Shown in pieces: positions 1 to 64,000 of a stretch of 64,000 nt of DNA. The notes beneath the pieces were generated by a model. It was not told where the DNA came from and did not search any database. It was given only the letters and a program-made list of their open reading frames with translations. The position numbers and the translations under genes were made by a program. Position 1 is the first letter of the stretch. Each line of letters begins with the position of its first letter. Source of the stretch: Nitrososphaeria archaeon (GTDB lineage: Archaea > Thermoproteota > Nitrososphaeria > JACIWG01); assembly GCA_050011875.1 (NCBI GenBank), contig JBEKIG010000015.1:32001-96000 (forward strand), given 5' to 3'.

Positions 1-780
1 CTTAGCTTTCTTATTCGATTTTGTAGCCTCCCTTATCATTGGCTCAATTTTCCTTATTCCCTCTACGTTGACGTCTTCTAGATTAAAGTTTTTGTGGTAC
101 AGGAAATTGGCTAGTATTACTACCTTTCTCGCTGCATCGACGCCGTCGACATCATCGGCGTAGTTTACTTCAGCCCATCCCGCTTTAATGGCGGCGTCGA
201 GAGCTCCGTTGAAGCTTTTACCTGATTCTATTTCACCTATTATAAAGTTTGTTGTAGCGTTTAATATGCCTTCAACCTTTAAAACTTCGTCGGCTATAAA
301 ACAAGAGCTTAGAAGACAAAACACCGGAACATGGACGGCGACTGTCGCCTCGTAAAGAAGTTTAACATCTTTATCTTTGGCCTTTTGAACAAGTTCATTA
401 AAAGCGACTACTAGAGGACCCTTATTTGCTGTAACAACATTCTTTCTAGAAGATAAGGCGGCTTTGATGTGCGAGAGACCTGGTTCACCGGTAGGAGTTG
501 AAGCAGTCAATTCGACTACAACATCACTTTCGATACCTTTTATGGCATCGAGAGCGGTCGACCCTTTTTCATATTTCTTAAAACCAGCCCATCCTACCTT
601 CTTGTACTTCAAAACTTCATTTAGATCAAGACCACGTTCATCTACTGCAGAGCCCCCTGAGTCAGAAATCGAAACAAATTGCAAATTAAAACCAAGTGAC
701 TTCAGATGTTCATCTTCTTTTGCAATCAACTGAATCAGGCTTCTTCCGACATTGCCTAAACCTATAACCTGCACTTTCAT
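1..780 (-). CDS. hom: Homoserine dehydrogenase (runs off the left edge; not in ORF track)
   Basis: Manual translation from ATG at 780: MKVQVIGLGNVG (Rossmann fold), VVTANKGP, YEATV, GILNATTNFI, DVDGVDAARK motifs. Confidence 0.88.
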   Translation of the reverse strand, partial: MKVQVIGLGNVGRSLIQLIAKEDEHLKSLGFNLQFVSISDSGGSAVDERGLDLNEVLKYKKVGWAGFKKYEKGSTALDAIKGIESDVVVELTASTPTGEPGLSHIKAALSSRKNVVTANKGPLVVAFNELVQKAKDKDVKLLYEATVAVHVPVFCLLSSCFIADEVLKVEGILNATTNFIIGEIESGKSFNGALDAAIKAGWAEVNYADDVDGVDAARKVVILANFLYHKNFNLEDVNVEGIRKIEPMIREATKSNKKAK

Positions 781-862
781 GTATTTAGCATCATCATCTC
801 CAATATTTTAAATTTGATAAAACGAGTTCAGACCCATGTGACATAGGCGTTGAAGAAGGAAT

Positions 863-950
863 TGGTGCAGGGAGTGGGATTTGAACCCACGAACCCCTAC
901 GGGATGAGGTCCTAAGCCTCACGCCATTGACCAGGCTAGGCGACCCCTGC
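863..950 (-). tRNA. tRNA-Leu(TAG), CCA encoded
   Basis: Cloverleaf GCAGGGG...CCCTGCA-CCA, anticodon arm TGAGG-CT TAG GA-CCTCA, long variable arm, GTTCAAATC T-loop. Confidence 0.95.
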
Positions 951-1061
951 TTCCTTTCTTAGTTTTGAAGAATGGTTTTTTTAAACCTATTCCTTACTTA
1001 GCATGGGAAACGTTTACTATCTGTCTCAACCATATATCACTATACGAAAACTCTTTTTATC

Positions 1062-1123
1062 TCAGTTGAGATGCATTTCGTCACAGGGCGTGTCCTACCC
1101 TCAGTGCAGATTAGTCTCATCAC
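1062..1123 (-). ncRNA. Box C/D sRNA
   Basis: Minus strand reads C GTGATGA - 12 nt - D' CTGA - hairpin - C' GTGACGA - 12 nt - D CTGA, the canonical archaeal spacing. Confidence 0.8.
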
Positions 1124-1161
1124 GCTCTGCCTTTAGCTTGAGACCACTATTTTTCCTTTTC

Positions 1162-2100
1162 CTATGGGAAACCTACGTTAAGAATCGAAGCCAAAAGTGC
1201 CGCACGCAAAATTTTTCCGTTAAGCATCTGTTTAAAGTATTTTGCATGCGGAGAGCCGTCGACTTCGGGAGATATTTCATCCACTCTAGGTAATGGATGT
1301 AACAGTATTAGATCCTCCTTTGCTTTCTGGAGCATTTTAAGATCTACAAAATAGGAACTTCTTAGGCGTTCGTACTCCGCAAGATCAGGGAAACGTTCTT
1401 TCTGAATTCTAGTTACATAGAGGACGTCAAGGTCGGGCAAGACTTCTTCCACATTCTCGTGTTCAGAGATCTTCATTTTTCTTTCAAGATCGAAGAGTAT
1501 CTCTCTTCTAACCCTCAGAATAGGATGAGATATCAGCTTAACTTCTACATCGAACATAGAGAGGCCGTATAGAAGCGAGTGGACCGTCCTACCATATTTT
1601 AGGTCACCAAACAACCCAATCTTCAAACCGTCAATGGAACCCTTCTCCTTGATTATTGTATAGAGGTCTAGCATAGCCTGAGTTGGATGCTCTTCCGTAC
1701 CACTGCCACCATTAATTACAGGTTTTTTGGCAACTTCAGCAGCGAAACTGGCAGCACCATCCTTAGAATGCCGCATTACTATGACATCAACGTAATTTTC
1801 TACCGTCCTGATCGTGTCAGCGAGGTTTTCACCCTTTTCTACAGAAGAGATTTTGGGTTCTGCAAAGCCTAATGCGCCACCGCCAAGCCATAGCATAGCT
1901 GCTTCAAAACTTAACCTAGTCCGAGTGCTTGGCTCAAAAAAAAGATATCCGAGGATTTTACCGTCAAGAAGATGCATTCTAACATCGTTAGGCATCTTCT
2001 CTATCTGGTCAGCCTTCTTGAAAAGATATAGCAAATCTTTTCTAGAAAAGTCCTTAATCGATATCACGTCTTTGCCTTTAAATGGATTAATTTTAGCCAT
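1162..2100 (-). CDS. pyrB: Aspartate carbamoyltransferase catalytic subunit
   Basis: FFEPSTRTR, HPTQ, RIQKER, HPLPR motifs; start moved to MAKINP because the longer ORF overlaps pyrI. Confidence 0.96.
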   Translation of the reverse strand: MAKINPFKGKDVISIKDFSRKDLLYLFKKADQIEKMPNDVRMHLLDGKILGYLFFEPSTRTRLSFEAAMLWLGGGALGFAEPKISSVEKGENLADTIRTVENYVDVIVMRHSKDGAASFAAEVAKKPVINGGSGTEEHPTQAMLDLYTIIKEKGSIDGLKIGLFGDLKYGRTVHSLLYGLSMFDVEVKLISHPILRVRREILFDLERKMKISEHENVEEVLPDLDVLYVTRIQKERFPDLAEYERLRSSYFVDLKMLQKAKEDLILLHPLPRVDEISPEVDGSPHAKYFKQMLNGKILRAALLASILNVGFP

Positions 2101-2167
2101 CTCCAACAAGATACGACAAGTTAAAATAAAAGTATATGGGCTGATTACGAGTACATAAGGGAGCGGA

Positions 2168-2623
2168 ATGTCCGAAAAGGAACTTATCGTGCAGAAGATA
2201 TTAGAGGGGACAGTGATAGACCATATAGAAGCTGGAAAAGCATTACACGTGCTATCTATACTTGGAATCAGTGGTTCTGAGGGAAAAGTCATAACGATAG
2301 CTATTAATGTGCCCAGCAAGAAACTTGGTAAGAAAGATATTATAAAAATCGAGAATATTTATTTGTCGCCAGAGACTACAAACAAAATTTCGCTGGTAAC
2401 TCCTCATGCAACGGTTAATATTATTAAAAATTATAGGGTTGTCGAAAAAAGGGCGCTTGAGTTGCCTGAAGAATTTATTGGAATGTTCAAGTGCCCTAAC
2501 CTAAATTGCATCACAAATTCAGGTGAAAATATTGAAACCAAATTTTATTTGCCTTCAAAGGATCCACCATTACTAAGATGTAAATACTGTGGCAGAATAT
2601 ATTCGCCAAACGAGATGATATAA
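2168..2623 (+). CDS. pyrI: Aspartate carbamoyltransferase regulatory subunit
   Basis: GTVIDHI, KKDIIKIE, CPNxxCIT and RCxYC Zn ligands. Confidence 0.96.
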   Translation: MSEKELIVQKILEGTVIDHIEAGKALHVLSILGISGSEGKVITIAINVPSKKLGKKDIIKIENIYLSPETTNKISLVTPHATVNIIKNYRVVEKRALELPEEFIGMFKCPNLNCITNSGENIETKFYLPSKDPPLLRCKYCGRIYSPNEMI

Positions 2624-2680
2624 CAAATTGAAAAAGCTACTAGATGACAAACGTATCGAAAAATAAAAATGTGATGAAAT

Positions 2681-3343
2681 ATGGAGATAAATATTTTAGA
2701 CGTATATAGGTCAAGTAATATTGGAGTGTTCCTTAAATGTAACGAAAAAGCTATTTTGGTACCAAAAGGGTTAGCTCCGACTAAAGAGGATAAACTTTCT
2801 TCATCCGTTAAAGTCCCTTGTGTTCACACGTCGATAGATGGTTTGAGGATCATTGGCCCTCTAACTGCTATGAACAGCAGCGGTATACTTGTATCCCGGT
2901 TTATAGAAGAAGACGAACTCAAGAGTTTAAAGACTGAGACAGGCATGAATGTCGAACGTTTTCCTTCAAACTACAACGCAGTAGGAAACCTAGTCGCTGT
3001 AAACGACTTCGGTGGAGTAGCGTCAAACCTCCTTTCTACGACCCACGTTAAGCTGATCCAAGATGTGCTAGGCGTGCCTGTTGAACGCATGAATATAGCT
3101 GGGTATTTAACAGTAGGATCCCTTATTTTTTGTACAAACGCTGGAACACTAGTACACCCTCTTACCTCGGAGAAGGAAATTCAAGAGATAAAATCGATTC
3201 TCAAAACGGACGTGATCCCTTGCACTATAAATAACGGCGTGCCCTTTGTTTCCTCAGGAATACTTGGAAACTCAAAAGGAATAATTGTTGGAAGCTTAAC
3301 AAATGGGACGGAATTACTGAACCTATCAGCGACATTCAAATAG
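2681..3343 (+). CDS. eif6: Translation initiation factor 6 (aIF6)
   Basis: SNIGVF, GNLVAVND, LVHP, TINxGVPFV; upstream of prefoldin/ftsY as usual in archaea. Confidence 0.93.
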   Translation: MEINILDVYRSSNIGVFLKCNEKAILVPKGLAPTKEDKLSSSVKVPCVHTSIDGLRIIGPLTAMNSSGILVSRFIEEDELKSLKTETGMNVERFPSNYNAVGNLVAVNDFGGVASNLLSTTHVKLIQDVLGVPVERMNIAGYLTVGSLIFCTNAGTLVHPLTSEKEIQEIKSILKTDVIPCTINNGVPFVSSGILGNSKGIIVGSLTNGTELLNLSATFK

Positions 3344-3396
3344 GGATAATTGAAAACACTTTTAACCTACATTTTTGAACTACATTTGCACAGGAT

Positions 3397-3825
3397 ATGA
3401 GTATTAAAGACGAAGACCAAGACCTTCAGACAAAAGTAATGCAGATAAGATATCTTGAAGAATATTTAGAGGATCTGTCAAACAGGGAGAATGTCGCCAT
3501 GTCTACTTTGAATGATGTTCAGAACGCGGAAGACACGATCGAGGAATTAACGAAAGGGAAAAATCTTGAATCGATGGTGTATATAGGTGGAGGAATGTAT
3601 GCACCAAGCACTATGGATGTTACAGAAAAAGTGCTTGTGAATGTAGGCCAAAACATAGTGATAGAGAAAAAACTTGAAAATGCTCAAATATTTTTACAGG
3701 AAAAAAAGAGCGAAATTAAGAATGCTTTAAATGAATTAGGCCAGCAGAAACAACAGGCAGCCTACACACTTCAAAGATTAAGGGAAAACGTAGAAGGCAC
3801 AATAAGGAAAAGACAAAGTGGATAG
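3397..3825 (+). CDS. pfdA: Prefoldin subunit alpha
   Basis: Coiled coil - IGGGMY...VLVNVG..IVIEK beta hairpins - coiled coil; synteny. Confidence 0.9.
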   Translation: MSIKDEDQDLQTKVMQIRYLEEYLEDLSNRENVAMSTLNDVQNAEDTIEELTKGKNLESMVYIGGGMYAPSTMDVTEKVLVNVGQNIVIEKKLENAQIFLQEKKSEIKNALNELGQQKQQAAYTLQRLRENVEGTIRKRQSG

Positions 3826-3828
3826 ACT

Positions 3829-4737
3829 TTGTTCGAGAAGCTAAAGAACACTTTTTCGGCAATAGTTTCAACTCTTTCTACAAAAGAACTTAACGCTAAA
3901 GACCTTGATCCTATACTGAATGAACTAGTATTATCTCTCCTCGAATGCGATGTCGCATACGAAGTAGCAGAAGAAATAGTCAAGAACCTTAAAAGCAAGA
4001 TTGTCGGGAAAAAGGTTCCGTCTTCTGAAGTAAAGAGATTCGTTCAAGATAGCCTAAAACAGTCGATTCTAGAAATTTTTAAAGAAATCCCCAAAATAGA
4101 TTTAGTTAAAAAGGCAGAAGCCATGAAGGAAGGTGGAACCCCATTTGTAATACTTTTCCTAGGCATAAATGGGACAGGTAAGACAACCACACTTTCTAAA
4201 GTCGCTAATCTTTTAAAGAAAAAAGGATTTTCTTTAGTTATAGTCTGTGGGGACACCCACCGAGCCGGTTCAATAGAACAATTGAAGGAACATGCTAGCA
4301 GGTTGGGTGTTAGAACAATAGAACAAAGATACGGTGCTGACCCGGCTGCTGTGTCAAGGGATGGTGTGATATATGCCAAGACACATAAAATAGATGTCGT
4401 GTTGATAGATTCCGCTGGAAGAATACAGACAGATAAAAACCTAATGGAAGAAATCTTGAAGATCGTTAGAGTGGTCAACCCAGATCTAAAGATTTTTGTC
4501 GGGGATTCTTTAGCAGGGAACGACGCTGTCTCTCAAAGCAAAGAGTTTCTCAAATACACAAATTTCGATGGCGTAATTCTAACTAAAACAGATGCAGATA
4601 CTAAAGGGGGAAGTGCGATTTCAATAGTTTATGCCACAAAGAAACCAATTCTTTATATTGGGACAGGGCAGGGCTACGATGATCTCAAAGAATTCGTTCC
4701 TGAAAAGATTGTAGATTTACTTTTTACATCCAGTTAA
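3829..4737 (+). CDS. ftsY: SRP receptor FtsY
   Basis: GINGTGKTTT, DTHRAG, DSAGR, TKxDADxKGG, IGTGQ. Confidence 0.96.
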   Translation: MFEKLKNTFSAIVSTLSTKELNAKDLDPILNELVLSLLECDVAYEVAEEIVKNLKSKIVGKKVPSSEVKRFVQDSLKQSILEIFKEIPKIDLVKKAEAMKEGGTPFVILFLGINGTGKTTTLSKVANLLKKKGFSLVIVCGDTHRAGSIEQLKEHASRLGVRTIEQRYGADPAAVSRDGVIYAKTHKIDVVLIDSAGRIQTDKNLMEEILKIVRVVNPDLKIFVGDSLAGNDAVSQSKEFLKYTNFDGVILTKTDADTKGGSAISIVYATKKPILYIGTGQGYDDLKEFVPEKIVDLLFTSS

Positions 4738-4767
4738 AGGCTTTTAAATTTCTAGAAAGAGGTATAT

Positions 4768-5727
4768 GTGAATAAAATGATTAAAGGTAAATCTCTACTT
4801 TCTCTAATGGAGCTTGACGCTAAAGAAGTTTTTGAAATTATAGAACTTTCAGAAAAGTTGAAGGAAAAGAGAAAAAATGGGGTTTATCCGCCTTTGCTGA
4901 ACAATATAACTTTAGCTTCGATATTCATGAAACCAAGCACAAGGACAAGGATAAGCTTCAATGAGGCAATGTACGAACTTGGAGGACACTGCATCGACCT
5001 GACATCAAATGAGCTCCAGCTGGGAAGGGGAGAAACGATCGAAGATACCGCAAGAGTCCTTTCTCGCTACGTTGAAGTTATTGCAGCGAGAGTCTTCGAA
5101 CATGATGACGTTATGAAATTATCTCAAGCGGCGACGGTTCCGGTAATAAATAGCCTCTCTGACCTCTATCATCCCTGTCAGATATTAGCTGATCTGCAGA
5201 CAATAAAAGAAAAAAAAGGAAGACTGCAGGGTCTAAAATTATCGTACGTAGGCGACGGCAACAATGTCTGTAACACCCTATTCATAGGGGGAGCGCTTGC
5301 AGGGATGAATGTTTACGCTGCATGCCCACCTAACTTCAAGCCATGTAAGGATGCTGTTGAATTCGCTCAAAAAACTGCTGAAAAATCTAAGAATAAGATA
5401 GCGGTATTAGATGACCCTAAGGAGGTGGTAAAGGATGCAGACATCGTTTATACAGACACGTTCGTCTCTATGGGCTCGGAAAAAGAGATGGAAGAAAGAC
5501 TTAAGGTATTTCTACCTAAGTATCAGGTTAACAGAAAGCTTGTCAGGAATGCCAAGGACGATTTTATATTCATGCACTGTCTTCCTGCGCACAGGAACCA
5601 AGAGGTAACGGACGAGGTAATAGACGGTGAAAATTCGGTCGTCCTCGATGAAGCGGAGAATAGGCTTCACGTACAAAAGGCAATAATATGCCTTCTACTC
5701 TTACAAGAAAGTGCAATCAAGTTTTGA
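4768..5727 (+). CDS. argF: Ornithine carbamoyltransferase
   Basis: STRTR, HPCQ, SMG, FMHCLP, AENRLH motifs. Confidence 0.95.
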   Translation: MNKMIKGKSLLSLMELDAKEVFEIIELSEKLKEKRKNGVYPPLLNNITLASIFMKPSTRTRISFNEAMYELGGHCIDLTSNELQLGRGETIEDTARVLSRYVEVIAARVFEHDDVMKLSQAATVPVINSLSDLYHPCQILADLQTIKEKKGRLQGLKLSYVGDGNNVCNTLFIGGALAGMNVYAACPPNFKPCKDAVEFAQKTAEKSKNKIAVLDDPKEVVKDADIVYTDTFVSMGSEKEMEERLKVFLPKYQVNRKLVRNAKDDFIFMHCLPAHRNQEVTDEVIDGENSVVLDEAENRLHVQKAIICLLLLQESAIKF

Positions 5728-6545
5728 AGATAAACTTCATAGCATCGACCACAGATCCCGCAGGAGTAAATATAGCCCAAAAGGTTTCAGAAGAATTCCA
5801 GCTTGAGGAAACAGGAGAAGAATTTTGTGGAAAAGCAGTTTTAGAAAAAGGAGATTTTAGGCTACTGCAAATTAACGTTGAAAGCATCTTCTTAGATCAA
5901 ATCGCTCTACCTTACGAATCAGATCTTATAATCATGTTGACAAAACATCAGAGCGAAAAAAAAGTGAATTCTTTGACCGTGCATCCTACAGGAAACCTAC
6001 AAAATGAGGCAATACTAGGAGGGAAACCTAAACACGTATCATATACAAATCCATGGTATATGTCAGAATATTATCGCAATCTGACAGAGCTATATCAGAC
6101 ACCAGAAAAGGACAGCATAATGTTATCGATGGAAGTAACACATCATGGTCCCACAGAAAATAATAGACCGCTCTTCTTCGTTGAAATAGGAAGCGACGAA
6201 GAAAGATGGAATAACAAGTTTTTAGGAGAGATGGTCGCAAGAGCTCTATTCAAAACTCTAACAGAAGAGCCTAAGAAAGTTGACGCCTTTGTTGGATTCG
6301 GAGGTGGACATTATGCGACGGCCTTCTCGAACTATTTGAAGAAAGAGCGCATAGCAATAGGTCATATTGTTCCAAAGTACGCCTTACTCGAAAACCTTGA
6401 TGAGCAGCTATTACTTTCGTTATTTGAGAGAAGCTTACTAAATAAACCTAAGGCACTCGTCGACAAAAAGGGACTCTCATCAAAACAGTACAGGAGTCTA
6501 CAAGACTTCTTTGACAGATATTCAATAGAAGCTTTAAAGATATAA
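5724..6545 (+). CDS. dtdA: D-aminoacyl-tRNA deacylase (archaeal DTD2 type)
   Basis: LTVHPTGN, EVTHHGPT, FVEIGS, GGGHYA; TTG start overlapping the argF stop. Confidence 0.9.
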   Translation: MKINFIASTTDPAGVNIAQKVSEEFQLEETGEEFCGKAVLEKGDFRLLQINVESIFLDQIALPYESDLIIMLTKHQSEKKVNSLTVHPTGNLQNEAILGGKPKHVSYTNPWYMSEYYRNLTELYQTPEKDSIMLSMEVTHHGPTENNRPLFFVEIGSDEERWNNKFLGEMVARALFKTLTEEPKKVDAFVGFGGGHYATAFSNYLKKERIAIGHIVPKYALLENLDEQLLLSLFERSLLNKPKALVDKKGLSSKQYRSLQDFFDRYSIEALKI

Positions 6546-6583
6546 TAATATGTAAAAGAAGGGTTTTATGAGCTATGATTTAA

Positions 6584-6760
6584 ATGGGCTTAAGAAGCAC
6601 CCTAAAGTCGTATGCCAGCACATTAAGGCTGACCAAGAAGACTACCTATGCAGAGTTTAAACTCTACCTTAAATTGGTTTTATTGGGCATGGGAGTAGTT
6701 GGTGGAATCGGTTTTATAATTAAGGTCATAGCGAGTTTTATCACACTAGGAAAGGTGTAG
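6584..6760 (+). CDS. secE: Protein translocase subunit SecE/Sec61-gamma (not in ORF track)
   Basis: 58 aa MGLRSTLKSYASTLRLTKKTTYAEFKLYLKLVLLGMGVVGGIGFII; directly upstream of spt5. Confidence 0.9.
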   Translation: MGLRSTLKSYASTLRLTKKTTYAEFKLYLKLVLLGMGVVGGIGFIIKVIASFITLGKV

Positions 6761-6769
6761 AGCTGATAT

Positions 6770-7213
6770 ATGCAAAATCAATTTTTTGCTATAAGAACGA
6801 CCGGAGGACAAGAAGAGAATACGGCAAACTTCATCTACAGGAATTCTATTTTAAACAAGATCCAAACCTATAGCATAGTATACCTTACCTCTCAGAAAGG
6901 GTATTTAATAATCGAATCCAAAAGTGGGCAGGATGCTAGAGAAGCTATTTCGGGTATTAAACATGTTAAGGAACTAGTTCCAGGGCTTCTCAAAATAGAA
7001 GATTTTGAGAAACTACTGATAAAGAAGCCTGCTATAACAGAATATACCATTGGAGAAGTTATAGACATCGTTATGGGGCCATTCAAAGGGATGAAAGCTA
7101 AAATCACAAAAATTGACTTATCAAAAATGGAGGTAACCGTTATGCTTTTAGACGCCCCTTACCCACTGTCTTTGACGGTAGATTCAAGCTACTTAAAGTC
7201 TTCAAAAAGATAG
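6770..7213 (+). CDS. spt5: Transcription elongation factor Spt5/NusG
   Basis: FAIRTTGGQE, KGYLIIE, KOW motif GPFKG. Confidence 0.94.
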   Translation: MQNQFFAIRTTGGQEENTANFIYRNSILNKIQTYSIVYLTSQKGYLIIESKSGQDAREAISGIKHVKELVPGLLKIEDFEKLLIKKPAITEYTIGEVIDIVMGPFKGMKAKITKIDLSKMEVTVMLLDAPYPLSLTVDSSYLKSSKR

Positions 7214-7222
7214 GTGAGAGAA

Positions 7223-7729
7223 ATGAGTGAAAAGAAAGTCGTTAATGTGTTGATAACAGGAGGGGAAGCTAATGCAGGCCCTCCATTAGGGCCCGCGCTT
7301 GGCCCTCTGGGCGTAAACGTTGTTGCTATAGTCAAGGAAATCAATGATATTACAAAGGAGTATGCTGGTATGCGGGTACCTGTATTTGTTGAAGTAGATA
7401 CTGAAACTAAAGCTTTCAGCATAAGAGTGGGTATACCAACCCTATCAGCTTTATTGGTGAAGGAAGCGGGAATACCTAAGGGTGCGGGCACGTCAGGAAA
7501 GGACTACGTCGGAAACATTTCATTTGAACAGCTTATCAAAGTTGCTAAAATCTGTATACAGAAATCCTATTCGGCAACAACGAGGTCGGCTGTTTGTGAA
7601 GTTTTAGGATCATGTGTAAGTATGGGCCTAAAAGTTGATGATAAACCACCAAAGCAAGTTTTAGATGAGGTAAAGAAGGGACTCTACGACGAAAAACTGA
7701 AGGAAGAGAACGGGAAAACAAAATCTTAA
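7223..7729 (+). CDS. rpl11: 50S ribosomal protein uL11
   Basis: GPPLGPALGPLG, GSCVSMG. Confidence 0.96.
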   Translation: MSEKKVVNVLITGGEANAGPPLGPALGPLGVNVVAIVKEINDITKEYAGMRVPVFVEVDTETKAFSIRVGIPTLSALLVKEAGIPKGAGTSGKDYVGNISFEQLIKVAKICIQKSYSATTRSAVCEVLGSCVSMGLKVDDKPPKQVLDEVKKGLYDEKLKEENGKTKS

Positions 7730-7766
7730 AAAGACGCATTTTTAGATTAGATGTCCGTGAGTTGCA

Positions 7767-8426
7767 TTGCTTACCAAAAATCAAATTATATCATTGGTTA
7801 AGACTGTAAGAAGTAATACGGTTAAACGAAATTTTCTACAGTCTTTTGAAACAGTAATTACACTTAAAGATATCGACTTCAAGAAGCAGAACATAACAAT
7901 AAATGAAGTAGTACAACTTCCTTATTATTCCGGCAACCAAGCCAAGATCTGCTTTATCTGCGGAGGAGATTTAGCGCTTAGAGCAAGAAGAGCTGGAGTA
8001 GATCTTGTCGTAGAACCAGAGCAGTTGGATAGACTTCAAGGTAATAAGAAGGAGGCTAAACGTCTGTCCAAAGAATATGATTTCTTCTTCGCTGATCCAG
8101 CTATGATGGCTAGAATCGGTAAAGCCCTTGGCCAGTATTTGGGCCCAGGTGGCAAGATGCCCACACCGGTGCCCTCTACAGCACCTATAGAGAACCTTAT
8201 AGCAAGATTCAGATCTTCGGTGAGAGCAAGAACTAGAGGCCAGCTTTCTGTAGCATCAAAGGTAGGCGTTGAAGAACTTCCTGATGATCAAGTTGCGGAA
8301 AATATACTTGCAGTCTACAGCGCCATTGAAAAAAAATTGCCACAAGGTGAGAAGAACACTAAGAAGATTTTCGTAAAGCTCACAATGTCTAAACCTCAAA
8401 ACATGTTGGTGGGTGTTAGGGAATGA
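7767..8426 (+). CDS. rpl1: 50S ribosomal protein uL1
   Basis: KRNFxQS, LGPxGKMP, VKLTMS. Confidence 0.95.
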   Translation: MLTKNQIISLVKTVRSNTVKRNFLQSFETVITLKDIDFKKQNITINEVVQLPYYSGNQAKICFICGGDLALRARRAGVDLVVEPEQLDRLQGNKKEAKRLSKEYDFFFADPAMMARIGKALGQYLGPGGKMPTPVPSTAPIENLIARFRSSVRARTRGQLSVASKVGVEELPDDQVAENILAVYSAIEKKLPQGEKNTKKIFVKLTMSKPQNMLVGVRE

Positions 8427-9286
8427 GTAAGAGGACAAAATATCCAGCTAAGAAGGAGCAACTGTTCACCAAGATCTCTTCACTTTCAAAACAGTACAGG
8501 TATTTATGCTTGGCAAAACTTGAGAAAGTCCGATCAGTACAGCTTATGATGCTTAGGAAGATACTTAGAGAAGAGGCAAAGTTCATAGTCATAAAGAACA
8601 GGGTTACTCTAAAAGCCTTAGAGAACACGAAACTCACCGGAATTAAAAAGATCAGCAGCAAATTTTCTGGACAAATATTATTAATATTCACTGACCAGAA
8701 CCCATTCAATTTATCTATTTTTTTGGCTAAGAATAAAATATCCTTACCTGCAAAGGCAGGTGATGTAGCAACTGAAGAGATTCTTGTTCCGGCTGGTAAT
8801 ACAGGATTAGCTCCTGGTCCAGTTCTAAGCGAATTTAAAGAAGCAAGTGTTGCAACTAAGATTGACGGCGGCAGTATCTGGATTGCAAATGATACAGTAG
8901 TTGCAAGGAGGGGAGATATAATATCACCTAAGTTGGCAGGATTACTAAACAGATTGAATATAAAGCCGATAAAGGCTGGTCTTTCGATCTCCTACGCCCT
9001 CATAGATGATATCGTTGTTAGCGATAATGAACTAGCATTAGACGTGGACAAGTTTAGGAATGATATAGTATCAGCTTATGCTTCTGCAAAGAACATATCA
9101 GTAAATTCAAACTACTACACTAGAGAAACTATTGGAGAAAGTTTAGCTAAGGCCTATTTAGAAGCACAGAATCTTGCAATAAATTCGGATTACATATCAG
9201 AAGATGATGTAAAACAGTTGTTATCGAAGTATCAACTAAAGGCGATAACAATATATGATATTCTAAAGGAAAAAGGATTCAATTAG
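8423..9286 (+). CDS. rpl10: 50S ribosomal protein uL10 (P0)
   Basis: KNRV, PAKAGDVA, PAGNTGLAPGP, KIDGGSIWI. Confidence 0.95.
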   Translation: MSKRTKYPAKKEQLFTKISSLSKQYRYLCLAKLEKVRSVQLMMLRKILREEAKFIVIKNRVTLKALENTKLTGIKKISSKFSGQILLIFTDQNPFNLSIFLAKNKISLPAKAGDVATEEILVPAGNTGLAPGPVLSEFKEASVATKIDGGSIWIANDTVVARRGDIISPKLAGLLNRLNIKPIKAGLSISYALIDDIVVSDNELALDVDKFRNDIVSAYASAKNISVNSNYYTRETIGESLAKAYLEAQNLAINSDYISEDDVKQLLSKYQLKAITIYDILKEKGFN

Positions 9287-9291
9287 AGGGA

Positions 9292-9591
9292 TTAACCAAA
9301 TAACGAAGCTAAGCCTTCTACTGCTTCTTCTTGTTTTACTTCCTTCTTCTCTTCTTTCTTTTCTTCCTTCTTTTCCTCTTTCCTTTCTGCAGGTGCAGCT
9401 ACTACAGGAGCGACAACCGTAGCGGCTTTAAGCGCTTCATCTATGTTAACTTCCCCTAGTGCAGCAATAAGTGCCTTCACCTTTACAGGATTTGGTTCGA
9501 CGCCTGCAGCCGAAATCACTTTAGAAACATTCTCCTCATTTACTTCTTTATCCAACTTGTGCAATATTAATGCAGCATAAATGTACTCCAT
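9292..9591 (-). CDS. rpl12: 50S ribosomal stalk protein P1/L12
   Basis: [17 protein letters not shown] linker, GLASLFG C-terminus; oriented opposite to rpl10. Confidence 0.96.
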
Positions 9592-9716
9592 CTTTATTCA
9601 GCTCTGCATAACTGCTAATTTATCCACTATTTAAAATATTTCCTTTTTATCTATTTCACCACCATAAATCAAAAGAGAAAAGACTATATTCGCTCCTTTA
9701 GGTGGGTATTATTATA

Positions 9717-12455
9717 ATGTCTATGGACGTTAAAGAATTCGATTTAACATACTTTAAAGAGAACCATTTTCTTAGACAACAATGCAAGAAGTGTGGTTCC
9801 TACTTTTGGTCACAGCAGATTAGTGACGTCTGCGGAGAAAGCCCCTGTGTCGAAAACAGTTTCATATATAATCCGCCGACGAAAATACACCTCGATCTAA
9901 ATAAGACTAGAAGTACATTTCTTAATTTTTTTAAGTCAAAAGGACACAAAATCATCAACCCATATCCTGTAGTTGCTAGATGGCGAGACGACCTCTTCTT
10001 TACAATAGCGAGCATTATCGACTTTCAACCATATGTTACAAACGGGGAGATTCCGCCACCAGCAAACCCCCTTGTCGTAAGTCAACCTTGCTTGAGGTTT
10101 GAAGATATTGATAATGTTGGAATTACGTCGGGAAGACATCTGACGATATTTGAAATGGGAGGAGCTCACGCCTTCAATTACCCTGACCATCAAGTATATT
10201 GGAAGGATCAAACGGTCTCGTATCATCATGAACTTTTAACAGAAGTTTTTGGAGTTAAAAGCGAAAAAGTCTCCTACAAGGAACACCTTTGGTCCGGTGG
10301 AGGAAACGCCGGACCAGCGGTAGAGGCTGTAATCGATGGGCTCGAAATCTCAACCTTAGTCTTCATGTGTTATAAGATGGAAAACGGGAATTGGATCCCA
10401 ACATCTGTAAGAACAGTTGACACTGGATACGGGATGGAAAGATGGGCATGGTTGAGCACTGGTCAATCAACAGCGTTCCATGCGATATTTGGCCCTCTTC
10501 TACCCAAGTTCTCAGAAATAATCGGGATAAATGTAGATGAAAAAGTGCTATATGAGACAGGAAGGCTTTCTGGCGCATTTAAAGTAGAATTCCCCCAACT
10601 GTTGTTTAACAGTAGAAAATTAGTCGCAGAAAGACTTGGGATGAGTCTTGAAGAATATCGAAAAACTATTGAGCCATTCGAAAAACTTTGCGCAGTTCTG
10701 GACCATACAAAATCGCTTTCATTCCTTCTTTCCGAAGGGGTTGTGCCCTCTAATGTTAAAACAGGATACCTCGCAAGAATGCTGCTTAGAAGGGTCTATA
10801 GAACATTAAGTGAGTTCTCAAAAGAAGATAAACTATTAGATTTAATGGAGCTTCAAATAAGATATTGGTCACCGCATTTTAAGCAATTGAAAGAGGCTAG
10901 AGGAGAAATAATTGAACTCACAGATGTGGAAACAAAGAAGTACCAAAGGACGCTAGAGAGAGAAATAGAATATGTTTCCAAGACCCTACGTTCGTTAAAA
11001 AAGGGTAATACGGAGACGGTTCCAAACAGCACACTTGTAGAATTCTATGAATCGCACGGTATACACCCCTTGCAGGTCAAAGAAAAGGCAAATGAGATCG
11101 GCCTAGAAGTTGAAATCCCATCTGACTTCTTCTCGTCGATCATTAAGATGCATGCGCCCAAGATTCAAAGGGAAGAGACAAACGAGTTAGAAGAAGTAAT
11201 AATAAAAGAAAAAATTCCTTTCACCGAAAGGCTGTTCTACAAGAGCACAAAACTGTTCGATTTTGAGGCTAAAGTAATATTTACATGGAAAAATAACGTA
11301 ATCTTGGATAGAACTGCTTTCTACGCGGAAAGCGGAGGTCAACTCTCAGACCTAGGAAAGATTGTCTGGAAAGAAGGGGAAGCAAATGTCACCCAAGTAA
11401 TGAAGATAGGAGGAGTAATCGCTCATACTGTAGACAACGTGCCATCTATTGGCGCAACAATTACTGGGCACGTAGATAAAGATAGGAGAATAGCACTCTC
11501 TATACACCATACTTCTACACATATTATAAACGGCGCAGCCAGAAAGGTGCTAGGAGAGCACGTATGGCAGGCGGGAGCACAAAAGGACGTTAAAGAATCT
11601 AGACTCGACATAACGCATTACTCTAACATTTCAGATGAAGAAGTCAAGAAAATAGAAAAAATAGCTAATGAAATCGTAAGAGAAAACATACCTGTTAAAG
11701 TATACGAGCTTCCTAGGCTGGAGGCTGAAAAGAAGTACGGTTATAGGCTATATCAAGGAGGTGCAGTACCAGGAAAAGAGCTCAGAGTAATAAAGATCGG
11801 AAATCATGATGTCGAAGCATGTGGAGGAACCCACATGGAGCGAACAGGAGACATTGGATTCATAAAGATAGTCAAAGTAGAGCACATCCAGGATGGCGTA
11901 GAAAGGATTATTTTTGCTTCAGGAGAAGCAGCCTTGGAGAAGGTGCAGGCGACGACCGATATAGTAAAAGATGTATCAAATAAGCTGCTTGTTCCGCCGG
12001 AGAAGATTCCTGAAACGTTACAAAAAAACCTTCTTGAAGTGGAGGAACTGCACAAGAAGATCAAAAAATATGGTAAAAGAATATCTGAAATGAGTCTATC
12101 CTATATAAAAGAAAAGGCTGAACCGATTACAGATATAAAAGTCTACTTCACAATAGACCCGGACCTTGAAGAAAGCACACAGATCGAGGTTGGTAGTCAG
12201 GCTATAAAAGTGATGGCAGATCTTCTATACATAGCTTTAATTCCATCCAACAATGTTGTTCAACTTATAGTCTTCTCAGGGGAATCGGTTCAACGTAAAG
12301 GTATTTACGCAAACGACATCGTAAAGAAAATCGCAGGCGTAATAGGCGGATCAGGAGGCGGCGATAAGAGATTTGGTAGTGGCGGAGGAAACGAAGTTGG
12401 AAAGGTTAAAGAAGCACATGAAGCTCTTATGAGATATGTAGGGAGCACGGTCTAG
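9717..12455 (+). CDS. alaS: Alanine--tRNA ligase
   Basis: FTIASIIDFQP, DTGYGMER, editing HxxxH and CGGTH, GGSGGG C-Ala domain. Confidence 0.97.
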   Translation: MSMDVKEFDLTYFKENHFLRQQCKKCGSYFWSQQISDVCGESPCVENSFIYNPPTKIHLDLNKTRSTFLNFFKSKGHKIINPYPVVARWRDDLFFTIASIIDFQPYVTNGEIPPPANPLVVSQPCLRFEDIDNVGITSGRHLTIFEMGGAHAFNYPDHQVYWKDQTVSYHHELLTEVFGVKSEKVSYKEHLWSGGGNAGPAVEAVIDGLEISTLVFMCYKMENGNWIPTSVRTVDTGYGMERWAWLSTGQSTAFHAIFGPLLPKFSEIIGINVDEKVLYETGRLSGAFKVEFPQLLFNSRKLVAERLGMSLEEYRKTIEPFEKLCAVLDHTKSLSFLLSEGVVPSNVKTGYLARMLLRRVYRTLSEFSKEDKLLDLMELQIRYWSPHFKQLKEARGEIIELTDVETKKYQRTLEREIEYVSKTLRSLKKGNTETVPNSTLVEFYESHGIHPLQVKEKANEIGLEVEIPSDFFSSIIKMHAPKIQREETNELEEVIIKEKIPFTERLFYKSTKLFDFEAKVIFTWKNNVILDRTAFYAESGGQLSDLGKIVWKEGEANVTQVMKIGGVIAHTVDNVPSIGATITGHVDKDRRIALSIHHTSTHIINGAARKVLGEHVWQAGAQKDVKESRLDITHYSNISDEEVKKIEKIANEIVRENIPVKVYELPRLEAEKKYGYRLYQGGAVPGKELRVIKIGNHDVEACGGTHMERTGDIGFIKIVKVEHIQDGVERIIFASGEAALEKVQATTDIVKDVSNKLLVPPEKIPETLQKNLLEVEELHKKIKKYGKRISEMSLSYIKEKAEPITDIKVYFTIDPDLEESTQIEVGSQAIKVMADLLYIALIPSNNVVQLIVFSGESVQRKGIYANDIVKKIAGVIGGSGGGDKRFGSGGGNEVGKVKEAHEALMRYVGSTV

Positions 12456-12456
12456 A

Positions 12457-15306
12457 ATGGATAATGCCTATGAAAAAAAATGGATAGATGAATGGGCAAG
12501 AAATGGAATATTTAATGCAGAAGTTAAAGTTGACCAGCCTAAAATATTCGTCAACGCGCCATTTCCGTATATGAATGGACCGCTTCACATTGGACACGCT
12601 TTTACCTACACTCGGCTTGATACCTTTGCAAGGTTCAAGAGGATGAGAGGGTACAATGTCCTTTTTCCTTTTGCTTGGCACTGGACAGGCGAGGCCGTAG
12701 CAGGACAGTCTGTAAGATTAATGAAGGGAGATCCAGCGGTTATTAGGGCTTTCGTAGAGATAGATGGCATACCAAAAGATGAACTTTATAAATTCTCGTC
12801 TCCTTACAATCTTGCAGAATATTACACGGGAGTAAGCAGAATAGCACTGCAAAGACTTGGCCTCTCTATAGACTGGCGCAGGGAATTTTTTACAACAAGC
12901 TATAACAAAGGCTTCAGCAAGTTTGTTGAATGGCAGTATCTTAAACTAAGATCTATGGGATTCGTTGTTAAGGGGTCACACCCTGTAGTTTGGTGCCCAT
13001 TAGATCAGAGCCCTACGGGAGACCATGACCGACTTGAAGGCGAAGGTGTATCTCCTGAAGAGTTCTATGTGGTTTTTTTTAAAATCGATGATGCTTTCTT
13101 AGCAGCAGCTACATTCAGACCTGAAACGATATATGGCACCACCAACGTCTGGGTCCTACCCGATGGTGAATACGTAAAAGCCCGAATCAACGGGAACATG
13201 CTGATAGTCAGCAAAGAATTCGCTCAGAAGATAGTCGATCAGGACAGGAAGGTGGAGGTCCTTGACACGTTTAGGGGAAAGGATCTTGTCGGTAGGAAAT
13301 GTGTTGTCCCACTGTCAGAACAGAGTGTCCCAATACTGCCTGCCACATTTGTAGACGTAAATTATGGAACGGGAATTGTATACAGTGTTCCAGCGCACGC
13401 GCCTTATGACTGGTTGGCATTAAGAGACATACAGGAATCGCCCCCTGAAGGATTAAAGGAAATAGTTAGTAAGATAAAACCGATTTCTATCATCAGGGTA
13501 GAAGGATTCGGAGAATATCCCGCGTTAGAAATAGTGGATCAATTGAGTGTTAAGGACCAGCATGACGAACGAGCTGCAAAGGCCACAGAGACAATCTACA
13601 GTAAGGAATTTCATACTGGAATTATGAAGGGGAACTGTGGACAGCTCAGTGGAATGACCGTCAAAGACGCTAAAACGAAGGTAATAGAGGAACTGGCTTC
13701 CAAGGGCCTTGGAGACAAAATATTTGATCTCCCTGAACTGGTTAGATGCCGATGTGGAACAAGGTGCATAGTCAAAATATTGCGTGACCAATGGTTCTTG
13801 AACTATAGCAACGAGGAATGGAAGGTGGAGGTAAGGAAACACGTCAAGGCTATGATAGTTTTACCTGAGGAAGCAAGAGCATGGATACTTGCAACAGTTG
13901 ACTGGCTTAACAATTGGCCTTGTGCAAGGAAGACAGGGATGGGGACCCCAATGCCATGGGATAAGGATTGGATAGTGGAGACGCTTAGCGACTCAACAAT
14001 ATACATGGCATATTATATTATAAGTAAATATGTGAACGAGAGAAAAATTCTGCCAGAACAGTTGAATCAAGAATTCTTTGATTATGTTTTATTGGAAGAA
14101 GTCAACGTCGACGTAGCATCGTCTAAGACAGGGATAAGGCCCGAATTAATCCAAAAAATACACGAAGACTTTCTCTACTGGTATCCCGTCGATCTCAGGA
14201 ATTCTGCTAAAGAGCTGATTCCTAATCATCTAACATTCTTTCTCTTCCAGCACCTCGCAATCTTTCCAAAGAAACTCTGGCCAAGAGGAATAAGTGTCAA
14301 CGGAATGATAACTATAGATGGAAAGAAGATGTCTAAGTCTAGAGGGATATTTACGACAATAGCAAAAGAAATCGACAAATATGGTGCTGACGTTGTCAGA
14401 GCGTCGTTGATCTATGGAGCGGAGCAGATGGACGACCCTGATTGGAACGAGAACATCCCGAAACTCATGCTTCAGAAGATAAATTCTATTTCCGAGCTTG
14501 TTTTAGAACTCAGATCAAAAGCCGTAAAAAGAGAAAGGGGTTTCTTCGAAGAACTACTGGTAGCCGAAGTAAAGGAAATGGTGCTTGCTACGGCTGAAAA
14601 TTTGGAGCTTATGAAGACCAAGACTGCGTTCCAGATCGCTTTCTTCGACATACAAAACGCCATAAGGAGATACGTAAAGCAGGTTGGAGCACCGGAAGCA
14701 AGCACAGTAGAATTGGTAACAGATTATTGGTTAAAGACGTTGTCACCTTTCATTCCCTTCATCTGTGAGGAACTGTGGCATAAAATCGGAGGACAAACCT
14801 TTATTTCTAGAGAAGAGTGGCCGCTGATCATCCTAGATGAGAAGGAAAGGATACTGAAGACAGAAAATAAACTTGTAGAGTCATTAATATCTGATTTAAA
14901 GGAGATACAAAAGATTGCAAAAACTGATATGAAAAAAGCTCACATATACGTTGCTCCAAAGGAGCTTGCCAATATGGTGTTTGATTACGCTGATGAACAG
15001 AGCAAGGGGGTTTCCCCAAAAGATGCCATAAAAAAGATAAGTGGAAACATAAAAGATAAGAAACTGATGGCGTATGTTCCTCAGATAATAAAGTTCTCCA
15101 ATATATTGGACAAAGACGTAGTTAATGAAATAAGAAAGATTAAAGACTTCGAAGAAATTGAGATATACAAAGAGAACATGTCTTATATTGAAAAGGAAAC
15201 AGGAACCAGACTTGAAATCGTCCATTCGAACCAGCAAGGAATATACGATCCCAAGGGTAAGGCAAAAAATGCACTACCATTCAGACCTGCGATATTTATA
15301 GAATAA
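12457..15306 (+). CDS. leuS: Leucine--tRNA ligase
   Basis: PYMNGPLHIGH, DHDRLEGEG, AATFRPET, KMSKS, KAKNALPFRPAI. Confidence 0.97.
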   Translation: MDNAYEKKWIDEWARNGIFNAEVKVDQPKIFVNAPFPYMNGPLHIGHAFTYTRLDTFARFKRMRGYNVLFPFAWHWTGEAVAGQSVRLMKGDPAVIRAFVEIDGIPKDELYKFSSPYNLAEYYTGVSRIALQRLGLSIDWRREFFTTSYNKGFSKFVEWQYLKLRSMGFVVKGSHPVVWCPLDQSPTGDHDRLEGEGVSPEEFYVVFFKIDDAFLAAATFRPETIYGTTNVWVLPDGEYVKARINGNMLIVSKEFAQKIVDQDRKVEVLDTFRGKDLVGRKCVVPLSEQSVPILPATFVDVNYGTGIVYSVPAHAPYDWLALRDIQESPPEGLKEIVSKIKPISIIRVEGFGEYPALEIVDQLSVKDQHDERAAKATETIYSKEFHTGIMKGNCGQLSGMTVKDAKTKVIEELASKGLGDKIFDLPELVRCRCGTRCIVKILRDQWFLNYSNEEWKVEVRKHVKAMIVLPEEARAWILATVDWLNNWPCARKTGMGTPMPWDKDWIVETLSDSTIYMAYYIISKYVNERKILPEQLNQEFFDYVLLEEVNVDVASSKTGIRPELIQKIHEDFLYWYPVDLRNSAKELIPNHLTFFLFQHLAIFPKKLWPRGISVNGMITIDGKKMSKSRGIFTTIAKEIDKYGADVVRASLIYGAEQMDDPDWNENIPKLMLQKINSISELVLELRSKAVKRERGFFEELLVAEVKEMVLATAENLELMKTKTAFQIAFFDIQNAIRRYVKQVGAPEASTVELVTDYWLKTLSPFIPFICEELWHKIGGQTFISREEWPLIILDEKERILKTENKLVESLISDLKEIQKIAKTDMKKAHIYVAPKELANMVFDYADEQSKGVSPKDAIKKISGNIKDKKLMAYVPQIIKFSNILDKDVVNEIRKIKDFEEIEIYKENMSYIEKETGTRLEIVHSNQQGIYDPKGKAKNALPFRPAIFIE

Positions 15307-15458
15307 CGTGAACACCATTATTTTTAAAAATTTCAACTTTTGAGGTGAATTGACAACAACACTTCTAGAATGCTATTTACGAATTCGCCTATACTAATGC
15401 GCACAGATTTAAGAGAAAGATTTAAATTTTTCACTGGCAAACTAGCCACTGACTAGAT

Positions 15459-15749
15459 ATGACTGTTGTAGCAGATATAGCGATTATGCCAGTTGGCGAG
15501 GGTACAAGCCTAAGCAAGTATGTTAAAAGAGCAGTTGGAGAATTGAAGAAGTCAGGGCTTAAGGTTGAGGTTGGAGCCATGTCTACAAGTATCGAAGCCC
15601 AATCAACTGAACAAATCTTTAAAGCTTTTGAAAGGACTAAGGAGGCACTGTTCGAAATGGGCGCAAAGCGAGTGTATACCACAATCAGAATAGATGAAAG
15701 AAGGGATAAGAAGATAGACATAGAAAGTAAAAAGTCGGCTGTACTATAA
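15459..15749 (+). CDS. MTH1187/YqgV family thiamine-binding-like protein
   Basis: ADIAIMPVG..SLSKYV, GAMSTSIE, RVYTTIRIDERRDK. Confidence 0.85.
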   Translation: MTVVADIAIMPVGEGTSLSKYVKRAVGELKKSGLKVEVGAMSTSIEAQSTEQIFKAFERTKEALFEMGAKRVYTTIRIDERRDKKIDIESKKSAVL

Positions 15750-15938
15750 GTAGGCATAATTTGCACGTAATAGAAGAAGGGAGATAGTGCAAAGTCTTTT
15801 TTTTAGAGCGCAAAAAATATAATCAACAATCACTGTTATGTTGAAGGAGATGAAAAATCTTTAAAGCATTTCTTGCCGGTTTTAATTTCAACGGTCTTCA
15901 GCAAAGACCTAATTGTTCGGTTGGATGGTGAAGAAGGA

Positions 15939-16619
15939 ATGAAGACGTCTAGAGAAAAGGGGGAAGTTGATGTAATAATTCGCGCGGATGACGTAACCAT
16001 AGAAGGCAGCCTTGTGGCACCTGAAGGTGCAAAGGGGGTCGTACTATTTGCCCACGGAAGCGGGAGCAGTAGATTTAGCCCAAGGAACAGGTACGTTGCC
16101 AGCGTGCTCCAAAGGGAACGATTTGCTACCTTGTTAATGGACCTTCTGACAAAGGATGAAGAGCGAATCGATATGCTGACTGCGGAGTTCAGATTTGACA
16201 CGGAAATGCTCTCAAATCGACTTCTACATGCGACAGAATGGGTCAGAGGAAACGTGGAAACCAGAAATCTTGCTATAGGTTACTTTGGAGCGAGCACTGG
16301 TGCGGCTGCAGCAATTATTGCGGCAGCAAAGAATCCGAATAACGTCCAAGCGATTGTTTCCCGAGGAGGCCGTCCTGATCTTGCAATAAATTACATTTCA
16401 AAGGTTGAGGCACCCACCCTCTTAATCGTGGGAGGAAATGATGTTCCGGTGATCAAGATGAACGAGCAGGCTTTAAAATACCTTCATGCGGTGAAGAAGA
16501 TTGAGGTTGTTCCCGGCGCTTCACACTTATTTGAAGAGCCTAGAGCTCTTGAAGAAGTAGCTAAACTCGCAACTGCCTGGTTCAACAGATATCTGATGCG
16601 TACAACAGGTAAAGGGTAA
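15939..16619 (+). CDS. Dienelactone-hydrolase-like alpha/beta hydrolase
   Basis: FAHGSGSSRFSPRN, GYFGASTGA, VSRGGRPDLA, HLFEEP. Confidence 0.88.
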   Translation: MKTSREKGEVDVIIRADDVTIEGSLVAPEGAKGVVLFAHGSGSSRFSPRNRYVASVLQRERFATLLMDLLTKDEERIDMLTAEFRFDTEMLSNRLLHATEWVRGNVETRNLAIGYFGASTGAAAAIIAAAKNPNNVQAIVSRGGRPDLAINYISKVEAPTLLIVGGNDVPVIKMNEQALKYLHAVKKIEVVPGASHLFEEPRALEEVAKLATAWFNRYLMRTTGKG

Positions 16620-16757
16620 CCGTTGCACCCTAAGCTAATGTAGATGTTAAGAGATGAATTTTTCACAAAAAACAAAGTTAAAAGCATCTAGTGAAGACTT
16701 TATAGTCTAGGAAATCGGATACCATATTTAACCATGAAGGAGGTATGGTAGAGAATC

Positions 16758-17429
16758 ATGAACGGAATTGTAAAACTGCCTTTCCAAGACAGAGAGGAAG
16801 CGGGAAAAATGCTAGCGTTAAAATTAACTGAGTACTCAAATAAAGACACGATAGTTCTCGCTATACCGAGAGGCGGTGTTGTAATAGGCTACCAGATTGC
16901 TCGCAAATTAAAAGCCCCCTTAGACATAATAGTCCCGAGGAAAATTGGAGCCCCCGACAACTCAGAGTTGGCTATAGGAGCCGTTGCAGAAGATGGAAGT
17001 TTAAGCTTGGATGAATCAGCTGTCATGTACATGAACATTTCTAAATCATATATAGAGGAGGAGAGCAGAAGACAGATTACTGAGATTAGACGCAGGCTAA
17101 AACTTTACAGAGGGGAAACGCCTTATCCCATGTTGCAAGATCATGTTATCATAATCGTAGACGATGGTATAGCCACTGGTTCAACAATAAAGGCGGCTAT
17201 TGCTTCGATCCGCAAGAAAAAACCTAAATCGGTTGTTGTAGCTGTTCCCGTAGCCCCACGATCAACGGTGAAGGAGCTGGAAAAGGAGGCTGATAGAGTT
17301 ATCTGCCTCTCCACCCCGGAATTCTTTTACGCTATAGGACAATTCTACGTGGACTTCTCACAAACCACAGATGGAGAAGTCATAAGACTGTTAAAAAAAA
17401 GTAGGGAAGAGACAGAAACATACGTTTAA
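16758..17429 (+). CDS. Phosphoribosyltransferase (Rv0571c/Rv2030c N-domain-like)
   Basis: FxDRxEAG, LAIPRGGV, RKIGAP, VDDGIATGST PRPP loop, AIGQFYxDFSQ. Confidence 0.88.
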   Translation: MNGIVKLPFQDREEAGKMLALKLTEYSNKDTIVLAIPRGGVVIGYQIARKLKAPLDIIVPRKIGAPDNSELAIGAVAEDGSLSLDESAVMYMNISKSYIEEESRRQITEIRRRLKLYRGETPYPMLQDHVIIIVDDGIATGSTIKAAIASIRKKKPKSVVVAVPVAPRSTVKELEKEADRVICLSTPEFFYAIGQFYVDFSQTTDGEVIRLLKKSREETETYV

Positions 17430-17520
17430 ACTCAGGTCGAATACCTGCTATTTTGAATAAACTTCTATTAGTTCCTGAACAGTAAATGAAGCGAAAAACA
17501 AGAGTGTAAAATAAGATGCC

Positions 17521-17748
17521 TTAACCCTCCTCTACCTTAGCCTTCTTTAAAATTTGTCTCGCTTGCTGCTCTCCTAAAAGCCTTATGAGCTTACTTTCAG
17601 ATTCCTTACCTTTCCAAGACTCCAGTATCTGTTTTACCGGCTCTCCGATCTCTGGAACTAAGTCCCGAACAGCCTGTTCGATTACCTTTTTCCGCTTAAC
17701 TACATCCTCTGGTTTAAACACTTTCCCCATAAAGTAGAACCCCGGCAT
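17521..17748 (-). CDS. Small hypothetical protein
   Basis: 75-aa ORF filling an intergenic gap with protein-like composition; no recognised motif. Confidence 0.6.
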   Translation of the reverse strand: MPGFYFMGKVFKPEDVVKRKKVIEQAVRDLVPEIGEPVKQILESWKGKESESKLIRLLGEQQARQILKKAKVEEG

Positions 17749-17915
17749 ACTGTTATCTACGTTAACTACCTTTAACTTTTGCGATTAATTTTACAAATAA
17801 TTTTTTAGATTAAAGGTAACCGTCTGAAAATGAACCATAGATAAAAATAGTTAAAAAATAAGGACTAAAGAGAAAAGTTTAATGCTTTCCGAACCCATTT
17901 TTATCAGATGTTTTC

Positions 17916-18488
17916 TTGCGTGTGTTAAAGAATTCTGCACTAATCGTTACAGACATCCAAAACGACTTTTGCCCAGGCGGAGCCCTTCCAGTGTCAGAAG
18001 GTGACAAAATAATTCCGACAGTAAACCGGTATATCGAAAGGTTCGAAAAAGCGAACTCCCTTGTAATTGCCTCTAGAGATTGGCACCCTAAAAATCACAT
18101 TTCTTTCAAGTCGCGAGGCGGGATTTGGCCTGAACATTGCGTACAGAACACCAAGGGTGCGGAATTTCATCCCAATCTAAGGCTTCCGAAGAAGGTTCAA
18201 GTTATTTCTAAAGCTGACAATCCAGACAAGGAAGCGTACTCGGTCTTCCAAGGTACCGGCTTGGATGCTTTGTTACGGAAGAATGCTATTAAAGAACTAT
18301 TTGTAGCTGGATTGACAACCGATTACTGCGTCAAGAATACAGTAATTGATGGCCTAGCTATGGGATATAAAGTCTATCTCTTAGTTGACGCGATCAAAGG
18401 CGTAGAAGTTAACCCAGGAGACAGTCAAAGGGCGATTGAGGAAATGATCTCAAAAGGCGCCATTAAAATAGATGAGCTAGAGCAATAA
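17916..18488 (+). CDS. pncA: Nicotinamidase/pyrazinamidase
   Basis: DIQNDFCPGGAL, DWHP, WPEHCVQ, GLTTDYCV. Confidence 0.92.
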   Translation: MRVLKNSALIVTDIQNDFCPGGALPVSEGDKIIPTVNRYIERFEKANSLVIASRDWHPKNHISFKSRGGIWPEHCVQNTKGAEFHPNLRLPKKVQVISKADNPDKEAYSVFQGTGLDALLRKNAIKELFVAGLTTDYCVKNTVIDGLAMGYKVYLLVDAIKGVEVNPGDSQRAIEEMISKGAIKIDELEQ

Positions 18489-18804
18489 AAATGAGTTTTA
18501 AAGATAATCGGATTATTCCCACTCCATTTCTTTAAAAAATCAGGGAACATAATAAGGGAAAGTTATGTAAATTATTGTCATTCATAAAGGTATGAAGATG
18601 TTCACAAGTTTCCACATATCTGGTGTGATGACATAAAGTTTTAGAAAAATTCTCACGTATCTCTAAATGTTCCTTTTCAAAGAAGTTGAATTACTCGAAA
18701 AGAGTCTTAGAAAGGAGGGCCTAATGTCATAATCTTTAGTTAACCATTACAGAATTTTTTGAAAAAGTTTATTTCCGAAAAAAATATTTTAAAATTTGTT
18801 AAGG

Positions 18805-21417
18805 TTACGCGATGTAGCATGACACCCACTCACATTCTAGGCATCTTGCACACTTTTCACCGTAGGCTAAGTTTCTACTGCCACATTCTGGGCATTTCTC
18901 GAACTTTTCTGTTCCCATAACCTTCTGGAACCTTTCTGGTAACTTCAAGAAGAACTGCTGCTCCTCCTGTTTTTTTCCAGTTGCGACTTCGATCTTTGGA
19001 AGAAATATCTCCATAGATTTCATCATATCAAGCGTCATGTTTTCAACACCTGCTACGTACCCCCCTGCCTTCTGCGTTGGAGTCATTAGAACCTGCTCGT
19101 TCTTGGAACTGTCCCTATATATGGTCACACCTTTTACACCAAGTTTGTAGGCAAAGAGGTATGCCTTCTCAACGTCTTCTGCAGAAACCCAATTCGGCAT
19201 ATTTATCGTCTTGCTTACAGCAGCACAGACCCACTTCGAGATTTCAGCCTGCGCTCTTAGATGATCCCACCAAGGAACATCATACGCTACTAGGAAGACT
19301 TTCCTAATATCCTCTGTGACATCCCTTACACCCTGCAGGCTCCCACCATTATCGGATATCTTCCTGAGAATTTCGTCTTCTAAGACATTAATTTCCTTTA
19401 ACCGCCTTTCCAGTTCTTGGTCAACATAAAAGAACTGCCCAACGCTAACTTTCTTTTGGTAAACTAGTGCATACTGAGGTTCTACCCCAGATGATATGTC
19501 GAAGAGCATCGAAATCGAGCCTGTGGGAGCTATAGTCGTAACTTCGGAGTTTCTCATTCCGTTTTCTTTAATAAATTTGGCCAGTTTTTCCCAATCCTGT
19601 GTCCACCATTCCCTGTGATAGAATCCTTCAAAGGGCATATCGCCTTTTGGGTATGCAGATCGGCTGTACAGTAGGAAAGAATCTCTTTCAGAAGCCTGCG
19701 CCGCTGAAGCTTCCATAGCGTAATATGTGATGTATTCCATGACGTTACGCATAAACGCGAAGCCTTCCTCGCTGTTGTAAACTATTTTTAGAGCGTAGAG
19801 TGCGTCGGCAAGACCCATCACACCTAACCCTATCTTCCTAGAAGCTTTTGTGGCGGCCTCTATGCTTGCTAATGGAAAATTATTGACGTCTATGATGTTA
19901 TCGAGAAAATTTACGGCTAATTGAACAGTTTTTCTCAGACCTTCCCAGTCGAACAGTGTTTTTTCGTTCTTCGCTCCAAATCTTACGAATTCGTAAAGGT
20001 TTATCGAACCCAGATTGCACGATTCATAAGGATAGAGCGGTTCTTCACCACAAGGGTTTGTGGAATTTATTTCTCCAAGCGCGCTTTTCAGAATGTTCCT
20101 TTTATTAATGTGGTCTTTGAAGAGTGCACCTGGATCACCTGTTTTCCAAGCGTTTGCAGCTATTTGTTTAAAAATACTTTTAGATTCCACCTCTTTCCAC
20201 ACATTTTTATCCCTTGGGTTGACAAGAGGATAAGGCCTTCCTTGGTTGTAAGACTTCCAGAAATCTTCTGTAATCATGACGGATATGTTGAAGTTTGAGA
20301 ACATGCCCTCAGAATTCTTTGCATTAACGAACTTTTCTACATCAGGATGCCATGATTCTAGGATGCCCATGTTCGCTCCCCTTCTTTTGCCACCCTGTTT
20401 GATTACATCTGTGATCACGTCTATTATTTTCATAAATGATACGGGTCCACTTGCTATCCCACCTGTTGAGAGGACAACATCCCCCTCTGGTCTTAAGCTG
20501 CTGTAATTAATACCAATACCACCTCCTCCTTGAAATATGATGGCGGCTTCCTTCGCAACGTCCATAATGGATATCATACTGTCTTCGATGTCTAAGACGA
20601 AACAGGCAGAAAGTTGGGAGAGCCTCGCCCCTGCGTTAAACAATGTCGGTGAGTTCGGTAAAAACTTCTTTTCAACCATAAGGTTATAGTAAGAGTCAGC
20701 TTTTTCACCATATTTATTAAATAAACCCTTGGACACCTTGTTCCATAGCTCGCTCCAGCTTATTTTCATCTTACCCTGAAGATTAAGCTCGTCATAGAGC
20801 AGTTTCATCCTCTTAAGGTGGTGCTCATTTAATTTGAAATCCCCTATCGAAACCTTACCAGCCCACGTAACTACGTCAAAATCTTCTATTGTGCGCTTAG
20901 GTTGGCCACCCTCCTTGTCGAAGACTTCTCGATCGTAGAGAATGTCGGGTATTGCGACAAGAACTGCGATCCTTTGGAAGACCTGCTTTGGTCCTTCGAC
21001 GGGCTTTCCCTTTTCGTTTTTAAGGAGATATCTTGAGGCCATAAGCCTGATCGCGTTCAAGGAAAAAGCCTTGTCGACTTCGTCGACATAGTCTTTCTCG
21101 AGAATTATCATCTTCTCCTCCCTAATTCTCTCCCTCTCTTTCCTGTAGAGGATGTAGGCTTTGGCGACTTCGTAGAGGTCATATTTGACGAGCGCGAATT
21201 CTACTATGTCCTGCACATCTTCAACATGAGGCAGGACTTCGCCAGAATATTTTCTATTAATAGCGCCAATAACATAGTCCATCACCTTCGAAAGGGTATC
21301 AGGGTCATAACGGTTCACGCTCAACATAGCTTTTCGTATTGCATCCTCAATCCTCCTCTTATCAAAGTCTACTACTCTACCGTCCCTTTTCACGATCTTT
21401 TTGGGCACAGTTTCCAA
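18805..21417 (-). CDS. nrdJ: Class II (AdoCbl-dependent) ribonucleotide reductase with N-terminal ATP cone and C-terminal Zn ribbon
   Basis: IVKRDG ATP cone, PNSPTL, LSACF, QGGKRRGA, TNPCGE, CNLGSIN, IAPTGSIS, KGVTIYRD, CPECG...C..C. Confidence 0.95.
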   Translation of the reverse strand: METVPKKIVKRDGRVVDFDKRRIEDAIRKAMLSVNRYDPDTLSKVMDYVIGAINRKYSGEVLPHVEDVQDIVEFALVKYDLYEVAKAYILYRKERERIREEKMIILEKDYVDEVDKAFSLNAIRLMASRYLLKNEKGKPVEGPKQVFQRIAVLVAIPDILYDREVFDKEGGQPKRTIEDFDVVTWAGKVSIGDFKLNEHHLKRMKLLYDELNLQGKMKISWSELWNKVSKGLFNKYGEKADSYYNLMVEKKFLPNSPTLFNAGARLSQLSACFVLDIEDSMISIMDVAKEAAIIFQGGGGIGINYSSLRPEGDVVLSTGGIASGPVSFMKIIDVITDVIKQGGKRRGANMGILESWHPDVEKFVNAKNSEGMFSNFNISVMITEDFWKSYNQGRPYPLVNPRDKNVWKEVESKSIFKQIAANAWKTGDPGALFKDHINKRNILKSALGEINSTNPCGEEPLYPYESCNLGSINLYEFVRFGAKNEKTLFDWEGLRKTVQLAVNFLDNIIDVNNFPLASIEAATKASRKIGLGVMGLADALYALKIVYNSEEGFAFMRNVMEYITYYAMEASAAQASERDSFLLYSRSAYPKGDMPFEGFYHREWWTQDWEKLAKFIKENGMRNSEVTTIAPTGSISMLFDISSGVEPQYALVYQKKVSVGQFFYVDQELERRLKEINVLEDEILRKISDNGGSLQGVRDVTEDIRKVFLVAYDVPWWDHLRAQAEISKWVCAAVSKTINMPNWVSAEDVEKAYLFAYKLGVKGVTIYRDSSKNEQVLMTPTQKAGGYVAGVENMTLDMMKSMEIFLPKIEVATGKKQEEQQFFLKLPERFQKVMGTEKFEKCPECGSRNLAYGEKCARCLECEWVSCYIA

Positions 21418-21468
21418 ATAGGATCCAAACTATTATTTTGTCGAGCTTCTTATAACATTTATTGTTTT

Positions 21469-21903
21469 TTAACACATATTTTGTCTAATGCTATATTCTT
21501 CATACGCCTTCACGCTAAGGGAATCAGCTTCTTCGTTCTTCTCCCTTGGAATCCAACTAAAAAGTATATCCCTAAACAGTTTAACTATTTCCTTTGCTTC
21601 ATTATATTGGGAAGTGTAGTAACCCTTATTGTGTTTCCATAGCCCATTCATCTGATTAACTAAGAGCTTTGAATCCGATTTGACCAGTATCTTTTCTCTG
21701 TTCAAATTCAATGCAATAAGAATTTTTAACGCATTACATAGAGCTGCATATTCAGCCACATTATTGGACATGCCTTCACCCTCCCCCACTACATCATACT
21801 TCTGCGATATCTTCTTGCCATCTTCATATACAACAAATCCATAAGTCGCAACACCATTAGGATTAACTGGTTTACATAAGCCATTGATATAGACTGATAT
21901 CAT
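21469..21903 (-). CDS. rnhA: Ribonuclease HI family protein
   Basis: NP.G, SNNVAEY, SDSKLLVNQM, WIPREKNEEAD; the first acidic ligand appears as N (YING). Confidence 0.85.
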   Translation of the reverse strand: MISVYINGLCKPVNPNGVATYGFVVYEDGKKISQKYDVVGEGEGMSNNVAEYAALCNALKILIALNLNREKILVKSDSKLLVNQMNGLWKHNKGYYTSQYNEAKEIVKLFRDILFSWIPREKNEEADSLSVKAYEEYSIRQNMC

Positions 21904-22216
21904 AGAAAGGGCCCGCAGATAGAAGACGCTATGACAGCTTTATATAATTACATTAAGTTTTAAAGAAAAAAAATTCAACATAAGGTTGATGTCTTATGGG
22001 AAAGTGGACGCCCGGTTGGATTCATGCCTAAATGGGTTCGAGTCCCTCTATGAAGAGTTCGTCTCAGTTAAATGTCTCAAACAAATTTCTTATGATGCCT
22101 GACCTAGTCGGACACAATTAGTCCTTGAACTATTTGAAGGATTATCTTTCCCTTTCCGAAAAGGAGAGTGTATGTCTTCGGATCTTTCTGAATAAACAGC
22201 ATTTTTACTTTGACAA

Positions 22217-23314
22217 TTATGGACTAGTGGAGGTTAGAAGTTTGTTGAAAATTCTTAGGATATCTTCTTCAGGTTCTAGCATGTTTTGTAGCATACTCAT
22301 CACTGGAAGACTATGGGGACACCTTTCCTCACATATTTTGCAGTCTGTACATGATCTGATCTGAGATATCGTCTGTTTGAGTGGTCCGATGTGGTTTCTA
22401 ATTCTCTCTTGGGACCACTGGAACTGTTTGAACGCTTCTGCCCCCATAGTTCGATAGTGGTCATAAATCACATCTGTACCTAGGAGGGTTGAGATTGGGA
22501 TACCTTGCGGGCACGGCTGGCATTCTGCGCAAATCCGGCAGCGTAGATGCTCTAAACGTTCAGTTATTTGTTCTATCTGTTGCTTCTCCTCAGAGGTAAG
22601 CGAGATATCTTCCATAGGATTGACCATTAAGTCTTCTTCTGCCTCTTCTAATGTTGTTATTCCAGGAACTGCTGTAGAAATAGGTTGGTTGATAAGCCAC
22701 TTTAAAGCCAAGTTTGCAGGCAACAGTCCAGTGGCTAACGGCTTCATAATGGTCACTCCTACACCTCTGCTAGCACAGAGGGGAATAAGTTCCTTCAAAG
22801 GCTCCCTTTCCACTATATTCATTGGAACCAAGATTATGTCGAAGTCAAAGCGTTTGAGCGCTTCAACTAATACATCACTCCTGTGACTTGTACATCCGAT
22901 ATAACGTATCAAGCCCTTTTTACGAGCTTCTATCAGCGCTTCTAGTGCGCCTCCTGGGCCAAGACGCTTCTCCATGTCCTCTCCCTTCTTTAAACCATGA
23001 ACGTGACAATTGTCTAAGTGGTCTGTCTGCAGGAGTTCAAGTGATTTCTTGAGTTCTCTGAGAGCAGCATCTTTAGTCATTGCCTCTACCTTGCTGGAAA
23101 GGAATATCGTGTCGCGTTTGCCTTTGAGGGCGATGCCAAGCTTTTTTTCGGTATCCCAGTACGATCGCGCTGTGTCGATATAGTTTACGCCTAGTTCAAT
23201 AGCCTTGTGAACTACTTTAATGGCGTATTCGGTATTTGAAGAACCTATTCCATTAGATCCAAAACCTATAGCTGAAACTTTAACTCCTGTTCTACCCAAC
23301 TTACGATACTGCAT
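22217..23314 (-). CDS. Aldo/keto reductase with C-terminal 4Fe-4S dicluster
   Basis: YRKLGRTG, YIDTARSY, CRICAECQPCP and CTDCKICEERCP. Confidence 0.9.
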   Translation of the reverse strand: MQYRKLGRTGVKVSAIGFGSNGIGSSNTEYAIKVVHKAIELGVNYIDTARSYWDTEKKLGIALKGKRDTIFLSSKVEAMTKDAALRELKKSLELLQTDHLDNCHVHGLKKGEDMEKRLGPGGALEALIEARKKGLIRYIGCTSHRSDVLVEALKRFDFDIILVPMNIVEREPLKELIPLCASRGVGVTIMKPLATGLLPANLALKWLINQPISTAVPGITTLEEAEEDLMVNPMEDISLTSEEKQQIEQITERLEHLRCRICAECQPCPQGIPISTLLGTDVIYDHYRTMGAEAFKQFQWSQERIRNHIGPLKQTISQIRSCTDCKICEERCPHSLPVMSMLQNMLEPEEDILRIFNKLLTSTSP

Positions 23315-23530
23315 TATATTCTGGAATGGGTATTTGACACAATATAAGAACTTTTTGAGGGGTAAACTTATTTAACAGATGGAATATTTCCCTTTAGCCT
23401 TTCTACCTTAAACTGGTTAGTAACAACAAAATCATTATTTTCAATATTATCAAGATTAAACAGTTTTTAATGATAACATTATAAACTTTCTTATGAAAAA
23501 TGTAATGGATTCTAAAAAAGTGAGATAAAA

Positions 23531-24628
23531 ATGAGTAGTGGAAAAATAATAGACAAAATAGATAGACAGACATGGCTCAACAACTGCTTCCCAGAGTGAG
23601 GAACATATCTCAACGAGGAGATAGAGGACACTGTCGTAGAGCAAGGCAAACTGGCACTATGGTGGATTGGTGCATGCGGGAAATGGATAAAGACGCCGGG
23701 AGACGCAAACATAACCATCGACTTCTGGGTCCAACGCGGCACTTCATCAAAACGAACCCCTCAGAAACGAGATCCTGATCATGGATTCATTAGACAAAGT
23801 GGTCAAAGAGGTGACACGGTATTCGCAAACCTGCGCTGTTCTCCTATAGTCATCGATCCTTTTGTGGTTAAGAAGATGGATGTTGTTCTATGCACCCACT
23901 TTCACGGAGACCACATCTGCCAATATGTGGCGGCCGCCGCAATTAAGAACACGAAAGCCATCTTCATAGGCCCAGATGAATGCTGCAATGAATGGGCGAG
24001 ATGGGGCGTTCCCGAGAATAGGATTCATCGCATAAAGCTAAACGGAACATACAAGATTAAAGATGCTGAGATAACGGCAGTGGAATCCTTCGACAGGACA
24101 GTACTGCTCGGGGCACACCCGGAACCTAAAGGGGACATCAGGGGGAAGCCTGAACTTATACCTGATATGAATCAGAGGGCATTCAACTACGTGATCAAAA
24201 CACCCTCCGGAACAGTCTACGATTCTGGTGACTCACACTTCGCAAACTTATACCTCAAACATGGAAGGGATCACAAGATAGACATAGCGTTCTGCAGCTA
24301 TGGAGACCCTCAGATCGGACTGACCGACAAAATGACGGCCGAAGACGCCTTGAGATTCGCCTGGAGCCTGAACACGAAGGTCCTGATTCCCGTCCACTGG
24401 GATCTGTGGTCAACCCAGATACCTGACCCTCACATAATCTATGATATGCACAAGTCCTACAAGAGCAAACTCAAGAGTGAGGGATACGGTTTCAACCTAT
24501 TCATCTGGAGGCCAGGCGGGAGGTACATGTGGCCAGACGACAAGAATCTGGAATGGTACACATATCCAAAAGGGACCGAGAAACTCGATCCGAACAGGGC
24601 AGTAATGTTCTACCCATCCTTCCTATAG
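23531..24628 (+). pseudogene. ulaG: UlaG-like L-ascorbate-6-phosphate lactonase (metallo-beta-lactamase fold), interrupted by TGA at codon 23
   Basis: Frame continuous from ATG 23531: ...FPE*GTYLNEEI...WWIG...DFW...THFHGDH...ESFDRT...SGDSH...DKMT...PVHWD; TGA at 23597-23599. Confidence 0.8.
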
Positions 24629-24976
24629 AACAAAATTCCCTTTTTATATTCCAAAGATATTGCGATCCTGAGCCAAAATCTAAGGTAATGTAACGGTTAG
24701 TGACCTGAATATATTGGAAGTATCCTTCATCTTTTTATCGGCTGCCATATTATACTTCTTTTTCAACAAGACCTATGCAATCGAATGTACGATCAATAAT
24801 CTTAGCTTTCAAGCTTATTTGCAGGGCGAGTGTAAAGGCTTATGTCGATTGTTTGATGTTTGAGTCCATAACAACTTTAGCCTTTTATTAATTTATTACC
24901 TAAATGGGTATGGGTCCATATTACATCTTTTGCTGATAAAAAATTTGGTAAGGCCTCCCTTAAGAGACCTATTCCT

Positions 24977-25402
24977 TTACTTTTTGAGAGACTTCAAGGC
25001 CGCTTGTACAATATTGCCGAATTCATCAGCTGAAAGTACAGCATGAACTTCGAACAGAATGTAGGGCTGGTATTCCATTAGGGCTGCGTAAAGCTCCTTT
25101 TCACCTAATTCGGTGATAGCATACCCCATCGACCCGTCAACGGACACCCCCCATTCCTTGATTCTTCCCTTGCTTAAGTCCCCTTTAATCGCCTGTGTCA
25201 TGCCAAGAACCATTTTTAACATCGCTTCTTGCTCTGTAGGTAGCAGGTTTATATTCGGCTTCCAAATTATCAGATGGTATCTCTCTTGTTCAAATACTTC
25301 TCCCTTTAAAGTGCCTTTATTAAGCCAATTTCTGACTGTGCTTTCTGAAACACCTAATTCCTTACTTGCTTGGGAAACGGATACGTAGTAGAAATTTTTT
25401 CT
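24977..25402 (-). CDS. Excisionase/MerR-like HTH fused to a DUF3303-like domain; start disrupted or unclear
   Basis: Frame open upstream of the track ORF: YVSVSQASKELGVSESTVRNWLNKG then ...IKEWG....GYAI...QPYILFEVH; in-frame TGA at 25403-25405. Confidence 0.6.
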   Translation of the reverse strand, partial: RKNFYYVSVSQASKELGVSESTVRNWLNKGTLKGEVFEQERYHLIIWKPNINLLPTEQEAMLKMVLGMTQAIKGDLSKGRIKEWGVSVDGSMGYAITELGEKELYAALMEYQPYILFEVHAVLSADEFGNIVQAALKSLKK

Positions 25403-25522
25403 TCAATAAAGTGAAAACAGCCCCAGCAACCTTTGTAAATATATTCGTTTTCCCATATTATTTGTTTGTCTATGTCGCTTTGGCAGCTCAGCTTACGGTA
25501 TATTTTTGCCGAACATTTTTGC

Positions 25523-26083
25523 CTAATTGTGAACTTTTTGGGAGAGTTCTTTCGCCCAGATTCTGATGACGTTCCAGTCTCTCGTATCATAAACTCCAGG
25601 CTGTATTGCTTTATAGACAGCTTCTATCTTCGGCCTTCCTCCCTCCAGCGCCCTTTTGGCCCACCATGGCACTTTATTGTAGTCGTAGATACCGCTAAAT
25701 AAGCCCAAAGCGATGGGTTGCAGATTATACTTGGCGGCTTTTTCTTCAAGAAACTCCCCTCTGGCTCTAGCAATCATGTCAGGTTTTCCTTCATTTAGTG
25801 CTTGGCAGCCAGTGCCGCAGGAGACGAACAGTGCCACTTTCTTTCCTGCCAGCTCCTTCTGAAACCTTTTCAGGAACTCTTCAGGCTCACTGGTCCACCT
25901 CCTCATCTGGATTCCACTGCCAACAATGACAACATCATACTCAGCTATGTCTTTGATTTTTTCTTGTTTTGCGTTAACTACTCGGACTTCTAAACCTTCT
26001 TGTTGGAGTATGTTTGCAATCTCTTCTGATGTGCTTGCTGTTGCTCCATATCGGGTTCCATAAACAATCAATACTTTAGTCAT
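25523..26083 (-). CDS. Flavodoxin domain protein (HemG/Flavodoxin_5-like)
   Basis: LIVYGTRYGAT, YDVVIVGS, DTRDW. Confidence 0.88.
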   Translation of the reverse strand: MTKVLIVYGTRYGATASTSEEIANILQQEGLEVRVVNAKQEKIKDIAEYDVVIVGSGIQMRRWTSEPEEFLKRFQKELAGKKVALFVSCGTGCQALNEGKPDMIARARGEFLEEKAAKYNLQPIALGLFSGIYDYNKVPWWAKRALEGGRPKIEAVYKAIQPGVYDTRDWNVIRIWAKELSQKVHN

Positions 26084-26764
26084 GCGTTAATAGCTCCATG
26101 ACTTGTCGCATTGCGGTTTAATAGTACGCCTACTATTCATGCTGTCATGCCTAATAATGGTGGGACGATGTTTAAGCACCTTAATTTCTTTTGCCAACAT
26201 GACAAAACACCCGATAATTAATAGCCTATGTCTATTATATATGATTTTAGCGTGTGCTACTGACAAGTCATTACTCACTAGATAGCTCTAGCTTTAACAA
26301 AAATTAGCTTTAAACTAATCTGAGATCCACTCAACCTTAAGACTTAATTCAACCCCTTGGAAATCAGGCAAGCGCAGATGTTGCGACGGAATTAAAACCT
26401 AAAATAAATGACCTGTTGCGGAATATAAGAGGTTTGACGCTTTATAAAGAATATCAATAACAATTAAAGCAGAGAGTTCTTAGAAATGCTGAGGAAGAGC
26501 TTCGAAAATTGACTTTAATTGATGAAAAAGTATGTGATAGAGAAGAGTTGAATTTCATAGACATAGGTACGAGAGGTAAAAGGCTTTAAATAAATGTAAA
26601 AAGTTAAGATAACTGTAATGAGTAAAGGCACTAAAAAAATGCTTTCATGTAAAAGCGGAGACATGGAATAATTATTTTGAAAATAACAGAAAAGGCTAGG
26701 AATAAACTAACTCAAATATCCTATGCGTTATAATATAAAAAAATGTTGTGAAGGTGTTTCTTGA

Positions 26765-27031
26765 TTATTCGATGAGTTTTCTAGCTTCTTCTGCGGGTAC
26801 TGCGACGAGTGTCTCAGTTGTGATGTGTTCTCCCCTTCTCATCGCGACTTTCATAGCTGTTTTTTCATCAGGCGCTTCAATTATGACGACATTGTCGTAT
26901 CTGCCTAGTGTATAATAAAATCCAAGAAATTTCACTCCTTCTTTATTTTCTTTTTCCATGAGCTTCTTGTTTTCAGCAATCATTTCCTTTGTTTGCTTGT
27001 GCCTTGACTTACATAACATGATAAAGATCAT
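26765..27031 (-). CDS. GYD domain protein
   Basis: YYTLGRYDNVVIIEAPD, TETLVA. Confidence 0.85.
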   Translation of the reverse strand: MIFIMLCKSRHKQTKEMIAENKKLMEKENKEGVKFLGFYYTLGRYDNVVIIEAPDEKTAMKVAMRRGEHITTETLVAVPAEEARKLIE

Positions 27032-27179
27032 TTTATCACTTATGTGTTAGAAAGAACCTTCTCCCTTATAAGAGTATTTAACCTTCACAAATAGCCACAA
27101 TCTATTTTTATTTTAAATGAGACCAACCTTTTATTTGTCCGAAAGAGTTTTTTTCATCGTTAGGTCTCCTAATGCGAAT

Positions 27180-28196
27180 TTATCGGTTTGATGAGTGTAT
27201 GAACCGGTTGATGGCGTCGGCTATCTGGGTAGGTTGATCGAAGTTGTCGAAGTGGCTGGCGTTCCTGACCCATTCCATCTGGACATTGGGGCATTTAGTC
27301 GCAACATCCGCAAAGATGGATGGAGGTTGGGCCGGGTCGCTGTCGGCCTGCAGTTGCAGCACCGGGAAGGGGAAATTGTTTTTGCAGATTTTGCCAATGG
27401 CGGTGTCGAGGTCCCAGTTGCTGCTCAGGAAATATTTTGGGTTCATATTAGCCACTCCGGGGCGTGAAAACTCATAGACCAAGTAATCGCGGTCCTCCAG
27501 GTTGAAGGGGGTGGTCATGCGCCTTTTGTAGACAAAGTCAATGAACCAGCCGGAGTTCTGCATCATGTAAGTTGCTATCCAGTTGTTTTGGAATAGGAGC
27601 CATTGGGGTTTTTGAATGTAACCCGCTATCTTTCCCCTATTGTCTTTCCATTTTTGAATCAGATCCGCTTCCATGCGGACATACCCCCGGATGCGTTCCG
27701 GATGATCGCTGACCAGCACGCTACCGATGATTGTCCCCCAATCATGAGAGACTAGGTAGAACTTTTTGATGCCCAGGCTGTCCATCAATTTGACAGTTTG
27801 CTCGGCTACAACGTGCCAGTTGTAGTTTCTGTCTTTCAAGTCCGAACGGCCATAGCCCTTCATGTCAATGGCAATCAGTCGGTAGCTGTGGTCCACCTGC
27901 GGCAGCACATAGCGCCAAGAGTACCAGCCCTCGGGTAGGCCGTGCAGGAACAAGATCACCTCGCCATCGGGGTTGCCTTCGTCCACGTAGTGCCATTGTA
28001 TGCCATTCACCACCCGATCTTGGTGATTGAACTGGGCGTCAATTTTGTCATGTGTGGCCTGGAAGTCCGCCCGAAATTTCTCATATTTCTTGGATAGGTT
28101 CTTTGCGCGGAATGGGGCATAGATCCAGATGAATGCTGTCACTAGAAGTCCAAGGCCTACTAGAGTCAGAACGAACACTTCCAAAATAGCCCACAT
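27180..28196 (-). CDS. Membrane-anchored alpha/beta hydrolase (epoxide hydrolase/dehalogenase-like)
   Basis: N-terminal TM helix, LHGLPE..YSW, DMKGYGRS, SHDWG nucleophile elbow; visibly higher GC than the flanks. Confidence 0.87.
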   Translation of the reverse strand: MWAILEVFVLTLVGLGLLVTAFIWIYAPFRAKNLSKKYEKFRADFQATHDKIDAQFNHQDRVVNGIQWHYVDEGNPDGEVILFLHGLPEGWYSWRYVLPQVDHSYRLIAIDMKGYGRSDLKDRNYNWHVVAEQTVKLMDSLGIKKFYLVSHDWGTIIGSVLVSDHPERIRGYVRMEADLIQKWKDNRGKIAGYIQKPQWLLFQNNWIATYMMQNSGWFIDFVYKRRMTTPFNLEDRDYLVYEFSRPGVANMNPKYFLSSNWDLDTAIGKICKNNFPFPVLQLQADSDPAQPPSIFADVATKCPNVQMEWVRNASHFDNFDQPTQIADAINRFIHSSNR

Positions 28197-28345
28197 CGTA
28201 ATTGTTCTCCTCGTAGTATTATATGTTGTAAATTATACTTAGTATAAATGCTTTAGCGCGCGCTACAGGTTAAGGAAAATTTAATTTCATACACCCCTTA
28301 TTTCTTCTTGGATTCTGTCTTTTTTTTTACCAACATGCCTTAGAT

Positions 28346-28507
28346 CTCATTGAAGGAGTAAAAGCCTCTACTTCAGAGGCTCTAATCGCAGTTTTTGAAA
28401 GTCTAAAAAGCATGTACAGAAAAGACGAAGACTCAGACACCCATCCACCTCTACAAGATAGAATCAACCGATTAATGCACCTTTTAAACTCAGATAATCG
28501 AAGCTAA
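28346..28507 (+). pseudogene. C-terminal remnant of an M48/HtpX-like peptidase
   Basis: ...DTHPPLQDRINRL motif; no HExxH-containing N-terminal part. Confidence 0.55.
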
Positions 28508-28848
28508 CATAATTATGTAACAATGAGATCACCAATTAATTAAGGTGGAAATCCTGTTAAAATAACTCCAAGCTCAGGCAGACAAGGTGGTTTAAACCCT
28601 CTTTAAACCCTTAACCTGCACTATTTTGTAGTTAACACCCTGGTGCCGAGGCCTTAAACTGGTTCAGGTAACACCGACAATCAAGCTGGCTCAGCTATTT
28701 GGATCTGTTATTTTTTAATTTCTTGCCCATACATCATTAAAGCCATGTCAATCTGTCTTGCTGTTTTTCCATGCTTCTTTGCCAAATTGGTAAAAATCAT
28801 AGCTGAACAAAATAATGATTTGAGCCGGAATTTTTTAAGGATATTTAT

Positions 28849-29025
28849 TTTGGCTCAATCAAAAAAAAATCGGAAACGCTATCGATAAACATTCTGCATG
28901 TTGGCTCTGCAAGATCCCCCTGTGCAATATCGTGCATCATATCGCTCTCATGCAGAACGCATTTAAGTTGAGCCAACAGGAAATAGTTATCGATAGCATT
29001 TTGTTTTAAAACGTGTTGAGCCAAA
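28849..29025. repeat. Nested imperfect inverted repeat
   Basis: TTTGGCTCAA/TTGAGCCAAA, GCTATCGATAA/TTATCGATAGC and TGTTGGCTC/GAGCCAACA arranged symmetrically. Confidence 0.8.
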
Positions 29026-29176
29026 CCAAATTTAGATGTTTGTCTTTAACATATCAGAAGCTCAGTTTAAGGTCATGTGCGGAAACCAAGAGGCCATGCA
29101 AAAGAACATTCAGGCCTCACTGAATGAGATAAAGAACCTGAAGCAGGACCTATATAGAAAGGGCAATATTTAGGAT

Positions 29177-29376
29177 ATAACCAAACTGGTTATATAACCA
29201 AACTGGTTATGTGCCCCTTACGTTTACCATATTAGTAAATGGCTCCCGAGCCAGGAGCCAGACTCGTTTCATAGCAAAAAAATCGCATGTTTTATCACTA
29301 TTTTTTTTAGGTAAATTTGGACTTGAAACGACCTTAAAAACTGTTTACCAATCTGGGAAATAACCAAATTGGTTAT
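29177..29376. repeat. Array of 17-bp palindromes (ATAACCA-N3-TGGTTAT and variants)
   Basis: Exact tandem copies at 29177-29193 and 29194-29210, a third copy at 29360-29376, variants at 29223-29239 and 29344-29360. Confidence 0.85.
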
Positions 29377-29714
29377 GACTTATTCCTTACCGATAATATG
29401 AAGTATGCTATCTCACAGATAAGTACGACTACGGAACCAACCCCAATAATCCAGATGAATAATGTGATGGAATCATCATTCTTTTTAAAATACCTCATAC
29501 ATCTGCTCTATGACCTTGCGTAATGTGCCCTTATCGGGGTACATCTAACTTAGGAAAAATCGTAGCCGAGATTTTGGCTAAATGAGTTGGGAATCTAATA
29601 ATAGCCTCGATCGATCGGGTGCACCAAATTCCAATGTTTCACGACAAGTCTTGATTCATTCGAAATAGTTAACCTTTTAAATGCAAACAAAGTATTGATA
29701 AATGGGTAAGCACT

Positions 29715-30269
29715 ATGGATTTATTCGAAGTCATTGATAAAAGAAGGAGCATACGCAATTTCAAGAATGAACCTGTAGCTACAGAGCATTTGAGAAAGAT
29801 TTTGGAGGCTGGACGTTTAGCACCATCAGGTGGCAACCGTCAACCATGGTATTTCATAGTAGTCAGAGATTTAGAGACAAAGAAGGCGGTATCCGCTTCA
29901 AGCAAGATGGAGAGGAATCAAAAGCTCCTTTCCAGTGCAGATACGATAATTGTATTGGTAAGTAACCCAGAATTGGAGAAAGAACATAGGTCTCCGTTTG
30001 TTTGCTCAGAAAGATCTTGGTACAAACAGGATCCGATGTTAGCTGGAGAACATATGGTTCTAGCTGCGACTGCACTTGGGTATGGGACGTGTTGGATCGC
30101 AGGTTTTAATGATTTTGAAGTTAAGAAGATTTTAAAGATTCCTGAAAATCTAGCAGTTATCGCGCTAATTGCCATTGGTATCTCAAATGAGAGCCCACCC
30201 CCAAGAGCTTTAAAAGCATTCAAGGAAACTTTCTTTAAAGACTCCTTTGGAATTCCATTAGAACTATAA
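29715..30269 (+). CDS. Nitroreductase family protein
   Basis: RRSIRNF, APSGGNRQPW, LAATALGYGTCWI. Confidence 0.92.
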   Translation: MDLFEVIDKRRSIRNFKNEPVATEHLRKILEAGRLAPSGGNRQPWYFIVVRDLETKKAVSASSKMERNQKLLSSADTIIVLVSNPELEKEHRSPFVCSERSWYKQDPMLAGEHMVLAATALGYGTCWIAGFNDFEVKKILKIPENLAVIALIAIGISNESPPPRALKAFKETFFKDSFGIPLEL

Positions 30270-30297
30270 TTGGATAATTATCATTGGTTCTTTATTC

Positions 30298-30645
30298 TTA
30301 ATGTGTTGGCAGCCTTATTATGGCTTCATCCGTTGGCAGTTCTCTCACGTATTCCCACCCCTGCAGTATCCAGTTCCTAACCTCATTAGTAGGAACAATT
30401 TTTTGACGGGAATTGCCATTTAGTCCAAGTGACTGCATTGATTTCTTGTTGAATAGTTCCTATAGCTGCTTCGGTGAAAACTTCGACAAGTCCCCAAGCT
30501 CCTTAATTTCTTCTTCAGTATAGCCAGCTATCTTCAAAAATTGACGATTAAATGTTGCAATAACTTCGTCTTGGCTCAATGCTCCTTTATTGGTTGTAAC
30601 AAGATACTTCTCAGCCGCCTTTGCATAGGCCTCCCGCATCTTCTC
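30298..30645 (-). pseudogene. C-terminal remnant of an archaeal tyrosine integrase
   Basis: EKMREAYAKA...RQKIVP..EV..WI.QGWEYV..LP..EAII.LP, recalled as the tail of a tRNA-targeting archaeal integrase family; internal TAG at 30460-30462; abuts the tRNA-Ala 3' end. Confidence 0.65.
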
Positions 30646-30664
30646 CTAACAAATTTCTAATTAG

Positions 30665-30763
30665 TGGACCAGGCGGGATTCGAACCCGCGACCTCACGGA
30701 TGCAGTCCGGAAAACTTCTTTGGAAGTCTTTAACCGTGCATTCTACCCCTGAACTACCGGCCC
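30665..30763 (-). tRNA. tRNA-Ala(TGC) with a 27-nt intron at position 33/34 (30705-30731)
   Basis: G3:U70 acceptor stem GGGCCGG/CTGGTCC; removing AAAGACTTCCAAAGAAGTTTTCCGGAC restores CACGG-TT TGC AT-CCGTG; BHB-like motif. Confidence 0.9.
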
Positions 30764-30945
30764 ACATTTTAGGTAATCTGTTTACCATATTTATACATAA
30801 ATCTTTGTTCTTAAAAAGTTTGAAACTATATGTTAAGACACTAAATTCGATAATAATTCAATATTATTAATACTAGCACTTTTGAGAACGTCTTTTAAGG
30901 TAAAAATTTTGGAAGGGAATCCGACTGTCATGTTAGGTTCGAGAG

Positions 30946-32202
30946 CTAAAATATGGAGAGCCTTGAGGATAATAGTGGAACAATTATTTCTTCTGCGGTC
31001 ATTCCTCCATGAGCGCCCAGAAGCGGTCTACTTCTGTCTTCATCAAAGTAAGGATACTGCAGAGCATTGTTACTTCGACTAAGCGCAATCACATCCCCTA
31101 CCGTTGTTTCAAGTGATTTCGAATTATCTACTTTTCCAAAAGCTCCCCGCATGATCAATTCTCTAGAATTGTGCAGGCTAAATCCATCCATTTTCTTTTC
31201 AAAAGCGTCTTTGAGGAGTTCTATTTGTCCGTTTTTTGAAAATAAGAAAGTAGCTCTGCTATCTCCGACAGGGGGCAGTAAAAGGTTTTCAAGGATTTCA
31301 GGATAGTCTTTAAAGAAGTAAATACCTGATACTTCTGAAACTCCATGGTCTGCTGTTAAAAGGATCAGCGTTTTTTTCTTTGTATCTTTGGATAATTTAT
31401 TGAAAAGCGTGTTTTTTAAGTTGTATTCCAGTGATTGAAGCACAGAAGTAGCCTCCTCGGAGTATGGTCCATACCTATGTGCTAAAGCGTCGAAGCCGCT
31501 GTAATACATGACAACAAGAGCACGACTTGAATTTTCCAGTTCGTTCCTGCAACGTGTGAGCATATCCGACTCCAAAATGTAAGGAGCCACTTCTAGGTCT
31601 CTATGTATCACTCTGGACAAGCCACTTTCTACTATGGAACCCCTTGTCACAACCACGGCTTTAATGTTATAGTTTTTAAATGAGGACATCCATGGTTTGA
31701 CTTTCTTTGAGTACTCTTCAGCGATGTCGATCCTATTGCTGACACCGTAGACCGGCTGCATACTTAAAGTGTTAAAGATTAAGCCATACTCTTTTGAAAA
31801 CATCTGGTACCCTATTATGTTATGCTCCGACGGAGACATACCGGTAAAGATGCTTGTTAAAGAAGTTGACGTTGTCGCGGGAAATGTGCTCGTTAAAGGC
31901 TTTGAAGTGCCTTTCTCAGCTAAATACGATAATACTCCCCTATTGCTAGCAATGTACATCAGAAAGCGGCTGTAACCTAAACCGTCAATTATCAGAAGGA
32001 GGACTTTATCAACACCTTGGAGATCATCTAGGTAATCCTCAGGAAACTTGAATGAGACGAGAGAGTCGATGCCGTAAATTCCACCAATGATTGAAGAAAT
32101 GTTTCTTACATTGAAGTTTTGGTAGTCCGGTAAAACGAAATCATCAAGAAAGGAATGGTGGCCTACAAAATCGGTCATTTCATCTTTAAGTTTTGTGTCC
32201 AT
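30946..32202 (-). CDS. Alkaline phosphatase superfamily (nucleotide pyrophosphatase-like) protein
   Basis: IIDGLG, STFPATT, DALAH.YGP, TADHG, GAHGG. Confidence 0.88.
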   Translation of the reverse strand: MDTKLKDEMTDFVGHHSFLDDFVLPDYQNFNVRNISSIIGGIYGIDSLVSFKFPEDYLDDLQGVDKVLLLIIDGLGYSRFLMYIASNRGVLSYLAEKGTSKPLTSTFPATTSTSLTSIFTGMSPSEHNIIGYQMFSKEYGLIFNTLSMQPVYGVSNRIDIAEEYSKKVKPWMSSFKNYNIKAVVVTRGSIVESGLSRVIHRDLEVAPYILESDMLTRCRNELENSSRALVVMYYSGFDALAHRYGPYSEEATSVLQSLEYNLKNTLFNKLSKDTKKKTLILLTADHGVSEVSGIYFFKDYPEILENLLLPPVGDSRATFLFSKNGQIELLKDAFEKKMDGFSLHNSRELIMRGAFGKVDNSKSLETTVGDVIALSRSNNALQYPYFDEDRSRPLLGAHGGMTAEEIIVPLLSSRLSIF

Positions 32203-32209
32203 ATGCTCT

Positions 32210-32521
32210 TCAATCCTCTGTCAGTGTCAATATTCTTTTAAAGGTTCCAATCTGTGCTATTAGCACTGATGTAGTCCTGCCTCTCTTATCTCCCGAAAGA
32301 AAGATTTTCCTCAGTTCATCCTTCGTAGGCACTCTTTCATCTTTGAGAGATGGCGTTTCTTGGACTCCTCTAATCTTCGGTCTAGTCTTTAAATCTCTAT
32401 CGTTGAAAGAAAGACACGAGCGTACAGCCTTCACATTTTAGTTAACATATCCACTTGCAAAACCCTTTTTCTCCAAATCACTCACAAAATCCATCAAAAC
32501 AGCCTTAATCTTGGAATTCTC
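32210..32521 (-). pseudogene. N-terminal/core-binding remnant of an archaeal tyrosine integrase
   Basis: LMDFVSDLEKKG.ASGYVN*NVKAVRS.L...TPSLKDERVPTKDELRKIF; internal TAA at 32438-32440; abuts the tRNA-Ile 3' end. Confidence 0.7.
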
Positions 32522-32531
32522 CGTTTTAGAA

Positions 32532-32606
32532 TGGGTCCAGCCTGATTTGAACTGGCGACCTTTCGGTTATCAGCCGAACGCTCTAACCAAACTGAGCTAT
32601 GGACCC
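32532..32606 (-). tRNA. tRNA-Ile(GAT)
   Basis: TTCGG-CT GAT AA-CCGAA; one A-A mismatch in the T stem. Confidence 0.93.
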
Positions 32607-32895
32607 ATCATAGGTGCAAGGCAAATCTGACTAATATAAAATTTTTGTACGCTCTTGCCAATCATTGGAGCAATTTAAGAAAGCACATCATGCTCAGAAG
32701 AACTCCCTGATATCATTCGACTTATGCATCCTTCTTAAGAGTACCCATCTTCCAAGTGCATCAGCCGGAAGTCGCATTTTTTAATTTGTTCGTTTAATGG
32801 AAATACTTTAAAATATTTACTGAAATCATTATTTTTGACTACTCAAGATTGATATCTAAAACGTCTAGATACCCTTAATTACTGCCCTAACGCGG

Positions 32896-33717
32896 ATGAT
32901 GGAGAATATCATGGATGATGATATTAAGATAGATAAGAAGGTTAATCCTCGACAAGCTAACATGGTCATAGGTTTGAGCGGATGGGGGAATGCAGGGGAG
33001 ACTTCAACTTTTACTGTTAGGTATTTAGTGGATAAGCTGGGCGCCAAGAAATTTGGTGAGATTGCACACGATAAGTTTAATGATTACTGGATTCAGAGAC
33101 CGATTGTTTTGACACAGAAGGGCCTGATAAAGTCATACGTTCAACCCAGAAATGACCTCTTCTATTGGAGAAATAAGGAAAGAGGAGGAGATTTGGTACT
33201 GCTAATTGGATTTGAACCGCACCTAAATTGGTCGAAGTACACGGAAAACGTTCTCAAGCTAGCTGAGGAAATGAATGTAAAGAGGATCTATACAATAGGA
33301 GGATATCTTGCAGACATCCCACAGGGCGTTGAAACTCCGATAACATCTTCAACAAATAATAAGGGGCTCCTTCCTGAACTTGAAAAGGCTGGATTTGAAC
33401 TTACAGACTATGAGGGCCCCACAAGTGTGTACAGTGAGTTGCTCTGGAAGGGTGGGGAGAAGAAAATCGATGTGGTGAGTCTCTGGTGTGTGGTCCCAGT
33501 TTACGTTAAGGGACTGTATCCTAAAGCTGCTTACGTTATACTTAACAAGATTTCAAAGCTTATCGGTTTAAAACTTGACCTAGAGGACCTAAAGGAAAAG
33601 GCTGAGTCCTTCAAAGTTGAGCTTGAAACCGATTCGACAGATCAATCTCAATCCGGCGACATCATGGAGAGCCAAAGTCAAAGTCGTCAAGAAAGAGAAC
33701 CTACATATTTCGGCTAA
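32896..33717 (+). CDS. PAC2 (proteasome assembly chaperone) family protein
   Basis: GWGNAG, D...QRP, G.EPHL.W, YEGPTS, SLW..VP.Y; start may lie slightly downstream. Confidence 0.85.
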   Translation: MMENIMDDDIKIDKKVNPRQANMVIGLSGWGNAGETSTFTVRYLVDKLGAKKFGEIAHDKFNDYWIQRPIVLTQKGLIKSYVQPRNDLFYWRNKERGGDLVLLIGFEPHLNWSKYTENVLKLAEEMNVKRIYTIGGYLADIPQGVETPITSSTNNKGLLPELEKAGFELTDYEGPTSVYSELLWKGGEKKIDVVSLWCVVPVYVKGLYPKAAYVILNKISKLIGLKLDLEDLKEKAESFKVELETDSTDQSQSGDIMESQSQSRQEREPTYFG

Positions 33718-33879
33718 AATTCTAGCCTTCAAAGCATAGATTTTAATGATTGTAGCCAGTAAAACTTAAAACCAAGATCTGATCCAAAAATGGCAGCAAT
33801 AACTTCGAGTTTTTTGGCTAATAACACAATAGGTAGCCGTGGTCGTTTTATAGTCACTTCTTTCATATTCTAAAAGAAG

Positions 33880-33955
33880 TGGGCCGGCCAGGATTCGAAC
33901 CTGGGATTTACGCCGTGTAAGGGCGTCGTCTTAAGCCGAGCTAGACCACTGGCCC
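33880..33955 (-). tRNA. tRNA-Val(TAC)
   Basis: ACGCC-CT TAC AC-GGCGT, GTTCGAATC T-loop. Confidence 0.95.
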
Positions 33956-34029
33956 ACGCTGAAATATGCCTTATCCAAATTTAAAGCCTTTTGCATCAAA
34001 TTTAAAGAGATTCAATTTAAGGTAACAAC

Positions 34030-34899
34030 TTAAATGGGGTTTCCAGGGAACAAAGGCCTGCAGCCTTCTTTTCTTGCGTACTCTACGACCTTCTTCTGAT
34101 CATTTTCACCCAGTTTCTCGAATTTTTTCCCTGCCTCTAGGATCATAGGCCACAGTTTTATGTCACTGGCCAAGGAATATGTTGTCACGCCTTCTTGAGA
34201 GAGTGTGAAGTTTACAAACATTTCAATTTCTTCTTTAGTGTTGGATGGCAGGTACCATGTTTTGAATGTCCTTTCCCCGGGGTATCTTCTACGGCTTACA
34301 GCCTTTATCGCAGTTATCCCAATATTATGGTCTCGAGCAGCCTTTAACACCGGTCTGAAATCGTTCTCCGGTGCAGGATGAGCCATAGCAGCCGCGTTTA
34401 TCGGAAGCAGCAATCCATCGAAATCGAACATCTGTAAAGCCTTAAGATGAACTCTAACGTCGGCGTGGCCGGTTAAACCGATGTACTTTATCAATCCGGT
34501 TTCCTTTGCTTCCTTGAAAGCTTCAAGTGCACCATCTTTGCCCATTATCTTTTCAAGCTCTTCCATTGTGCTAACCGCGTGCATTTGGTACAGGTCAAAA
34601 TCCTTCACACCCAACCTTTCCAAGGAGCGTTCAAGCTCTTTGCGAGCGCCTTCCTTCGTTCTTTCTAGCGTTTTCTCTGCCAAGAAGAACTCGTTCCTAT
34701 GCTTTTGAAGCATCTTCTTTAGCCTCAGCTCTGCGTCATGGTAGCTGGGAGCTACATCGATCATGTTTATACCATAATTTAATGCCAAGGCTATAGCTTC
34801 ATCAGCCTCTTCTTGCGATATTTTTCCTAAGCCAGCTCCACCCAAGGTTAAAACTGTAACGGGACATCCAGTTCTTCCATATACTCTCTTTTGCAACAT
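34030..34899 (-). CDS. Aldo/keto reductase
   Basis: GRTG, IDVAPSY..AE, SLERL..DLYQMH, IGLTGH. Confidence 0.9.
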   Translation of the reverse strand: MLQKRVYGRTGCPVTVLTLGGAGLGKISQEEADEAIALALNYGINMIDVAPSYHDAELRLKKMLQKHRNEFFLAEKTLERTKEGARKELERSLERLGVKDFDLYQMHAVSTMEELEKIMGKDGALEAFKEAKETGLIKYIGLTGHADVRVHLKALQMFDFDGLLLPINAAAMAHPAPENDFRPVLKAARDHNIGITAIKAVSRRRYPGERTFKTWYLPSNTKEEIEMFVNFTLSQEGVTTYSLASDIKLWPMILEAGKKFEKLGENDQKKVVEYARKEGCRPLFPGNPI

Positions 34900-35006
34900 T
34901 TAACCTAATACTTGGCATGTAGATATAAATTTTTGCTTGGACATTCCACCTATCTGGGATATCAAATCCTTCTTCTAAGACATCAATGTTTAAAACTATG
35001 ACAGTA

Positions 35007-36164
35007 CTATTTGAAGGGGAGAAGGTCTTTAGGGTTCTTTGAAATTGCCTTCGTCAATACGTCTTCTATTACCCCCCTATTTCCTTCAGGATCGTACATC
35101 GCCCTAAGTAGCCTTTCATTGTCCAAGTTGTCAACGATTTCGCAGAGCGTTCTAACACTGTTCATATTCAAAATCAAAGCCGTCTTAACTGGCATTCTCT
35201 CTGGATTGATGTCGATACCAAACCTTCCATCATACCCCTGTAGCTTTAATACGAAAAGCGTCGAAAGCTCTTCACTTAAAGAGAGCACCCCAACATTCAG
35301 GTCTTGATCATAATTCCCCAATGGTTGACTGTTCCAGTGCATATGGGCAAGTCTGCCTTCACGTAAAACAGAAGCAACTGCATACGCAAGATCTTCGTGA
35401 CCCATAAGAACATGCCCTATTTCAGGGTTAAGTGCTACAAGAGCATGACCTTTCTCTAGTATTTTTCTGTTTTCAGGGTCCTTTAACCGTTTTTCCACAT
35501 TCCTAGCCATAAGTAAGCCGTTTGCAGTGTTTCTGTAAATATTGTTTCCTCTAGGCTCATATGGTTTAGGTTCAACGGCAACCCTAACCCCTGGAACTTG
35601 ATCCATTGCATTAGCTAATCCCGATTCAAACTTCTCCCACATACCAAAGAAATCCTGTCCAAACGGGTTTTCATAGCCGTCTGCACCTGGCCAGATCACC
35701 ATGAATTCTGTATCTAACTCTTTGTTTAGCTTCAAGGTTTGTATAGTCCTATCTACTGCCTCTTTTCTCTTTTCAGTATTAGGATTTGATAAAGAACCTA
35801 GTTCGAACCTTTTTTCATAGAATAGGTTGGGTACAACCGTAACAACCTTGATTCCAGTTTCCTTCTGAAGTTTTTTATAGAGGTCTATGTTCTTTGGATT
35901 TATCTCATTCGGGTAATGAGCTTCCAATCCGAAATCGTTACCGATCAATTTTTCATCGTACATTTGAGATATTATATGCAGTGCGTCCTCTATCCCGCCC
36001 TTTTCGATGAATGCTTCATGGAATCTTATTGCGCCTGGAAAAAAGAACCATACACCAGCGGAGAAGTGTGGCGACAGTCTTCCCCCTTTAAGGCGTTCCG
36101 ATGCTTCCTTCTGATCTAGAATTTTAGTTTGGTTTCTGATATCCCTTATCATGGCCGTAATCAC
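35007..36164 (-). CDS. Xylose-isomerase-like TIM barrel sugar isomerase
   Basis: WPGADG, EPKPYEPR, NPEIGH, YDQDL metal ligands typical of the XylA/L-rhamnose isomerase superfamily. Confidence 0.85.
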   Translation of the reverse strand: MITAMIRDIRNQTKILDQKEASERLKGGRLSPHFSAGVWFFFPGAIRFHEAFIEKGGIEDALHIISQMYDEKLIGNDFGLEAHYPNEINPKNIDLYKKLQKETGIKVVTVVPNLFYEKRFELGSLSNPNTEKRKEAVDRTIQTLKLNKELDTEFMVIWPGADGYENPFGQDFFGMWEKFESGLANAMDQVPGVRVAVEPKPYEPRGNNIYRNTANGLLMARNVEKRLKDPENRKILEKGHALVALNPEIGHVLMGHEDLAYAVASVLREGRLAHMHWNSQPLGNYDQDLNVGVLSLSEELSTLFVLKLQGYDGRFGIDINPERMPVKTALILNMNSVRTLCEIVDNLDNERLLRAMYDPEGNRGVIEDVLTKAISKNPKDLLPFK

Positions 36165-36262
36165 TTAGTGCAGAAATTTAAGTTTTAGTTCTTTATACAT
36201 TTTGCACGTTCAAGAGAATTACACAGACTGTCAATTGTTAATAAAGAATTTCTTCTACACAT

Positions 36263-36568
36263 TTATGGCAACTTAGCCTTTTTACACCAGTGTCTTATCA
36301 TGACTTTTCCCACAGGGTCATACTTCACGTTTTTGCCACATTTTTCACAGATCTTCTTTTCAGTGAATCTTTTGTCGTTATCCTCTTTCCAGTAAGTGAA
36401 TTGTTCACTACAGCTACGCCATTCTTTTGTATTACATATCTTTTGAACGTACTCATCTGTGAGATAGTAGAAGCCGTCTGGCCGTTCCCCCCTCTTCCCT
36501 TCTACGAACCAACTCATCAATCGACACCTAGACTGGTAGGGACACTGCTGTGGAACCGATGATGGCAT
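36263..36568 (-). CDS. Small Cys-rich hypothetical protein (putative Zn-binding)
   Basis: CPYQSRC...C.TKEWRSC...CEKC...HWC; GGAG SD-like sequence before ATG 36568. Confidence 0.6.
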   Translation of the reverse strand: MPSSVPQQCPYQSRCRLMSWFVEGKRGERPDGFYYLTDEYVQKICNTKEWRSCSEQFTYWKEDNDKRFTEKKICEKCGKNVKYDPVGKVMIRHWCKKAKLP

Positions 36569-36753
36569 ATTCTCCCCCTTTTCCAATGCTATTCTATATT
36601 TAAGGTTACGCCTTTTTTCTAAAAAAATAATGTTGTAATTGTGCAACTTTAAACGCTTCTTTAAGCCTTTCTTAAACACCCCATCGAAGGCTAGACAACC
36701 TGAAGTAGCCTCTTTATTCTACCAATCGTGAAATTGAAGGTTTATCGTCCCAG

Positions 36754-37362
36754 TTATGCGGCCACAATGAAGTGTTCTAACCCGATTATTATGTACTGGA
36801 CTGCTATCGCGGCTATAAACAATGACATGACACTTGCTATAACCAACGATCCTGTTTTGCCTAGGAATCGGTAGATTGAACCGGTGAATCTAAGAATAGC
36901 CCATGTGAGAATCAGTACAATAAACACCGCCATGGCTGTTACGATCACACCGTAGGCTTGAAGGTTGAGTATAGTCGTGGTAATCGCACCTGGGCCAACT
37001 AGAAGAGGTATAGCTATTGGAACAGCACCGACGCTTGCGGGTGATTCTAAGTTTTCATGGAAACCACCAGAGAACAAAATTCTAATCGATATTATCAAGA
37101 GAAGAATGCCTCCTGCAATTTCAAAGCTATATATGGATATACCGAAGATAAGGAAGATTTCTTGTCCAGTAAAAGCGAAGACGAGCAGAAGAATGAAGCC
37201 TACAAGGGTAGCTACGTCAAACACTTTCCTCCTTTGGAGCTCCGTCATCTTCTCAGTCAACCCCATGAAAACGGGAATGTTTCCAAGAGGGTCAACTATG
37301 ATAAAGAGCACTATTGCAGCCTTAGCGAGATTAAAGATGATGTCAAACAGAGATGAAAACAT
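36754..37362 (-). CDS. MarC family membrane protein
   Basis: LFIIVDPLGNIPVF, FEIAGGILL, VPIAIPLLVGPGAIT. Confidence 0.92.
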   Translation of the reverse strand: MFSSLFDIIFNLAKAAIVLFIIVDPLGNIPVFMGLTEKMTELQRRKVFDVATLVGFILLLVFAFTGQEIFLIFGISIYSFEIAGGILLLIISIRILFSGGFHENLESPASVGAVPIAIPLLVGPGAITTTILNLQAYGVIVTAMAVFIVLILTWAILRFTGSIYRFLGKTGSLVIASVMSLFIAAIAVQYIIIGLEHFIVAA

Positions 37363-37602
37363 AAATTCATCTTCCTCTCCAAATCTCTATTTAAGAGCCA
37401 CTTAAAATATTAACCGCCACAACTTTATTTTATTATAATATTTCCATAGATTTTTTATTTAACACATCATGTCAATGCTCTTGTTAGACGGAAACTATCA
37501 ATGATTAAATGTAGAGTGTGATGAATATTCTCGAAGATCAAGAAAAATCACGTATAAGAACAAATAGCGCTGTAATAAATAAAGTCGACATGACCAGTAA
37601 AA

Positions 37603-37691
37603 TGGCGCCGGGAGTGGGACTTGAACCCACGAGTCCCGTGAGAGACGCAGGGTTAGCAACCCTGTGCCCTACCTAGCTGGGCGATCCCGGC
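37603..37691 (-). tRNA. tRNA-Ser(GCT), CCA encoded
   Basis: CAGGG-TT GCT AA-CCCTG, long variable arm. Confidence 0.95.
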
Positions 37692-37750
37692 AAGATTCAA
37701 AGATGCCCGCTGACAAAGATTTGCTTTAAACCCTCTTTATATATTTTAAT

Positions 37751-38065
37751 GGCGATAGACCCATTTGAGTTCGCGCCTAAACAGGGCCTATTAATCCTAT
37801 CCAATCCCCCACGTAGACGTGGCAGCGTGAATGCCCCACCTTAGGACTGCTCCCTCCCGGACCTCGTCCAGTTCGATGGCTCAAAGTCAAAACCCCCCCT
37901 TCGGAGAGCTTGCTTTTTACACCCACCCACCACGGCGCGGGTTCGTCTTGGAGTTGGACTAACGGTTTCCTTGTTCAAGCGTTTTACCAAATGGTTGCTG
38001 ACCTCCGTTGTAGCCGGCTACGGAATGAATAGGAGGCGGCTATTCTCCCGATCCTACCTATCGCC
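37751..38065 (-). ncRNA. ffs: Archaeal SRP (7S) RNA
   Basis: Terminal helix GGCGATAG/CTATCGCC, about 315 nt, helix-8 motif CGAGGTCCGGGAGGGAGCAG. Confidence 0.9.
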
Positions 38066-38085
38066 ATTAAAAAATCTAACAAGTG

Positions 38086-39018
38086 CTATTTAACTTGTTT
38101 TGTCTGCTTTTTCTTCAGCTTATCCAACGTTGTGCATACAGAACACTTCTTTGAGAAGGTCGGATAGCCGCATCCTTCGCATCTATGCCCCTCCATTTTA
38201 GGCATTTCCATAAAGCTTGGGACGTTGACTGCGGAGTTGAAGAAGGAATATTTTATGCCAGGGTGGTTCTTTTCAAGAATGTTCATGATGTCTCTTATTT
38301 CGGAACGAATCCCCTCATGCATGTATGGACATGAAACCTTCTGAAAGCGCTCCTTATTCAAGAAGGAATAGACTGCCACCTCTTCTTCATAAAGTTCTGC
38401 AAGAGGCTTTATCCTCCTCTGACTAAAGAGTTCGGTTTCATTATGTAAGGGCAGATTCCAAGGCAAACGTTTCACGTCGTTGTTGAGCAGATTGATCAAA
38501 AACGTTTGGGCGATATCATCCAAGTTATGTGCTGTAGCTACTACGTGGACGTCCAACTTCTGAGCTATAAGGTCCATTGCCCTACGTCTAAGTATACCAC
38601 ATATGCTGCAGGAGGATTCGTCGTCCTTTAGCAGTTCTATTTCATCCATCGAATAACCAAACAGATCCTTGAAACTGAAGATGTAATGAGGGATACCTAG
38701 AGCGGAGCAAGCGTCTTCAGCTATTTCGACAGCATCCTCCCTATAACCTCTGATACCTTCGTCAATAGTCGCAGCTATAATCTCGGACGCATGCGACCTC
38801 GCAATGTTATTCATTATTCTCAACATTGCAATACTGTCTTTACCTCCAGAAACCATGAGCAGAATCTTTTCCCCATAGTTCAGCATTTTAAACTTTGAGA
38901 TTGTCCGGACAACCTTCTCCTCTAACGACATTTTAAAGCATCTGCTGCAGAGATATTCTCCCGAATAGAGTCGATTATACACCGCTAGGTCACCGCATTT
39001 GGAACATCTGTTACCCAA
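38086..39018 (-). CDS. ncsA: tRNA 2-thiolation protein (NcsA/TtuA/Ctu1 family)
   Basis: N- and C-terminal Zn fingers, SGGKDS PP-loop, CxxCGILRR, TAHNLDD, CPY. Confidence 0.9.
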   Translation of the reverse strand: MGNRCSKCGDLAVYNRLYSGEYLCSRCFKMSLEEKVVRTISKFKMLNYGEKILLMVSGGKDSIAMLRIMNNIARSHASEIIAATIDEGIRGYREDAVEIAEDACSALGIPHYIFSFKDLFGYSMDEIELLKDDESSCSICGILRRRAMDLIAQKLDVHVVATAHNLDDIAQTFLINLLNNDVKRLPWNLPLHNETELFSQRRIKPLAELYEEEVAVYSFLNKERFQKVSCPYMHEGIRSEIRDIMNILEKNHPGIKYSFFNSAVNVPSFMEMPKMEGHRCEGCGYPTFSKKCSVCTTLDKLKKKQTKQVK

Positions 39019-39521
39019 ACGTCTCCGCCTCAGCCGCCTACATATTTGCGACCGTAGCCATGTTTATAACAGTTATAGGAGTTAAGTCCCAATTAGCCTA
39101 ATTGAAATTGAGGCTTAAAGCAAGCGTCTTACAAACTTATGCAATGCGATATTTGTGGTTAAATATATTGTTGGAGTAATTACAGGACGTCAATGAAGAA
39201 ATGGAATGGACTTTTTTCGTAATAATATTGGATAGAACGATATTAAGTAATGTCTTTGAGACGTCTAATAGCACTTCAATAGAAGGACCATTTTAGGAGC
39301 TTGCGAACAGGTTTGAAGCTTGTAGAAAGTATGATCATGATGCTTAGAGTGGTTTTCGCTCAAATCACCGAGCATAACATATACACTCGTTGGGATGATA
39401 GGAGCGCTTCTCTTCTTTAGCAGGTTGAATAAAAGAATAGTAATAGATCTCATAAAAGGGGCCATAATAATGGCAGTAATAACTGAAGTTATATTTCCAT
39501 TTCTAGTATAATTGCGTAGGA

Positions 39522-40586
39522 TCACCTTATCCTGTATCTAAAGAGTGCTGCAACACCACCTATGGACTCCAGTTGGATGCCCACATTCGTGTTGCTGTCT
39601 AAAAAATAGAGGGAGCTTTTATACCCCGTTAAAGTAGAAAAGATTTGAACAAGTTTCTCTTCGTCAACTGAAGATTTTGAGAGGTAGCCTTTTGAAATTA
39701 ATAGCGAATCAACGGCCCCGTTAGCACACATATATTCGATTTCTTCTAAGGAAACGCTTGCCAACCCGTCACCTTTATAAAGCGAGCTTAACACCTTCGC
39801 CATAGCCTCTTTTGTTTTAGAGAAGAAGTTATATTGTAACACCTTAGAAAATCCTTCTGAATTCAACGCCATCCTTATACCATCAAATCCGGATGTGTCA
39901 ACACCTTCCAGTAGCACGACCTGCAGCTTATCTAGACCAAACGAAGATTCGACATAACCCTTAAAATTCGACTTTAGCGGGCCAGGACCAGTTACGATAA
40001 GCTTCTTAATATTTTCAAAAAAGGGGGAAACAACCTTCAAAATTTTATCGAAAAACACCGAATCCTTCTCCCTCTTTGTTTCATAAAGCTTCCCCTGATA
40101 GTTTGACTGGACTTCAGCAACGTATTCAACTTTACTGCCCTTAACTTTACCGATACCGGCTGCCAAGGAATCGATGGAAACTATGACGAACGCATCTTGT
40201 TTAACGCTCAATCCAAGAAGATTGAAATCGATTTGGCCCTCACATTTGATCAGCAGAAATTTGATTCCAGGTGTAACTTCAATGGAGTGTCGTGACCCTT
40301 GAGAAATATTTTCGTCCGAGGCACCCTGTATCTCCCCCGTAATTCTCAGTAATTCGAAAGATTTTTCAAAAGACACTTTCTCAACTTTGACCGTTATAAC
40401 AACGCTCTTCCTGTCCTTTTCAACATGCCTTGAAAAAACCTTCTCTATCTTTATTGTCCTTACAGTTTTAGTAGAAACTAAATCCCCTTTTCTTACGTAT
40501 AATCTAATGAAGAGTATGTCTTCTATGGTTTCTGGAATAATTTCTGCGCTACTTTTTGTGAGCCTCTTAAACCACACATAACTCAC
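39522..40586 (-). CDS. pelA: mRNA surveillance protein Pelota
   Basis: PETIED, LRITG.I, HSIEV, GPG, GGVAALFRY; eRF1-like three-domain layout without GGQ. Confidence 0.85.
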   Translation of the reverse strand: MSYVWFKRLTKSSAEIIPETIEDILFIRLYVRKGDLVSTKTVRTIKIEKVFSRHVEKDRKSVVITVKVEKVSFEKSFELLRITGEIQGASDENISQGSRHSIEVTPGIKFLLIKCEGQIDFNLLGLSVKQDAFVIVSIDSLAAGIGKVKGSKVEYVAEVQSNYQGKLYETKREKDSVFFDKILKVVSPFFENIKKLIVTGPGPLKSNFKGYVESSFGLDKLQVVLLEGVDTSGFDGIRMALNSEGFSKVLQYNFFSKTKEAMAKVLSSLYKGDGLASVSLEEIEYMCANGAVDSLLISKGYLSKSSVDEEKLVQIFSTLTGYKSSLYFLDSNTNVGIQLESIGGVAALFRYRIR

Positions 40587-40601
40587 ATTAAAGGAACTTT
40601 T

Positions 40602-41738
40602 CTAGAAATCATCTAGAGTCAAAATTGCTACGGAAGCAGGCTTTTTGGATACCTCGCCTATTCTATGGCCAACAACTGTTACAATACCCCTTCTTTCTGC
40701 GAGGTCGACTATCCTCTGCGATATAATACCGTCAAATATCAGGTATCTGGCGTTGTTTAGCTCTTCCGACTCAAGATGCTTAGCTAATTCGCTGACAGGA
40801 ATCTTCTCAATTTCCTTTAGATTTACGTCCAAAAGCATGGCTTCCAGAGTATTATCTAAAGAGGGTTTCAACTGTTTGACCTTTTCTGCTACTTCTGGTT
40901 GAATGCTGACAGGCTCTTTCTTGGGAGGGGAGGGAGGCTGACTTACTCCACTAATCGATTCCACCACCTCTACCGGTGACAATTCTTCAACTTCTCTGCC
41001 TGACGGAGCTCTGATTACCTTCTCAATCTTTGCGACCTGAGAAAGTTCCTTTAGAATAAGGTCTCCACCCCTATCGCCGTCGAGGAACGCAATTATCTTC
41101 TTGTTTTTACTTAACTCTATTACCGACTGCGGGATACCTGTGCCATCGATTCCGACAGCATTTTCTATGCCTGCACGCAAAAGGTTCAGAACGTCTGCAC
41201 GTCCTTCAACCAGTATTACGGTATCCGATTTCTCGACAGCAGGACCTGCGGGAAGCTTTTCCTTACCAAAAGCGACGATCTTGGATTTGCCCATCGATTC
41301 ACTGATATCCTTCAGTATTTTGTCGCCTTCGGTCATCACTCTCTTGGACCAGTCCCTAGCTATTTCTTTAGCTCTCTCTTTTATCTGTTTAACCTTTTCA
41401 ACACGTATATCCTCCATCGAAATCAGCTTGAACCTCCCAGTGCATGGACCTACGCGGTCAACGCTTTCAACCGTTGCAGCGATCAAGCTCGTGGTCTCGA
41501 AATCTGTTGATGTAGGTATCATTACTTCACCGAATGTTCTATCGTTCTTTGATTCTAGGTTTATCTCTATTCGGCCGATCTTCCACGTCTTCTGTAATTC
41601 GTTTAGATCAAATTCTGGGCCGAAAAGGCCTTCAGTCTGACCAAAAATCGCGCCTACAACGTCGGCGCGTTCGACGACGCCTTCAATTTCAAATTTTAAA
41701 CGTATTAAATATTTAGTTGGAGTTGACAATTTTATCAA
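40602..41738 (-). CDS. dnaG: Archaeal DnaG (TOPRIM, exosome-associated)
   Basis: GAIFGQTEGL, IGRIE, VEGRADV, FLDGDRGG, FDGIISQR. Confidence 0.95.
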   Translation of the reverse strand: MIKLSTPTKYLIRLKFEIEGVVERADVVGAIFGQTEGLFGPEFDLNELQKTWKIGRIEINLESKNDRTFGEVMIPTSTDFETTSLIAATVESVDRVGPCTGRFKLISMEDIRVEKVKQIKERAKEIARDWSKRVMTEGDKILKDISESMGKSKIVAFGKEKLPAGPAVEKSDTVILVEGRADVLNLLRAGIENAVGIDGTGIPQSVIELSKNKKIIAFLDGDRGGDLILKELSQVAKIEKVIRAPSGREVEELSPVEVVESISGVSQPPSPPKKEPVSIQPEVAEKVKQLKPSLDNTLEAMLLDVNLKEIEKIPVSELAKHLESEELNNARYLIFDGIISQRIVDLAERRGIVTVVGHRIGEVSKKPASVAILTLDDF

Positions 41739-41774
41739 TCGACTGTGTTTTAAAAAACTATTATTTAAGCTATT

Positions 41775-42149
41775 TTAGATGTACCGTTTAATTAGAGAAG
41801 GAAACTCTTCTAAGTGAAGGACAGAGCCGCCGCCGATTTTATATACCTCCTTTCTATACCATAAATCATATTTTATACCTCTTACACTGAACTTCGATAC
41901 CAACCTCTTACAGATAGACCAACCTTCCCTATCATTATCAACCAATATTATGACCTTTGAGTAGGAACGAGCCAACTGAAAAAGGTCGACGTGATTTGAT
42001 TTATGGCTGTATAAATATGGCTCCCCAACCACCCCTAACTCATCTAAGGCTTTCGCATCGTTTGGTCCTTCAACTACGATCAACGCATTGCTCTTGATTT
42101 CATCATTAAGGGCCTTTATGAGGTCAATAAGCCTTTCTAGTTCAACCAA
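41775..42149 (-). CDS. Small stand-alone TOPRIM domain protein
   Basis: VVEGPND..AL, ILVDNDREG; start moved to TTG 42149 because the upstream part overlaps a structured RNA. Confidence 0.8.
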   Translation of the reverse strand: MVELERLIDLIKALNDEIKSNALIVVEGPNDAKALDELGVVGEPYLYSHKSNHVDLFQLARSYSKVIILVDNDREGWSICKRLVSKFSVRGIKYDLWYRKEVYKIGGGSVLHLEEFPSLIKRYI

Positions 42150-42177
42150 CTTTTTTCTGCTGAACTTTGGTCGATTA

Positions 42178-42347
42178 GAATGTACCCCGCCTCTGAACGG
42201 TTTTGGACCATCTGAGCCTTGTAAAGGCATTTCACCAAACCTCTTTATGCGGGGCTTTGACATCCGTCTGTTGCGTCGCTGGGTTAACCCTATGCATCAT
42301 TAGATCAGCTAGGGCCGTCGCCACGCTTTTACGACGGATGTCAACCC
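42178..42347 (-). ncRNA. Two-unit H/ACA-type guide RNA
   Basis: Hairpin with CTGA-TCTA-ATGA K-loop followed by ACA; second hairpin GCCCCGC/GCGGGGT followed by ACA about 15 nt from the pocket top; TATA-like element upstream. Confidence 0.75.
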
Positions 42348-42391
42348 TCTGAAACGACCTGATAGGATAAAAAGTTTTCTTAATCATTTCA

Positions 42392-44029
42392 TCATTTCGA
42401 AAGTAACTTTGTCAGGTTGATTTCTAGTGCGGTTACAGGATTTCTTAAGGAAGACTGAGAAATGTATAGAGGGGACACCTCTCCGAGTACGCCGATATAT
42501 GCGCCATCCTCGTAGATCGAGGCGCAGCGGCCGCTGATAAAGTAATCGTGTGATGAAGCATTCATCTTACAGTTCTTTACTCCCAAGTAATCAAGGATTG
42601 AAAAGGCGGTCGATTTAATTTCCGTAAACGTTGTCTCAGAATGAGATATCATAGAGGATACCTTAACGTTTTCTACTATTTCCTGACCTCCTTCCCTAAG
42701 TTCGAAGGAACGCCCTATCTCAAAAATTTTCTGAGGATACTGTTCATGAACGTTCGATGATAGTGTCTGCAAAAGTTGGGGGATAACGGAACATCTGAGT
42801 ACATTGTATTCTTGTGTCTTAGAGTACTCTACCTCTATCAGCGAAGACGAAAAAGGCTGCTGTAGTTCTTTATTTGAAAGATAAAAGTTCATGACTTCTA
42901 TGAATCCTAAACCGATCAGACAAAGACGGACATCTTCAACCTTTTCTTTGGCTTTCAATGGCTTACCCTGCTGTGGCAGACGAAGTTCAAGCGGAGTGAT
43001 TTTATCGTATCCGTAGCCGTAGCCAACCTCCTCTATAAGGTCAACTTCATGTAAGATATCGATTCTATACCTTGGAACGGACACCTCTATCAGGTTTCCT
43101 TTCTTTAAAGAGCGCATGTTGACCTTTTTCAGCAAATTTATCGTTTCATCAAAATCTGTCGTAACGCCTAAGATTCGTCTTATTTCGTCAATTTTAAGGT
43201 ACATTTTTTTCGGAGCCAACACTGGGCTCTCGAATGATCTTTCAGGTCTGACTATCTTTATCTTATAGACAGAAGCACCGTAGTCTATTAAGGTTGTAGC
43301 CAGCAAGGCCAGCGCATCCTCAACCGGAGAAAGCTCGGTTCCCGTTACGTCGACAAAGAGGTTATTGGTTCTTTCGGTCAGAACTGTTACATTTCCATTG
43401 ATTATCGGCGGGAGTGAGAGAACCTGATCCAAGGAGTCCTTCAATATCGGAAAAATGTTTTTTAAAGAAAGAAGGTTTCCATAATGAACACCCTGTTCCG
43501 TCTGTTTTAAGATTTCTTCGACTGACAAAGGGGAAGTGCCATTTAAGGGTGTAAACTTGAAACCTGCATTTTCAGTTGTGTAATAGATTGGTGGAACTAT
43601 TCTTGACGCATCATGTAAACCTATGGCAAATTTTCTCCTTTTTCTCCCAATACCGTTGTGAAGGTCTTCCTGGAAGGATATGAGCTCCTTCAGGATAGAT
43701 TCGGAGAAATCTAGCTTAGCAAACAGTCCAAGTATATACGGTCTAATCGCTTCTACACTCTTATCTACATTTACTCGGATATCGTAAGCTGGTAAATCGT
43801 ATTCCACCTTCGTCTCTTCTCCAAAGTTAAGATAATTCAATGCCTTAGCGATACCGGCAGGAGACCCATAATCGGGACGATTTGGGCTGTATTCGACCTT
43901 GACTTCGTCATTATTCGAGTCTTCGATATCTAATCCGATATAAGGTAAAAGCTCTAAGATTTGGCCGCTCGAAAGAGACTTCTTTAGGAATGAATTAAAC
44001 CTGTCGTATCTAATAGTTAGTACGGGCAT
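42392..44029 (-). CDS. pheT: Phenylalanine--tRNA ligase beta subunit
   Basis: PNRPD, FQEDLH..IGRKRRK.AIGLHD, LSLPPIIN, RIDILHEVDLIEE. Confidence 0.96.
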   Translation of the reverse strand: MPVLTIRYDRFNSFLKKSLSSGQILELLPYIGLDIEDSNNDEVKVEYSPNRPDYGSPAGIAKALNYLNFGEETKVEYDLPAYDIRVNVDKSVEAIRPYILGLFAKLDFSESILKELISFQEDLHNGIGRKRRKFAIGLHDASRIVPPIYYTTENAGFKFTPLNGTSPLSVEEILKQTEQGVHYGNLLSLKNIFPILKDSLDQVLSLPPIINGNVTVLTERTNNLFVDVTGTELSPVEDALALLATTLIDYGASVYKIKIVRPERSFESPVLAPKKMYLKIDEIRRILGVTTDFDETINLLKKVNMRSLKKGNLIEVSVPRYRIDILHEVDLIEEVGYGYGYDKITPLELRLPQQGKPLKAKEKVEDVRLCLIGLGFIEVMNFYLSNKELQQPFSSSLIEVEYSKTQEYNVLRCSVIPQLLQTLSSNVHEQYPQKIFEIGRSFELREGGQEIVENVKVSSMISHSETTFTEIKSTAFSILDYLGVKNCKMNASSHDYFISGRCASIYEDGAYIGVLGEVSPLYISQSSLRNPVTALEINLTKLLSK

Positions 44030-45527
44030 ATTTTACACCTCTCAACCAGTCCAAGTTATTTTTATACAGAAACCTGATTTCTTCCACATCGTAAGCTAAC
44101 ATTATCAATCTTTCAAGCCCGCCTCCCCAAGCTAGAACAGGGTTCTTTACGCCAGATGGTAGAGTTACTTCTGGCCTAAAAACACCCATACCACACAATT
44201 CTATCCACTTCCCTAATCTATCGACGTAAGCGACAGCTTCAAGTGAAGGTTCAGTGTACGGAAAGAACGTAGGCCAAAACTTGACCTTCTCAAAACCGAG
44301 CTCTTTGTAGAAGGAACTTAAAACCCCGATCAGATTTCTCAGCGTGACGTTGCGACCTGTAACTATCCCTTCATATTGATAGAACTCAAATAGGTGCTTA
44401 TTGTCCAAGTTTTCATTCCTGAACACTCTGTCGATGGAGAAAACCTTTGCTGATGAGGGCTTGTGATCGTAAAGATATTGTACAGTAATCGGTGTAGTAT
44501 GGGTTCTTAGCACCATCTTTTTGGCTTCTTTCAGAGACCACTTATAACCCCAGCCAGTTGAACCTGTGTCACCACCATTCTCGTGTACGTCTTTTATGGC
44601 GTCCACTGGAGCCTCCTTTTCAAGATCCTTTGCCAATACATCCCTTAAATAGAAGGTGTCCTGCATTTCTCTTGCAGAGTGATCTTGAGGTATGAAAAGT
44701 GCATCAAAATTCCAAAATGAAGGAAGAGCAATGGGTCCTTCGATTTCTTCAAACCCAAGACACAAGAAAATTTCTCTGGCCCTGTCAATAAAATCCTGAA
44801 CCGGATGCTTTTTTCCAGGATACAGTGTTGGGACAGGACTCCCTATATCATATGGTCTAAAGACGACTTCCCTCCACCTTCCCGTTAAAAGTAGTTCAGG
44901 AGTAAGTTTGTCTTCATACGACTTCGTCTCATATTCATCCAATATCGCCAAAGCCGGGGAGGAAACCTTTATCGTAGTTTGACTTACTTCTTTTGATAAG
45001 ATATAATCAGGTCTCTTCTCCAGTTCCTCAAGCGCTTCCTTTTCATCCTCGCTCAGTGCTCTAACATCAACTTCTTTAAGAGAAAAAATTTTCTTGATAA
45101 GGGACTCCGTCGACAGCGTTCGATCACTTTCAGCTTCAAGAAGTGTTTTGCCGTCCTTTGTCAGTTTAACTAAACCCTTCCTTGTTGAGATACCTAGGGC
45201 TGCTGAAAACTCCTTTTCACCCATCTTCAGTTCCCTTCTTACATCCTCCAATGGGGTTTTCCCCCCTTTATTCATCAAAAGCAATTGAATACGTTTCTCC
45301 GGAAGCCCGTCTTTAACGCTTCTCTCACCGGCTGAACCCAACCCTATAAGAACCTTCGAATCCTTTTGCACTTCGATAAGATTCTTTTCCTTTAGCCACT
45401 CTATACCGCGTCGAACCTGATCTAGAGAAAGACCGGTAATTGAAGGGAGAAGTTCAAGGTTTACACTTTCTTTCGTCCTTAGCACGCTGAGGATCTTGAC
45501 TTCGATCGGATGTAGTACGATGCCCAT
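44010..45527 (-). CDS. pheS: Phenylalanine--tRNA ligase alpha subunit
   Basis: WNFDALFIPQDHSAREMQDTF, LRTHTT, FPYTEPS, GMGVFRPE. Confidence 0.96.
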   Translation of the reverse strand: MGIVLHPIEVKILSVLRTKESVNLELLPSITGLSLDQVRRGIEWLKEKNLIEVQKDSKVLIGLGSAGERSVKDGLPEKRIQLLLMNKGGKTPLEDVRRELKMGEKEFSAALGISTRKGLVKLTKDGKTLLEAESDRTLSTESLIKKIFSLKEVDVRALSEDEKEALEELEKRPDYILSKEVSQTTIKVSSPALAILDEYETKSYEDKLTPELLLTGRWREVVFRPYDIGSPVPTLYPGKKHPVQDFIDRAREIFLCLGFEEIEGPIALPSFWNFDALFIPQDHSAREMQDTFYLRDVLAKDLEKEAPVDAIKDVHENGGDTGSTGWGYKWSLKEAKKMVLRTHTTPITVQYLYDHKPSSAKVFSIDRVFRNENLDNKHLFEFYQYEGIVTGRNVTLRNLIGVLSSFYKELGFEKVKFWPTFFPYTEPSLEAVAYVDRLGKWIELCGMGVFRPEVTLPSGVKNPVLAWGGGLERLIMLAYDVEEIRFLYKNNLDWLRGVKYARTNY

Positions 45528-45593
45528 TAAATCTACTTGCCGCATATGTTTCTCATAATGTTTTTAAATCTTTTCAAAGAACCTTTCTCGAGA

Positions 45594-46742
45594 ATGGAAA
45601 AGACAGAAAACAACGGCAACGAAGTTACGCCATGGACAGTTGAAGGAGAAGTGGACTACGATAGGTTAGTGGAAGAGTTTGGCACAAGGTACATAGACGA
45701 TGGTATACTGGAGAACTTCAAGAAGTTTACTGGGGAAGTTAACTTTTTTATAAGAAGAGGCTTCTTCTTCAGCCACCGCGATCTTGACTGGATATTTAAA
45801 AAATACGAGGAGGGTGAAAAGTTTTATCTTTACACGGGAAGAGGCCCGTCTGGAAGGGTTCATCTCGGCCACCTCCTACCATGGTTCTTTACAAAGTATC
45901 TTCAGGAAAAATTCGACGTCCAGCTATTGTTCCAGGTTACGGATGACGAAAAGTTTCTCTATAGAGATCAGCTCTCTCTCGAGCAAGTCAACGAAATGAC
46001 CGCAGACAACCTGTTGGACATTATTGCCGTCGGTTTTAATTCAAAAAAGACGCAGATTCTAGTAGACACCGAGGGTATAAGAGAACTTTACCCTCTATCC
46101 ATTAAAATAGCTAAGGCAATAACCCTCTCAACCGTTAAGGCGGTCTTCGGGTTCCAAGACTCAACCAACATTGGAATGGCCTTCTTCCCATCGATTCAGG
46201 CAACCCCTTCCTTTCTATATTCCTACAAGCTAAGGAAGAAAGTGCCTTGCCTGATACCGGCTGCGATAGACCAGGACAACTTTTGGAGAATGACACGGGA
46301 CGTGGCAGAGAAACTGGATTACTATAAACCGGCGCAGGTACACTCTAAGTTCCTCCCAGCGCTAAACAAGGAAGGGAAGATGTCATCGTCTTCACCTGAG
46401 AGCGCGATCTACACAACCGATAAACCTAAGGAGATAGAAAGGAAGATTAAAAACGCGTTCACCGGAGGGCAGCCTACGATAAAGGAGCAGAGGGAAAAGG
46501 GAGCAAACCCCAATATTTGTCCCGTTTTCTGGTACGAACAATACTTTTTTGAGCCCGACGACAGAAAATTGGAGGAAATAAGACACGATTGTATATGCGG
46601 AAAACTCTTATGTGGCGAACACAAGTTGTCCCTTATAGGAAAGATCAAGAAGTTCCTAGAAGATTTCCAAGCTAAACGTGATGAGGCAAAGGCAGAAGTT
46701 AAGGAGTTCCTTTACGACCCGAGCAGAGAAGTTGTCCTTTAG
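45594..46742 (+). CDS. trpS: Tryptophan--tRNA ligase
   Basis: VTPW, YTGRGPS..HLGH, AIDQD, KMSSS, AFTGG. Confidence 0.96.
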   Translation: MEKTENNGNEVTPWTVEGEVDYDRLVEEFGTRYIDDGILENFKKFTGEVNFFIRRGFFFSHRDLDWIFKKYEEGEKFYLYTGRGPSGRVHLGHLLPWFFTKYLQEKFDVQLLFQVTDDEKFLYRDQLSLEQVNEMTADNLLDIIAVGFNSKKTQILVDTEGIRELYPLSIKIAKAITLSTVKAVFGFQDSTNIGMAFFPSIQATPSFLYSYKLRKKVPCLIPAAIDQDNFWRMTRDVAEKLDYYKPAQVHSKFLPALNKEGKMSSSSPESAIYTTDKPKEIERKIKNAFTGGQPTIKEQREKGANPNICPVFWYEQYFFEPDDRKLEEIRHDCICGKLLCGEHKLSLIGKIKKFLEDFQAKRDEAKAEVKEFLYDPSREVVL

Positions 46743-47190
46743 AATCAATTTCCCTGTTTCTTATCTTCGTAGAGGAGATTCTCTCACCATCTTCGGCGTA
46801 AACAAGAGGGACAACAACCTTCACTAATGGAGTTAATCCCATAGAAAATCTTATCAAGTTACATTCGTCTGCAAAGATCTGCGTTTCTTCGCTGACAACA
46901 ATAGTAACTGACTTCGGAAACAATGCAGGACCATAACGATCTTTGAGTTCAAATATCGAGCACCTTCCTAAAGCACCCTTTGTTTTCAAGTAAGATCGCA
47001 GTAGCTCAAATCTCTGTTTGTAGTTATGGTCCACACATTTACCAATTTCCTCTAAGAAGGAGTCTGAAGACAACCCAATTATCACTTTGTTACCCAAGCT
47101 AAGAACACAATCCAATAGAAGAACGTGTCCCTTGTGTATATAATCAAAGGTACCACCAACAACTACTTGTTTAAAAAGACGCTTTGACAT
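46699..47190 (-). CDS. coaD: Phosphopantetheine adenylyltransferase
   Basis: GGTFDYIHKGH, YGPA, VVSEET, ISSTKIR. Confidence 0.92.
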   Translation of the reverse strand: MSKRLFKQVVVGGTFDYIHKGHVLLLDCVLSLGNKVIIGLSSDSFLEEIGKCVDHNYKQRFELLRSYLKTKGALGRCSIFELKDRYGPALFPKSVTIVVSEETQIFADECNLIRFSMGLTPLVKVVVPLVYAEDGERISSTKIRNREIDSKGQLLCSGRKGTP

Positions 47191-47289
47191 TCGTATTCGC
47201 CTTTTTTTGATACATCTTCTGCCCTCTTACTAAATAAAGATTTAACTAGAGAAAGTTGTGTAGAAATAAGACAAGAAAATATAGTTGAG

Positions 47290-48201
47290 ATGAAAAACTT
47301 GAGTGTAGAAGAGCAGGAATCCTATTTCAAAGCCGGGAAGATAGCTTCTCAGATCATAAAGGAAGCTAGGAGTAGAATAAGACCAGGAACCAGCTTCCAA
47401 GAGATCTGTAGAATAGTGGAGGATAGAAGCGCTGAACTGGGAGGAGAACAGGCTTTCCCAGCAAACATATGTATTAACGAGGTAACAGCACACGATACTG
47501 CTGGAATAGACGACATAAGAATAATAGGTGAAAGAGACCTTGTCAAATTGGACATCGGAATCCATGTGAACGGCTTTATAGCCGACACGGCTATAACAAT
47601 CAATTTTAATGAGGAATATGCTGACATGACCAGAGCTAATCTTGAAGTGCTTAATACGGCTCTCAAGAAGGTGAAGGCAGGGGAAAGTATTAATGAAGTA
47701 GGCAGAACGATATATAATGCGACAACTCAAATGGGGTACAAGACAATCTTCAATCTTTCAGGACATTCTCTTGGACAGTTTCAGATTCATTCAGGCCAGT
47801 CGATACCCAATACCCCTGTCAAAGGATTACTGGGGAGATTCGGTGAAGGGAAAGGTTATGCGATAGAGCCTTTTCTTACAACAAAGAGCGCAGCGGCCTT
47901 CGTTGATGAGACAGATAGTGTTCACATTTTCAGCGTAATCAGAAGAAAGCGACTTAAGGACAAGGTGGCAGATTCCCTTTTAGAAAAAATCTGGGAGAGA
48001 AGAAAGACGTTACCCTTTACCATCCGATGGTTTACTGACTTATATGAAAAAAAGGAACTGCAAAATGCAATAGTATACCTTGTCAAGAACAAGATGATAA
48101 GGGAGTATCCTGTTTTGAAGGAGGCGACCAATCAAATCGTCAGCCAATACGAGCATACGGTGCTAGTCATGAAAAACAATACGATTATTACGACAGCGTA
48201 A
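47290..48201 (+). CDS. map: Type II methionine aminopeptidase
   Basis: AFP, AH, KLDIGIHVNGFIADTA, LSGH, IH.G, AIEPF, QYEHT. Confidence 0.95.
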   Translation: MKNLSVEEQESYFKAGKIASQIIKEARSRIRPGTSFQEICRIVEDRSAELGGEQAFPANICINEVTAHDTAGIDDIRIIGERDLVKLDIGIHVNGFIADTAITINFNEEYADMTRANLEVLNTALKKVKAGESINEVGRTIYNATTQMGYKTIFNLSGHSLGQFQIHSGQSIPNTPVKGLLGRFGEGKGYAIEPFLTTKSAAAFVDETDSVHIFSVIRRKRLKDKVADSLLEKIWERRKTLPFTIRWFTDLYEKKELQNAIVYLVKNKMIREYPVLKEATNQIVSQYEHTVLVMKNNTIITTA

Positions 48202-48208
48202 ATGGAAG

Positions 48209-48409
48209 TTATTTTTTGATAAGCTCTTCTTTGTAGATCGCGTCCATCATCGTCTTTGAGCCGCACTTTTGGCACTTACTGCCCTCTTTAAAGATGAAAT
48301 CACCAAACTGGAACGGTCTTTTCATCTTTAGACCGCAGGATGAACACCCCTCCACGGTAACGATCCTGAAAGGCTTTTTGTCCTGACCTTTAAACAGTAG
48401 GTTCGCCAT
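48209..48409 (-). CDS. Small Zn-ribbon protein
   Basis: CSSCG...RPFQFGDFIFK...CQKCG; translationally coupled to the DUF1512 gene. Confidence 0.75.
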   Translation of the reverse strand: MANLLFKGQDKKPFRIVTVEGCSSCGLKMKRPFQFGDFIFKEGSKCQKCGSKTMMDAIYKEELIKK

Positions 48410-49530
48410 TACTGCCCAACCCCCAAAGTATTTCCAACACCTACAATTATAACTGTGTCTCCTTCCTTCGTCCTATCTTCAAGCAGGTTGTCAAGTCTTG
48501 CCTGAACCTTGGCTGCCGCGTCAATAATATCCTTGGTCATAGCAGTTATTGCTTCAGCAAGAGTTTCCTTGATGATTATCGCGTACAGCGGGGTACCGGT
48601 TTTCGAAGACACTTCTTCTATCTTGAACTTATCCACACCTATGCCGCCAATAGCTGCACCTACACCTTCGGAAATTTCCCCCGAAGGCTCACCCTCTAAC
48701 TTCAAGGCGGCATCGATCATTACTATTAAAGAAGGCTTCAACCCGTAATCGTTGATTAAACGCTCTACCGCATTACCTACTGCTCCAACATTTCCTGCAG
48801 GCCCTTCAGCCTTCATTGCGTAAATGTCCCTATTTTTGTAACTGACTTCCGCGAACACCGTATCACGGGCTATTGTTTTCTTCTCATTATTTAGCATCAG
48901 CTTTGCAGCCACCATCGCACCTATCCCATCTCCAAGAGGCTGGACATTACTTACCGGTTCGATCGATGCCAACAGAGCCTCAATTTCTTTTAAGACTTCG
49001 GGCAAAATCATCTGTAACTGCATAAGGAGGTAGATGTTTGATGTCTTCTTACCTAAAAGATAGTAGTGGCGGAGAACTTTATAATAATAATTTAATGCAG
49101 AGGACGTATCCAATAGATTCTCAACTACAGATGTTGTTATGACATCTTTGTTAGGTAGAAGCCTCTTGACCTCCTCCCTTACCCTTTCATCTCTTACACT
49201 TAGAAGGTGCTCTATCTTCCTCACCAGACCCGCTGGGTCTATGCTTACAGGAGCTATTGTAAAAAATTCTAGAAGGTCATCGACCTGTTTAGATGGGTCA
49301 CCTTTGTATCCATTCTTCTGTAAGTAGTCTAAGAGTTCTTTCTTGGATTTATCATTAGCATTTTTAACCTTATTCAATGCCCCCGACAGGGACATAAGAA
49401 TCCTCTGGGTTTGAATATAATTTCCGAAGAACAGGTAAAGGAAGAAGAACGCATAGAAGGCAAGCGACAATATTGTTTGGAGCGTAGTGCTGGTTACGGG
49501 AAAGAGTTGCAGTATCTGAGTTTGCATCAC
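48409..49530 (-). CDS. DUF1512 family membrane-anchored protein
   Basis: N-terminal TM, PVSIDPAG, PLGDGIG, KAEGP, IDAALKLEGE, GVGNTLGVGQ. Confidence 0.85.
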   Translation of the reverse strand: MMQTQILQLFPVTSTTLQTILSLAFYAFFFLYLFFGNYIQTQRILMSLSGALNKVKNANDKSKKELLDYLQKNGYKGDPSKQVDDLLEFFTIAPVSIDPAGLVRKIEHLLSVRDERVREEVKRLLPNKDVITTSVVENLLDTSSALNYYYKVLRHYYLLGKKTSNIYLLMQLQMILPEVLKEIEALLASIEPVSNVQPLGDGIGAMVAAKLMLNNEKKTIARDTVFAEVSYKNRDIYAMKAEGPAGNVGAVGNAVERLINDYGLKPSLIVMIDAALKLEGEPSGEISEGVGAAIGGIGVDKFKIEEVSSKTGTPLYAIIIKETLAEAITAMTKDIIDAAAKVQARLDNLLEDRTKEGDTVIIVGVGNTLGVGQ

Positions 49531-49552
49531 TTTTTTTCACTTTTTTACTGTA

Positions 49553-49672
49553 AGGCGCCAGCACCACTGCTTCGCGACGGCTTCTGCACATCACTAACGC
49601 AATGGCGTGATATGGTTTGACTTCTGGGATCTGACGAGACCAGGTCGAGCCCATAACACTATGGCCGGCTAA
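49553..49672 (-). rRNA. rrf: 5S rRNA (stand-alone)
   Basis: Folds into helices I-V: GCCGGC/GCTGGC, GTGTTATGG/CCATATCAC, CCTGG-TCTCGTCAGATC-CCAGAAG, CCATTGC/GCAGTGG; ends approximate. Confidence 0.9.
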
Positions 49673-49763
49673 ACAATACCGCCCAAATAACTACTAATTA
49701 AGCTTTCGTTTTTAATATAAAAAACGTTTATTTTCCTTTCCTATGGTAGCATGACTTGTCGGA

Positions 49764-49893
49764 GGGGCTGTCGTCCAGCTAGGGAGGACAACGGGCTCCA
49801 GAACATATATGGTATATTGACTACAAGGATGATGTAGTTTTGGAGCTGGGTGAAGAAACCCGTAAGCCGTGGGTTCAAGTCCCACCAGCCCCA
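49764..49893 (+). tRNA. tRNA-Trp(CCA) with a 56-nt intron at 37/38 (49802-49857)
   Basis: GGGGCTG/CAGCCCC acceptor stem, ACGGG-CT CCA G|A-CCCGT after intron removal, GTTCAAGTC T-loop. Confidence 0.93.
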
Positions 49894-50016
49894 CCTCATT
49901 TTGAATTAAAGTCTATGTTAAAAGTGACAGTGACCCTTTTATTTGTTCGAAAGAAATGGAAACTTAGCAACATGATTGCCAGTCAAAGAACAACAATAAA
50001 TACTATAAATGGAAAG

Positions 50017-50370
50017 TTAGCTCTCTAAAACTTCCTTTAACACTACAGCATTGTTGTGTTCAGTATCCTTAGCAGCATAGACCAGAGTCAGAGTTCCCTT
50101 CATCGAAATCTGCTTAAGTTTGTCCAACATATCACCCTTTGCCTCCAACTGCTTTTTGTACTTCTGCTTAAACTCTAACCATTTAGCAGGATCGTGACCA
50201 AACCATTTAATCAGCTCAACAGTTGGAGCAATATCCTTCATCCATTCCTCTACTCTTAGGGCTTCCGATGTCTTACCTCTAGGCCAAAACCTATCAATAA
50301 GAACCCTTATACCGTCCCTTGTCTCAGGCTCTCCGTAAGCTCTCTTAATCTTAACCACCGTAAAAGTCAA
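50017..50370 (-). CDS. DUF488 (YeaO-like) protein
   Basis: KRAY...DG.RVLIDRFWPRG, IAP..L.KWFGHDP, HNNAVVL. Confidence 0.9.
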   Translation of the reverse strand: MTFTVVKIKRAYGEPETRDGIRVLIDRFWPRGKTSEALRVEEWMKDIAPTVELIKWFGHDPAKWLEFKQKYKKQLEAKGDMLDKLKQISMKGTLTLVYAAKDTEHNNAVVLKEVLES

Positions 50371-50460
50371 TTAAATATAATGATAAAACATCTATAAATA
50401 GATTAGCATAACTATTCATATTTTTAATGATCTCATCAGAATAATTATTTTTTCATTAAA

Positions 50461-50628
50461 ATCAATATCAATATAGATAAAGTGAAGGTTGTCGTGACTC
50501 AGTTCTATTGGAACGTTAGCTATGAATTACCAGTGGGGGTCCCAATCGAGTTCGATGTTACTTCTATGTTGTTTTCAGGCCCATTAATCTACGGTTTGGC
50601 CGCCGTTCTATCCCATAAAGAAGGATGA
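50461..50628 (+). pseudogene. Possible remnant of a cupredoxin/cytochrome oxidase subunit II gene
   Basis: VKVVVTQFYWN...LPVGVPIEFDVTS resembles the V..QW.W...P.G.PV.F..TS pattern; no CuA ligands follow. Confidence 0.35.
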
Positions 50629-50793
50629 TTGTTAAGAAAAACCTCTAAAAATGTCAATCAAGTCCATTACATAATGAAAAAAGAGATGCCAACAATTAAC
50701 TTATGGTCATCAATAGAGAAAATGGAGTCTACTAAATCAAGATGTACAAAAGTAACTAAGCTCAATACAAGCAGGTGTGAAACAGAAGATCAT

Positions 50794-51795
50794 CTAAATT
50801 TTTAGAACCGCTGACCCCGTTATTGAACCCTGTTTCAAGTCTTGAAGTGCTCTATTGGCTTCCTCTAAGCTGTAAACATGTACGTCCGGTTTTATGTTAG
50901 CTTTGACCGCTTCCTTAAGATATTCTTTTACATCATCCCTGGTAACGTTTGCCACCGACTTTATTTCCCTTTCAAGCCAAATGAGATTGTAGTCGAGTCT
51001 CTCAATTGGACTCATGTGAATCTCTCCGATCACCACCCTCCCAGCCTTGTCCAACTTTTTCAGAGCTTCGATAACTATCCATCCTGCTGGTGCGAAGACT
51101 ACTGCAGCATCCAATTTGACACCCGGATCATCTGTAGGCTGACCTATCCACTTAGCTCCAAGTTCCCTAGCGAGCTCCTGCCGAGAAGAGCCTCTGGTGA
51201 AAACGTATGTTTCTAAACCCTTCCCTATTGCAACAGGAGTTATTAGGTGGGCTGCCGAGCCAAATCCGAATACGCCTAGTTTTCCTGACCCTCTATCGAG
51301 GAGCCCTGTGAGCTTTAGTGCCCTATATCCTATGGCTCCTCCGCAGAGAAGAGGAGCGACGTGAGCGTCGTCGAACTCATTTGGAAGCTTGTGGACAAAA
51401 CCGTCCCTAGCCAGCATGTATTCTGCGTATCCGCCGTTAACGCTGTACCCTGTAAAAAGTGCACGATCGCAGAGGTTTTCAAGCGAAGACCTACAGTACT
51501 TGCATGTTCCGCAGGACCAGTAAAGCCAGGGTACGCCAACTCTCTCCCCTATATGTACGTCCGTCACCTTGGGTCCTGTATCTTCCACTGTTCCAACAGC
51601 CTGATGTCCGAGTATCAAGGGCATCTTTATCACCTGCAGGTCTCCTTCCAATATATGTAGGTCTGTCCTACACACCGCACACGTGCTCACCTTTATGAGA
51701 ACGTCATCGCCCTTTGGATCGGGTTTATCAACATCCTCCATCTTCAAAGGCGACGTTTCAGCCGATGCCTGTTTGTAAAGAATAGCCGCATTCAT
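50794..51795 (-). CDS. Zn-dependent alcohol dehydrogenase family protein
   Basis: CRTDLH, LGHQ.VG, CGTCKYC...ENLC, APLLCGG. Confidence 0.92.
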   Translation of the reverse strand: MNAAILYKQASAETSPLKMEDVDKPDPKGDDVLIKVSTCAVCRTDLHILEGDLQVIKMPLILGHQAVGTVEDTGPKVTDVHIGERVGVPWLYWSCGTCKYCRSSLENLCDRALFTGYSVNGGYAEYMLARDGFVHKLPNEFDDAHVAPLLCGGAIGYRALKLTGLLDRGSGKLGVFGFGSAAHLITPVAIGKGLETYVFTRGSSRQELARELGAKWIGQPTDDPGVKLDAAVVFAPAGWIVIEALKKLDKAGRVVIGEIHMSPIERLDYNLIWLEREIKSVANVTRDDVKEYLKEAVKANIKPDVHVYSLEEANRALQDLKQGSITGSAVLKI

Positions 51796-52009
51796 CGCAT
51801 CAATAACCGATTATCTTACCCCTATTTTTGTTATTAACCAGTCTGTAATTATTTAATTTTTTTGTGTATATAATTTCTCTTTAATAATATTTAAATCAAA
51901 CTTTTTAAAATAAGTTAATAGTTTTTATTAAGAATAATATCATATATTGTTAATTGGACTAGATTTAAAGAAAAACTTATTAGACAGAATTTTTTGTCTT
52001 TAATCAGTC

Positions 52010-52345
52010 ATGTCTAAGTACGTGCTCATAAGAAAAGAAGGTGGGGTTTTAATATCTAACCATAGACTGTCAGCACTTAATCCTGAGTCTAAAATATCAG
52101 ATAGAATACTTCTAAAACCCAACACGACACCTTGTAAAGACGATTTAATTAGTCTGGCTATATTCGGATGCGGTATAAAAAATAATGGGCAAAAGTACCC
52201 GGAAGGTTATAGGTGTCCTGTTTCCACTAGGTCCTATAACTACCCGATGTCTATACAAGAAGCTAGATATAGAATACTACCCTATTGCAGAAGCTGCCCC
52301 CTCTGCCCTGTGAACTTGAGCGACTCCATGGACAACAATTGCTAG
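52010..52345 (+). CDS. Hypothetical Cys-rich protein
   Basis: 111-aa ORF after an AT-rich promoter-like stretch; C-terminal CRSCPLCP. Confidence 0.55.
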   Translation: MSKYVLIRKEGGVLISNHRLSALNPESKISDRILLKPNTTPCKDDLISLAIFGCGIKNNGQKYPEGYRCPVSTRSYNYPMSIQEARYRILPYCRSCPLCPVNLSDSMDNNC

Positions 52346-52426
52346 AGTTAAATATTCACCCTAATTGTAAGCCAAATACGCTCTAATGTAGAATGCTTTA
52401 TTTATAGTTGTTCGGTCTGCACGTGC

Positions 52427-52978
52427 ATGGAATCTTCTTCTCAAAGACCGGATAATTCTAATTTTGTTTACCAAGGAAAGAGAATCTCATTTAAAGTTAC
52501 GAATATTAGCCTTCCAAATGGGAAAATTATTAGAAAGGAAATCGTTGAACACCCCGGTGCGGTTGTTATTTTACCGTTTTTAGATGACAAAATTGTTTTT
52601 TTAAAACAGTTCCGTGCATCTATTAATAATTGGATCTACGAGCTTCCCGCAGGAACCTTAGACAAAAAAGGGGAAAGCTTAGAAGAGTGTGCTTTAAGGG
52701 AACTCAAAGAAGAAACAGGTTATGTCGCTGATAAAGCTACGGAGATGTTTAGAATGTACCCTTCACCGGGATTCAGCACCGAAATAATATACTCTTTTTT
52801 CACCGACAAGCTGAAGAAGGGTACTGCTTCTCCAGAAGAAACAGAAATTATACAGACAATCGTTCTACCATTCGAAGATGCATTAGAATTAATTAGAAAA
52901 GAAGCTGTAGTAGACGCTAAGACGATTGCAAGCTTATTTTATTACGATAGGTATCTCAGAACTTTAAAAGAAGTGTAA
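52427..52978 (+). CDS. NUDIX hydrolase (ADP-ribose pyrophosphatase-like)
   Basis: EHPGAV, ELPAG....E....ALRELKEETGY Nudix box, SPGFS.E, DAKT. Confidence 0.92.
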   Translation: MESSSQRPDNSNFVYQGKRISFKVTNISLPNGKIIRKEIVEHPGAVVILPFLDDKIVFLKQFRASINNWIYELPAGTLDKKGESLEECALRELKEETGYVADKATEMFRMYPSPGFSTEIIYSFFTDKLKKGTASPEETEIIQTIVLPFEDALELIRKEAVVDAKTIASLFYYDRYLRTLKEV

Positions 52979-53140
52979 ACAAAGGAATTGATGAACCTAT
53001 TCTGTTATAATAAAATTATTTAACCCTCAAAGCTTTAAACAAGAGAACTGCTTACTCGCCTCATCTGCGCGAACTCTAATACATTGAAGAAACTTGAAAC
53101 TTTACGTTACACTAACTGTATTGAAGCCCCTCTTCGTTTT

Positions 53141-53749
53141 TTATCTCCACAATTTTTCCTTTTTTTCCAAGGGTAGAATCTTCAGTTTTTGAACGTAATA
53201 TTTCTGCAATTTGTTAATCTTTGGGGTTATGATTATCCTGCAATAGGGTTGCTCAGGATGACGTTTGAAGTAGTCTCTGTGGTATTCCTCTGCTGCATAA
53301 AATGCCTTAAACGATTCAACCTGCGTTACTATCGGTGCACTGTAAGTTTTTTCTGAATCAAGCTCTTGTATGACCTGCCCTGCGATCGATTTCTGTTCAT
53401 CGTTGTGGTAAAGTATGATTGAACGATACTGGGTTCCTACGTCGTTTCCTTGGCGGTTCGGTGTAGTAGGGTCATGTGTGGCAAAAAAAATATCTAAAAT
53501 TTCTTTAAAGGATATTACGTCAGGATCAAACCTAACCTGTACAACTTCTGCGTGCCCCGTAGTACCAGACGATACCTGCTCGTAAGATGGATACTCCAGA
53601 TTTCCACCAGAGTAACCCGATTCCACCTTTACCACACCCTTTATCTCGTTGAAAACTGCCTCCATGCACCAGAAGCAGCCTCCGCCGAGTGTAACAACCT
53701 CTTCCCTTTGGGGTCCACTAATTTTTAGTTGTTCCGGGTTCATAATCAC
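53141..53749 (-). CDS. msrA: Peptide methionine sulfoxide reductase A
   Basis: GGGCFWC, TGHAE, HDPT..NRQG.D.GTQYRS, AEEYH. Confidence 0.96.
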
Positions 53750-54039
53750 ACCTCTTTTTTTTACAAGGGTAAGGTAGTCTAATCTTCTTTATCTAGTTTT
53801 AGGTTTTTCCAGCTGAATTATGTTCTCCCCTATCCTGCCAACATACTATAGTAAACTGGCAATTTCATGAAAACTTCCGATCATTTTGGCCTTGACCGGC
53901 ATCCCTTTCTGACACTACTTCGTCTTCTGCTTTTGAGGGCGAACTTAATTTTTTGTGTCCCTAACACTTAGAGTATTGAACCCTACATAATATTTTTCAT
54001 AGCATTATATGTTCATGGCTGGGAAATATATTGAAAGCA

Positions 54040-55260
54040 TTATTCCACATTCGGCTTAGGACCAGTGTTTTTGACCTGAGCGACTAAAACGATTATTCCT
54101 GTTGCACCAAGAACTCCCATAAGAATAAAGGCAGGCAGAAAAGAAGAATAGATATCAATCATGTAGCCCATAATGGCTACCCATAAGGAATAAGCTGAAA
54201 AGAGGCAAGTAAAATAGATTCCTACAGCCAAATCTCTTGAAGATTTTGCTGTTATCTGAATCAGATGAGATTGGGCAAGGGTTGTGAAAGAGAAACAGAA
54301 GAAGCCCAATAAGAAGAGATGGACTGCTAAAACCAAATTAGCTGAGGAATAAAAGGAGAGAAGTACGACACTAGTGACTGCAGCGGTCGTAGAAAATACA
54401 GCGGTCTTAATGTATCCACGTTTAGCTCCAATCCTTCCGAGGATAAGGGGCCCAAATATTCCTCCTGAAAGTTCGATCGTATAAAAGATGCCGCTTCCAA
54501 CGGTATTTAATTTTAGGACGCTAGTGAGAAATATGGGGGTGTAAGTTGTTAGGAGGTTTATGTCTATCGCTCCTGCGAAAAGAATCTGCGCTAAGAGTAG
54601 CGATAAGACTCCCTTCGTTTTCAAAATCCCGACAACGTCGGACTTTAAGGAAGTAGTGTTACTTTCCTTGCCGTAAGTCATCTTTTTGCCTTCACTCAGG
54701 TACCAGATCATCGTTATGCCTACAATCAAGCAGGGAACAGAGAAAACAAATAATGAAACCCTCCAGTTAAATGCAACAGCCAGAAAGGTCATAAGTAGTG
54801 GTCCTATGATGTTACCGATGTAAGCTAGCCCGTAGTGAATGCCTATCGCCCAACCAATTTTTTCGTCTTCAAACTTGCCAGAAATAATAGCAGTTCCCAT
54901 TGGATGTGTTGGCGAGGTTCCAACATTCGATAACGTCCTAGCACCTAGGAAATCCAAAATACCATGTGAAATCCCTGTTAGGAAAGTTCCAACAGACAAG
55001 AGAATGTTTCCAACTCCAAGAATGACATGTCTAGCCACCCTTCTACTGATAATGCTTGGAACCAGCTGGAAAAGGCCACCGATAAATGTAGACAGGGCTA
55101 CAGCAAGCCCGAATTCGGCGTAACTGAGTTTCAGTTCAGAAATTATTAGAGGGAAAAGGACGGATGTGCCCAAGAAAATATGCTGCATCATATGTGACAC
55201 CGTTACGATGGCCAGCGTGCTGTTTGCAGATCTAGTCTTCTGCTTATTACCAGCCTTCAA
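54040..55260 (-). CDS. MFS transporter
   Basis: About 12 hydrophobic segments, H..H in TM1, THP.G motif. Confidence 0.88.
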   Translation of the reverse strand: MKAGNKQKTRSANSTLAIVTVSHMMQHIFLGTSVLFPLIISELKLSYAEFGLAVALSTFIGGLFQLVPSIISRRVARHVILGVGNILLSVGTFLTGISHGILDFLGARTLSNVGTSPTHPMGTAIISGKFEDEKIGWAIGIHYGLAYIGNIIGPLLMTFLAVAFNWRVSLFVFSVPCLIVGITMIWYLSEGKKMTYGKESNTTSLKSDVVGILKTKGVLSLLLAQILFAGAIDINLLTTYTPIFLTSVLKLNTVGSGIFYTIELSGGIFGPLILGRIGAKRGYIKTAVFSTTAAVTSVVLLSFYSSANLVLAVHLFLLGFFCFSFTTLAQSHLIQITAKSSRDLAVGIYFTCLFSAYSLWVAIMGYMIDIYSSFLPAFILMGVLGATGIIVLVAQVKNTGPKPNVE

Positions 55261-55410
55261 TCTTCGTCATAAACCACCCAGAAAATACACAGATAAAGAT
55301 TATTGATTAAAAAGGTCAAGCAGGCCTTTACACCAGAACAAAAAATGCAGAGGTGCCTGTCCAGTTAGCGTGATAACCGTCACAGAAATTTAACGATTTT
55401 AAAACTCCAA

Positions 55411-56670
55411 CTAGTCTTCCCAGTCCAGAAGCCTTTTTTGCCCCTCTAACTTTTTAATGTCCGTCAAATCCTGCGTCACTTCTAAGGTCCCCAAGTATTT
55501 CCCATTCTTATCCCTTATAGCGAAGTACCTGATATGAACTAGTCGATCGTTCATTTGGATCCAAAATTCAGCAACATCCTTCTTGCCAGTCTTAAAAGAT
55601 TCTAGGATCCGATTCACTATGTGAACACTTTTCTGAGGATGACATAACTGTACTTTTCTTCCGATAACGGCCTTAGTTCGCAGGAAGATCCTCTTCTCTG
55701 CCTTGTTGAAGTATCTTACCGTGTCGTTTTTGTCAATGAATGTGAGGTCTATTGGAAGAGAGTCCAAGACGGCCCCTATCTCCTTCTCTGATAGGCTACC
55801 GTTTTCAAACCGCAGAATGCCCTCGATTGCGGGTGTAATTTTAGTTTCTTCAATATGAGGCTTTCCTATTAACTGCTGCGGAGTAAAACAGCAGTAACCG
55901 ATGTCATCAAACTCCCTTCTAGCTTCTTCCCATTCTGCCTCTGTAACCATTTTTACCGTCGTTGGAAAAAGCACACTATTCTCCTTGAAAAAGTGGCTTG
56001 AGACGATTTCGCAGAGGGGTTTAACTATTTGGATTATTTGTTTCTTGAAGTACTGAAAGTCCATGGTCTCCACCGTATATTTGTAGTAGAGTGTACTCCA
56101 TTTTTCGAGAAAATTAAAGAACTGCTTCTCCTTCTCCCTTATTTTCACGTGTTCCATCCACATTATCGCAGGCGGCTCCGTAATCCCATGCTTTTCCAGA
56201 AGAGGGAAAAGCACGTTTTCCTCTCTCAAAAAGTGTTTGTCTGAGTCCCGAAAATCCTTTGCTATGTCCTGCATCTCCTTTAACGCTTCACCAACATGGA
56301 TCATGTCGCATCTTTCACATGCCTGCTCGGTTTCACTCACTAAACCTTGCAGCCTTTTTAGCCGTTCCAATAAAATTTTATGTTCTTCCATCAAGATGTT
56401 AATCGGATGGCCGGAAGGAACCTGAAGCTGATTTTTTTCCAGGCGTTCGGCAAAAACGGTCATATGAACATCGCAAAGGCTTTGGAGCTGTTCCCTCGGA
56501 ATTCCCTCTTGGACAAGCTCCTGTTCGATCTTCGCGATATCTTCAGGGTTCACGTCCTCCAAAGCCTGTTTGAACTTTTCTTTGACTTCCTGCGGCGATG
56601 CCCCGCTGTGTAGCTGCCTGATCACTTCTTTCAATATTTTCTTCTTGGTTTCAAGAGAGTCTTTTGGCAT
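55411..56670 (-). CDS. DUF438 / hemerythrin / PAS domain protein
   Basis: LCDVH, GHP....EH, H..REEN.LFP, MWMEH, KEN..LFP, C-terminal PAS with CHP.KS and EVTQD. Confidence 0.9.
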   Translation of the reverse strand: MPKDSLETKKKILKEVIRQLHSGASPQEVKEKFKQALEDVNPEDIAKIEQELVQEGIPREQLQSLCDVHMTVFAERLEKNQLQVPSGHPINILMEEHKILLERLKRLQGLVSETEQACERCDMIHVGEALKEMQDIAKDFRDSDKHFLREENVLFPLLEKHGITEPPAIMWMEHVKIREKEKQFFNFLEKWSTLYYKYTVETMDFQYFKKQIIQIVKPLCEIVSSHFFKENSVLFPTTVKMVTEAEWEEARREFDDIGYCCFTPQQLIGKPHIEETKITPAIEGILRFENGSLSEKEIGAVLDSLPIDLTFIDKNDTVRYFNKAEKRIFLRTKAVIGRKVQLCHPQKSVHIVNRILESFKTGKKDVAEFWIQMNDRLVHIRYFAIRDKNGKYLGTLEVTQDLTDIKKLEGQKRLLDWED

Positions 56671-56761
56671 CTTTCCTCTTCCATCACTAAAATAAGAATT
56701 ACACTTAGATAAATGATTTTATTGTCTTCCTTACAATTCTGAACTTTAATCTAAAACGAAG

Positions 56762-56836
56762 TGGACCGAGCGGGATTTGAACCCGCGATCTCTCGCGTGC
56801 GAGGCGAGCGTAGCTACCGAACTGTACTATCGGCCC
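56762..56836 (-). tRNA. tRNA-Ala(CGC)
   Basis: G3:U70, CTCGC-CT CGC AC-GCGAG. Confidence 0.94.
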
Positions 56837-56844
56837 ACGTTTTC

Positions 56845-56910
56845 TCGGCATACGGTAATGTTATCTTCATCCCTTGTAGGTCGGTTTGCCCGTCAAACTA
56901 CCGTATCCCT
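56845..56910 (-). ncRNA. Candidate K-turn hairpin RNA / tRNA leader
   Basis: ATACGGTA/TACCGTAT stem enclosing CCGA-CCT ACA AGG-GATGAAG (K-turn geometry); second CCGA near the tRNA. Confidence 0.5.
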
Positions 56911-57206
56911 TTAAGCCACTCTAGCAATGAATAGGTACTTTAAATTAACTTTTCTAAAATCTACGATAAAATAAGAGGGCCATGAATATGATTACTTCCG
57001 ATTTTTTCTTGAACGGCATAAACTAAGGAATCTACAAGAGAATAGGTATTCTATTTGACTACGAACTCAGGAGAATCGTTCATAGCGCGCTCAAAGTTCA
57101 ATGCACAACCACCGGAAGGCTGTTAACCTAAGAACATAAACTTATGTTTACAATATTACTATGTACTTAATGGCTTTTAGGAAAGTTAATTGAGCCCAAA
57201 AATAAG

Positions 57207-57280
57207 TGCCGAGGGCCGGGTTTGAACCGGCGACGGCTCGGTCTTCAGCCGAGTGCTCTCCCAGGCTGAGCTACCTCGGC
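57207..57280 (-). tRNA. tRNA-Phe(GAA)
   Basis: CTCGG-CT GAA GA-CCGAG. Confidence 0.95.
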
Positions 57281-57383
57281 AGCTCTAGCCAAGTCATGTT
57301 CCTTAACAAGATGTTATAACTTTTATGGCCTTGAATGGCTCTTAGAAGTAGAACTAAAACATGACCGCTGATTTTAAATTTCT

Positions 57384-57998
57384 TTACAGTACTGCCCTTA
57401 ATGTGTCAAGCTCAAATTTGGTGTTTGCACAACCGTTCTTCGTTAAAGGTATCCCTTGCCCAGAAATTTTTAACGCATCTAAGGGGGACGTGGACATCTT
57501 CAGTTCTTGGCTGCAGGCCACTCCTATCATACCATCATATCCTCTTTCCTTCAGTATTTTTGGTATGCATGATCCACCCGGAACAACAAATACATCATAC
57601 ATTTTACTTCTCGCAATCTTTGTAGCCTGATTTACAAGACAGTCCTCCGAACAGGAGTTACACATGTAGGCTGGTATTGCTGGATCAAAGGTAGCCTTAC
57701 ATCTTCCATCCATATACTTCCTTGAACAATGGGGCAAAAAGACGGCCCTCCTGTTGGTAGACTGGAATGAAGGCTGGTATTCAACGTTCTTAGCGTACAC
57801 CGTTATAAGGTCTTCAACAAGTGTTATCGCATCCCCGAAATCTACGCCGGTAAGTTCATTTATCTTGAATTTTTTAACCAGCGTTTTAGCCCGTGTGCCA
57901 AGCTTTGCATGAACATTACCCTTGTAAGCGACGAGCACCAATTCCTTGAAGAAAGTTTTTGGAATTCTGTTTAGATCAAAGTTGAATTCGTATGGCAT
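57384..57998 (-). CDS. DUF116 family protein
   Basis: FLPHC.R...C, C..C...C, VPGGS, GVAC..EL, GC.NT. Confidence 0.88.
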   Translation of the reverse strand: MPYEFNFDLNRIPKTFFKELVLVAYKGNVHAKLGTRAKTLVKKFKINELTGVDFGDAITLVEDLITVYAKNVEYQPSFQSTNRRAVFLPHCSRKYMDGRCKATFDPAIPAYMCNSCSEDCLVNQATKIARSKMYDVFVVPGGSCIPKILKERGYDGMIGVACSQELKMSTSPLDALKISGQGIPLTKNGCANTKFELDTLRAVL

Positions 57999-58120
57999 TA
58001 CGTTATTGCCACTTAAGGATGGTATATATAATTTTAAACACTCGATTAAGCCCAAAACGTGAAGTTCTTATGAATTTTTACTATGAGTTAAGGATACTAA
58101 TTTTTGCAGATGATTTAGGA

Positions 58121-58195
58121 TGCGACCGCCGGGATTTGAACCCGGGTCAGAAGCGTGGCAGGCTCCCGTCCTAGACCAGACTAGACTACAGTCGC
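58121..58195 (-). tRNA. tRNA-Gly(GCC)
   Basis: GGAGC-CT GCC AC-GCTTC, acceptor GCGACTG/CGGTCGC. Confidence 0.94.
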
Positions 58196-58733
58196 ATTTG
58201 TCCCTAGTTTCTTATTTTTCCTCGCTTTAGACAACATTGTTGGCCTATGACTCACTTTAAATATTTTTCTGCAAAATTTTTTACATTAGTTATTCTGTTA
58301 CGTGGTATTGAAATAGTTAAGCTCTATTAATTAAAGTTGTGAAGGCAATAGATTTATTAACAATAATATAGCTGCTGTTATGCTTTTATCGAATGAGTCG
58401 CTGAATATTTATTCGATTCCTATCCGAGACTTAAGTGCGAGCAATTTATCTGCACCGAGGACTTCCTTTGCTAGTTTACTTATAGCTCGGAAAGCTTCTG
58501 GAGGTTTAGCGTTTTTTATATCGTTAGTAACTTGATCTGATCATTCAAATTCATGGCGGGAAACTTGTTGAGGTACAACTATATTGTTGAAATAGTTATT
58601 TATATAAATACTCGTACGGGGAATAAAGGAATAGTATTTTAGACTCAATCGTGTTTAATTTGGTAAAGTAAATGATTAAAAATAGTAAAATCTATTAAGT
58701 ATTTTAGACCGCCTATAAGTTATAAAGCGCTAT

Positions 58734-58808
58734 GGGCCGGTAGTACAGGTTGGTAGTTATGCTCCCTTGGCATGGGAGAGGTCGTGGGTTCGAGTCCCAC
58801 CCGGTCCA
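58734..58808 (+). tRNA. tRNA-Ala(GGC)
   Basis: G3:U70, CTCCC-TT GGC AT-GGGAG. Confidence 0.94.
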
Positions 58809-59573
58809 CTTCCGTTTAGTTTTATATTAGATTGACAAGTGAGAAACTAATATTATTCAGGTATACTCTTATCAAATATTCGATAACAACAGCGCGGAAT
58901 ACCTTACATTGGGATAAAGTAATTGCTTTAGGGTTCATAGTTAAAACGGCTTGGTAACTAATTGAACTATATCTATCCCGATTCTACGACATCTATAAAT
59001 GTTCAAAAAGTACATTTAACGACTTTTATGATTAAAGAAACTTTATTGAATCATTATTATTGCTATGCCTAATGTCTGTATTAACCCTTGGAGGAATACT
59101 TAATGTCATTAATAATCTATTATTATTTTGCTTATTTACCAAATTATTTGAAATAAAATCATAATACTCAGAAAATTAATTTGGCTCGAATTTATAAGTT
59201 GAGAAATGAAAAAATTTGCCGAGTAACGGATAATTACAGCGATATTAGGGTAAGTTGATTATCTTAACAATGGGAATGAGATAAATTTCGCTAGACGGCT
59301 TCAATTTACATAGTAAAAAAATGTTTCTCAGAAAAAGATTTGAACACATTCAGTAAAATCGTACGTTCATGTATTTAGATTCGAACAGAACCAAATAGAT
59401 TGGACAATGCTATCATCCGATAAACGATGGAGATTTCTATTAAATGGCCTTTTATCAATTTTTTAAATTAGCATTAATCGAGGAACACTTATCTAAACTG
59501 ATTCACATCTTGCTTCATAAAAAGATAAATTTTACCGTTAGTTTAAGTCCAAGCGGAGTAAAATGACCTGAAT

Positions 59574-60758
59574 ATGTCAGCAATAGAAATTTTAGAGAAC
59601 ATCTTCTGGGTTGGTGTTGTAGACTGGAACGCCAGAAACTTCCATGGTTTTACTTATTCAACCCATAGGGGAACTACCTACAACGCCTACTTAATAGTCG
59701 ATGAAAAGGTTACATTGGTCGATAGCGTCTATGGACCATTCTCAGAGGAAATGATAGAAAGGATAAAGGATGTTATTGAACCTTCCAAGATAGATTACAT
59801 CATAGCAAACCATGTTGAGACAGACCACTCCGGAGCCATAGGCGAGGTGCTAAAATTAGCTCCAAATGCCAAGGTTATAGGAACAGCGAAATGTAAGACT
59901 GGTCTGGAAAAACATTATTTTGGTAACTGGAACTTTCAAGTTGTAAAGACGGGCGATCAGTTAAACCTTGGAAAACGGACACTAACGTTTCTTGAAGCCC
60001 CGATGCTTCACTGGCCTGATAGTATGTTCACCTACGTGGAGAAGGACGAGTTATTGCTTCCGAATGATGCCTTTGGCCAACATCTTGCGACTTCAAAACG
60101 TTTTGATGATGAAGTTGACGAAAGAATACTGATGGAAGAAGCTGCCAAATATTATGCTAACATACTATGGCCCCTTAGCCAACTGGTAAAGAGGAAGATC
60201 GAAGAAGTACAAAGGATAGGGTTGAAGATTAAGATGATAGCCCCGAGTCATGGCATTATCTGGCGTAGCAACCCAATGAAGATAATTGAAGCATATCTTA
60301 GATGGGCGAACGGAGAATCGAACAAGAAGGTAATTGTTGTATATGATACGATGTGGGGTAGCACGGAGAAGATGGCTAAAGCCATAGTAGAAGGTTTAGA
60401 GCATGAAGGCGTGGTAACCTCTCTATTCAGGCTTCCGTATTCTGACAGAAGCGACATCTTCATGGAGCTTCTTGAATCAAAGGGAATAATTATCGGTTCA
60501 TCGACGATCAATAACGGTATATTACCAACGTTGGCCCCATTCCTTGAAGAATTGGAAGGGTTTAAGCCCCTCAAGAAGGTCGCAGCAACCTTTGGCTCCT
60601 ATGGATGGGGAGGACAGGCGACTAAGATAATAGAAGAAAGACTCGGAAAGGCAGGAATAGAAGTTGTTGCTCCACCACTAAAAGTTAATTGGGCGCCTAA
60701 CAAAGAAGAGATTAAAAGGTGCTTTGAATTAGGTCAAGAGTTCTCTAAAAAACTCTAA
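59574..60758 (+). CDS. fprA: Flavodiiron protein (FprA, O2/NO reductase)
   Basis: GTTYNAY, NHVETDHSG, HWPDS, DAFGQH, PSHG, YDTMWGST, FGSYGW. Confidence 0.95.
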   Translation: MSAIEILENIFWVGVVDWNARNFHGFTYSTHRGTTYNAYLIVDEKVTLVDSVYGPFSEEMIERIKDVIEPSKIDYIIANHVETDHSGAIGEVLKLAPNAKVIGTAKCKTGLEKHYFGNWNFQVVKTGDQLNLGKRTLTFLEAPMLHWPDSMFTYVEKDELLLPNDAFGQHLATSKRFDDEVDERILMEEAAKYYANILWPLSQLVKRKIEEVQRIGLKIKMIAPSHGIIWRSNPMKIIEAYLRWANGESNKKVIVVYDTMWGSTEKMAKAIVEGLEHEGVVTSLFRLPYSDRSDIFMELLESKGIIIGSSTINNGILPTLAPFLEELEGFKPLKKVAATFGSYGWGGQATKIIEERLGKAGIEVVAPPLKVNWAPNKEEIKRCFELGQEFSKKL

Positions 60759-60879
60759 TCGTTGAAATCCTTCCCATATTCTCTTCTAAACGTTCAATGC
60801 GAAGTTGACTCAGCTGATGTAGACTCGTCTTAGGATAAAATCTAATTCGATACGTTACAACAGAAAGAAAGTCGTATTG

Positions 60880-61551
60880 TCAGCTTCTTTTTTCAAAGGA
60901 TGATTCCTTTAGTATGTAGATACAGGATGGCTTTTTAGTGAAGAGACCAACTTCAATTACTCCTGGTTGGGCTTTTATCCTATGTTCCAAATCGATGGCA
61001 TCAGATATTCCATTAAAGGAGACATCTATAATCATGTTACCACCTTCAGTGAACATGGGAAAGCCCCTCTGATCTTTCCTCAGTTCTGAACTTGCACCTA
61101 ATTCCTTCATATAATTTGTTACGAAAGATGAAGCGAAAGGCGACACTTCAACTGGAACTGGACATCCTGTTCCCAATCTCTCTGCTACCTTTTTTTCCTG
61201 AAGGATAAAAACTGTCTTCTCAGAGTTATTCATCAATATCTTCTCCTTTTGAAGTGCTCCACCGCCACCTTTTATTGCAAAATGACTCTTCTCTTCGATC
61301 TGATCCACACCATCGATGTATAATTCAATTTTTTTAATGTGAGGGAACATTTCGACTTCGAAATTCTTTTCCTTTAGTTTAAGAGCGATCTGGTAAGAAG
61401 TAGGGACAAATTTTTGTTCATTCTTTATCTTAAAGCTGGCTAGGGCGTCGACAAAATCGGACATAGTACGGCCACTTCCCATACCTATGTATCTAATCTT
61501 GTTTATCTGTTCAACCAGATCCCCGGCAATCTTTTTAATTGGGGAATCCAA
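60880..61551 (-). CDS. rpiA: Ribose-5-phosphate isomerase A
   Basis: GMGSGRT, IDGVDQ, KGGGGAL..EK, PVEV, PGVIEVGLF. Confidence 0.93.
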   Translation of the reverse strand: MDSPIKKIAGDLVEQINKIRYIGMGSGRTMSDFVDALASFKIKNEQKFVPTSYQIALKLKEKNFEVEMFPHIKKIELYIDGVDQIEEKSHFAIKGGGGALQKEKILMNNSEKTVFILQEKKVAERLGTGCPVPVEVSPFASSFVTNYMKELGASSELRKDQRGFPMFTEGGNMIIDVSFNGISDAIDLEHRIKAQPGVIEVGLFTKKPSCIYILKESSFEKRS

Positions 61552-61552
61552 G

Positions 61553-62203
61553 CTACTGTCCCTCTTCTAAATCTATTTGCTCTAGCTTATCAAGTGCCTC
61601 CATTATTTCTTCCCTGTACTGCTTGAGTTCTTTGTCAACTGATGATTCGAGTATTCGTTGTTGTCTCTTCTCAACCTTTGGGACCGTAGCTTCCTTCGCT
61701 TGCTGACCCTTACTTTGTGCAGTTAAAGGAGGGCTTCTGATTTTCTGAGCGTCCAAGCGAATCAATGCTTTTTCAAGTTTCTTATCAACATCGTCTAGCT
61801 TTCTTGTGATCAAAGTGACTAATTCATTTCTAAGATGCTCCAGCTCACCTACTTCGATTATAAGCTCAATATCGTCTAGTTTGCTGTCAACTTCTTGGAG
61901 TCGATCCTTGTATCTTTTAACAAGAATATCGCGTTCTTCCTTAGAAACCTGTCCTTGGGCTTCTAACTCAAAAACCCGGGTTATGGCATTGCCTAACAAG
62001 TCCTTCTCTAAAAGTAAAGTCTTCAATTCCTGTCTTGCATTCTTCGCTTCTTCGGGAGGAATGGTTGATGGCTTAACTTCAAGCTGCTTTGGAGGAGTAG
62101 CCTTAGTCAGAGGCTTAATCATATACTTTGAGACAAGAAAACCGAAGATGGCGCCTAATGAAAGGCCGAAGGCAACGCCAATCAGGATATCAATGAGGGA
62201 CAT
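61553..62203 (-). CDS. Membrane-anchored coiled-coil hypothetical protein
   Basis: N-terminal TM helix, long heptad-rich body, C-terminal ALDKLEQID. Confidence 0.75.
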   Translation of the reverse strand: MSLIDILIGVAFGLSLGAIFGFLVSKYMIKPLTKATPPKQLEVKPSTIPPEEAKNARQELKTLLLEKDLLGNAITRVFELEAQGQVSKEERDILVKRYKDRLQEVDSKLDDIELIIEVGELEHLRNELVTLITRKLDDVDKKLEKALIRLDAQKIRSPPLTAQSKGQQAKEATVPKVEKRQQRILESSVDKELKQYREEIMEALDKLEQIDLEEGQ

Positions 62204-62254
62204 CTTTTAATAATCCTTTCTCAGCCTATAATTAAACGTATTGGTACAGGAAAA

Positions 62255-62401
62255 CTACTTCCTAAGCTTCTTTGACGCACCAAAACCACAGAATGAACAT
62301 CTTTTCTTACTCACATGAAAAGAAGGTTTACCGCATCTTCGACATATCATATGAGTTCTTGGCCTCTTTCCCTTTGGCCCACTAGAAGTAGTACCTTTCA
62401 T
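62255..62401 (-). CDS. rpl37e: 50S ribosomal protein eL37 (not in ORF track)
   Basis: MKGTTS...[22 protein letters not shown]; follows LSm as usual in archaea. Confidence 0.93.
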
Positions 62402-62410
62402 TTATGTCAC

Positions 62411-62638
62411 CTATGGAGAAGGTGATATGAGTATAACGTTGTCACCGCGTACAACAATAGTACCAAGCGGGGAGGCTTTACCATCGTCTATGATTTCTTC
62501 TGACTGTTCAAGCAAAAAGTTCATATGCTGATCATAACCTTTCAAAACGCCTCGGATCGCACGTCCACCCTTTAGCTTAACGAGCACAATCTTACCTAAG
62601 CTTGTTTCCAACATCTTTACAGCTAAATCGAGTGACAA
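62411..62638 (-). CDS. Sm-like (LSm) RNA-binding protein
   Basis: [29 protein letters not shown]. Confidence 0.95.
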
Positions 62639-62732
62639 ACGAGTCGCCTACTGATACCAACTCTAAAACACCTCTTTATTTACCTTACCTTTTTGACAAA
62701 GTTTAAGAAATAAGATGTAGGAGAAAAATGGT

Positions 62733-63224
62733 GTGCGCGAATTTTACCTTTCCAAGACGGATACAAAAAACGTGCTAGAAGAAATCAAAAAACAGCTGAA
62801 GGTAGATCTCCCAGATGTAAAGGAAAAAGGTAATAGGGTAATAGAAATAGAAAAAGACGTGCAGGTTTTATTACTTGACAAAATTGTACTAATAAAAGAA
62901 AAGGAAGAGATCTTCCCCTCGCTTGTTTGCGAAGAAGGTTTTCTTGGAAAACTTCCTTACATAAAAGTGGATAAAGGCGCAATACCTTATATATGTAAAG
63001 GTGCGAAAATCATGAGACCTGGAATAGTCGCCTTTGAAGGAGAATTTTCTAAGGGCGATGTCGTATGCGTAAAGGATGCGATTCATGGTAAGTTTATCTC
63101 TATAGCACGAGCACTTGTGGAAAAAAGTGAGGCTGAGAAGACAGTAAAGGGAGTAGTACTGGACAACCTGCACTATGTTGGAGACAAGTATTGGGACACC
63201 ATGAAGGATATAAAACTGTCCTGA
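62733..63224 (+). CDS. PUA domain RNA-binding protein (MCT-1/Tma20-like)
   Basis: VDKGA..YICKGAKIMRPGIV, LHYVGDKYW. Confidence 0.9.
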   Translation: MREFYLSKTDTKNVLEEIKKQLKVDLPDVKEKGNRVIEIEKDVQVLLLDKIVLIKEKEEIFPSLVCEEGFLGKLPYIKVDKGAIPYICKGAKIMRPGIVAFEGEFSKGDVVCVKDAIHGKFISIARALVEKSEAEKTVKGVVLDNLHYVGDKYWDTMKDIKLS

Positions 63225-63225
63225 G

Positions 63226-63753
63226 CTACCTTTGCAAATAGGAAAGCCTTTGAAGAACAATCCGAGCACATTCTTCAGGTGAATGCAGGTCGGTATCTAT
63301 CATAATACCGTTCATAGGATATTGAAATCTGATCCAGAAGCCGGTAACCGTTCTATCAGGCACATGTTCCTCGGATGAGCGACTCTTGTTCCTTTCTATC
63401 AAGGTAGCCAGATTCGCTTTTAATCCAACTATCAGATAACGCTTTCTGAAGTATCTTGCAATCTGAATAGCCCTTAGCCTATAACTATTATTAAGGAAAG
63501 TGCCATCCAATATAACGTTATAGTTTTGCGGCAAGAGCTTTCTTGTGATTCCGTATAGTAGAGAGTACACAAAGTGGCTTTCACTCCTGCTATACGATGG
63601 TTTAACGAACATCTTCCTTATCGAATCAGTTTGTACATGAATTGTTGGAGTGCTCCCCGCCAGGTCTTCTGAGACCATTCTCGCAACCGTAGTCTTACCA
63701 GCGCCTGATGGACCACAAAAAACTATCAGAACATTCTTAGAAACTTCTTCCAT
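63226..63753 (-). CDS. P-loop kinase (AAA_33 family)
   Basis: GPSGAGKTT, D.IR, VILDGTF, ERN..R lid. Confidence 0.85.
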   Translation of the reverse strand: MEEVSKNVLIVFCGPSGAGKTTVARMVSEDLAGSTPTIHVQTDSIRKMFVKPSYSRSESHFVYSLLYGITRKLLPQNYNVILDGTFLNNSYRLRAIQIARYFRKRYLIVGLKANLATLIERNKSRSSEEHVPDRTVTGFWIRFQYPMNGIMIDTDLHSPEECARIVLQRLSYLQR

Positions 63754-63884
63754 CGACTAGGACTTCACATACGCTAATAAGAGTTTTATCGCAATTTTTA
63801 TATTAAAATTTTTTATCAAAATGATTAACTTATGCTAACGTTTAAAAACAAGGATGTAAAGGTTCTACAATAGGGCGTTAGACC

Positions 63885-64000
63885 TTGGCAAGCGAGTTGA
63901 TCAATAATGAGAAGCGTCAAAGTGTACGGATGCTGCTAAAGGCATATGCGCTTAGGTCGGCGACCGAAGTTGAAAAAGTAAAGGAAGATATAGAAAACAA
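63885..64000 (+). CDS. N-terminus of a possible SepF/DUF552-like protein (runs off the right edge)
   Basis: TTG start; MASELINNEKRQSVRMLLKAYALRSATEVEKVKEDIEN resembles the KA..LR...V..IK.D pattern. Confidence 0.45.
   Translation, partial: MASELINNEKRQSVRMLLKAYALRSATEVEKVKEDIEN

Follow-up and report, generated by a model that had tools for sequence, protein, structure and literature searches.

A conserved double-hairpin RNA of Nitrososphaeria is very likely a box H/ACA guide with two predicted targets in 23S rRNA

What does the minus strand of a Nitrososphaeria archaeon encode between pheT, whose stop codon lies at 42392-42394, and the TOPRIM-domain open reading frame (ORF) that flanks the locus on its other side? 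An ORF call of 162 amino acids (aa) starts the TOPRIM protein inside this region, and the same letters read as two H/ACA-type hairpins (42344-42181, minus strand), the first of which is enclosed by a 12-bp helix. We propose that the locus encodes a double-hairpin box H/ACA guide RNA of about 165 nucleotides (nt), running from about 42345 to 42181 on the minus strand, and we put the probability of this reading at roughly 0.85. Judged from its sequence, the RNA most likely guides the formation of two pseudouridines at predicted sites in 23S rRNA. The window referred to below is the whole stretch of DNA that was analyzed, 64,000 nt in length, and all features of the RNA are on its minus strand.

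The first hairpin (unit 1; 42273-42326) is defined by sequence, fold, and alignments. Its lower stem (42326-42320 with 42279-42273) comprises 7 bp, GCGUGGC/GCGACGC, with one G·G mismatch that is missing in genome G003 and in genus g2. Above this stem, the resting pocket is formed by GACGG (42319-42315) and UUAACCCA (42287-42280), followed by an upper stem (42314-42308 with 42295-42288) of 5 bp, a bulged base, and 2 bp. The strands CCCTA (42314-42310) and TAGGG (42292-42288) close the sequence CTGA-TCTAAT-GATG, which forms a K-loop of the canonical form: UGA (42307-42305) and GAU (42298-42296) make U·U, G·A, and A·G pairs around the 6-nt loop UCUAAU (42304-42299). The ACA box of unit 1 (42269-42271) lies 16 nt from the upper stem, or 14 nt if U42287-U42286 pair with GG.

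The second hairpin (unit 2; 42184-42255), defined by the same three lines of evidence, has a 7-bp lower stem made of GCCCCGC (42255-42249) and GCGGGGT (42190-42184), a pocket made of AUAAAGA (42248-42242) and GUUCAGAG (DNA GTTCAGAG; 42198-42191), and an upper stem (42241-42235 with 42206-42199) from which A42204 is bulged. Beyond the upper stem, a K-turn in which G42233-A42232 faces G42209-G42208 precedes an apical stem (42228-42224 with 42220-42216). An ACA box (42181-42183) directly follows the lower stem, 15 nt from the upper stem, and marks the probable 3' end region of the small RNA. One detail counts against a typical K-turn, namely, that its second pair is G·G in the source genome, not A·G. 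Most relatives have GA on the 5' strand and AUGA on the 3' strand, where the source genome has AUGG; the fourth letter is A in six of nine family members, whereas the source genome and its genus mate both have G and a further member has U. Both units share the stem-pocket-stem layout, an ACA 3' of the lower stem, and the 14- to 16-nt ruler distance of H/ACA RNAs, and in both, 8 nt of the 5' strand of the upper stem precede the G·A pairs.

The feature that sets this RNA apart is its outer helix, in which a 5' leader (42333-42344; TTGACATCCGTC as DNA, UUGACAUCCGUC as RNA) pairs perfectly with 42268-42257, the hinge that follows the first ACA (42257-42268; GACGGATGTCAA as DNA, GACGGAUGUCAA as RNA). 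With this helix in place, the unit 1 ACA lies in an internal loop bounded by the helix and the lower stem, opposite an A-rich, semiconserved 6-nt strand (GUAAAA; 42327-42332) that reads AUAAAA, AUAGAG, AGACAU, or AAAAAU elsewhere in the source family and AGAGCAG in family f5. The first ACA thus directly precedes a helix and is not part of a free tail or hinge, which is atypical. Toward unit 2, the helix ends 0 to 1 nt before the lower stem; the spacer is a single nucleotide here (A42256), and genus g2 lacks it. The length of the outer helix ranges from 12 bp in the source genome through 9 bp in genus g2 to 5 to 8 bp in other families, and its sequence is unrelated between families.

An earlier note on this DNA had described a two-unit H/ACA-type RNA on this strand, a perfect 12-bp stem that cages the first ACA, and a second unit composed of GCCCCGC/GCGGGGT-ACA and the pocket strand ATAAAGA with 15 nt to the ACA, and every one of these elements is present, the cage being conserved as well. 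Its account of the unit 1 pocket needs trimming: both strands exist, and in the free RNA the outer two bases of each (G42321-C42320 and G42279-C42278) belong to the top of the lower stem.

Folding energies agree with a structured RNA. The 176-nt stretch folds at -67.6 kcal/mol on the minus strand (z = -5.0), a value equaled or bettered by none of 200 shuffled sequences; the plus strand gives z = -3.8 in the same test. Rfam 15, run over the whole window at the gathering score, returned no match at the locus, and a search of 42050-42450 with E values up to 10 returned no H/ACA family and three weak C/D-type matches, of which two lie on the minus strand and the third on the plus strand. The match on the minus-strand RNA is to sR49, at the K-loop (E = 0.17; 18.8 bits versus a gathering score of 50). 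In unit 1, the K-loop (CUGA-loop-AUGAUG) does resemble the D'/C' pair of archaeal box C/D sRNAs, which should also carry box C (RUGAUGA) and box D (CUGA) at their termini, with a distance of 12 nt from D'/C' in each case. The expected positions read AAGCGUGGC and CAGC, and a box C/D sRNA was therefore rejected. Rfam, which the earlier note had named as one check of its reading, thus yields only the weak C/D-type matches, and covariance models built from the element itself do match relatives, as described below. An archaeal SRP RNA is also present in the window according to Rfam.

Comparative evidence for the fold was drawn from two alignments. The first contains nine sequences of the source family, on which a hand-drawn structure of 45 pairs was imposed. 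In total, 92.4% of its 393 cells are paired, compared with 87.9 ± 0.7% after shuffling (0 of 500 shuffles reached the observed value) and 29.9 to 43.6% when the partners are slid by 1 to 3 columns. Changes on both sides occur in 13 of the 45 pairs; the outer helix contributes 6 of these (out of 12 pairs) and the upper stem of unit 1 contributes 4 (out of 7). The second alignment holds 23 full-length matches and, being fitted to the model, leans towards the structure; it has 90.2% of 920 cells paired, versus 66.6 ± 1.0% when shuffled and 27.9 to 44.6% when slid. Both sides change in 37 of 45 pairs, among them all 12 pairs of the outer helix, 5 of 7 and 7 of 7 in the unit 1 helices, and 1 of 7 and 7 of 7 in those of unit 2, and individual helices are 88 to 99% paired. 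Covariation of the stems, another of the checks that had been named, therefore bears out the proposed structure.

The letters that do not vary are informative in their own right. The ACA boxes of both units are unchanged in all nine family sequences, and that of unit 1 is written in upper case in the consensus of model R2 (see below). In the unit 1 pocket, GACGG and ACCCA show little or no variation among the 23 sequences, the GA...UGA of the unit 1 K-loop is unchanged in the nine family sequences, and in unit 2 the K-turn GA on the 5' side and AUG on the 3' side are invariant in the source family.

How widely is the element distributed? Of the 9 other genomes in the source family, 8 contain the region according to a blastn search with a 321-nt query, and the similarity to distant family members extends from inside unit 1 to the second ACA, ending at 42180-42181. 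The same query found nothing in 31 genomes of other families, a result that was superseded by two covariance models: R1, built from the 9 family sequences, and R2, built from the 23 full-length matches. In a sample of 151 genomes from the class Nitrososphaeria, R1 matches 34 and R2 matches 116, including 104 of the 111 of high quality, with the caveat that counts across relatives are not independent; families and genera are given here by handles. R2 finds the RNA in 80 of 81 genomes of f5, the largest family, and in f1 (8/9), f2 (9/9), f6 (8/8), f10 (2/2), f11 (3/3), and f12 (3/3), and is rarely or never matched in f3 (2/14), f4 (0/1), f7 (0/17), f8 (0/2), and f9 (0/1). Many of the weaker matches, in f2, f12, and genus g10 of f6, consist of unit 2 only, preceded by an unrelated short hairpin. 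Of 151 genomes sampled across the phylum, R2 matches 41. Outside the class, four loci (L067, L069, and L070 of f23 and L068 of f13) preserve the unit 1 hairpin with the same pocket letters and the ACA, together with a flanking leader-trailer helix of different sequence; further loci hold a lone unit 1 or a lone unit 2 hairpin. The element is a genuine structured noncoding RNA gene that is conserved across Nitrososphaeria and not a product of chance.

The genome also encodes, elsewhere, the proteins that an H/ACA RNA would need: Cbf5 (400 bits), Nop10, Gar1, and L7Ae all score above curated cutoffs. Upstream of the RNA, a TATA-like box, TTTTTATC (42366-42373, minus strand), sits about 25 nt ahead of where the outer helix begins. 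In family f1, the box is conserved as AAAACTTTTTATCC or ATATATAT, and other families have UUAAUAUUU 20 to 26 nt upstream of the RNA. This box is probably the promoter of the sRNA, and its spacing suggests that transcription starts at the outer helix. Two peat metatranscriptome runs each yielded one 151-nt contig that covers 42180-42327 with 4 differences, a weak hint only, as the contigs are one read length long, show no ends, strand, or level, and could reflect DNA carryover. The flanks (41900-42179 and 42328-42500) are uncovered in these two runs, which is not evidence of absence.

Which RNAs might the two pockets recognize? The 23S rRNA of the source organism itself was scanned for bipartite complementarity, and a permissive scan, which allowed G·U pairs, 1 to 5 unpaired bases, and offsets, was run over both strands of the genome (2 × 2.64 Mb). 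Unit 1 pairs with GCUGGGUU-UAGA-CCGUCGU of the 23S rRNA through 8 + 7 pairs that leave UAGA unpaired, the outer two pairs on each side requiring that the top of the lower stem be opened. In the permissive scan, only two genome sites make at least 15 pairs with unit 1, the second of them rich in G·U, and the exact target pattern occurs a single time in the genome. The predicted target U is the third U of UUUA (motif GGGUUUAGA) in the peptidyl-transferase ring and corresponds to about U2586 of E. coli; when the organism's 23S rRNA is aligned to that of E. coli, the unpaired UAGA falls at about 2586-2589. For the E. coli numbering, offsets of +3 and +4 were calibrated on landmark positions, on which these numbers depend.

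The match of unit 2 needs a different kind of argument. The guide of the source genome pairs with CUCUGA-CUC-UCUU in helix 69 through 6 + 4 pairs with 3 bases unpaired, and by itself this match is not significant, given 14,681 equally good genome sites in the permissive scan; in the 23S rRNA, the same pocket finds two matches of at least 10 pairs. For the guide of the class consensus, GGUCAGAG...AGA, the fit is to CUCUGAC-UC-UCU and leaves the canonical 2 bases (U-N) unpaired; the genome has 10 copies of this pattern and the 23S rRNA has one, in helix 69. The site comprises the loop and the 3' strand of helix 69, with the 3' guide pairing to the equivalents of 1914-1920 and the U at ruler position 15 corresponding to about E. 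coli 1921. Because matches as good as that of the genome's own guide are common, the unit 2 assignment rests on the class consensus and on the co-occurrence of guide and target described next. For both units, the earlier note had guessed these targets, the peptidyl-transferase segment and helix 69, and the organism's own 23S rRNA contains both complements. The partial 16S rRNA (848 nt) held no convincing site for either unit.

A helix 69 pattern (21 nt; at most one mismatch) could be located in 96 of the 151 class genomes, of which 88 have U at the predicted site and 8 have C (five from f7, two from f3, and one from f4). R2 matches 85 of the 88 U genomes, or 84 of 87 if G131, flagged as unpublished, is left aside, and none of the 8 C genomes; the U genomes that it misses are G078 and G084 (f7) and G057 (f8). 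Five of the C genomes were rescanned with laxer filters and E values up to 1 and gave no match, a search that diverged guides could escape, and all five still encode Cbf5 and Nop10. Since the C genomes are confined to three families (f3, f4, and f7), the co-occurrence reflects few independent events.

The guide reading of unit 1 has to be weighed against the possibility that the fold binds H/ACA proteins but that unit 1 acts mainly as a chaperone of rRNA folding or assembly or as a regulated, mostly closed guide. We regard this as improbable. It draws on the number of unpaired target bases, which is 4 here and 5 in family f5 where the canonical number is 2; this counts against an ordinary guide, the 4 to 5 bases are kept across the class, and GACGG is never extended over AGA. 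Moreover, wherever a family has unit 1, its ACA lies in an internal loop, and the leader of the source genus, GGGUUGA-CAU-CCGUCGU, is complementary to its own pocket. However, that mimicry is missing in genus g2 and other families, the 14- to 16-nt ruler distance is retained, and the text of two papers bears on the point: the SL2 hairpin of sR-h45 modifies its target with four unpaired bases (UNUN) if an ACA is present (PMC7075261), and UNN is functional (PMC2377435).

Since the likeness of the leader to the rRNA target is not conserved, a role of the outer helix as a switch or pseudo-substrate is also less likely. The leader as a conserved pseudo-substrate was rejected, the mimicry being confined to the source genus and near relatives, as was a bulge-helix-bulge processing site, for the helix has no bulges. 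We infer instead that the outer helix is an architectural clamp and not a switch.

Under the reading that we prefer, that of a two-site H/ACA guide, L7Ae would bind the K-loop of unit 1 and the K-turn of unit 2, and Cbf5-Nop10-Gar1 would bind the lower stem and ACA of each hairpin. The unit 1 pocket would pair with GCUGGGUU...CCGUCGU and present the third U of UUUA (about U2586) at the catalytic site, and the unit 2 pocket would pair with the loop and 3' strand of helix 69, so that about U1921 is presented. Pairing of the 5' leader with the hinge after the first ACA, into a helix of 5 to 12 bp that abuts the lower stem of unit 2, may hold the two particles in a set arrangement and shield the 5' end.

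The neighboring gene raises a second alternative, in which the element serves mainly as a structured 5' leader of the TOPRIM mRNA that binds L7Ae and regulates in cis, and not as a free-standing guide. The ACA and the TTG start of the short form of the TOPRIM gene (41775-42149, minus strand; TTG at 42149-42147; 124 aa plus stop) are only 31 nt apart, the ACA is not followed by a T-run in the source family, and the adjacency of the RNA and TOPRIM is kept in f1, f10, and f6. An in-frame ATG inside unit 2 (42230-42228) adds to this case, being present in all nine family members with a frame open to the TOPRIM core in each. We consider this reading less probable still than the previous one: in f5, where 80 of 81 genomes have the RNA, a different gene lies downstream of it; conservation is highest in the pocket letters that match rRNA, which a leader would not need; and the contigs from the RNA libraries cover the sRNA only, a weak point. 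A search for loci related to the TOPRIM protein found one locus only.

Where, then, does the TOPRIM protein begin? The Toprim domain itself is recognized by Pfam (E = 3.6e-10), and the NCBIfam PRK04017 models (125 to 151 positions) align from residue 1 to 6 of the short form. The downstream ORF of families f10 and f6 does not open until the RNA has ended. Because the profiles start at the short form and these ORFs open after the RNA, the N-terminal extension is not part of the TOPRIM protein family. Codon-position entropy stays flat within the RNA (0.38/0.43/0.47), shows weak periodicity over the 10 codons that follow the ACA (0.87/0.91/1.23), and becomes clearly coding-like beyond them (0.91/0.44/1.16) and in the TOPRIM core (0.48/0.33/1.16). 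Of the 9 family members, 5 have the ATG that opens the 162-aa ORF (42263-42261, within the outer helix). The claim of the earlier note that the ORF call mistakes this RNA for an extension of the TOPRIM gene is partly supported, by the profiles, the entropy, and the patchy ATG, and it is weakened by the constant ATG of unit 2, which is the only usable start in three members: a canonical start near TTG 42149 exists in 6 of 9 members and is missing in G005, G003, and G006. That the stretch is an N-terminal coding extension of TOPRIM whose folds are incidental, for which one can cite the frame open from 42263 in the source genome and from the unit 2 ATG in the whole family, is already contradicted by the compensatory changes in 37 of 45 pairs, the flat entropy inside the RNA, the retention of the RNA where no ORF covers it, and family profiles that lack the extension.

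In a bolder reading, the clamp is an ancient, conserved module of H/ACA RNAs in the phylum that sets the first ACA in an internal loop and stacks on the second hairpin, and unit 2 doubles as the translation start region of TOPRIM. We consider this joint reading speculative and rather unlikely. If it were true, two single-hairpin particles would have been turned into one rigid bipartite particle, an independent counterpart of the eukaryotic H-box hinge, and in the source family one sequence would serve as both guide RNA and coding sequence.

The H/ACA guide reading matters for several reasons. An RNA that is nearly universal in its class, as the 104 of 111 high-quality genomes indicate, is tied to two predicted pseudouridines at functional centers of the ribosome. 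The position predicted in helix 69, about 1921, is presumably one that is modified in eukaryotes, and its yeast counterpart, position 2264, we take to be a modified position guided by snR3. The RNA also offers two natural test cases, one for how Cbf5 reads an ACA with helices on both sides and the other for a four-base unpaired target loop. Finally, gene calls are corrected, because the 162-aa TOPRIM ORF very probably begins too far upstream.

A nonexhaustive literature search, which is no proof of absence, found no H/ACA guide RNA of Nitrososphaeria. Among H/ACA systems of other organisms, eukaryotic H/ACA snoRNAs share the order of hairpin, hinge, hairpin, and tail, in which the first hairpin is followed by an ANA and the 3' end is marked by an ACA. 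They differ in having no K-turn and a single-stranded H-box hinge, whereas L7Ae-type motifs occur in both hairpins here and the hinge is double stranded.

Within the phylum, the H/ACA RNAs of Sulfolobus islandicus, as set out in the text of PMC11077068, are likewise associated with Cbf5 and serve helix 69 sites that eukaryotes also modify. All six are single guides according to that text, and one of them, sR148, makes the equivalents of 1917 and 1923 without a lower stem or an ACA, as a single 3' guide. The 23S sites mapped in S. islandicus are the equivalents of E. coli 1917, 1923, and 2457, and the sites given there include no pseudouridine at the equivalent of the unit 1 target (PMC11077068). 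Because the mapped sites, as far as that text goes, are other positions, the present predictions would be new for the phylum. By the yeast numbering used in the same source, the predicted helix 69 site, 2264, lies four bases past the equivalent of 2260, and no modification is reported at the predicted position for Sulfolobus and Haloferax.

The multihairpin guides known from Pyrococcus (Pab40/Pf7) and Archaeoglobus (Afu4) were, like Haloferax sR-h45, compared by text description. In the text of PMC2377435, they resemble the present RNA in their ANA boxes, their K-turns or K-loops, and a distance of 14 to 15 nt between ANA and target; the distances in units 1 and 2 agree with this figure and with the n+15 rule of PMC7075261. 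The expected target of motif 2 of Pf7 and Afu4 is a position that is a pseudouridine in Haloarcula, and motif 3 of Pab40 is directed at a helix 69 position that is conserved in most organisms (PMC2377435). They differ in having three motifs, versus two here, and an upper helix stated as 5 to 6 bp. A leader-hinge helix goes unmentioned for them in that text, and none is described in the text of PMC7075261, PMC7991803, or PMC11077068 either, figures aside in each case.

A close likeness, at the level of published text, is to Haloferax sR-h45 (PMC7075261), which has two hairpins, the 5' one directed at the third U of a UUUA and the 3' one at helix 69. The target of its 5' hairpin, U2605, is preceded by UU and followed by A, and in each of the two RNAs eight bases of the upper stem's 5' strand precede the sheared G·A pairs, eight being the distance stated for SL1 of sR-h45, where the general figure is 9 to 10 nt (PMC7075261). 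Each RNA also has one atypical pairing with four unpaired target bases, in the helix 69 hairpin of sR-h45 and in the peptidyl-transferase hairpin here. As for the sites in helix 69, sR-h45 serves the equivalents of E. coli 1915 and 1917 and the RNA described here is predicted to serve about 1921, so that of the two hairpins that characterize the sR-h45/Pf7 type, the one for the third U of UUUA is present and the one for 1915/1917 is not. Between its hairpins, sR-h45 has a 56-base linker with an H box, AUAGCU, in a single-stranded hinge and a possible pseudoknot, which its authors propose brings both stem-loops together (PMC7075261); the hinge here is instead paired with the 5' leader and ends 0 to 1 nt before unit 2. 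By analogy, and going by that description, this linker is the nearest counterpart of the leader-hinge helix. Taken together, the RNA resembles sR-h45 and, from their text descriptions, Pf7 and Afu4 in joining a peptidyl-transferase unit to a helix 69 unit, and it differs from them in the leader-hinge helix, the four unpaired target bases of unit 1, and the position predicted in helix 69.

The 5' leader of the RNA, which takes in the 5' strand of the outer helix that encloses the first H/ACA hairpin (unit 1), reads GGGUUGA-CAU-CCGUCGU on the minus strand (window 42331-42349) and shows complementarity to the pocket of unit 1 over 7+7 pairs. The leader and the 23S target of unit 1 look alike. This likeness is common to the closest genera; g2, another genus in the source organism's family, is without it.

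Nearby, a C/D snoRNA family of nematodes in Rfam weakly matches the plus strand at 42355-42415 (E = 0.13, 19.8 bits versus a gathering score of 70). The matched stretch crosses the pheT stop codon at 42392-42394 and includes the last pheT codons and part of the spacer between pheT and the RNA. This match is most likely due to chance.

Two tRNA matches also lie in the window, one at 30665-30763 and the other, which adjoins the 5S rRNA gene, at 49764-49893; because of their lengths, 99 and 130 nt, respectively, both probably contain introns. The 5S rRNA gene itself (49553-49672) stands apart from the 23S gene, which is on the same contig but beyond the window. The 16S rRNA was found close to a contig end (G000:C45:2863-3710, where G000 is the source genome) and only over its first 828 model positions, and therefore the search for targets of the RNA in 16S covered this 5' part.

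Among the relatives, locus L036 (G115:C1:1285006-1285254) has two matches to the RNA side by side in one genome, of which one opens with the unit 1 hairpin, while the adjoining match consists of the second hairpin, unit 2, only. At five loci from f5, the largest family in the sample of 151 class genomes (L024, L027, L028, L031, and L035), the gene 3' of the RNA is not TOPRIM. Instead, the RNA is followed by a conserved ORF of ~140 amino acids, which starts with ...YWL(A/V/C)KQEPS...WDG(V/I)HNNLA(L/I)KH and, from its appearance, encodes what we take to be a putative PUA-like/EVE-type domain.
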